Source: a virus (taxonomy: Duplodnaviria; Heunggongvirae; Uroviricota; Caudoviricetes). From it: a stretch of DNA of 16,682 bases. Both the position numbers and the translations under genes were made by a program. The notes beneath the pieces were generated by a model. That model did no database searches and was not told the origin of the DNA. It worked only from the letters and a program-made list of their open reading frames with translations. Location of the stretch: the IMG/VR virus record IMGVR_UViG_2671180643_000014, one strand, 5' to 3'. This document shows, one piece after another, positions 1 through 16,682 of the stretch. Position 1 is the stretch's first letter, and each line of letters begins with the position of its first letter.

Positions 1-1230
1 ATGAGCAGAGCACTTAACAAACTGAGCGATACACAGCTGAGGAAAATCAACGGCACACCCGCCCAAAAAACAGCCTTTCTTAATGACGGTGGAAACCTGA
101 GCGTCAGGCATTCAACCAGTGGCCTTTTAACCTGGTATTTCACTTACAGGGCCGGAACGGGAAGGGGGGCACCACCGGAACGCATTAAGCTGGGAAATTA
201 TCCTGATCTGAGCCTGAAATCAGCCAGGGAAAAAGCCGCCCAGTGTCGCGCATGGCTGGCAGAGGGGAAAAATCCACGTCATGAGCTTAATTACACCGTA
301 CAGGAAGCGTTAAAGCCGGTAACGGTTGGCGATGCGCTCACCTACTGGCTTGAGTCGTACGCAAAGGAAAACCGCGTGGATTATGCCGCCCTGAAAAAGC
401 GCCTTAATAATCACGTAATACAGCACATTGGTGCTATGCCGCTGGATAAATGCGAGCTACGGCACTGGCTGGCCTGTTTTGACCAGGTGGCAAAGCGAAC
501 GCCTGTTACTGCCGGATTCTTGCTACAGACGTGCAAACAGGCGCTTAAGTTCTGCCGGAGGCGGCGCTATGCAATCAGCAACGTTCTTGATGATATGAGT
601 GTGGCGGACGTTGGGAAAAAACCGGATATAAGCGAGCGTGTCTTAAGCACCAAAGAACTGGGCGAATTATTGCAGGCACTGGACAAAAAAATATTCTCCC
701 CCTACTACATCGCGTTAATCCGCCTCCTGATTGTGTTCGGATGCCGGACGGTAGAACTGAGGTTATCGGAGATCAGCGAGTGGGATTTTACCGAAATGCT
801 CTGGACCGTGCCGAAAGAACACAGCAAAACGAAGGTGGCAATATTCCGGCCCATACCGGAAGCAATACTGCCGTTCGTCACGCAGCTGGTGGAGCAGAAC
901 AGGCACACGGGCTTATTGCTGGGGGAAGTGAAACAGGAAACAAGCGTGTCGCAGTACGGCAGATTAGCGCACAGGAGGCTAAATCACCCTCACTGGTCAC
1001 TACATGACATCCGGCGCACCTTTACAACGATGCTGAGCGATTTAGGCGTGGATCCTCACGTCGTGGAGCAGCTTACAGGCCACCAGATGCCAGGAATGCA
1101 GCGAGTTTATAATCATTCCCGTTATCTGGATGCTAAACGCAATGCGCTGGATATGTGGATGGAGCGGTTAGGGATACTGGCGGGAACACATGAAAACGTA
1201 ACCGCACTACCAGCAGCCAGAAGAAAATAA
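1..1230 (+). CDS. int: Tyrosine site-specific integrase, P4 family
   Basis: 409-aa ORF. N-terminal arm-binding-like region and C-terminal tyrosine recombinase box (HDIRRTF ... GHQ ... RVYNHSRY). First gene of the island. Confidence 0.9.
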   Translation: MSRALNKLSDTQLRKINGTPAQKTAFLNDGGNLSVRHSTSGLLTWYFTYRAGTGRGAPPERIKLGNYPDLSLKSAREKAAQCRAWLAEGKNPRHELNYTVQEALKPVTVGDALTYWLESYAKENRVDYAALKKRLNNHVIQHIGAMPLDKCELRHWLACFDQVAKRTPVTAGFLLQTCKQALKFCRRRRYAISNVLDDMSVADVGKKPDISERVLSTKELGELLQALDKKIFSPYYIALIRLLIVFGCRTVELRLSEISEWDFTEMLWTVPKEHSKTKVAIFRPIPEAILPFVTQLVEQNRHTGLLLGEVKQETSVSQYGRLAHRRLNHPHWSLHDIRRTFTTMLSDLGVDPHVVEQLTGHQMPGMQRVYNHSRYLDAKRNALDMWMERLGILAGTHENVTALPAARRK

Positions 1231-1294
1231 TTTTTTTCGTGTTTTTTCAGTATGCGCATACTGGATAAGCACACAGATACAACGGCGAACAATG

Positions 1295-1322
1295 TGAAAC
1301 AACGTGGAACAACCACGAACAA
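1295..1322. promoter_or_regulatory. Copy A of repeated motif (aacaacgtggaacaaccacgaacaa), inverted relative to copies B and C
   Basis: 25 nt at 1298-1322 are the exact reverse complement of 7728-7752. 18 nt at 1295-1312 are the reverse complement of 15083-15100. Contains the palindrome CGTGG-N5-CCACG. Confidence 0.5.
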
Positions 1323-1595
1323 GAGGCGAAAAAGTACACAGGTTTATAAGTGACTGATTTTATTTGTGTGACTGTTTTTTTATACATTAGCGAATAACGC
1401 TTTAACGCGTGAGAAAAAAGGCATGAAACAATATTTTATGCCTTTGTATTAACATGAATTTAAAAGATTTTATTCTTACTGTTTCATTTTCTGTAAATCA
1501 TACATCCTCAATATTTGCCATTCATCACTCTAGCGGGAACAATACGACACAATAAGACACCTGATGACTCTTTAAGAAACGAAAGGGGGGCAATA

Positions 1596-1784
1596 GTGTT
1601 AAGCACTGATCGGTTTATACGTGAAAAAGAATGCGAAAAACTAACCGGCCTTAGCCGTACGTGTCGCTACCGCCTGGAAAAGGCCGGACAATTCCCATCA
1701 CGTCGTAAACTTGGCGGTCGTTCCGTTGGCTGGTCTTTATCCGAGGTTCTGGCCTGGAAGGATAGCTGCAAGGCAGTTCATTAA
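1596..1784 (+). CDS. alpA: AlpA-family transcriptional regulator / excisionase-like HTH protein
   Basis: Translation RFIREKECEKLTGLSRTCRYRLEKAGQFPSRRKLGGRSVGWSLSEVLAWK matches the AlpA/MerR-like HTH pattern. GTG start at 1596 preceded by aaagggggg Shine-Dalgarno; the track ORF starts further upstream at TTG 1515. Confidence 0.8.
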   Translation: MLSTDRFIREKECEKLTGLSRTCRYRLEKAGQFPSRRKLGGRSVGWSLSEVLAWKDSCKAVH

Positions 1785-1920
1785 TCACGCTGGCGGCACG
1801 CAGCCGCCACACATCAATCATCTGAACACAGAGCTATAACCATGAAGATTGAATATACGCCAGAACGTGGGCGGGGATTCGTTCGCCCTGGTGAAACTGA
1901 AAAACAACAAAATTGGGGTT

Positions 1921-1950
1921 TTTCAGACATAAAAAAAGCGGCCCCGAAAT
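1921..1950 (-). terminator. Candidate intrinsic terminator for the leftward (minus-strand) operon
   Basis: Plus strand reads aaaaaaaGCGGCcccgaaatggaGCCGCc. On the minus strand this is a GC stem followed by a 7-U run, about 100 nt downstream of the minus-strand ORF ending at 2054. Confidence 0.4.
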
Positions 1951-2053
1951 GGAGCCGCCTTTCTGAACAGATAACCCGCTGCGCCGTTTGTGTGTGTGAT
2001 CCCAAACATAAGAACGGCAATGATAGTCGCTATCAGGCTGGTGGGCAATGCTA

Positions 2054-2227
2054 TCAGTCTGGTTCAGTTCGTTGCCATACCTGCAATGAGCGCTTTTCCC
2101 TGTACTCTTTAAGGAATTGCTCAAGGGCAAAAGCACATGGCGCGAATCTTTCTGATTCATGCTCTATCTTTCTGCGCCGTCTTTTCCGTGCCGGTGATAA
2201 TGTTTTGGTCAATTCTTTATCGGTCAT
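2054..2227 (-). CDS. Hypothetical small basic protein (57 aa), second gene of leftward operon
   Basis: Minus-strand ORF MTDKELTKTLSPARKRRRRKIEHE... with AGGA about 8 nt upstream of the second ATG. Lies between the RHH gene and the minus-strand terminator. No recognisable domain. Confidence 0.3.
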   Translation of the reverse strand: MTDKELTKTLSPARKRRRRKIEHESERFAPCAFALEQFLKEYREKRSLQVWQRTEPD

Positions 2228-2284
2228 TGTGTTGTCCTGCATAGCAATGCGCCGTAATACCTTACACCACGGCGCTGATGGTGA

Positions 2285-2464
2285 TTACTCTGGTTCTTTG
2301 GCCTTGCGCCGCTGGCGATATTCAACTTCTCGTTTTAATGCTGCAGTAACAAATTGCCCCGTACTTTCGCCAGGCATTTTTACCGCCTCAACATTGTTCA
2401 TAACTTCATGCGGAACCCTTGCCGCAACGGTTTGTGATTTTGCGTTTACTGCTTTTGTCGCCAT
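2285..2464 (-). CDS. Ribbon-helix-helix (Arc/CopG-like) DNA-binding protein, candidate island repressor
   Basis: 59-aa minus-strand ORF absent from the ORF track: MATKAVNAKSQTVAARVPHEVMNNVEAVKMPGESTGQFVTAALKREVEYRQRRKAKEPE. Strand-helix-helix pattern, GAGGGG Shine-Dalgarno 9 nt upstream, divergent from the operator-rich promoter region. Confidence 0.5.
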   Translation of the reverse strand: MATKAVNAKSQTVAARVPHEVMNNVEAVKMPGESTGQFVTAALKREVEYRQRRKAKEPE

Positions 2465-2514
2465 GTGGTGTACCCCTCATAAAAAACAAATGCAGTATGC
2501 AGGAAAAAAAATAA

Positions 2515-2566
2515 GTGTTCAACACTTGACGTGTTTAACACCTGGGTTTAAATTGGTGTTCAACAC
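2515..2566. promoter_or_regulatory. Divergent promoter region with three palindromic operators GTGTT(C/T)AACAC
   Basis: Operators at 2515-2525, 2531-2541 and 2556-2566 bracket a rightward -35 TTGACG (2526-2531) and -10 TAAATT (2549-2554). A leftward -35/-10 (TTGAAC / CATACT) is readable on the minus strand. Confidence 0.6.
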
Positions 2567-2663
2567 CTTGTTGGCGCAAGGTGCAGAAACGACGAAACCC
2601 GGCAGTGCGCTAACACTAACCGGGCTTCTAACCACCAACGATAGCGAAAGTATCGAGGTAGCT

Positions 2664-2867
2664 ATGAGAAATCATACCACACACCCGCAAGGGCGGGACT
2701 CGCACAACCTGAATAAATACATCTGGCGTTTTATCGCCCTGAGCACGGCACAACCGCGCGTGATTACCATTGAGGCCACCAGCGAACAGGAAGCACGCCA
2801 GCAATCCCCGGCTGGCTGCGTGATGGTATTCGCTGCCCGTATTCGTCAGGGGTCACATCATGCGTAA
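2664..2867 (+). CDS. Icd/Ash-like small protein (P4-type immunity-region protein), paralog 1
   Basis: 67 aa, GAGG Shine-Dalgarno 6 nt upstream. C-terminal block YIWRF...EATSEQEARQQ...FAARIRQG is shared with the gene at 3154-3327. The family assignment is from memory of P4-like prophage annotations. Confidence 0.5.
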   Translation: MRNHTTHPQGRDSHNLNKYIWRFIALSTAQPRVITIEATSEQEARQQSPAGCVMVFAARIRQGSHHA

Positions 2868-2989
2868 AAACCGCTTGCAAAAAATTATCACGGGGCTGTA
2901 TGCTTCCCCCGTCGCCCACATGGCGACCGGGTTTGACAGCCTGAATACATCTGGCGGACAGCCGCCCACATCCGATAAGCGGTTTTTTT
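2866..2989 (+). ncRNA. Candidate structured RNA or complex terminator between the two Icd-like genes
   Basis: An 11-bp perfect long-range stem (aaaaaccgctt at 2866-2876 pairs with aagcggttttt at 2977-2987) encloses three local hairpins and is followed by a 7-T run. Pairings were read by eye, not computed. Confidence 0.3.
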
Positions 2990-3103
2990 GTGTCCGTAAA
3001 CCTACCCATACCCGCATTATGGCGGGGCGTAACGGGGGAGCCTTTGTGCTCGCTGGTTTCCAGATGACCAGTCTGTCAACCCTGTTACGTCTCGCCACCA
3101 TGT

Positions 3104-3134
3104 TTGACAGCGTAGTAGCGAGACTCCTTAAAAT
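3104..3134 (+). promoter_or_regulatory. Candidate sigma70-type promoter for Icd-like paralog 2 and the downstream cassette
   Basis: -35 TTGACA at 3104-3109 and -10 TAAAAT at 3129-3134 (19-bp spacer, on the long side). GGGAG Shine-Dalgarno and ATG 3154 follow. Confidence 0.35.
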
Positions 3135-3153
3135 TCATCTGGGAGCCTTTCAC

Positions 3154-3327
3154 ATGGCTGTATCCGCACGCCCTTATTTTGTCTGGCGCTTTATGCAGTG
3201 CCAGGAAAAACAAACCTCACTCTTTACCGTCACGGCAGCAACAGAACGCGAAGCCCGCGCCCAGCTGCCGCACGCACATCTGATTTTTGTCGCCCGTATT
3301 CGTCAGGGGGAAACCTATGCACAATAA
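3154..3327 (+). CDS. Icd/Ash-like small protein, paralog 2
   Basis: 57 aa; YFVWRF...TAATEREARAQ...FVARIRQG aligns with paralog 1. Start chosen at the ATG with an upstream GGGAG; the in-frame ORF extends upstream to 2860, so the start is uncertain. Confidence 0.5.
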   Translation: MAVSARPYFVWRFMQCQEKQTSLFTVTAATEREARAQLPHAHLIFVARIRQGETYAQ

Positions 3328-3538
3328 AACCACGCCGGACGCAGCCGCCGCCGCGCTCACTACGCTGATGCATGCGCTTATTGATATTGAATGCACAGCA
3401 GGGCTTGCACAAAAGGAAGAACGGGAAGAATACACATTGTTCGCCCTGGAATGTATTCGATACATCGCAACGCGGTCGCTGAATGACGCTAAAAATATTC
3501 TTGTTGCTGATTGTGAAAATGGGGGTGGTTATGCGTGA
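3317..3538 (+). CDS. Hypothetical small protein (73 aa)
   Basis: AGGGGG Shine-Dalgarno 6 nt before ATG 3317. Overlaps the stop of the upstream gene. No recognisable motif. Confidence 0.5.
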   Translation: MHNKTTPDAAAAALTTLMHALIDIECTAGLAQKEEREEYTLFALECIRYIATRSLNDAKNILVADCENGGGYA

Positions 3539-3764
3539 TGATCGTTTTAATTCCCTGAAACAGGAATTTTCCGGCGTTCCTGATGATGCGGCTGATGCGC
3601 TTTCGTCAATGCCAGAATTTATTAGAGCGGCTTTTTTCTTACTTTCCACGAGAGAATATAAATCAACGGGGCTTGATGTACTGAATATCGCCGCCGATTA
3701 TGCGGAATATGTGGCAGAGGCGCGTTATAGAAGAAAATTTCCTGAGGATGTAAGCCATGCGTGA
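3531..3764 (+). CDS. Hypothetical small protein (77 aa)
   Basis: ATG 3531 overlaps the upstream stop in an ATGCGTGA junction. GGGGGTGG Shine-Dalgarno. Confidence 0.5.
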   Translation: MRDDRFNSLKQEFSGVPDDAADALSSMPEFIRAAFFLLSTREYKSTGLDVLNIAADYAEYVAEARYRRKFPEDVSHA

Positions 3765-3990
3765 TATTTACCTCGAAACAATAGACCGCGCATTTCTTGC
3801 ACTTTCTCACAGTGAAAGCATGATGGAAATATTACGCATATGGCTTGAAACACTTGGCGACAATGAACGCGACAAACAAAAATCAAGAATTGCCACGGCA
3901 TTAATAACGCTTCTTGAGCCTGTAATAATGGAACTGCAAGAAATAGATATATTGCACGACAGATATAAAGAACAGCACACCGGAGAATAA
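3757..3990 (+). CDS. Hypothetical small protein (77 aa), AT-rich gene
   Basis: Second ATGCGTGA start/stop overlap at 3757-3764. Visibly AT-rich compared with neighbours. Confidence 0.5.
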   Translation: MRDIYLETIDRAFLALSHSESMMEILRIWLETLGDNERDKQKSRIATALITLLEPVIMELQEIDILHDRYKEQHTGE

Positions 3991-3995
3991 AAATA

Positions 3996-4295
3996 ATGAA
4001 ACTTAAATATTCTGGCTTAACTGCCAGTGGCAACACTCACCCTAAATTTACGCGCGGCGATATTTACCGCGACCAGTACGGCGGCACCGTAACGATTAAA
4101 GGTGTAGAAGAGCGACGCATTACCTACCGCCGTGAAGGCTACGAATATGACTGCGTGATGCCTGTTTATCAGTTCCGGCGTGATTTTTCTCTGGTACAGG
4201 CAGCGCCCCGCAGTAAACCAACCAGCAGGGAGAAAGCACGCGCCAATATTCAGGAAATAAAAAAGATGCTTAACGTATTCAGGGGTAAGAAATGA
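3996..4295 (+). CDS. Hypothetical protein (99 aa) immediately upstream of primase
   Basis: GGAG upstream of ATG 3996; stop overlaps the primase start (ATGA). No recognisable domain. Confidence 0.55.
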   Translation: MKLKYSGLTASGNTHPKFTRGDIYRDQYGGTVTIKGVEERRITYRREGYEYDCVMPVYQFRRDFSLVQAAPRSKPTSREKARANIQEIKKMLNVFRGKK

Positions 4296-6040
4296 AACTG
4301 GCACCGAACGTAAAAAAACAACCACGCGGAATAAAACACAAAGACACAGAGGTAATTATTTTCGCGGGTAGTGATGCGTGGTCACATGCAAAACAGTGGC
4401 AGGAGCAGGACGGCCCCGCATCCGGCGATAATGTGCCGCCTGTGTGGCTTGGGCCAAATCAGCTTGCCGAACTTGATGCGCTGAAAATTGTTCCGGATGG
4501 GAAAAAGCGCGTAAGGCTGTACCAGGCCGGAGAACTTGATTTAGTGGAGACCAAAAAGATTGGTCAGAAGCTGGCGGCGGCAGATATTCAGGACGCAAAT
4601 TTTTACCCCGAAGGAATGCACGTCCAGAAGTGTGAAAACTGGCGGCGCTATCTGAATGCTGAGCGTGAAAATATTGCCGCAGGGCTTACCATGCCGGAGC
4701 AGAAAAATACGCAACTGGCACAAATGGCAGACAGTGAGCGCGCGCAGCTGCTTGCCGAGCGCTTTGATGGCGTTTGTGTGCATCCGGAAAGTGAAATCGT
4801 TCACGTATGGCGCGGCGGGGTATGGTGTCCGGTCAGCACAATGGAACTTAGCCGCGAAATGGTGGCGATCTATTCAGAGCACAGGGCCACTTTCAGCAAG
4901 CGCGTAATCAATAACGCCGTGGAAGCGTTAAAAGTTATTGCCGAACCAATGGGCGAGCCGTCCGGCGATTTGCTGCCGTTCGCCAATGGTGCGCTTGACC
5001 TGAAAACGGGGGGATTTTCCCCGCACACGCCGGAGAACTGGATCACCACGCACAACGGCATTGAGTACACGCCACCAGCACCAGGGGAGAACATCCGCGA
5101 TAACGCGCCAAACTTTCATAAATGGCTTGAGCACGCAGCCGGAAAAGACCCGCGCAAGATGATGCGTATATGTGCCGCGCTGTACATGATTATGGCGAAC
5201 CGGTACGACTGGCAGATGTTTATTGAGGCCACCGGAGACGGCGGGAGCGGTAAAAGTACATTCACGCACATAGCCAGCCTTCTGGCAGGGAAACAGAACA
5301 CGGTAAGCGCTGAAATGACGTCGCTTGATGATGCTGGTGGACGTGCGCAGGTTGTCGGGAGTCGTCTTATCGTCCTGGCTGACCAGCCGAAATATACAGG
5401 CGAAGGAACGGGTATCAAGAAAATCACGGGCGGTGACCCCGTGGAAATTAACCCGAAATACGAAAAGCGTTTCACGGCTGTAATCAGGGCGGTGGTGCTG
5501 GCGACCAACAATAACCCGATGATATTCACCGAACGGGCCGGAGGTGTGGCACGTCGTCGCGTGATTTTCCGTTTCGACAATATCGTCAGTGAGGCCGAAA
5601 AAGACAGGGAGCTACCGGAAAAGATTGCGGCTGAAATCCCTGTCATTATCCGCCGATTGCTGGCGAACTTTACCGACCCTGAGAAGGCACGGGCTTTACT
5701 ACTGGAACAGCGTGACGGTGATGAAGCACTGGCAATAAAGCAACAGACGGATCCGGTTATTGAGTTTTGCCAGTTCCTGAATTTTCTGGAGGAAGCGCGC
5801 GGCCTGATGATGGGTGGCGGTGGTGATTCAGTGAAGTATACGACCAGGAACAGCCTTTACCGCGTCTATCTGGCGTTTATGGCATACGCAGGCAGGAGCA
5901 AACCGCTAAACGTGGCTGAGTTCAGCAAGGCCATGAAGCCAGCGGCGAAAGTTTACGGGCATGAATATATTACGCGAAAAGTTAAGGGAGTAACGCAGAC
6001 CAACGCAATTACAACAGACGATTGCGACGCGTTTTTATAA
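4292..6040 (+). CDS. Replication primase-helicase, P4-alpha/D5-type with SF3 NTPase domain
   Basis: 582 aa. Walker A GDGGSGKST in a D5_N/primase-C-like context; the largest island ORF, directly followed by the iteron array. Confidence 0.85.
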   Translation: MKLAPNVKKQPRGIKHKDTEVIIFAGSDAWSHAKQWQEQDGPASGDNVPPVWLGPNQLAELDALKIVPDGKKRVRLYQAGELDLVETKKIGQKLAAADIQDANFYPEGMHVQKCENWRRYLNAERENIAAGLTMPEQKNTQLAQMADSERAQLLAERFDGVCVHPESEIVHVWRGGVWCPVSTMELSREMVAIYSEHRATFSKRVINNAVEALKVIAEPMGEPSGDLLPFANGALDLKTGGFSPHTPENWITTHNGIEYTPPAPGENIRDNAPNFHKWLEHAAGKDPRKMMRICAALYMIMANRYDWQMFIEATGDGGSGKSTFTHIASLLAGKQNTVSAEMTSLDDAGGRAQVVGSRLIVLADQPKYTGEGTGIKKITGGDPVEINPKYEKRFTAVIRAVVLATNNNPMIFTERAGGVARRRVIFRFDNIVSEAEKDRELPEKIAAEIPVIIRRLLANFTDPEKARALLLEQRDGDEALAIKQQTDPVIEFCQFLNFLEEARGLMMGGGGDSVKYTTRNSLYRVYLAFMAYAGRSKPLNVAEFSKAMKPAAKVYGHEYITRKVKGVTQTNAITTDDCDAFL

Positions 6041-6052
6041 TTTTTTGTAAAA

Positions 6053-6277
6053 GCCCTCTACCCCATCTACCTGAATGAAATAAACGCATATTATTCAACA
6101 TGATAAGTAGGTAGAGGGCCAGGTAGAAGGCTAATAAAAGCTCTCTACCTCTTCTACCTGATTTTATCAGTTTCAGGTAGCAGGGTAGACGGCAGGTAGA
6201 GGAGCCAAAAAAGCTATCTACCCGCTGAAAGCCGCGCCATTACTGACATGATGAGCATTCGGGTAGATGGGTAGAGG
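6053..6277. repeat. Iteron array, putative replication origin
   Basis: About 12 copies of GGTAGA/TCTACC in both orientations, mostly as doublets spaced about 10 bp apart, for example ccctctaccccatctacc, aggtagagggccaggtagaagg, ctctctacctcttctacc and gggtagatgggtagagg. Confidence 0.75.
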
Positions 6278-6323
6278 GGGGGAGGCACAACTAAAAACTT
6301 TTTAAACGAGGGGGTGAAAATAA

Positions 6324-6638
6324 ATGCGCATACATCAAAATCACTTAACAAACATGCCAGCCGAAAACATGAATCAGGGGCGACAAATGGCCAACATTCG
6401 CAGAGACAGAACACAGGCAAAATATAAAGCGTTAGACATGACAGAGCTTTCCTTAAAGGTGGCAATCAAAGCGATAGACCACCACACACGGGCAGGATAC
6501 GCGAAGGAACATCCCGACCTGATAAGCGCATTCATGACCACGGCAGCGGCAAACTTTGCCACGCTGACAGAACGGGAGATTGCCGAAGCGGAACAGGTAA
6601 CAACCATCAATGTTAAAACCGGAGAGGTGGAATCATGA
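6324..6638 (+). CDS. Hypothetical protein (104 aa) between origin and SSB
   Basis: Strong GAGGGGGTG Shine-Dalgarno before ATG 6324. Stop overlaps the ssb start. Confidence 0.55.
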   Translation: MRIHQNHLTNMPAENMNQGRQMANIRRDRTQAKYKALDMTELSLKVAIKAIDHHTRAGYAKEHPDLISAFMTTAAANFATLTEREIAEAEQVTTINVKTGEVES

Positions 6639-7045
6639 CAGCACAGATAGCCGCTTACGGGCGGCTGGTGGACGACCCGCAGGTAAAACAGACCAGCAAG
6701 GGCACACCGATGACGCTGGCGCGTATGGCGGTATCGCTGCCATGCAGCCAGGCACAGGATGGACAGGCGACGTTATGGCTATCGGTCATCGCATTTGGTA
6801 AGCAGGCCGACTTCCTGGCTAAACATCAAAAAGGCGACGTTGCCAGCGTATCCGGCACGATGCAGGTCAGCCAGTGGACCGGACAGAACGGGGAAACGCG
6901 GCAGGGTTATCAGGTTATTGCAGACAGCGTAATCAGTGCCCGTGCGGCACGTCCTGGCGGGAACAGACGCAAGACCACAGGCACACAGGGTAATCAGCCA
7001 CCAGCGGGAGGCGATGACCCTTACGGTGACGGTATTCCGTTCTGA
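6635..7045 (+). CDS. ssb: Single-stranded DNA-binding protein
   Basis: 136 aa. OB-fold region reads like bacterial SSB, with a Gly/Pro-rich linker and an acidic C-terminal tip DDPYGDGIPF resembling the SSB DDDIPF tail. Confidence 0.75.
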   Translation: MTAQIAAYGRLVDDPQVKQTSKGTPMTLARMAVSLPCSQAQDGQATLWLSVIAFGKQADFLAKHQKGDVASVSGTMQVSQWTGQNGETRQGYQVIADSVISARAARPGGNRRKTTGTQGNQPPAGGDDPYGDGIPF

Positions 7046-7132
7046 GGGGGTGAGGATGGTACATGACGCATAGCGGAGGAACTCGAGGCTAAAGGATTTT
7101 ACCGGAGGGCGTCGGCGCGATGGGGTGAAGTC

Positions 7133-7327
7133 ATGCTGCTGGTGGAGACAGACAAGGAACGGCATCACATCACGATGCGACGGCTGGAATGTTCCAGGAA
7201 GGCACAGAGGCCACCGGAGCCACCGGATAATTACGGAGACCTGAAAAAGGCAGTCGATCGCACTTATGCCGAAATGGGGATAGATGGTGCTGGTGATGAA
7301 ATATGGCGCAATTACCAGGACAGCTAA
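7133..7327 (+). CDS. Hypothetical small protein (64 aa)
   Basis: ORF followed immediately by a strong intrinsic terminator. Weak Shine-Dalgarno, start uncertain. Confidence 0.4.
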   Translation: MLLVETDKERHHITMRRLECSRKAQRPPEPPDNYGDLKKAVDRTYAEMGIDGAGDEIWRNYQDS

Positions 7328-7333
7328 TCACAC

Positions 7334-7357
7334 AGCCGGAGAAATCCGGCTTTTTTT
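7334..7357 (+). terminator. Intrinsic terminator
   Basis: AGCCGGA-gaaa-TCCGGCT stem-loop followed by a 7-T run. Confidence 0.75.
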
Positions 7358-7452
7358 GCACCAGTTGAAACGGTATGGCGCATTACCGGGTTTTCGTCAC
7401 GGTCAGGCATAGTTACTATCTGAAACAAACAGACACAACAGAGGAAAAAACA

Positions 7453-7677
7453 ATGCCGATGAAATTTGATGAGATATTAAAACAGCGTGATAAATACCAT
7501 GCTGACAACATGGAGACGATGAGCATCAATGATTACCGCGCATTCCTGGAGACGGGCGCACTGATTGAAAAGGATCAGCATGGTTTTGTTAGATGTGCTC
7601 TATCCGGTGAAATGCTGGCGGTAAATCCTGAACAGATAGATGCATTGATAGAATTTCTGAAAGGGATCAGGGACTGA
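7453..7677 (+). CDS. Hypothetical small protein (74 aa) upstream of the head operon
   Basis: GAGGA Shine-Dalgarno 7 nt before ATG 7453. Followed by a terminator. The track ORF starts at 7375, but the region before 7453 lacks a ribosome-binding site. Confidence 0.5.
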   Translation: MPMKFDEILKQRDKYHADNMETMSINDYRAFLETGALIEKDQHGFVRCALSGEMLAVNPEQIDALIEFLKGIRD

Positions 7678-7687
7678 GCACGCATAC

Positions 7688-16682: not shown

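What the first reader, a model, noticed from the sequence alone, without database searches (positions are those of the whole stretch)
2054..2663. Untracked leftward repressor operon and a triple-operator divergent promoter inside a spurious 341-aa ORF
The ORF track shows one implausible low-complexity ORF at 1842-2867. The region instead reads as a divergent control switch: three copies of the palindrome GTGTT(C/T)AACAC overlap a rightward -35/-10 and a leftward promoter. The leftward unit encodes a 59-aa ribbon-helix-helix protein (below the track cutoff) with a good ribosome-binding site, a 57-aa basic protein, and a minus-strand terminator at 1921-1950. This could be the island's master repressor, or an antitoxin/toxin-like pair.
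Basis: partly seen in the sequence, partly recalled or inferred. Interest (0 to 1): 0.55.

Follow-up and report, generated by a model that had tools for sequence, protein, structure and literature searches.

The report
Repressor switch inside a satellite's leader
This is the control switch of a phage-satellite island: a small DNA-binding repressor gene, its three binding sites on back-to-back promoters, and an antisense RNA, all sitting inside a long gene on the opposite strand that appears to be real rather than spurious; the repressor is a candidate for the one that has been missing for Gram-negative satellites.

Summary
Three exact GTGTTYAACAC palindromes (2515-2525, 2531-2541, 2556-2566) bracket a rightward promoter and overlap a leftward one. 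The 59-aa ORF (2285-2464, minus) is a real ribbon-helix-helix (RHH) protein of the YlcI/YnfO family. The 57-aa ORF (2054-2227, minus) is a real gene. A strong minus-strand terminator lies at 1930-1959.

In about 30 related loci from many Enterobacterales, the promoter geometry is fixed, and the operator core changes together with the protein's beta-strand residues (about 14 specificity classes). The RHH protein is therefore very probably the operator-binding repressor. The same module is present in the prototype island EcCICFT073, for which the literature says no repressor is known.

- A toxin/antitoxin pair is unlikely, because the 57-aa gene occurs only in E. coli/Shigella islands.
- The 341-aa plus-strand ORF is probably not spurious. 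Its frame stays open across the AT-rich control region in 28 of 30 loci. It starts right after alpA. RHH synonymous sites avoid creating stops in it. It matches the eta-like translated leader of satellite P4.

I also found a structured, SymR-like antisense RNA (about 2591-2666, minus) over the start of the first rightward gene, and a C4/CI-type immunity RNA cassette downstream.

The element is a new variant of known kinds, of moderate to high interest.

The parts
1596..1784 (+). alpA (AlpA/Vis-family regulator). [quoted passage not shown]
   Evidence: Pfam Phage_AlpA, E 1.5e-16. RefSeq annotates the homologous position as a helix-turn-helix regulator.
1842..2867 (+). ORF-A, an eta-like long leader ORF of 341 aa. 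It runs antisense to both minus-strand genes, crosses the operators and promoters, and ends in frame in the Icd-like domain.
   Evidence: ORF listed. Frame open in 28 of 30 loci across the 169-nt control region. The open stretch reaches from alpA to the Icd-like stop in most loci. 0 of 151 stop-creating dicodons in RHH genes against 27.9 expected. P4 eta paradigm: PMC10111431.
1930..1959 (-). Intrinsic terminator of the leftward operon: stem 1937-1959 and a U7 tract at 1930-1936. On the plus strand it reads as a weak hairpin inside ORF-A.
   Evidence: RNA fold dG -18.3 kcal/mol, z -3.0. Other alleles carry different terminators at the equivalent position.
2054..2227 (-). S57, a 57-aa basic two-helix protein and the second gene of the leftward operon. 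An upstream ATG at 2242 is not conserved.
   Evidence: phrog_21027, E 1.6e-15. 36 homologue clusters, all E. coli/Shigella. Always 57 nt after the repressor gene. dN/dS 0.14-0.4. Identical to CFT073 WP_000130015.1.
2249..2275 (-). Conserved hairpin in the fixed 57-nt spacer between the RHH gene and S57.
   Evidence: Fold dG -18.4. The sequence is conserved between alleles that carry different repressors.
2285..2464 (-). RHH repressor gene (59 aa, YlcI/YnfO family).
2473..2478 (-). Shine-Dalgarno GAGGGG of the RHH gene.
   Evidence: Read from the sequence; 8 nt before the ATG at 2464.
2494..2522 (-). Leftward promoter PL: -35 TTGAAC (2517-2522, inside O1), 17 nt, -10 CATACT (2494-2499).
   Evidence: Sequence. 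The -10 is positionally conserved, 35-36 nt from the ATG in 22 of 26 loci.
2515..2525 (.). Operator O1. It abuts the -35 of PR and contains the -35 of PL.
   Evidence: Exact palindrome match; repeat family D1.
2526..2554 (+). Rightward promoter PR (TTGACG, 17 nt, TAAATT), internal to ORF-A. It is the analogue of P4 PLE.
   Evidence: Promoter scan. TTGAC with 17-18 nt to a TAnnnT hexamer is conserved at the same position in 23 of 26 loci.
2531..2541 (.). Operator O2, in the PR spacer.
   Evidence: A 12-mer at the same position in relatives changes together with the RHH beta-strand.
2556..2566 (.). Operator O3, over the predicted PR start site.
2591..2666 (-). SymR-like cis-antisense small RNA: two hairpins, complementary to the SD and start codon of the short Icd-like ORF.
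   Evidence: Rfam RF01809, 33.3 bits, below the gathering score of 61, full-length match. Fold z -5.6. 24 conserved pairs, 16 of them compensatory, 96.5% paired, 0 of 500 shuffles as good. 68 G-U cells against 1 A-C cell, which assigns the RNA to the minus strand.
2671..2679 (-). Extended -10 promoter TGgTATGAT of the antisense RNA.
   Evidence: Sequence. A TAnnnT hexamer lies 4-10 nt upstream of the start-codon complement in all the loci inspected by eye.
2664..2867 (+). Short Icd-like ORF (67 aa). It is the only part of ORF-A that can be translated from PR transcripts.
   Evidence: NCBIfam phage_ICD_like, E 1.4e-19.
2860..3327 (+). ORF-B. Its start overlaps the stop of ORF-A. It contains the c4-a1b1 target (2898-2947), a terminator-like hairpin with U7 (about 2959-2990) and the C4/CI-type RNA (3015-3102), and it ends in a second Icd-like domain.
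   Evidence: Rfam C4, 72.6 bits against a gathering score of 45; c4-a1b1, 46.8 against 46.7. Sequence. NCBIfam Icd-like, E 4.2e-14.

Best explanation
The window is a capsid-forming phage satellite (a PICI, phage-inducible chromosomal island) integrated between roxA and phoQ. Positions 1842-3330 are its immunity and control zone.

Core claim. The 59-aa minus-strand gene encodes a ribbon-helix-helix (RHH) repressor of the YlcI/YnfO family. Its dimers bind the three GTGTTYAACAC operators.
- O2 and O3 occlude the spacer and start site of the rightward promoter PR. This shuts off PR-driven expression of the Icd-like cell-division inhibitor and the downstream replication operon.
- O1 contains the -35 of the repressor's own promoter PL, which gives autoregulation.

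The leftward transcript also carries a 57-aa basic protein, an accessory specific to E. coli islands and of unknown role. It ends at a strong terminator.

Second layer. A SymR-like antisense RNA, started from an extended -10 just inside the Icd-like gene, pairs with the ribosome-binding site and start codon of that gene. PR transcripts that escape repression therefore stay untranslated.

Third layer, in this allele only. A C4/CI-type RNA with its target and a terminator lies downstream.

Inferred by analogy with satellite P4. The 341-aa plus-strand ORF is a translated leader like P4 eta. When the helper phage switches on alpA, transcription from the alpA promoter runs through this ORF. The ORF's start codon lies upstream of PR, so ribosomes cover the whole control region. 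That would bypass the operators, the antisense RNA and the terminators. This transcription also runs convergently and antisense through the repressor operon, which should lower repressor synthesis and lock the switch on.

Shown computationally: the genes, fold, operators, promoter geometry, protein-operator co-variation, RNA structure and strand, and open-frame conservation.

Inferred: actual binding, the direction of regulation, read-through from alpA, and the role of translation.
For: Element identity. int, alpA, primase, capsid, portal and terminase genes, with phoQ at the end of the window. It occupies the same site and carries the same module as EcCICFT073.

RHH identity.
- NCBIfam YlcI/YnfO, E 2.1e-16.
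- In hhalign against Arc, the beta-strand and helix A align in the correct register, though weakly.
- The AF2 model has two helices and an invariant G-E-S turn.

Operators. Three exact copies, 0 of 200 shuffles.

Conserved geometry. PR's TTGAC lies 61-66 nt from the RHH ATG, the spacer is 17-18 nt, and PL's -10 lies 35-36 nt from the ATG.

Co-variation. About 14 classes in which beta-strand residues 11-15 and the operator core change together. For example:
- QTVAA with GTGTTAAACAC
- KKLEA or RKLEA with GTGTCAGCCAC, in both Xenorhabdus and Pectobacterium
- QSLKS or QALKA with GTGTGGCCCAC, in Dryocola, Yokenella and E. coli CFT073
- QKLQA with GTGGACTCCAC
- QKMSA with CTGGCACCCA
The Mantel correlation is r = 0.37, reached by 6 of 5000 permutations.

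Antisense RNA..

Long ORF.. P4 eta mechanism and the PICI 'Bro zone': PMC10111431.

Published context. [quoted passage not shown]
Against: - No experiment shows binding, transcripts or translation here.
- The promoter hexamers alone are not above chance in the scan: 3 found against 1.7 expected.
- The loci are phylogenetically related, so the co-variation and open-frame statistics overstate independence.
- If PR must also supply the C4 immunity RNA, as PLE does in P4, tight repression by the RHH protein would be counter-productive. Repression may therefore be partial or conditional.
- Over-expressed AlpA alone induces EcCICFT073 (PMC6092414). The RHH protein is therefore not a barrier that needs its own inducer.
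- The ORF-A start in this window has only a weak SD.
Confidence: 0.65

Rival explanations
1. The two minus-strand genes form a type II toxin-antitoxin module. The RHH protein is the antitoxin that autoregulates through the palindromes, and the 57-aa basic protein is the toxin. The module stabilises the island.
Against: S57 matches no Pfam, NCBIfam or structural family. It occurs only in E. coli/Shigella. In the loci from other genera no conserved second gene follows the RHH gene, and several have a terminator-like hairpin directly after it. The RHH protein has no C-terminal extension for binding a toxin. In one allele S57 sits behind an unrelated repressor (L038). The operators cover the divergent PR as well as the module's own promoter.
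Confidence: 0.05
2. The RHH protein binds the operators, but it is not the maintenance repressor. It acts as a transient, Cro-like or Mnt-like modulator that tunes PR and PL during induction, for example by limiting Icd-like toxicity. Quiescence would then be kept by the lack of AlpA and by the antisense and C4 RNAs.
For: AlpA over-expression alone induces EcCICFT073, and alpA mutants are not induced (PMC6092414). RNA-based immunity is present here. P4 keeps its equivalent promoter constitutively active (PMC10111431).
Against: The CFT073 and RM6927 alleles lack the C4 cassette but keep the RHH gene and its operators. The operators sit in classic occlusion positions over PR. Many exclusive specificity classes suggest an immunity function.
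Confidence: 0.17
3. The palindromes are bound by another factor, AlpA or a host or helper protein. The YlcI/YnfO protein would then have an unrelated role, for example in packaging, since its K-12 namesakes lie near terminase genes.
For: There is no direct binding evidence. The family is annotated only as 'unknown function'. From memory, the K-12 members lie in prophage late regions.
Against: The operator core co-varies with the RHH beta-strand and not with alpA. The window and CFT073 have nearly identical AlpA proteins but different operators. The gene is always exactly adjacent to the operators at a fixed distance.
Confidence: 0.05
4. The 341-aa ORF is a chance by-product of antisense coding. 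Only the minus-strand genes and the short Icd-like ORF would be translated.
For: Antisense frames with coincident third positions are often open. The ORF-A product is of low complexity and has no domain hits. In this window the SD is weak. PGAP treats the N-terminal part as a pseudogene.
Against: Antisense coding cannot explain an open frame across the non-coding, 38-50% GC control region in 28 of 30 loci. It also cannot explain intergenic length changes that come only in multiples of three, 0 of 151 stop-creating dicodons against 27.9 expected, or starts with an SD directly after alpA. The P4 eta precedent applies as well.
Confidence: 0.08

Closest known systems
Phage P22 immI region (the Mnt and Arc ribbon-helix-helix repressors controlling the divergent Pant/Pmnt promoters, plus the sar antisense RNA)
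   Same: A small RHH repressor is transcribed divergently from the operon it represses. Symmetric operators overlap back-to-back promoters. A cis-antisense RNA acts on the translation start of a downstream gene. (P22 facts are from general knowledge.)
   Different: There is no detectable sequence homology: hhalign to Arc gives E 0.008 and probability 5%, and to Mnt E 0.5. There are three separate 11-13 bp sites instead of one 17-21 bp operator. The repressor gene lies antisense inside a long translated ORF. The regulated operon is a satellite replication operon, not an antirepressor gene.
Satellite P4 immunity region (vis, eta/kil, PLE/PLL, CI RNA, seqA)
   Same: An AlpA/Vis gene is followed by a long leader ORF. 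A promoter lies internal to that ORF. A C4/CI-type RNA and its seqA-like target sit inside the coding frame. An Icd/Kil-like short product is made. Translation from the upstream promoter is proposed to override termination (PMC10111431; Rfam hits).
   Different: P4's internal promoter is described as constitutive and has no protein repressor. Here it is flanked by three operators for an RHH repressor whose gene is embedded antisense in the leader ORF, and a SymR-like antisense RNA is added. The Icd-like and RHH proteins give no tblastn hit to P4 in the phage collection.
SymR/SymE (Rfam RF01809), a cis-antisense RNA over the start of an SOS-induced toxin gene
   Same: Both are about 75 nt with two hairpins. 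In both, the promoter lies just inside the target ORF, and the RNA is complementary to the SD and start codon. The loop motif GUGUUnGCGCAC is similar. The match covers the full length of the model.
   Different: The score of 33 bits is below the gathering threshold of 61. The target is an Icd-like gene of a satellite, not symE.
Stl/Rpr master repressors of Gram-positive PICIs (SaPIs)
   Same: A repressor gene is transcribed divergently from the replication and packaging operon of a phage-inducible island (PMC6092414).
   Different: Stl proteins are large helix-turn-helix repressors that are inactivated when they bind a helper-phage protein. Here the repressor is a 59-aa RHH protein. Induction goes through AlpA and probably bypasses the repressor rather than inactivating it.
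YlcI/YnfO (DUF3950) prophage proteins of E. coli K-12
   Same: Same NCBIfam family. The 65-aa PICI alleles carry Pfam DUF3950.
   Different: The K-12 members have no assigned function, and I did not examine their context. The window protein itself does not reach Pfam DUF3950.

Membership tests
YlcI/YnfO family (NCBIfam NF041551) | Score above the curated cutoff of the family HMM | tested here: met
   59.7 bits against a cutoff of 30, residues 9-50 matching profile positions 1-42 of 42. RefSeq gives the identical protein WP_000201461.1 this name.
Pfam DUF3950 (PF13132) | Pfam HMM hit | tested here: not met
   No hit at E <= 1 for the window protein or for the 30 aligned homologues. The 65-aa alleles in L033-L036 do carry the domain.
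Ribbon-helix-helix (Arc/MetJ/CopG) DNA-binding superfamily | A beta-strand, helix A, G-x-S/T turn and helix B within about 45 residues | tested here: met
Ribbon-helix-helix (Arc/MetJ/CopG) DNA-binding superfamily | Significant sequence-profile match to a known RHH family | tested here: not met
   No Pfam RHH family matches. There are only faint hits to CB_ParB_C and PSK_trans_fac in a few members. A PDB profile search found nothing.
Ribbon-helix-helix (Arc/MetJ/CopG) DNA-binding superfamily | A dimer whose beta-sheet reads repeated or symmetric operators | tested here: inconclusive
   Indirect only. Strand residues 11-15, especially the alternating positions 12 and 14, co-vary with the operator core across about 14 classes. 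No binding assay or complex model was possible.
Type II toxin-antitoxin module | An adjacent toxin gene from a recognisable family, conserved as the partner of the antitoxin | tested here: not met
   S57 has no family other than a PHROG of unknown function. It is absent outside E. coli/Shigella, while the RHH gene persists there.
P4-type satellite immunity ('Bro zone': eta-like ORF, internal promoter, CI/C4 RNA, seqA) | A C4/CI RNA and its target site downstream of the internal promoter | tested here: met
   Rfam C4, 72.6 bits (gathering score 45), at 3015-3102. c4-a1b1, 46.8 bits (gathering score 46.7), at 2898-2947.
P4-type satellite immunity ('Bro zone': eta-like ORF, internal promoter, CI/C4 RNA, seqA) | A long ORF that starts next to the alpA/vis homologue and spans the internal promoter | tested here: met
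   ORF-A at 1842-2867 starts 58 nt after alpA and spans PR. The arrangement is conserved in relatives.
P4-type satellite immunity ('Bro zone': eta-like ORF, internal promoter, CI/C4 RNA, seqA) | Translation of the long ORF from the upstream promoter suppresses termination | not testable with these tools
   This needs transcript and translation assays. Here there is only conservation of the open frame.
SymR antisense RNA (Rfam RF01809) | Score at or above the gathering threshold | tested here: not met
   33.3 bits against 61. It therefore works like SymR but is not filed as a member.
Capsid-forming PICI (cf-PICI) of Enterobacterales | int, alpA and primase genes plus the island's own capsid, portal, protease, connector and terminase genes, with no tail or lysis genes, at a PICI attachment site | tested here: met
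   ORF map. Annotation of a homologue with 96% nucleotide identity over the 94% of the window that aligns. Same roxA/phoQ site as EcCICFT073. Definition taken from 10.1101/2022.09.08.507074. Helper-dependent mobilisation was not tested.

The most novel reading that the evidence does not exclude
Both strands of 2054-2464 encode translated proteins under selection. A repressor operon sits antisense inside a translated leader ORF. AlpA-driven transcription and translation of that leader then does three things at once. It bypasses the repressor's operators. It strips off the antisense RNA and the terminators. It silences the convergent repressor operon by collision or duplex RNA. This would be a self-locking convergent-transcription toggle. 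It would explain how Gram-negative phage satellites stay quiet without an inducer-sensitive repressor. The exchangeable repressor/operator cassettes (at least 14 specificities) would define satellite immunity groups.
Probability: 0.35. Interest if true: 0.78.

Novelty: new variant of a known kind. Interest (0 to 1): 0.62.

Why it matters
Gram-negative phage-inducible islands are found in a large share of E. coli genomes. This exact repressor/operator allele is in 487 of 5,426 complete genomes, and the same module, with a different repressor allele, is in the prototype EcCICFT073. These islands move virulence and defence genes between bacteria.

Their founding paper states that a global repressor is not known and that only the activator AlpA has been found (PMC6092414). 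In the held library I found no paper that assigns a function to this gene family.

A defined 59-aa protein, three operators and about 14 natural specificity variants make that question directly testable. They would also supply a set of small orthogonal repressor/operator pairs.

The conserved protein coding on both strands, and the layering of a protein repressor, a cis-antisense RNA and a C4-type RNA on one leader, would extend the P4 immunity paradigm.

Tried and rejected
- Pfam on all small ORFs gave nothing for the RHH protein, S57 or ORF-A. CFT073's ORF-A has only a faint Bro-N remnant (E 0.069).
- PDB sequence and profile searches of the RHH protein gave only chance hits to DNA polymerase beta.
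- hhalign against Arc and Mnt was weak.
- The S57 model (two helices, pLDDT 70) found no Foldseek match, so its role is still unknown. The resemblance of its SPARKRRRRK stretch to arginine-rich RNA-binding motifs comes from memory only.
- tblastn of the RHH and Icd-like proteins against 50,697 phage records hit only one 16.5-kb 'induced prophage', which is probably another cf-PICI. The module therefore belongs to satellites, not phages.
- The operator-like GTGTTAAGCAC at the alpA start (1596-1606) was rejected as chance. About 0.5 one-mismatch hits are expected per window, and the same alpA start occurs in CFT073, whose repressor has a different specificity.
- My first codon test for the antisense frame used the wrong codon set and is void. 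It was corrected.
- Two automatic start-codon pickers mis-assigned several Icd-like starts. I replaced them with a fixed-window frame test.
- The P4 paper by Forti et al. (1999) could not be retrieved. The mechanism is cited through PMC10111431 and PMC4825925.
Full report
CONTEXT

The window carries a tyrosine integrase (1-1230), alpA (1596-1784; Pfam Phage_AlpA, E 1.5e-16), a primase (4292-6040), and capsid, protease, portal, connector, HNH and terminase genes. It ends in phoQ. It is therefore a capsid-forming phage-inducible chromosomal island (cf-PICI, as defined in 10.1101/2022.09.08.507074). It sits at the same roxA/phoQ site as the prototype Gram-negative PICI EcCICFT073.

THE OBSERVATION

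Operators and promoters:
- Three exact GTGTTYAACAC palindromes lie at 2515-2525, 2531-2541 and 2556-2566. None of 200 shuffles gave as many hits, and the copies extend to a 13-nt unit.
- The rightward promoter PR is TTGACG (2526-2531), 17 nt, TAAATT (2549-2554). O1 abuts its -35, O2 fills its spacer and O3 covers its start site.
- On the other strand, the leftward promoter PL is TTGAAC (inside O1), 17 nt, CATACT. An SD (GAGGGG) and the ATG at 2464 follow it.

Genes of the leftward unit:
- The 59-aa ORF (2285-2464, minus) scores 59.7 bits on NCBIfam YlcI/YnfO, cutoff 30. It is identical to RefSeq WP_000201461.1.
- The 57-aa ORF (2054-2227, minus) matches phrog_21027.
- The minus-strand terminator is a 9-bp GC-rich stem at 1937-1959 followed by U7 (dG -18.3).

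IS THE 59-AA PROTEIN A RIBBON-HELIX-HELIX (RHH) REPRESSOR OF THESE SITES?

Sequence databases do not say so. Pfam and PDB sequence searches found nothing significant.

The structural evidence does support it:
- 74 homologues across the Enterobacterales show an invariant K9-S10 ... R16 ... G32-E33-S34 pattern. This is the strand, helix A, G-x-S turn, helix B layout of RHH proteins.
- The AlphaFold model (pLDDT 78) has helices at 19-28 and 35-56. Its N-terminus is of low confidence, as expected for a strand that forms only in the dimer.

The strongest evidence is comparative. I fetched about 45 loci. In those I could analyse:
- PR's TTGAC lies 61-66 nt from the repressor ATG in 23 of 26 loci, with 17-18 nt to a TAnnnT hexamer.
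- PL's (T/C)ATACT lies 35-36 nt from the ATG in 22 of 26 loci.
- The repeated 11-13-mers at the O2 and O3 positions, and usually a further copy just after PL's -10, differ between loci in step with beta-strand residues 11-15.

Examples of that co-variation:
- QTVAA, QTLAA or QTIAA with GTGTT(A/G)AACAC
- KKLEA or RKLEA with GTGTCAGCCAC (Xenorhabdus and Pectobacterium)
- QSLKS or QALKA with GTGTGGCCCAC (Dryocola, Yokenella, E. coli CFT073)
- QKLQA, QKLQT or QKVQA with GTGGA(C/T/G)TCCAC
- QKMSA with CTGGCACCCA
- QMTTV with GTGAAATACAC
- AKKNI with TGTGCGCACA

There are about 14 classes in all. The Mantel correlation is r = 0.37, reached by 6 of 5000 permutations. The variable positions alternate with hydrophobic ones, as expected for the DNA-facing side of an RHH strand.

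AlpA cannot explain this pattern. The window and CFT073 have nearly the same AlpA but different operators.

I conclude, with high but not experimental confidence, that this protein binds these operators. Given where they lie, it should repress PR and autoregulate PL.

THE SECOND GENE (S57)

S57 is a real gene. It has 36 homologue clusters with in-frame indels, and dN/dS is 0.14-0.4 at dS of about 1.

It is confined to E. coli and Shigella islands. There it always follows the repressor gene after exactly 57 nt, a spacer that contains a conserved hairpin (2249-2275). This holds behind different RHH alleles and even behind an unrelated RHH-like protein.

The loci from other genera have no conserved second gene after the RHH gene, and several have a terminator-like hairpin directly after it. 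S57 has no recognisable family or fold match. A toxin-antitoxin reading is therefore unlikely, and its role is unknown.

THE 341-AA ORF IS PROBABLY NOT SPURIOUS

The 341-aa plus-strand ORF (ORF-A, 1842-2867) shows four signs of selection:
- In every locus, the frame antisense to the RHH gene in which third codon positions coincide has no stop. The other two antisense frames have 0-6.
- That frame continues without a stop through the 169-nt, 38-50% GC control region in 28 of 30 loci. The mean is 0.3 stops, against 4.4 and 5.2 in the other frames. In the 20 loci where the Icd-like start was picked correctly and lies in this frame, the intergenic length varies (136 to 199 nt) but is always 1 mod 3.
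- In most loci the open stretch reaches from the alpA stop to the stop of the Icd-like gene. Its first ATG lies about 10-120 nt after alpA, usually behind GGAGG- or GAGG-type SDs.
- Within 26 distinct RHH genes, none of 151 dicodon sites that could create a stop in this antisense frame does so. From local synonymous codon usage, 27.9 would be expected.

This matches what is described for P4 and for the 'Bro zone' of Gram-negative PICIs (PMC10111431). [quoted passage not shown] Transcripts from that promoter terminate early through the CI/seqA RNAs. Translation from the upstream promoter overrides the termination.

The window has the corresponding features:
- PR lies inside ORF-A.
- ORF-A's stop overlaps the start of ORF-B (ATG 2860, TAA 2865-2867).
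- ORF-B contains a c4-a1b1 target (2898-2947), a hairpin plus U7 (about 2959-2990) and a C4/CI RNA (3015-3102, 72.6 bits). It ends in a second Icd-like domain.

That paper does not describe a repressor gene on the opposite strand, its operators, or the antisense RNA described next.

AN ANTISENSE RNA

Rfam gave a full-length but sub-threshold SymR match at 2591-2663 on the minus strand (33 bits, gathering score 61). The minus strand folds into two hairpins (z -5.6).

Across 25 loci the structure has 24 pairs, and 16 of them show compensatory changes. It is 96.5% paired, and no shuffle or slid control came near that. There are 68 G-U cells against one A-C cell, so the RNA is made from the minus strand.

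An extended -10 (TGgTATGAT, reverse complement of 2671-2679) would start the RNA at the complement of the Icd-like start codon. Hairpin 1 carries the anti-SD. As with SymR over symE, it should block translation of the short Icd-like ORF on PR transcripts.

MODEL

Quiescent state (inferred). The RHH protein occupies O1-O3. PR is low and PL is self-limited. Any PR transcript is kept untranslated by the antisense RNA. In this allele it is also terminated through the C4 system.

[quoted passage not shown] Transcription from the alpA promoter enters ORF-A. Ribosomes then cover the operators, the antisense target and the terminators. The same transcription runs convergently through the repressor operon, which should lower repressor output.

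A caveat: if PR must also supply C4 RNA, repression cannot be complete.

KNOWN OR NEW

The parts are of known kinds: an RHH repressor at divergent promoters (as in P22 Mnt/Arc), a P4-type leader with a C4 RNA, and a SymR-like antisense RNA. The gene is already annotated, without a function.

I found no paper assigning it a role. The PICI founding paper states that a global repressor in Gram-negative elements is unclear.

The new elements are the combination itself, the embedding of the repressor operon antisense within a conserved translated leader, and the many exchangeable specificity cassettes. I rate this a new variant of a known kind, with interest 0.62.

Noticed in passing
window 2860-3327: ORF-B overlaps the stop of ORF-A (ATG 2860, TAA 2865-2867). 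It contains Rfam c4-a1b1 (2898-2947), an isrK-like hairpin plus U7 (about 2959-2990) and a C4/CI antisense RNA (3015-3102), and it ends in a second Icd-like domain. This is a P4/P1-type RNA immunity cassette. It is absent from the CFT073 and RM6927 relatives, so it is an optional add-on.
   Followed up: partly
window 2591-2679 (-): A structured, SymR-like cis-antisense RNA with its own extended -10 promoter covers the SD and start codon of the Icd-like gene. It is not a curated Rfam family: the only match is sub-threshold, to RF01809.
   Followed up: yes
window 2249-2275 (-): A stable hairpin (dG -18.4) lies in the invariant 57-nt spacer between the repressor gene and S57. It is conserved between alleles with different repressors, and L042 appears to keep the pairing through changes on both arms. 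It could be a processing or attenuation site.
   Followed up: partly
L038 2264-2443 and upstream; L044 2138-2443: In one E. coli island, the same slot holds an unrelated 59-aa RHH-like protein (..PPFQFRLDPDLREKMEKAQ..) with its own palindromes (TGTGTAATG / CATTACA). In another, the RHH protein carries a 42-aa insertion (101 aa). Repressor and operators appear to be exchanged as a cassette.
   Followed up: partly
window 1596-1606: GTGTTAAGCAC, at the GTG start codon of alpA, differs from the operator by one base. It is probably chance, because the same alpA start occurs in CFT073, whose repressor recognises a different operator.
   Followed up: yes
window 2029-2042 and 2050-2063: The direct repeat GCTATCAG(G/T)CTGGT straddles the S57 stop codon. 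I have no explanation for it.
   Followed up: no
L040 (E. coli, OU349846.1), rightward ORF of 567 aa: In this island a single open frame runs from alpA through the antisense S57 and RHH genes, the control region and two or three successive Icd-like domains, including a stretch that looks like a C4 region. It is an extreme case of the translated leader.
   Followed up: no
L002 (Edwardsiella hoshinae NBRC 105699) 4001-4183: The RHH protein is 100% identical over residues 1-57 to the E. coli allele, with only synonymous DNA changes and the same operators. This fits the reported spread of identical cf-PICIs across genera.
   Followed up: partly
L046 (CFT073) 9768-10242, plus strand: The N-terminal part of the ORF-A homologue in EcCICFT073 keeps a faint Bro-N remnant (Pfam E 0.069). 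In the window this segment is deleted. This supports a 'Bro-zone' origin for the leader ORF.
   Followed up: partly

What the first reader, a model, noticed from the sequence alone, without database searches (positions are those of the whole stretch)
2866..2989. Structured RNA-like element between the tandem Icd-like genes, reminiscent of P4 RNA-based immunity
An 11-bp perfect long-range stem closes a roughly 120-nt region containing three local GC hairpins and ends in a 7-U run, right after the first Icd-like stop codon. P4 places its small CI RNA immunity factor in the same operon as icd; I am stating that from memory. In addition, 2457-2468 (gtcgccatgtgg, spanning the RHH start codon) is the exact reverse complement of 2916-2927 inside the element. 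A single 12-nt match can occur by chance in a window this size, so this is a lead only.
Basis: partly seen in the sequence, partly recalled or inferred. Interest (0 to 1): 0.5.

Follow-up and report, generated by a model that had tools for sequence, protein, structure and literature searches.

The report
Leader and targets of C4 immunity RNA
The flagged stretch is the promoter and target-bearing leader (IsrK/seqA type, with a terminator) of a well-known phage P1/P4-style antisense-RNA immunity switch carried by an E. coli phage satellite. The regulatory C4/CI RNA itself lies just downstream, so the finding is real but ordinary.

Summary

The region is not a free-standing 120-nt RNA. Rfam places the C4 antisense RNA (P4 "CI") at 3015-3102, outside the finding. 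It places the c4-a1b1 target motif at 2898-2947 and an IsrK/seqA-like leader with a local terminator at 2911-2989. Bases 2923-3112 are 78% identical to phage P1 immI.

In 29 specificity variants from 81 related loci, the two C4 loops always match a1/b1 in the leader and a2/b2 over the ribosome site of the downstream Icd-like gene.

The long-range stem is not supported:
- Its 3' arm is the invariant terminator half.
- Its 5' arm overlaps the stop of icd1, the start of a nested long ORF, and the -35 of a conserved internal promoter.
- Natural variants break it without compensation.

The 12-nt match is confined to one lineage, and at the RNA level the two sequences are identical rather than complementary.

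Likely mechanism (inferred): C4 binding to b1 opens hairpin 3 and lets the terminator form, which is autoregulation. C4 binding to a2/b2 silences icd2 and the genes downstream.

C4/isrK hits in Gram-negative PICIs were reported in 2023. Interest is low.

The parts
2664..2867 (+). icd1, the upstream Icd-like gene (67 aa). Its stop codon TAA 2865-2867 overlaps the start of the long ORF (ATGCGTAA).
   Evidence: NCBIfam NF033153 phage_ICD_like, 69.8 bits. ORF list.
2860..3327 (+). Long ORF (155 aa) in frame with icd2. It runs through the promoter, leader, C4 and a2/b2, and is the positional analogue of P4 eta with icd2 as kil.
   Evidence: The frame stays open for 460-590 nt in island-type and P4-like satellite loci but for 300 nt or less across this region in most P1-type phage loci. 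1-nt indels are compensated. P4 eta spans isrK and C4 in the same way. No Pfam Phage_ASH hit and no BLASTP similarity of the N-terminal part to Eta.
2866..2876 (+). It consists of the icd1 stop, codons K-N-R-L of the long ORF, an A5 tract in the position of an UP element, and the first bases of the -35.
   Evidence: I4. Variants AAAAACAACTT (L048, L151) and AAAAACATGTT (L003) break the GC core without compensation. The upstream copies of the module have CCAG/CCTG/CCGC at the same place.
2875..2904 (+). Internal sigma-70 promoter (-35 TTGCAA 2875-2880, 18-nt spacer, -10 TATGCT 2899-2904). Predicted start is about 2911. It is homologous in position to P1 P1c4 (former P51b) and analogous to P4 PLE.
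   Evidence: It aligns with the annotated P1c4 -35/-10. TTG..17-18 nt..TATnnT is kept in every lineage while the spacer varies. It was not called by the consensus scan because it matches only 8 of 12 positions. Promoter activity is inferred.
2911..2927 (+). Leader hairpin 1 (GTCGCC-CACAT-GGCGAC).
   Evidence: It is part of the Rfam c4-a1b1 and isrK alignments. Compensatory changes occur in 5 pairs across 26 leaders. GTCACC/GGTGAC occurs in L081 and L093.
2928..2943 (+). Leader hairpin 2. It presents target site a1 (TTTGACAG, 2932-2939) in its loop.
   Evidence: Rfam c4-a1b1. It is complementary to C4 3069-3082 (I3; duplex -18.9 kcal/mol, 0 of 500 shuffles as good). a1 = a2 = reverse complement of a' in all 29 variants.
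2948..2954 (+). Target site b1 (CATCTGG). It is complementary to the C4 loop b', and its last two G's are the first two bases of hairpin 3.
   Evidence: About 20 different b sequences each match their own C4 loop and b2.
2953..2966 (+). Hairpin 3 (GGCGG-ACAG-CCGCC), the proposed anti-terminator. It ties up the CCGC that the terminator needs.
   Evidence: RNAalifold consensus. The outer pair covaries (A-U 12, U-A 8, G-C 2). In A3 the outer pair is A-U in 9 and G-C in 5 sequences.
2960..2989 (+). Local Rho-independent terminator: AGCCGC (2960-2965) / GCGGUU (2979-2984), then a U run to 2989. It is the counterpart of the IsrK terminator and, by position, of P4 t1.
   Evidence: The isrK model aligns its terminator hairpin here. 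The hairpin is -6.5 kcal/mol. Its predicted probability rises from a median of 0.02-0.31 to 0.95-1.0 when b1 is occupied, in 40 of 40 distinct leaders. GCGGTWTTTTTGTGYCCGTAA is invariant in the seven aligned loci.
3015..3102 (+). C4 antisense RNA (P4 CI equivalent), with loop b' CCAGATG 3060-3066 and single-stranded a' CTGTCAA 3073-3079. This is the actual immunity RNA and lies outside the finding.
   Evidence: Rfam RF01695, 72.6 bits, E 8e-13, full-length model. The fold is -46.4 kcal/mol. It is homologous to P1 c4.
3103..3147 (+). Downstream targets a2 (TTTGACAG 3103-3110) and b2 (CATCTGG 3136-3142). The 13-nt b2 duplex 3135-3147 covers the Shine-Dalgarno GGGAG 3141-3145 of icd2.
   Evidence: I5, I7. 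The b':b2 duplex is -22 kcal/mol. The layout matches the P1 annotation of a2/b2, 'repression of icd ant translation'.
3154..3327 (+). icd2 (57 aa), the Icd-like gene directly controlled by C4. It is the equivalent of P1 icd and P4 kil.
   Evidence: NCBIfam NF033153, 56 bits. The C-terminus of P4 Eta (Kil) and P1 Icd hit the same model.
2457..2468 (.). 12-nt reverse complement of 2916-2927, lying across the start codon of the minus-strand YlcI/YnfO (RHH) gene. Judged coincidental.
   Evidence: It is present only in window/L002/L073 and absent from the 19 other island variants. Chance expectation is about 0.12 per window.

Best explanation
The segment 2866-2989 is the front end of a P1/P4-type antisense-RNA immunity module carried by an E. 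coli phage satellite. The satellite has an integrase, AlpA, primase, SSB and capsid-to-terminase genes and is inserted in tqsA.

The segment contains three things:
(a) The junction between icd1 and a nested long ORF.
(b) An internal constitutive promoter at 2875-2904.
(c) A leader of about 79 nt (2911-2989) of the IsrK / P4-seqA / c4-a1b1 type. It has hairpin 1, hairpin 2 displaying target a1, target b1, hairpin 3, and a weak intrinsic terminator ending in U7.

The regulator itself, the C4 RNA (P4 'CI'), is made from the same transcript 26 nt further on, at 3015-3102.

Shown here:
- Family assignment.
- Homology to P1 immI.
- Exact three-way co-variation of the C4 loops with a1/b1 and a2/b2.
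- Covariation in hairpins 1 and 3.
- The overlap of b2 with the icd2 ribosome-binding site.

Inferred by analogy with P1 and P4:
- C4 pairs with a2/b2 and blocks icd2 translation. This makes transcription stop before the replication genes, which is the immunity of the satellite.
- C4 also pairs with a1/b1 on the nascent leader. Because b1 overlaps the 5' arm of hairpin 3, pairing frees CCGC to pair with the downstream GCGG. The terminator then forms in front of c4, giving negative autoregulation as reported for P4 t1.
- Transcripts from the upstream icd1 promoter that are translated through the long ORF would escape this control, as P4 eta does.

The 11-bp long-range stem and the 12-nt match to the RHH start are not needed for this mechanism and are not conserved.
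For: Family and homology:
- Rfam at gathering threshold finds C4 at 72.6 bits (3015-3102) and c4-a1b1 at 46.8 bits (2898-2947).
- An isrK-like match at 35.2 bits, E 8.7e-6, over 2911-2989 places the model's terminator on AGCCGC/GCGGUU plus the U run.
- Window 2923-3112 is 78% identical to P1 immI, where a1, b1, c4, a2, b2 and icd are annotated.
- P4 itself scores isrK 60.8 and C4 74.9 bits inside the eta ORF.

Targets and structure:
- In 77 parsed loci (of 81 unique) forming 29 (a', b') combinations, a1 = a2 = reverse complement of a', and both b1 and b2 match the reverse complement of b' over at least 7 nt (alignment).
- The b':b2 duplex is 13 bp, -22 kcal/mol, and covers the SD of icd2. The a':a1 duplex is -18.9 kcal/mol, with 0 of 500 shuffles as good.
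- Hairpins 1 and 3 show compensatory changes.

Terminator switch:
- In 40 distinct leaders the free RNA mostly favours hairpin 3 (median probability 0.68-0.90). Blocking only b1 gives the terminator hairpin at probability 0.90-1.0 in every one of them.

Promoter and coding context:
- The promoter elements align with the annotated P1 promoter P1c4 and keep TTG..TATnnT in all lineages.
- icd1, icd2, P1 Icd and the P4 Eta C-terminus all hit NF033153.
- The long ORF is open in almost all satellite loci and closed in most P1-type loci.

Literature:
- IsrK and C4 are the structural homologues of P4 seqA and CI (PMC3632133).
- Rfam C4 and isrK profiles hit several Gram-negative PICIs, and that paper also summarises the eta/kil/PLE logic (PMC10111431).
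- IsrK ends at its own terminator, with partial read-through into the operon (PMC4825925).
Against: - There is no expression or termination data for this locus. The promoter, transcription start, RNA ends and C4 processing are all inferred.
- c4-a1b1 passes its threshold by only 0.1 bit, and isrK is below its gathering score (35.2 against 50).
- The terminator hairpin is weak (4 G-C pairs, 13-nt loop, -6.5 kcal/mol). Its core never varies, so covariation cannot support it.
- For P1 itself the free leader is already predicted to form the terminator (probability 0.95), so the switch is not clean in every lineage.
- The P4 t1 terminator is a strong canonical hairpin without an obvious hairpin-3 equivalent, so the analogy is functional rather than structural.
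- The blocking test partly builds in its result, because b1 overlaps hairpin 3 by construction.
- The statement that CI RNA enhances termination at P4 t1 (Briani et al. 2000) is recalled from memory. The paper could not be read here.
Confidence: 0.8

Rival explanations
1. The terminated leader of about 79 nt (2911-2989) works mainly in trans, like Salmonella IsrK. As a short, stable RNA carrying a1/b1, it would act as a decoy for C4 or for the C4 segment inside read-through mRNA. This would free a2/b2 and switch on icd2 translation, making it an anti-immunity RNA rather than an autoregulatory attenuator.
For: The isrK model aligns over the whole leader, including the terminator. In Gifsy-1, short IsrK terminates at its own terminator and activates translation of the read-through isrK-orf45-anrP mRNA in trans by re-pairing alternative helices (PMC4825925). 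a1/b1 mimic a2/b2 exactly in all 29 variants, which is what a decoy needs.
Against: The isrK score is below the gathering threshold. In P4 the equivalent seqA site is described as promoting termination and establishment of immunity, not as relieving it (PMC3632133, PMC10111431). The overlap of b1 with hairpin 3 and the competing terminator has no role in a pure decoy model. The two models are not mutually exclusive.
Confidence: 0.25
2. The 11-bp long-range stem is functional in this island lineage. In transcripts arriving from the icd1 promoter it would close the whole leader into a strong, C4-independent terminator. That terminator would insulate the C4 module from upstream transcription and would be melted only when ribosomes, coupled from icd1, translate the long ORF across the 5' arm. 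This would be a translation-sensing gate.
For: The stem is perfect and strong. Transcripts from 2860 fold to -47.5 kcal/mol and keep the stem whether or not a1/b1 are blocked. The chance of such a repeat is about 0.9%. The 5' arm sits 4 nt after the ATG of the long ORF, which overlaps the icd1 stop. In P4, translation of eta is what prevents termination of upstream transcripts (PMC10111431). The diverged L077 lineage also keeps AAAAACCGCTTG.
Against: There is no covariation: 7 pairs are invariant, 0 are compensatory and 4 vary only by breaking. L048/L151 (CAAC) and L003 (CATG) lose the GC core while the 3' arm is unchanged. Most relatives have a U.U mismatch, leaving 9 bp. The variable triplet is simply the third codon after K-N in the long ORF (R, N, M, L or Q). 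The A5 tract and CTTG are explained by the UP/-35 region. A 100-nt insert between the arms makes an inefficient intrinsic terminator.
Confidence: 0.12
3. One reading: 2866-2989 is itself the small immunity RNA, a CI-like species of about 120 nt closed by the 11-bp stem. It would also pair with the RHH mRNA through the 12-nt match.
For: The fold is strong (z = -3.95). It is followed by a U run. The 12-nt match is real.
Against: The CI/C4 homologue is unambiguously at 3015-3102. The segment holds C4 targets, not C4. The 5' arm lies upstream of the conserved promoter. The long stem is not conserved. The 12-mer match is restricted to one lineage, and the RHH mRNA has the same sense sequence, so the two RNAs cannot pair there.
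Confidence: 0.03
4. There is no RNA function. The region is only the N-terminal coding part of a 155-aa Icd-like protein, as RefSeq/PGAP annotates it.
For: PGAP calls the long ORF an Icd-like CDS in all carriers. The frame is conserved and open in satellites.
Against: Rfam gives a 72.6-bit C4 hit. The three-way nucleotide covariation is meaningless for a protein. The same sequences occur in P1-type phages, where the frame is closed. The N-terminal part has no protein-family hit.
Confidence: 0.02

Closest known systems
Phage P1/P7 immI region (P51/P1c4 promoter - a1 b1 - c4 - a2 b2 - icd - ant)
   Same: Direct sequence homology: 78% identity over 2923-3112. The order of promoter, a1, b1, U-run, C4, a2, b2 and Icd-like gene is the same. 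The a site (TTGACAG) is identical. b2 lies next to or over the icd ribosome site.
   Different: The b specificity differs: CATCTGG/CCAGATG against P1 GTTAGTG/CACTAAC. There is no ant1/ant2 downstream; small ORFs and a primase follow instead. A long ORF is open through the region, which is not so in most P1-type loci. An Icd-like gene also lies upstream. The host element is an integrated satellite, not a plasmid prophage. The C1 operator was not looked for.
Satellite phage P4 immunity: PLE - seqA - t1 - cI (CI RNA) - seqC - kil, nested in eta
   Same: The logic and layout are the same. A promoter is internal to a long ORF. A target-bearing leader with a terminator precedes the antisense RNA. 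A second target lies downstream over the first translated gene, which is Icd-like (Kil). The host is a satellite with integrase, AlpA and primase. Rfam isrK and C4 both hit P4 (PMC10111431, PMC3632133).
   Different: Nucleotide similarity to P4 itself is low, because the window belongs to the P1-like c4-a1b1 sequence lineage. The P4 t1 is a strong canonical hairpin, whereas here the terminator is weak and competes with hairpin 3. The N-terminal part of the long ORF is not detectably related to Eta/Phage_ASH.
Salmonella Gifsy-1 IsrK (Rfam RF01394) with downstream STnc1160, orf45 and anrP
   Same: A leader RNA with two hairpins and its own Rho-independent terminator sits upstream of a processed C4-like RNA and a small ORF. 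Partial read-through creates the mRNA (PMC4825925). The isrK model aligns end to end with 2911-2989.
   Different: The score is below the family threshold (35.2 against 50). IsrK acts in trans as an activator of translation, which has not been tested here. The downstream cargo differs: an anti-repressor and AntQ there, Icd-like and replication genes here.
C4/isrK hits in Gram-negative PICIs and helper-embedded PICIs (Mageeney et al. 2023, PMC10111431)
   Same: It is the same class of host element (E. coli PICI-like satellites with integrase, AlpA, a Bro/Icd zone, primase and late genes) and the same two Rfam profiles.
   Different: That paper reports the hits in a single sentence. The anatomy of this locus, including the promoter, the hairpin 3/terminator competition and the specificity variants, is not described there as far as I could read.

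Membership tests
C4 antisense RNA (Rfam RF01695; P1 c4 / P4 CI) | Matches the covariance model at or above the gathering score over the full length | tested here: met
   72.6 bits against 45, model positions 1-87 of 87, at 3015-3102 on the + strand. This lies outside the finding's coordinates.
C4 antisense RNA (Rfam RF01695; P1 c4 / P4 CI) | Two exposed segments (a', b') complementary to target sites both upstream and downstream in the same transcript | tested here: met
   This holds in all 29 specificity variants.
C4 antisense RNA (Rfam RF01695; P1 c4 / P4 CI) | Processed out of a longer precursor (RNase P at the 5' end) and accumulates as an RNA of about 77 nt | not testable with these tools
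   Only the tRNA-like 3' ...GCCACCA end is visible in the sequence. That RNase P does the processing is recalled from the P1 literature.
c4-a1b1 motif (Rfam RF03163) | Matches the covariance model at or above the gathering score | tested here: met
   46.8 bits against 46.7, which is marginal, at 2898-2947.
c4-a1b1 motif (Rfam RF03163) | Lies upstream of a C4 RNA and carries sequences identical to a2/b2 and complementary to the C4 loops | tested here: met
isrK / P4 seqA leader (Rfam RF01394) | Matches the covariance model at or above the gathering score | tested here: not met
   35.2 bits against 50, E 8.7e-6, full-length alignment over 2911-2989. It is therefore described as IsrK-like, not filed as a member. 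P4 scores 60.8 bits.
isrK / P4 seqA leader (Rfam RF01394) | Two 5' hairpins followed by a Rho-independent terminator (hairpin plus U run) upstream of the C4-like RNA | tested here: met
   H1, H2, AGCCGC/GCGGUU and U7. Actual termination was not tested.
P4-type immunity with nested eta/kil genes | The first gene after the antisense RNA is a small Icd/Kil-like gene whose ribosome site is covered by the downstream target | tested here: met
   icd2 hits NF033153 at 56 bits, and the P4 Eta C-terminus hits the same model. The b2 duplex covers GGGAG 3141-3145.
P4-type immunity with nested eta/kil genes | A longer ORF in the same frame starts upstream of the internal promoter and spans the leader and the antisense RNA | tested here: met
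   2860-3327 is open. The same frame is open in satellite-type relatives and closed in most P1-type loci.
P4-type immunity with nested eta/kil genes | The long protein is an Eta/Ash-family (PF10554) homologue | tested here: not met
   No Pfam hit even at E <= 10. BLASTP against P4 Eta gives E 0.18.
P4-type immunity with nested eta/kil genes | The antisense RNA enhances termination at the leader terminator (t1) and downstream sites | not testable with these tools
   There is only a thermodynamic model. The P4 result is recalled from Briani et al. 2000, which is not held in the library.
P1 immI operon | A C1-controlled operator lies at the promoter, and the ant1/ant2 antirepressor genes follow icd | not tested
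   The annotation of the identical island in FORC_069 shows hypothetical genes and a primase after icd2, with no ant. The operator was not searched for.

The most novel reading that the evidence does not exclude
The leader is an RNA-sensing attenuator whose 'ligand' is the C4 RNA. Hairpin 3 would be an anti-terminator that overlaps target b1, so C4 pairing flips the leader into its terminator. This design is kept in all 40 leader variants examined, across about 20 immunity specificities. In this island lineage the extra 11-bp stem would add a second, C4-independent and translation-sensitive terminator. That terminator would insulate the module from the upstream icd1 unit, which could matter in relatives that carry two or three such modules in tandem.
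Probability: 0.25. Interest if true: 0.4.

Novelty: new member of a known kind. Interest (0 to 1): 0.2.

Why it matters
The main value is for annotation. In 122 of 5426 complete E. coli genomes this module is labelled only as 'Icd-like protein' CDS with no RNA feature. Yet it is the likely immunity switch that keeps these capsid-encoding satellites silent.

The comparative data also give a clean natural experiment. There are 29 combinations of two short recognition sequences that co-vary perfectly among the antisense RNA and its two targets. This could be used to predict cross-immunity between satellites and P1-like phage-plasmids, or to design orthogonal RNA repressors.

Nothing here overturns current understanding of P1/P4 immunity.

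Tried and rejected
1. Long-range stem as a conserved structure. Rejected: there is no compensatory change, natural variants break it, and the 5' arm lies in the promoter in P1 and in P4-like relatives.

2. The 12-nt match to the RHH start as an antisense target. Rejected: it is present only in the window's own lineage and the two RNAs have the same sense. A second 12-mer match at 8607-8618 in the capsid gene shows that such matches to the GC-rich, palindromic hairpin 1 do occur.

3. A third C4 site inside icd1 (2716-2728 is identical to 2944-2956, 13 nt). Rejected as a conserved target. L093 has the same icd1 sequence with a different b specificity, and L043, L067 and L125 have b = CATCTGG without the site. 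The sequence encodes the conserved Y-I-W-R of Icd.

4. The genome-contig scan with GCGGTWTTTTTGTGYCCGTAA. Most of the 25 hits were generic terminators in unrelated bacteria such as Marinobacter and Shewanella. At least seven (L010, L014, L015, L016, L025, L028, L031) looked like homologous loci; L015 and L031 were confirmed as isrK + C4 and L025/L028 as sRNA-Xcc1 type by Rfam.

5. My first metric for terminator formation was uninformative, because GCGG can also pair with a nearby CCG. It was replaced by specific pair probabilities.

6. Protein homology of the long ORF's N-terminus to P4 Eta or Pfam Phage_ASH. None was found.

7. Sabbattini et al. 1995 (PMC176756) is not held in the library. 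Briani et al. 2000 could not be read.

8. One script had an indexing bug, and its output was discarded.
Full report

Yes. AAAAACCGCTT (2866-2876) and AAGCGGTTTTT (2977-2987) are perfectly complementary (I4). The 3' arm runs into a U7 tract at 2983-2989. The 124-nt RNA folds to -47.1 kcal/mol with z = -3.95, and the fold contains three internal hairpins. An inverted repeat of this quality within 150 nt arises in about 0.9% of Markov-simulated sequences of the same composition. The 12-mer 2457-2468 is the exact reverse complement of 2916-2927. About 0.12 such matches are expected for the element against the whole window, and 8% of simulated windows have at least one.

**2. What is there?**

A scan of the window against Rfam at curated thresholds gave two hits:
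- the C4 antisense RNA (RF01695, 72.6 bits, E 8e-13, full-length) at 3015-3102;
- the 'a1, b1 targets of C4' motif (RF03163, 46.8 bits against a threshold of 46.7) at 2898-2947.

A permissive scan added an end-to-end but sub-threshold match to isrK (RF01394, 35.2 bits against 50, E 8.7e-6) over 2911-2989. In that alignment the model's terminator hairpin falls on AGCCGC (2960-2965) / GCGGUU (2979-2984) followed by the U run. The flagged segment holds its upstream targets and a terminator.

BLAST confirms common descent. Window 2923-3112 is 78% identical to the immI region of phage P1. The P1 record there annotates promoters P2c4/P1c4, a1, b1, the c4 RNA, a2, b2 and icd. Phage P4 shows the same pair of Rfam hits (isrK 60.8 bits, C4 74.9 bits) inside its long eta ORF.

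The two flanking genes, icd1 (2664-2867) and icd2 (3154-3327), both match NCBIfam NF033153 'Icd-like'. P1 Icd and the C-terminal (Kil) part of P4 Eta match the same model.

The host element is identical to an island in E. coli FORC_069 inserted in tqsA. That island carries an integrase, AlpA, a YlcI/YnfO gene, the two icd genes, a primase, SSB, PerC, and capsid, protease, portal, head-completion and terminase genes. This makes it a capsid-encoding PICI-type satellite.

**3. Anatomy of 2866-2989**

Aligning the window with six relatives and then with 81 unique related segments from IMG/VR and GTDB genomes resolves the segment into parts.

(i) 2866-2876, the 5' arm, consists of the icd1 stop codon, codons K-N-R-L of a long ORF that starts at 2860 (ATGCGTAA overlap), an A5 tract, and the first bases of a -35 element.

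(ii) 2875-2904 is a promoter (TTGCAA, 18-nt spacer, TATGCT). It aligns base for base with the annotated P1 promoter P1c4 (former P51b). TTG..17-18 nt..TATnnT is retained in every lineage while the spacer diverges. The predicted start near 2911 coincides with the first base of the isrK model.

(iii) The leader consists of:
- hairpin 1, 2911-2927;
- hairpin 2, 2928-2943, with a1 (2932-2939) in its loop;
- b1, 2948-2954;
- hairpin 3, 2953-2966;
- the terminator, ending in U7.

RNAalifold on 26 diverse leaders returns exactly hairpins 1, 2 and 3. Compensatory changes occur in five pairs of hairpin 1 and in the outer pair of hairpin 3.

**4. The targets are genuine**

I parsed 77 of the 81 unique segments and found 29 different combinations of the C4 loop sequences, made up of two a alleles and about 20 b sequences. 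In every one, a1 = a2 = the reverse complement of a', and both b1 and b2 match the reverse complement of b' over at least 7 nt.

In the window:
- b' CCAGATG (3060-3066) pairs with b1 CATCTGG (2948-2954) and with b2 (3136-3142).
- The b2 duplex extends to 13 bp (-22 kcal/mol) and covers the Shine-Dalgarno GGGAG of icd2.
- a' (3073-3079) pairs with a1 and a2 (3103-3110).

This is the P1 arrangement with a different specificity.

**5. The long-range stem**

Its 3' arm is the invariant terminator half. GCGGTWTTTTTGTGYCCGTAA is identical in all seven aligned loci. Its 5' arm is not conserved.
- In P1 and the P4-like relatives that position is the untranscribed -35 region.
- Among 15 island-type variants, 7 pairs never vary, none shows a compensatory change, and 4 vary only by breaking.
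- L048/L151 (AAAAACAAC) and L003 (AAAAACATG) lose the GC core.
- Most relatives have a U.U mismatch.

The variable triplet is the codon after K-N in the long ORF. It is R, N or M here, and L or Q in the upstream copies of the module. I conclude that the stem is a lineage-specific coincidence between a promoter/ORF-start sequence and a generic terminator half. It could act only on transcripts coming from upstream. I keep that possibility as a low-probability rival.

**6. The 12-nt match**

It occurs only in the window and its near-identical relatives L002 and L073. It is absent from the 19 other island variants, 18 of which carry the same hairpin 1 12-mer behind different upstream DNA. The RHH (YlcI/YnfO) gene is on the minus strand, so its mRNA contains CCACAUGGCGAC, the same sequence as the leader and not its complement. 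A second 12-mer match of hairpin 1, to the capsid gene (8607-8618), exists as well. I treat both as chance.

**7. Coding versus RNA**

The ORF 2860-3327 is in frame with icd2 and is what PGAP annotates as an 'Icd-like protein'. The frame is open for 460-590 nt through the leader and C4 in island-type and P4-like satellite loci. In most P1-type phage loci it is open for no more than 300 nt across the leader-C4 region, although a minority have 420-550-nt open frames. 1-nt indels in the b1 region and the terminator loop compensate each other.

This reproduces the nested eta/kil arrangement of P4. There, eta begins upstream of the internal promoter and is translated only from upstream transcripts, and its translation prevents termination (summarised in PMC10111431). 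The N-terminal part has no detectable similarity to Eta or to Pfam Phage_ASH. The resemblance is therefore architectural.

**8. How it most likely works**

Shown here: the family assignments, the homology, the co-varying target sites, the overlap of b2 with the ribosome site, and the covariation in hairpins 1 and 3.

Inferred from P1 and P4: C4 is cut out of the transcript made from the internal promoter. It pairs with a2/b2 to block icd2 translation, which leads to premature termination before the replication genes.

For the flagged leader I propose a C4-responsive attenuator. Hairpin 3 shares its first bases with b1 and holds the CCGC that the terminator needs.
- The free leader mostly prefers hairpin 3 in the 40 distinct leaders (median probability 0.68-0.90; terminator 0.02-0.31).
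- Occupying only the 7-8 nt of b1 gives the terminator hairpin at probability 0.90-1.0 in all 40.

This would give negative autoregulation of C4, as reported for terminator t1 of P4. That report is recalled from Briani et al. 2000, which I could not read.

Caveats:
- The terminator is weak.
- Its core never varies.
- P1 itself is predicted to form it without C4.
- The test is partly circular, because b1 overlaps hairpin 3.

The IsrK precedent (PMC4825925) suggests an alternative, or additional, trans-acting decoy role for the terminated leader.

**9. Comparison with the known, and novelty**

Barquist et al. (PMC3632133) already equate IsrK and C4 with P4 seqA and CI and speak of an 'IsrK-C4 immunity system'. 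Mageeney et al. (PMC10111431) state that the Rfam C4 and isrK profiles hit several Gram-negative PICIs.

The finding is therefore a new, unannotated member of a known kind. It is present in 122 of 5426 complete E. coli genomes, always chromosomal and always labelled only as Icd-like CDS. The hairpin 3/terminator competition and the breadth of specificity variants may not have been described, but they refine the known mechanism rather than change it.

**10. Verdict**

Interest is low (0.2).

Noticed in passing
L045 2958-3621; L048, L068, L086, L109; L077 845-1876: Related islands carry two, and L077 three, tandem leader-C4-icd modules about 350-480 nt apart. In L045 the two copies have different a and b specificities. 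The window has only the downstream module, so its 'tandem Icd-like genes' look like a two-module array in which the first module's RNA control was replaced.
   Followed up: partly
window 2591-2663, minus strand (promoter-like TGgTATGAT at 2679-2671): There is a sub-threshold SymR-like match (RF01809, 33.3 bits against 61, E 2.7e-4) antisense to the icd1 5' UTR and Shine-Dalgarno. It has an extended -10 just upstream, two hairpins and a U-rich tail (z = -4.1). This may be a cis-antisense RNA controlling icd1, or simply a structured icd1 leader on the plus strand.
   Followed up: partly
window 2515-2568: Three copies of the palindromic 13-mer GTGTTYAACACYT flank the promoter-like site 2526-2554 between the divergent YlcI/YnfO gene and icd1. 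They look like operators for a protein repressor.
   Followed up: no
window 2979-2999; L031 7041-7061; L025; L028: The 21-mer GCGGTWTTTTTGTGYCCGTAA between the leader terminator and C4 is identical in E. coli satellites, P1-type phages, a Desulfogranum japonicum locus (isrK 53.6 and C4 49.2 bits) and two sRNA-Xcc1-type loci. The role of the GUGUCCGUAA part is unknown. Because this 21-mer was the search pattern, its apparent universality is biased by ascertainment.
   Followed up: partly
window 2860-3327 and 122 E. coli genomes: RefSeq/PGAP annotates the long ORF across the leader and C4 as a 'host cell division inhibitor Icd-like protein' and annotates no RNA gene there.
   Followed up: yes
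window 2716-2728 and 2944-2956: An identical 13-mer, AATACATCTGGCG, occurs inside icd1 (codons Y-I-W-R) and at b1. It does not co-vary with C4 specificity in other islands. The b1/b' specificity of this lineage might have been copied from an icd coding sequence.
   Followed up: yes
81 unique loci from IMG/VR and GTDB (L001-L151): There are 29 combinations of C4 recognition loops (2 a alleles and about 20 b sequences), shared across P1-type phage-plasmids, P4-like satellites and PICI-type islands. The mixing suggests frequent exchange of immunity specificities between these element classes.
   Followed up: partly
window 8607-8618: A second 12-nt reverse-complement match to hairpin 1 (2909-2920) lies inside the major capsid gene. 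It is probably chance.
   Followed up: no

What the first reader, a model, noticed from the sequence alone, without database searches (positions are those of the whole stretch)
3317..4295. Four-gene cassette of unknown small proteins, translationally coupled, between the immunity region and primase
Genes of 73, 77, 77 and 99 aa have no recognisable motifs. Two junctions use the identical overlap ATGCGTGA (3531 and 3757). The 3757-3990 gene is visibly more AT-rich than the island backbone, suggesting imported cargo. This position, just upstream of the replication gene, is where P4-like elements carry helper-manipulating genes such as the helper derepressor.
Basis: inference. Interest (0 to 1): 0.5.

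Follow-up and report, generated by a model that had tools for sequence, protein, structure and literature searches.

The report
Early-operon small genes of a phage satellite
The four small genes are real, conserved early genes of an E. coli capsid-forming phage satellite; the last is the published regulator RgdR, so this is mostly known biology with a few new details.

Summary
The four + strand ORFs exist exactly as described: 3317-3538, 3531-3764, 3757-3990 and 3996-4295. All evolve under purifying selection. At least part of the cassette occurs in 1383 of 5426 complete E. coli genomes.

The element is a capsid-forming PICI (cf-PICI) next to phoQ, not a P4 phage. ORF4 does have a recognisable motif. 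It is a DUF4222 protein, 91% identical to RgdR/ECs1581, the published regulator of type III secretion and motility carried by E. coli PICIs.

ORF1 and ORF2 are two halves of one functional unit. Their junction is a G-tract whose length differs between islands (G4-G11). The tract gives a fused 154-aa protein in about 28% of haplotypes; in this window it is interrupted and locked in the split state.

ORF3 is an acidic two-helix hairpin. Its family sits directly upstream of rgdR in 130 of 138 records and is AT-rich in every allele, so it is not recent cargo.

Upstream lies a P1/P4-type C4 antisense RNA. One of its loops is complementary to the ribosome-binding site of icdB, the first cistron of the overlapping gene chain that runs to the primase.

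No ORF resembles P4 epsilon, Ant or a known defence protein. The functions of ORF1-3 remain unknown.

The parts
2515..2566 (+). Promoter-like site (TTGACG-17-TAAATT, 2526-2554) flanked and overlapped by three copies of the palindrome GTGTTYAACAC (2515, 2531, 2556). Candidate start and operators of the rightward early operon.
   Evidence: Promoter scan, consensus match only. The palindrome gives 7 strand-matches in the window against 0.54 expected, and 0 of 200 shuffles reach that.
2664..2867 (+). icdA, first Icd-like gene (67 aa)
   Evidence: NCBIfam phage_ICD_like 1.4e-19; phrog_6196 1e-45.
2898..2947 (+). a1/b1 target sequences of the C4 antisense RNA
   Evidence: Rfam RF03163, 46.8 bits against a gathering score of 46.7.
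3015..3102 (+). C4 antisense RNA (P1/P7 c4 and P4 CI type immunity RNA)
   Evidence: Rfam RF01695, 72.6 bits against a gathering score of 45, full-length match. The P4 CI RNA scores 74.9 bits with the same model as a positive control.
3135..3147 (+). Predicted C4 target (a2/b2-like) covering the Shine-Dalgarno sequence GGGAG of icdB
   Evidence: 13-nt antiparallel complementarity (2 G-U pairs) to the loop of the second C4 hairpin, 3055-3067. The SD lies 8 nt before the ATG at 3154.
3154..3327 (+). icdB, second Icd-like gene (57 aa) and head of the overlapping gene chain. The longer ORF 2860-3327 is probably over-called because it runs through the RNA module.
   Evidence: The Icd domain lies only in residues 107-149 of the long ORF. 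The short form keeps the PHROG hits.
3317..3538 (+). ORF1 (73 aa, pI 4.7), the N-terminal half of a unit that is a single 154-aa protein in other islands
   Evidence: phrog_5146 1.8e-13; matches positions 1-76 of phrog_2512. dN/dS 0.23. Fused relatives are shown.
3521..3528 (+). GGGGGTGG, the interrupted remnant of a hypervariable poly-G tract. It is also the Shine-Dalgarno sequence of ORF2, and its length decides whether ORF1 and ORF2 are fused or split.
   Evidence: Alignment of junctions. Census of 83 distinct haplotypes, G4 to G11. G6 against G7 in near-identical O157-type islands.
3531..3764 (+). ORF2 (77 aa, pI 4.8), the C-terminal half of the same unit, with its own ATG
   Evidence: Matches phrog_2512 positions 78-154 at 6e-49, and phrog_24341 at 4e-41. 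dN/dS 0.22.
3757..3990 (+). ORF3 (77 aa, pI 4.8, GC 0.39), an acidic two-helix hairpin and the near-constant upstream neighbour of rgdR
   Evidence: phrog_2196 1e-40. AlphaFold2 pLDDT 91.9, helices 2-32 and 37-75. dN/dS 0.51. An ORF3-family gene lies upstream of rgdR in 130 of 138 records.
3996..4295 (+). ORF4 = rgdR orthologue (99 aa, pI 10.1, DUF4222, RGD at residues 20-22, K35)
   Evidence: Pfam PF13973 3e-24. 90.9% identity to the copy in O157:H7 strain 86-24, which carries all six diagnostic residues of ECs1581 (PMC3378721).
4292..6040 (+). Primase-helicase (D5_N, DUF5906, Pox_D5). Its start overlaps the rgdR stop (ATGA).
   Evidence: Pfam; 40% identity to P4 alpha residues 326-756.

Best explanation
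**What it is.** The four ORFs are the conserved middle section of the long rightward early operon of an E. coli capsid-forming PICI. The operon order is: promoter near 2526-2554, icdA, [a1/b1 - C4 RNA - icdB], ORF1, ORF2, ORF3, rgdR, primase, ssb, perC, then a terminator near 7334.

**Shown by the sequence and comparisons**
- All four ORFs are real coding genes, each with its own Shine-Dalgarno sequence.
- They form a chain of overlapping or abutting cistrons that starts at icdB and ends in the primase.
- ORF4 is an orthologue of RgdR. RgdR is a small basic DUF4222 protein with published non-specific DNA binding and pleiotropic effects on transcription.
- ORF1 and ORF2 are two parts of one functional unit. 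A slippery poly-G tract, which doubles as the ORF2 ribosome-binding site, makes them one 154-aa protein or two proteins in different islands. In this window the tract is interrupted, fixing the split form.
- ORF3 is an acidic helical hairpin that almost always accompanies rgdR.

**Inferred, by analogy with the P1 immI region (c4-icd-ant) and the P4 CI RNA**
- In the resident island the C4 RNA pairs with the ribosome-binding site of icdB.
- The untranslated leader then lets transcription terminate. Because the cistrons are coupled, ORF1-4 and the primase are switched off and on as one block.
- On induction (in Gram-negative PICIs, AlpA expression triggered by the helper phage) the block is expressed.

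**Most likely roles, inferred with low certainty**
- RgdR, with ORF3 as its acidic partner, is a DNA-binding co-factor tied to the start of element replication and to transcriptional reprogramming.
- ORF1/ORF2 is a protein-binding adaptor of the same early programme.
- They are not recently imported cargo and not homologues of the P4 helper derepressor.
For: **Element identity**
- int, alpA, Icd-like genes, primase, SSB and PerC.
- HK97-type capsid, S78 protease, portal, head completion protein, connector, HNH, TerS and TerL; phoQ forms the right flank.
- The same layout is annotated in E. coli H19.

**Operon**
- No + strand terminator-like site with more than 3 G-C pairs lies between the promoter-like site at 2526-2554 and 7334.

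**Coding**
- dN/dS of 0.17-0.51; PHROG hits.
- Found in 1383 of 5426 genomes, 760 of them with at least 80% coverage.

**RgdR**
-.

**Fusion and split of ORF1/ORF2**
- phrog_2512 spans both ORFs; 154-aa proteins exist.
- Tract census over 83 haplotypes: G7 18, G8 31 plus 6 interrupted, G9 20, G10 4, G11 2 plus 1 interrupted, G4 1.
- 7 of 71 groups with identical flanks hold more than one tract length.
- G6 against G7 with only one other difference in 2 kb.

**ORF3-rgdR pair**
-.

**C4 module**
-.

**Link between DUF4222 and replication genes**
- rgdR abuts D5_N primase, RepA/AAA_25 helicase, DUF927 primase and P4-family primase in different islands.
- In all 17 species-level loci the DUF4222 ORF overlaps the start of the next gene by 4-44 nt. 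That gene was identified as a replication initiator, or in e14 an HTH_36 N-terminus fused to TerL, in the types checked; the 100-aa gene of L179 had no family.
Against: - The C4 module is optional. It is absent, at the Rfam gathering score, from 9 of the 12 other PICI loci scanned, including an O157 island, although those loci keep icdA and rgdR and in most cases ORF1-3. C4 control therefore cannot be the general reason for the arrangement.
- Every ORF has its own SD, so coupling is not obligatory.
- Deleting rgdR lowers type III secretion in uninduced O157 (PMC3378721). rgdR is therefore expressed without helper induction, perhaps from an internal promoter such as the consensus match at 3901-3929.
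- pri plus ori alone replicate in EcCICFT073 (PMC6092414), so the cassette is not essential for replication.
- rgdR alleles do not co-vary with the replicase type.
- No structural or sequence relative gives a function for ORF1-3.
- The ORF1-ORF2 model is low-confidence, pLDDT 50.
- Some tract-length differences could be homopolymer sequencing errors.
Confidence: 0.5

Rival explanations
1. Helper-manipulating module. ORF1-3 would be small antirepressor-like or derepressor-like proteins that act on a helper prophage. They occupy the slot that holds ant in P1 (c4-icd-ant) and epsilon in P4 (CI RNA-epsilon), and are released when C4 immunity is lifted.
For: - The order matches P1 immI and the P4 left operon: C4/CI RNA, icd, small genes, primase.
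- The slot between icd and the ORF3-rgdR pair varies in gene content between islands, as expected for genes in an arms race.
- The proteins are small, acidic and helical, typical of protein-binding inhibitors.
Against: - There is no similarity to P4 epsilon (PF25738), to orf151 or Cnr, or to Ant/Bro/KilA-N domains.
- Most islands carry the cassette without C4.
- Gram-negative PICIs are reported to be induced by their helpers through alpA, not the reverse, and EcCIEDL933 does not interfere with its helpers.
Confidence: 0.15
2. Replication-control module. RgdR/DUF4222, with ORF3, would be an accessory or negative regulator of the element's replication initiator or of its translation. This would be functionally analogous to P4 Cnr, which sits directly upstream of alpha. 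The effects on type III secretion and motility would then be side effects of a basic DNA-binding protein.
For: - A DUF4222 gene abuts or overlaps the start of the replication gene in PICIs that carry four different replicase families.
- It does the same in e14/SfIV-like lambdoid prophages with three different initiator N-termini.
- P4 has a small gene (orf106, annotated DUF5375; cnr by name from my own knowledge) at the same place.
Against: - pri-ori alone replicates.
- RgdR alleles reassort freely with replicase types, which argues against a specific protein-protein contact.
- RgdR is unrelated to Cnr/DUF5375.
Confidence: 0.25
3. Host-reprogramming module. RgdR would act as an antagonist of nucleoid silencing, for example of H-NS, and ORF1-3 as its modulators. 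The benefit would go to the resident island and its host, rather than to the transfer cycle.
For: - The published phenotypes are LEE1 up, motility down and Congo-red binding up, with non-specific DNA binding, and they are active from the uninduced island (PMC3378721).
- By my own knowledge of hns mutants this pattern resembles loss of H-NS function. This is an inference, not tested.
- The basic RgdR protein is encoded next to acidic partners.
Against: - No H-NS link has been published or tested here.
- The same domain sits in lambdoid phages in front of the replication gene, which a purely host-directed role does not explain.
- ORF1-3 have no reported phenotype.
Confidence: 0.2
4. The G-tract polymorphism is an artefact of homopolymer sequencing errors, or neutral slippage with no consequence. 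ORF1 and ORF2 would then be simply two independent genes.
For: - All three reading frames are populated at roughly comparable frequency, 28%, 48% and 24%, as neutral drift would give.
- ORF2 keeps its own ATG and SD in every state.
- Distant relatives are mostly single-domain proteins of 70-90 aa.
Against: - Lengths from G4 to G11 occur in finished genomes and in drafts.
- Interrupted, fixed versions exist (GGGGGTGG, GGGGTGGG).
- In-frame fusions are annotated as intact 154-aa proteins in many O157 genomes.
Confidence: 0.3

Closest known systems
RgdR (ECs1581) of O-island 51 / cryptic prophage CP-933C of E. coli O157:H7 (Flockhart et al. 2012, PMC3378721)
   Same: - ORF4 is 99 aa, basic (pI 10.1), has DUF4222, RGD at residues 20-22, and Q27, K35 and R61.
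- It is 90.9% identical to the copy in strain 86-24, which matches all six diagnostic residues of ECs1581.
- It has the same position directly upstream of the island's replication gene, and the island is at the same roxA/phoQ chromosomal site.
   Different: - A10 and R45 replace D10 and H45. Both substitutions occur in ED1a ECED1_1787, and the CFT073 variant C1493, which was active, has D10A.
- The downstream replicase is a D5_N/P4-alpha-like primase, not a DUF927 protein.
- The genes upstream differ.
- The regulatory activity of this allele was not tested.
Early operon of E. coli PICIs and cf-PICIs (EcCICFT073, EcCIEDL933; Fillol-Salom 2018 PMC6092414; Alqurainy et al., bioRxiv 10.1101/2022.09.08.507074)
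   Same: - The layout is int, alpA, Icd-like gene, small genes, rgdR, pri/rep, ssb, perC, followed in cf-PICIs by a complete head and packaging module.
- RgdR is stated to be encoded by all analysed E. coli PICIs.
   Different: - The set of small genes between icd and rgdR differs between islands. This window has ORF1-ORF2-ORF3; strains 86-24 and STE15 have genes of 61 aa, 63 aa and an ORF3-like gene.
- This island also carries a C4 antisense RNA module that most others lack.
- None of ORF1-3 is named or characterised in those papers.
Left operon of satellite phage P4 (vis - CI RNA - epsilon - orf151 - cnr/orf106 - alpha)
   Same: - The gene order and logic match.
- Vis and AlpA are 45% identical, and alpha and the primase 40% identical.
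- The Rfam C4 family hits both.
- P4 also has 8-nt start/stop overlaps between its small genes.
   Different: - ORF1-4 are not homologous to epsilon (PF25738), orf151 or Cnr (DUF5375).
- The best signals are weak: ORF4 against the N-terminus of orf151 gives BLASTP E 0.023 and hhalign probability 6.7%, and ORF1-2 against epsilon gives 12%.
- The element makes its own capsids.
immI region of phages P1/P7 (c4 antisense RNA - icd - ant)
   Same: - It has a C4 RNA with upstream a1/b1 targets, followed by an Icd-like gene whose ribosome-binding site is complementary to a C4 loop.
- The downstream genes overlap that first cistron.
   Different: - The genes after icd are ORF1-3, rgdR and a primase, not an antirepressor.
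- A second icd-like gene precedes the RNA.
- Control by C4 is inferred, not shown.
Homopolymeric-tract contingency loci (phase variation in Neisseria and Haemophilus; my own knowledge)
   Same: A G-run of 7-11 bases whose length differs between otherwise near-identical sequences and shifts the reading frame.
   Different: - The shift does not switch a gene off. ORF2 keeps its own start, so the tract toggles between one fused and two separate proteins.
- No switching rate has been measured.
- In this window the tract is interrupted.

Membership tests
Capsid-forming PICI (cf-PICI) | Integrase plus AlpA-type regulator plus primase/replication gene at the left end | tested here: met
   int 1-1230; AlpA PF05930 1.5e-16; D5_N/DUF5906 primase.
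Capsid-forming PICI (cf-PICI) | Own head and packaging module (capsid, protease, portal, head-tail connectors, HNH, TerS, TerL) with no tail or lysis genes; size about 10-18 kb | tested here: met
   Pfam hits for all eight proteins at 7924-14310. The next gene is host phoQ. The island spans about 15 kb of the window. Criteria are as listed.
Capsid-forming PICI (cf-PICI) | Induced by a helper phage and packaged into its own small capsids with helper tails | not testable with these tools
   Experimental property.
RgdR family (ORF4) | DUF4222 domain in a protein of about 99 aa encoded on a prophage-like island | tested here: met
   PF13973 3e-24, residues 16-68; 99 aa.
RgdR family (ORF4) | RGD tripeptide at residues 20-22, and K35, which are important for activity | tested here: met
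   The sequence reads ...KFTRGDIYRDQYGGTVTIK... with R20, G21, D22 and K35.
RgdR family (ORF4) | Activates LEE1/type III secretion and represses motility | not testable with these tools
   Phenotype from PMC3378721. The host of this window is unknown.
P4 epsilon helper-derepression protein | Membership of Pfam PF25738 (Derepression protein family) or detectable similarity to P4 epsilon | tested here: not met
   P4 epsilon hits PF25738 at 2.9e-50. ORF1-4 have no such hit at E<=1. BLASTP finds nothing. The best hhalign probability is 12% over 24 columns.
P4 Cnr (orf106, DUF5375) and orf151 | Sequence or profile similarity | tested here: not met
   No similarity to Cnr. ORF4 against the N-terminus of orf151 is weak only: E 0.023, hhalign probability 6.7%.
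P1-type immI module (c4-icd-ant) | C4 antisense RNA with a1/b1 targets and an Icd-like gene downstream | tested here: met
   RF01695 72.6 bits; RF03163 46.8 bits; NF033153 4.2e-14.
P1-type immI module (c4-icd-ant) | Antirepressor (Ant/Bro/KilA-N type) downstream of icd | tested here: not met
   No Pfam, NCBIfam or PHROG antirepressor hit for ORF1-4.
Known anti-phage defence systems | Match to a PADLOC-DB model | tested here: not met
   No hit at E<=0.1 for ORF1-4, the fused form or neighbouring small genes.
Phase-variable contingency locus (ORF1/ORF2 junction) | Homopolymeric tract whose length varies between closely related sequences and changes the reading frame | tested here: met
   G4-G11 over 83 haplotypes; 7 of 71 identical-flank groups hold more than one length; G6 against G7 in O157-type islands.
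Phase-variable contingency locus (ORF1/ORF2 junction) | High, reversible switching rate within a clone, with a phenotypic consequence | not testable with these tools
   This needs amplicon sequencing and protein detection. In this window the tract is interrupted (GGGGGTGG).

The most novel reading that the evidence does not exclude
The ORF1/ORF2 poly-G tract would be a true contingency switch, or a slippage site, that lets E. coli PICIs alternate between a fused and a two-subunit early protein. The C4-controlled, coupled chain icdB-ORF1-ORF2-ORF3-rgdR-primase would be the long-sought immunity and commitment circuit of a subset of Gram-negative PICIs. Within it, ORF1-3 would act on helper or host proteins. 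DUF4222/RgdR would be a general factor coupled to replication initiators, shared by satellites and by e14/SfIV-like lambdoid phages, where it is an unannotated gene hidden inside ymfM.
Probability: 0.15. Interest if true: 0.65.

Novelty: new member of a known kind. Interest (0 to 1): 0.4.

Why it matters
E. coli PICIs and cf-PICIs are very common; at least part of this cassette is in about a quarter of complete E. coli genomes. They move virulence and defence genes, yet two things remain open: how Gram-negative islands are kept silent, and what their small early genes do.

This analysis adds four points:
- It places one of the four genes in a published regulator family (RgdR) that affects EHEC virulence.
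- It shows that RgdR travels with a fixed acidic partner (ORF3) and always sits in front of the element's replication gene.
- It shows that ORF1 and ORF2 belong together.
- It points to a P1/P4-type antisense RNA as a candidate immunity element in a subset of islands.

Each point turns into a simple genetic test. None of them overturns current understanding.

Tried and rejected
**Searches that found nothing useful**
- DNA search of the cassette against 50,697 phage records: no match. The cassette belongs to chromosomal islands, not to deposited phages.
- NCBIfam: nothing for ORF1-4.
- PDB sequence search: nothing for ORF3, ORF4 or the fused ORF1-2.
- PADLOC: nothing.
- Paper searches for PF13973, and for 'C4 antisense' together with PICI: no papers.

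**Structure**
- The AlphaFold2 model of the fused ORF1-ORF2 had pLDDT 50. It is all-helical but unusable for fold search.
- The ORF3 model is confident, but it is a plain helical hairpin.
- Foldseek against PDB and BFVD gave no hit at E<=0.001.
- The afdb50 library was not available.

**Ideas rejected**
- Paralogy between ORF1, ORF2 and ORF3, suggested by equal lengths and the shared MRD start: BLASTP and hhalign find nothing.
- Homology to P4 epsilon, orf151 or Cnr.
- ORF3 as recent AT-rich cargo.
- Minus-strand ORFs as the real genes.

**Limited result**
- The exhaustive profile search found only 62 clusters among 1.84 billion representatives. The ORF1/ORF2 family is tiny and offers no annotated distant relatives.
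Full report
**Observation.** The octamer ATGCGTGA forms the stop/start overlap at 3531 and at 3757. It occurs once more, at 10349, against 0.68 copies expected, and 8 of 200 shuffles reach three copies. The upstream Icd-like gene overlaps ORF1 by 11 nt. ORF3 and ORF4 are 5 nt apart. The ORF4 stop overlaps the primase start (ATGA). ORF3 is AT-rich (GC 0.393 against 0.513 for the window), but ORF2 has the same third-position GC of 0.346.

**Are they genes?** Yes.
- Each ORF matches a PHROG family, with E-values from 1.8e-13 to 6e-49.
- Median dN/dS against orthologues from other loci is 0.23, 0.22, 0.51 and 0.17 for ORF1-4. For comparison, ssb gives 0.08 and icdA 0.36.
- The antisense ORFs have no credible family.
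- Megablast finds at least part of the cassette in 1383 of 5426 complete E. coli genomes, and at least 80% of it in 760. The matches are almost all chromosomal.
- There is no DNA match in deposited phage genomes.

**What the element is.** It is a capsid-forming phage-inducible chromosomal island (cf-PICI), not a P4 phage.
- The window runs int (1-1230), alpA, a divergent YlcI/YnfO gene, two Icd-like genes, the cassette, a D5_N/DUF5906 primase, SSB and PerC.
- It then carries an HK97-type capsid, S78 protease, portal, head-completion and connector proteins, HNH, TerS and TerL.
- The next gene is host phoQ.
- This is the organisation described for EcCIEDL933 and its relatives, and it matches the annotation of a near-identical cassette in E. 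coli H19.

**ORF4 is RgdR.** ORF4 matches Pfam DUF4222 at 3e-24. The literature identifies the DUF4222 gene of O-island 51/CP-933C as rgdR (ECs1581). RgdR is 99 aa with pI 10 and an RGD motif at residues 20-22. It activates the LEE1 promoter and type III secretion, represses motility, raises Congo-red binding and binds DNA non-specifically (PMC3378721 and PMC10877973). Fillol-Salom et al. state that RgdR is encoded by all analysed E. coli PICIs (PMC6092414). ORF4 is 90.9% identical to the copy in O157:H7 strain 86-24, which carries all six diagnostic ECs1581 residues. ORF4 keeps R20-G21-D22, Q27, K35 and R61. The statement 'no recognisable motifs' therefore fails for this gene.

**ORF1 and ORF2 are one unit joined by a variable G-tract.**
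- phrog_2512 is a 154-residue family. ORF1 matches its positions 1-76 and ORF2 its positions 78-154.
- An O157 island encodes exactly such a 154-aa protein, and a protein search found 495 clusters matching this fused query.
- Aligning the junctions shows a poly-G run just before ATGCGTGA. G7 gives the fusion. G8 gives the split with the ATGCGTGA overlap. G9 puts ORF1 in the third frame, which PGAP flags as 'frameshifted'.
- A census of 83 distinct haplotypes from IMG/VR and complete genomes gives: G4 1, G7 18, G8 31 plus 6 interrupted, G9 20, G10 4, G11 2 plus 1 interrupted.
- That is about 28% fused, 48% split and 24% third frame.
- Seven of 71 groups with identical 200-bp flanks hold more than one length.
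- Two O157-type islands differ by G6 against G7 and by only one other base in 2 kb.
- ORF2 always keeps its own ATG, and the G-run doubles as its Shine-Dalgarno sequence.
- In this window the run is GGGGGTGG, which fixes the split form.
- A profile search of 1.84 billion representatives finds only 62 clusters. The distant ones are mostly single-domain proteins of 70-90 aa matching one half, so two genes are probably the older state.
- I read the recurrent fusion as evidence that the two proteins act together.
- Whether the tract is a true phase-variation or slippage device, or neutral slippage with some sequencing error, cannot be decided here.

**ORF3.**
- AlphaFold2 gives a confident two-helix hairpin: pLDDT 91.9, helices 2-32 and 37-75.
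- Fold searches return only generic hairpins.
- ORF3 is not recent cargo. Islands with quite different small-gene sets (86-24, STE15, IHE3034) still carry a divergent ORF3 relative directly upstream of rgdR. These relatives are 28-46% identical, acidic, and have GC 0.32-0.39.
- A small HMM finds an ORF3-family gene in that position in 130 of 138 records.
- The AT-richness is therefore a property of the family.
- ORF3 evolves faster than rgdR (dN/dS 0.51 against 0.17).

**Architecture across islands.** Over 80 loci the order is icd, then optional small genes (h77, h213, a 121-aa gene), ORF1 (two allelic forms), ORF2, ORF3, rgdR, then either a primase or a RepA-type helicase, then ssb. Other islands have DUF927 or P4-family primases. 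The constant parts are the Icd-like gene, the ORF3-rgdR pair and a replication gene. The genes in between form a variable slot. rgdR alleles reassort freely with replicase types.

**DUF4222 and replication genes.**
- Weak tblastn hits led to e14/SfIV-like lambdoid phages.
- There the DUF4222 domain (7.9e-19) is encoded by an unannotated 59-77-aa ORF. It lies out of frame inside the 3' part of the annotated ymfM-like gene, and it overlaps the start of the replication initiator.
- A scan of one genome per species found 17 loci. All but one are titled as Enterobacteriaceae; the exception is a 'Vagococcus' draft. In all 17 the DUF4222 ORF overlaps the next gene by 4-44 nt.
- That next gene is an initiator with HTH_36/DnaD_N or another N-terminus plus a Phg_2220_C domain, or the PICI primase, in the types checked. 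In L179 it is a 100-aa protein with no Pfam match.
- This link to replication genes of at least seven kinds is the strongest contextual clue to the native role of RgdR.

**Upstream control.**
- Rfam finds a full-length C4 antisense RNA at 3015-3102 (72.6 bits) and its a1/b1 targets at 2898-2947. The P4 CI RNA scores similarly as a control.
- The loop of the second C4 hairpin (3055-3067) is complementary over 13 nt to 3135-3147, the Shine-Dalgarno region of an Icd-like gene starting at 3154.
- The 155-aa ORF 2860-3327 is therefore probably over-called. The real gene would be icdB, 3154-3327.
- In P1 (my own knowledge: Citron and Schuster 1990; Biere et al. 1992), C4 blocks icd translation, and Rho-dependent polarity then silences the coupled downstream ant gene.
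- By analogy, C4 here would silence the whole coupled chain icdB-ORF1-ORF2-ORF3-rgdR-primase. This would give the overlaps a purpose.
- The limits of this idea are stated in the next two paragraphs.

**Best explanation.** The cassette is the conserved core of the cf-PICI early replication operon.
- It is co-expressed with the primase. In this island it is probably gated by C4.
- RgdR, with ORF3, would be a DNA-binding co-factor associated with the start of element replication and with transcriptional reprogramming.
- ORF1/ORF2 would be a protein-binding adaptor.

**What argues against it.**
- The C4 module is present in only 3 of the 12 other PICI loci scanned.
- Every ORF has its own SD.
- rgdR is active in uninduced O157.
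- pri plus ori alone can replicate.

**Rivals.**
- A helper-manipulating, antirepressor-like module. The position fits, but there is no homology and no supporting biology.
- A Cnr-like replication regulator.
- A host-directed anti-silencing module.
- For the G-tract, neutral slippage or sequencing error.

**Comparison and novelty.**
- The layout parallels the P4 left operon and P1 immI. AlpA and Vis are 45% identical, the primase and alpha 40%, and both carry the C4 RNA.
- ORF1-4 are not homologous to epsilon, orf151, Cnr or Ant.
- No defence-system model matches.
- The finding is a new allele combination of a known, widespread island type, and one of its genes is already characterised.
- Four details appear not to have been described in the papers I could search:
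  - the G-tract toggle;
  - the ORF3-rgdR pairing;
  - the general DUF4222-initiator linkage, including the hidden ORF in ymfM;
  - the C4 RNA in a Gram-negative PICI.
- These are moderately interesting and easy to test.

Noticed in passing
window 2898-3102 (and 3135-3147): A P1/P4-type C4 antisense RNA with its a1/b1 targets lies inside the ORF that pipelines call a 155-aa 'Icd-like protein' (2860-3327). A C4 loop is complementary to the SD of a shorter icdB starting at 3154. The module occurs in only some PICIs. I found no paper linking C4 RNA to PICIs. It could be an immunity element for Gram-negative PICIs, whose repressor is unknown.
   Followed up: partly
window 2515-2566: Three copies of the palindrome GTGTTYAACAC (2515, 2531, 2556) bracket a promoter-like site (TTGACG-17-TAAATT) between the divergent YlcI/YnfO gene and icdA. 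None of 200 shuffles reaches the observed count. These are probably operators of the early promoter.
   Followed up: partly
L006 3438-3659 (Shigella phage SfIV); L007 3480-3659; L169-L184; e14 in L174/L176 4980-5159: In e14/SfIV-like lambdoid prophages an unannotated 59-77-aa DUF4222 ORF lies out of frame inside the 3' part of the annotated ymfM-like gene, and it overlaps the start of the replication gene. Both frames stay open in all 17 loci examined. ymfM was reported as an SOS-inducible division inhibitor, so the overlapping ORF may matter for that phenotype.
   Followed up: partly
window 3901-3929: A sigma-70-like site (TTAATA-17-AATAAT, preceded by TG) lies inside AT-rich ORF3, 67 nt before the rgdR start. 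It might explain the published activity of rgdR in uninduced islands. It is only a consensus match.
   Followed up: no
window 6041-6320: The AT-richer intergenic stretch after the primase holds short tandem repeats: a 12-mer at 6109-6131 and an 8-mer at 6261-6279. The origin with iterons lies in this position in E. coli PICIs.
   Followed up: no
window 15222-16682 (- strand): The right flank is host phoQ. The island therefore sits at the roxA/phoQ site used by the O157 island OI-51, but it carries a different replicase and a different small-gene set, which shows module exchange at one attachment site.
   Followed up: partly
L005 4210-4575; L002 3773-4006; L004 3624-3836; protein P0078: The slot between icd and ORF3 is mosaic. 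There are optional genes of 77, 70 and 121 aa, and two allelic forms of the middle of ORF1. One protein has an ORF2-like body that ends with the ORF3 C-terminus (HTGE). Junctions of the type ATGCxTGA/TAA recur and may serve as recombination joints.
   Followed up: partly
L172 (contig titled Vagococcus sp. WN89Y): A lambdoid DUF4222-initiator locus typical of Enterobacteriaceae appears in a draft genome labelled Vagococcus (Firmicutes). This is probably contamination of that assembly.
   Followed up: no
window 2591-2663 (- strand): A sub-threshold Rfam match to the SymR antitoxin RNA (33 bits against a gathering score of 61) lies just upstream of icdA on the opposite strand. It is probably chance.
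   Followed up: no
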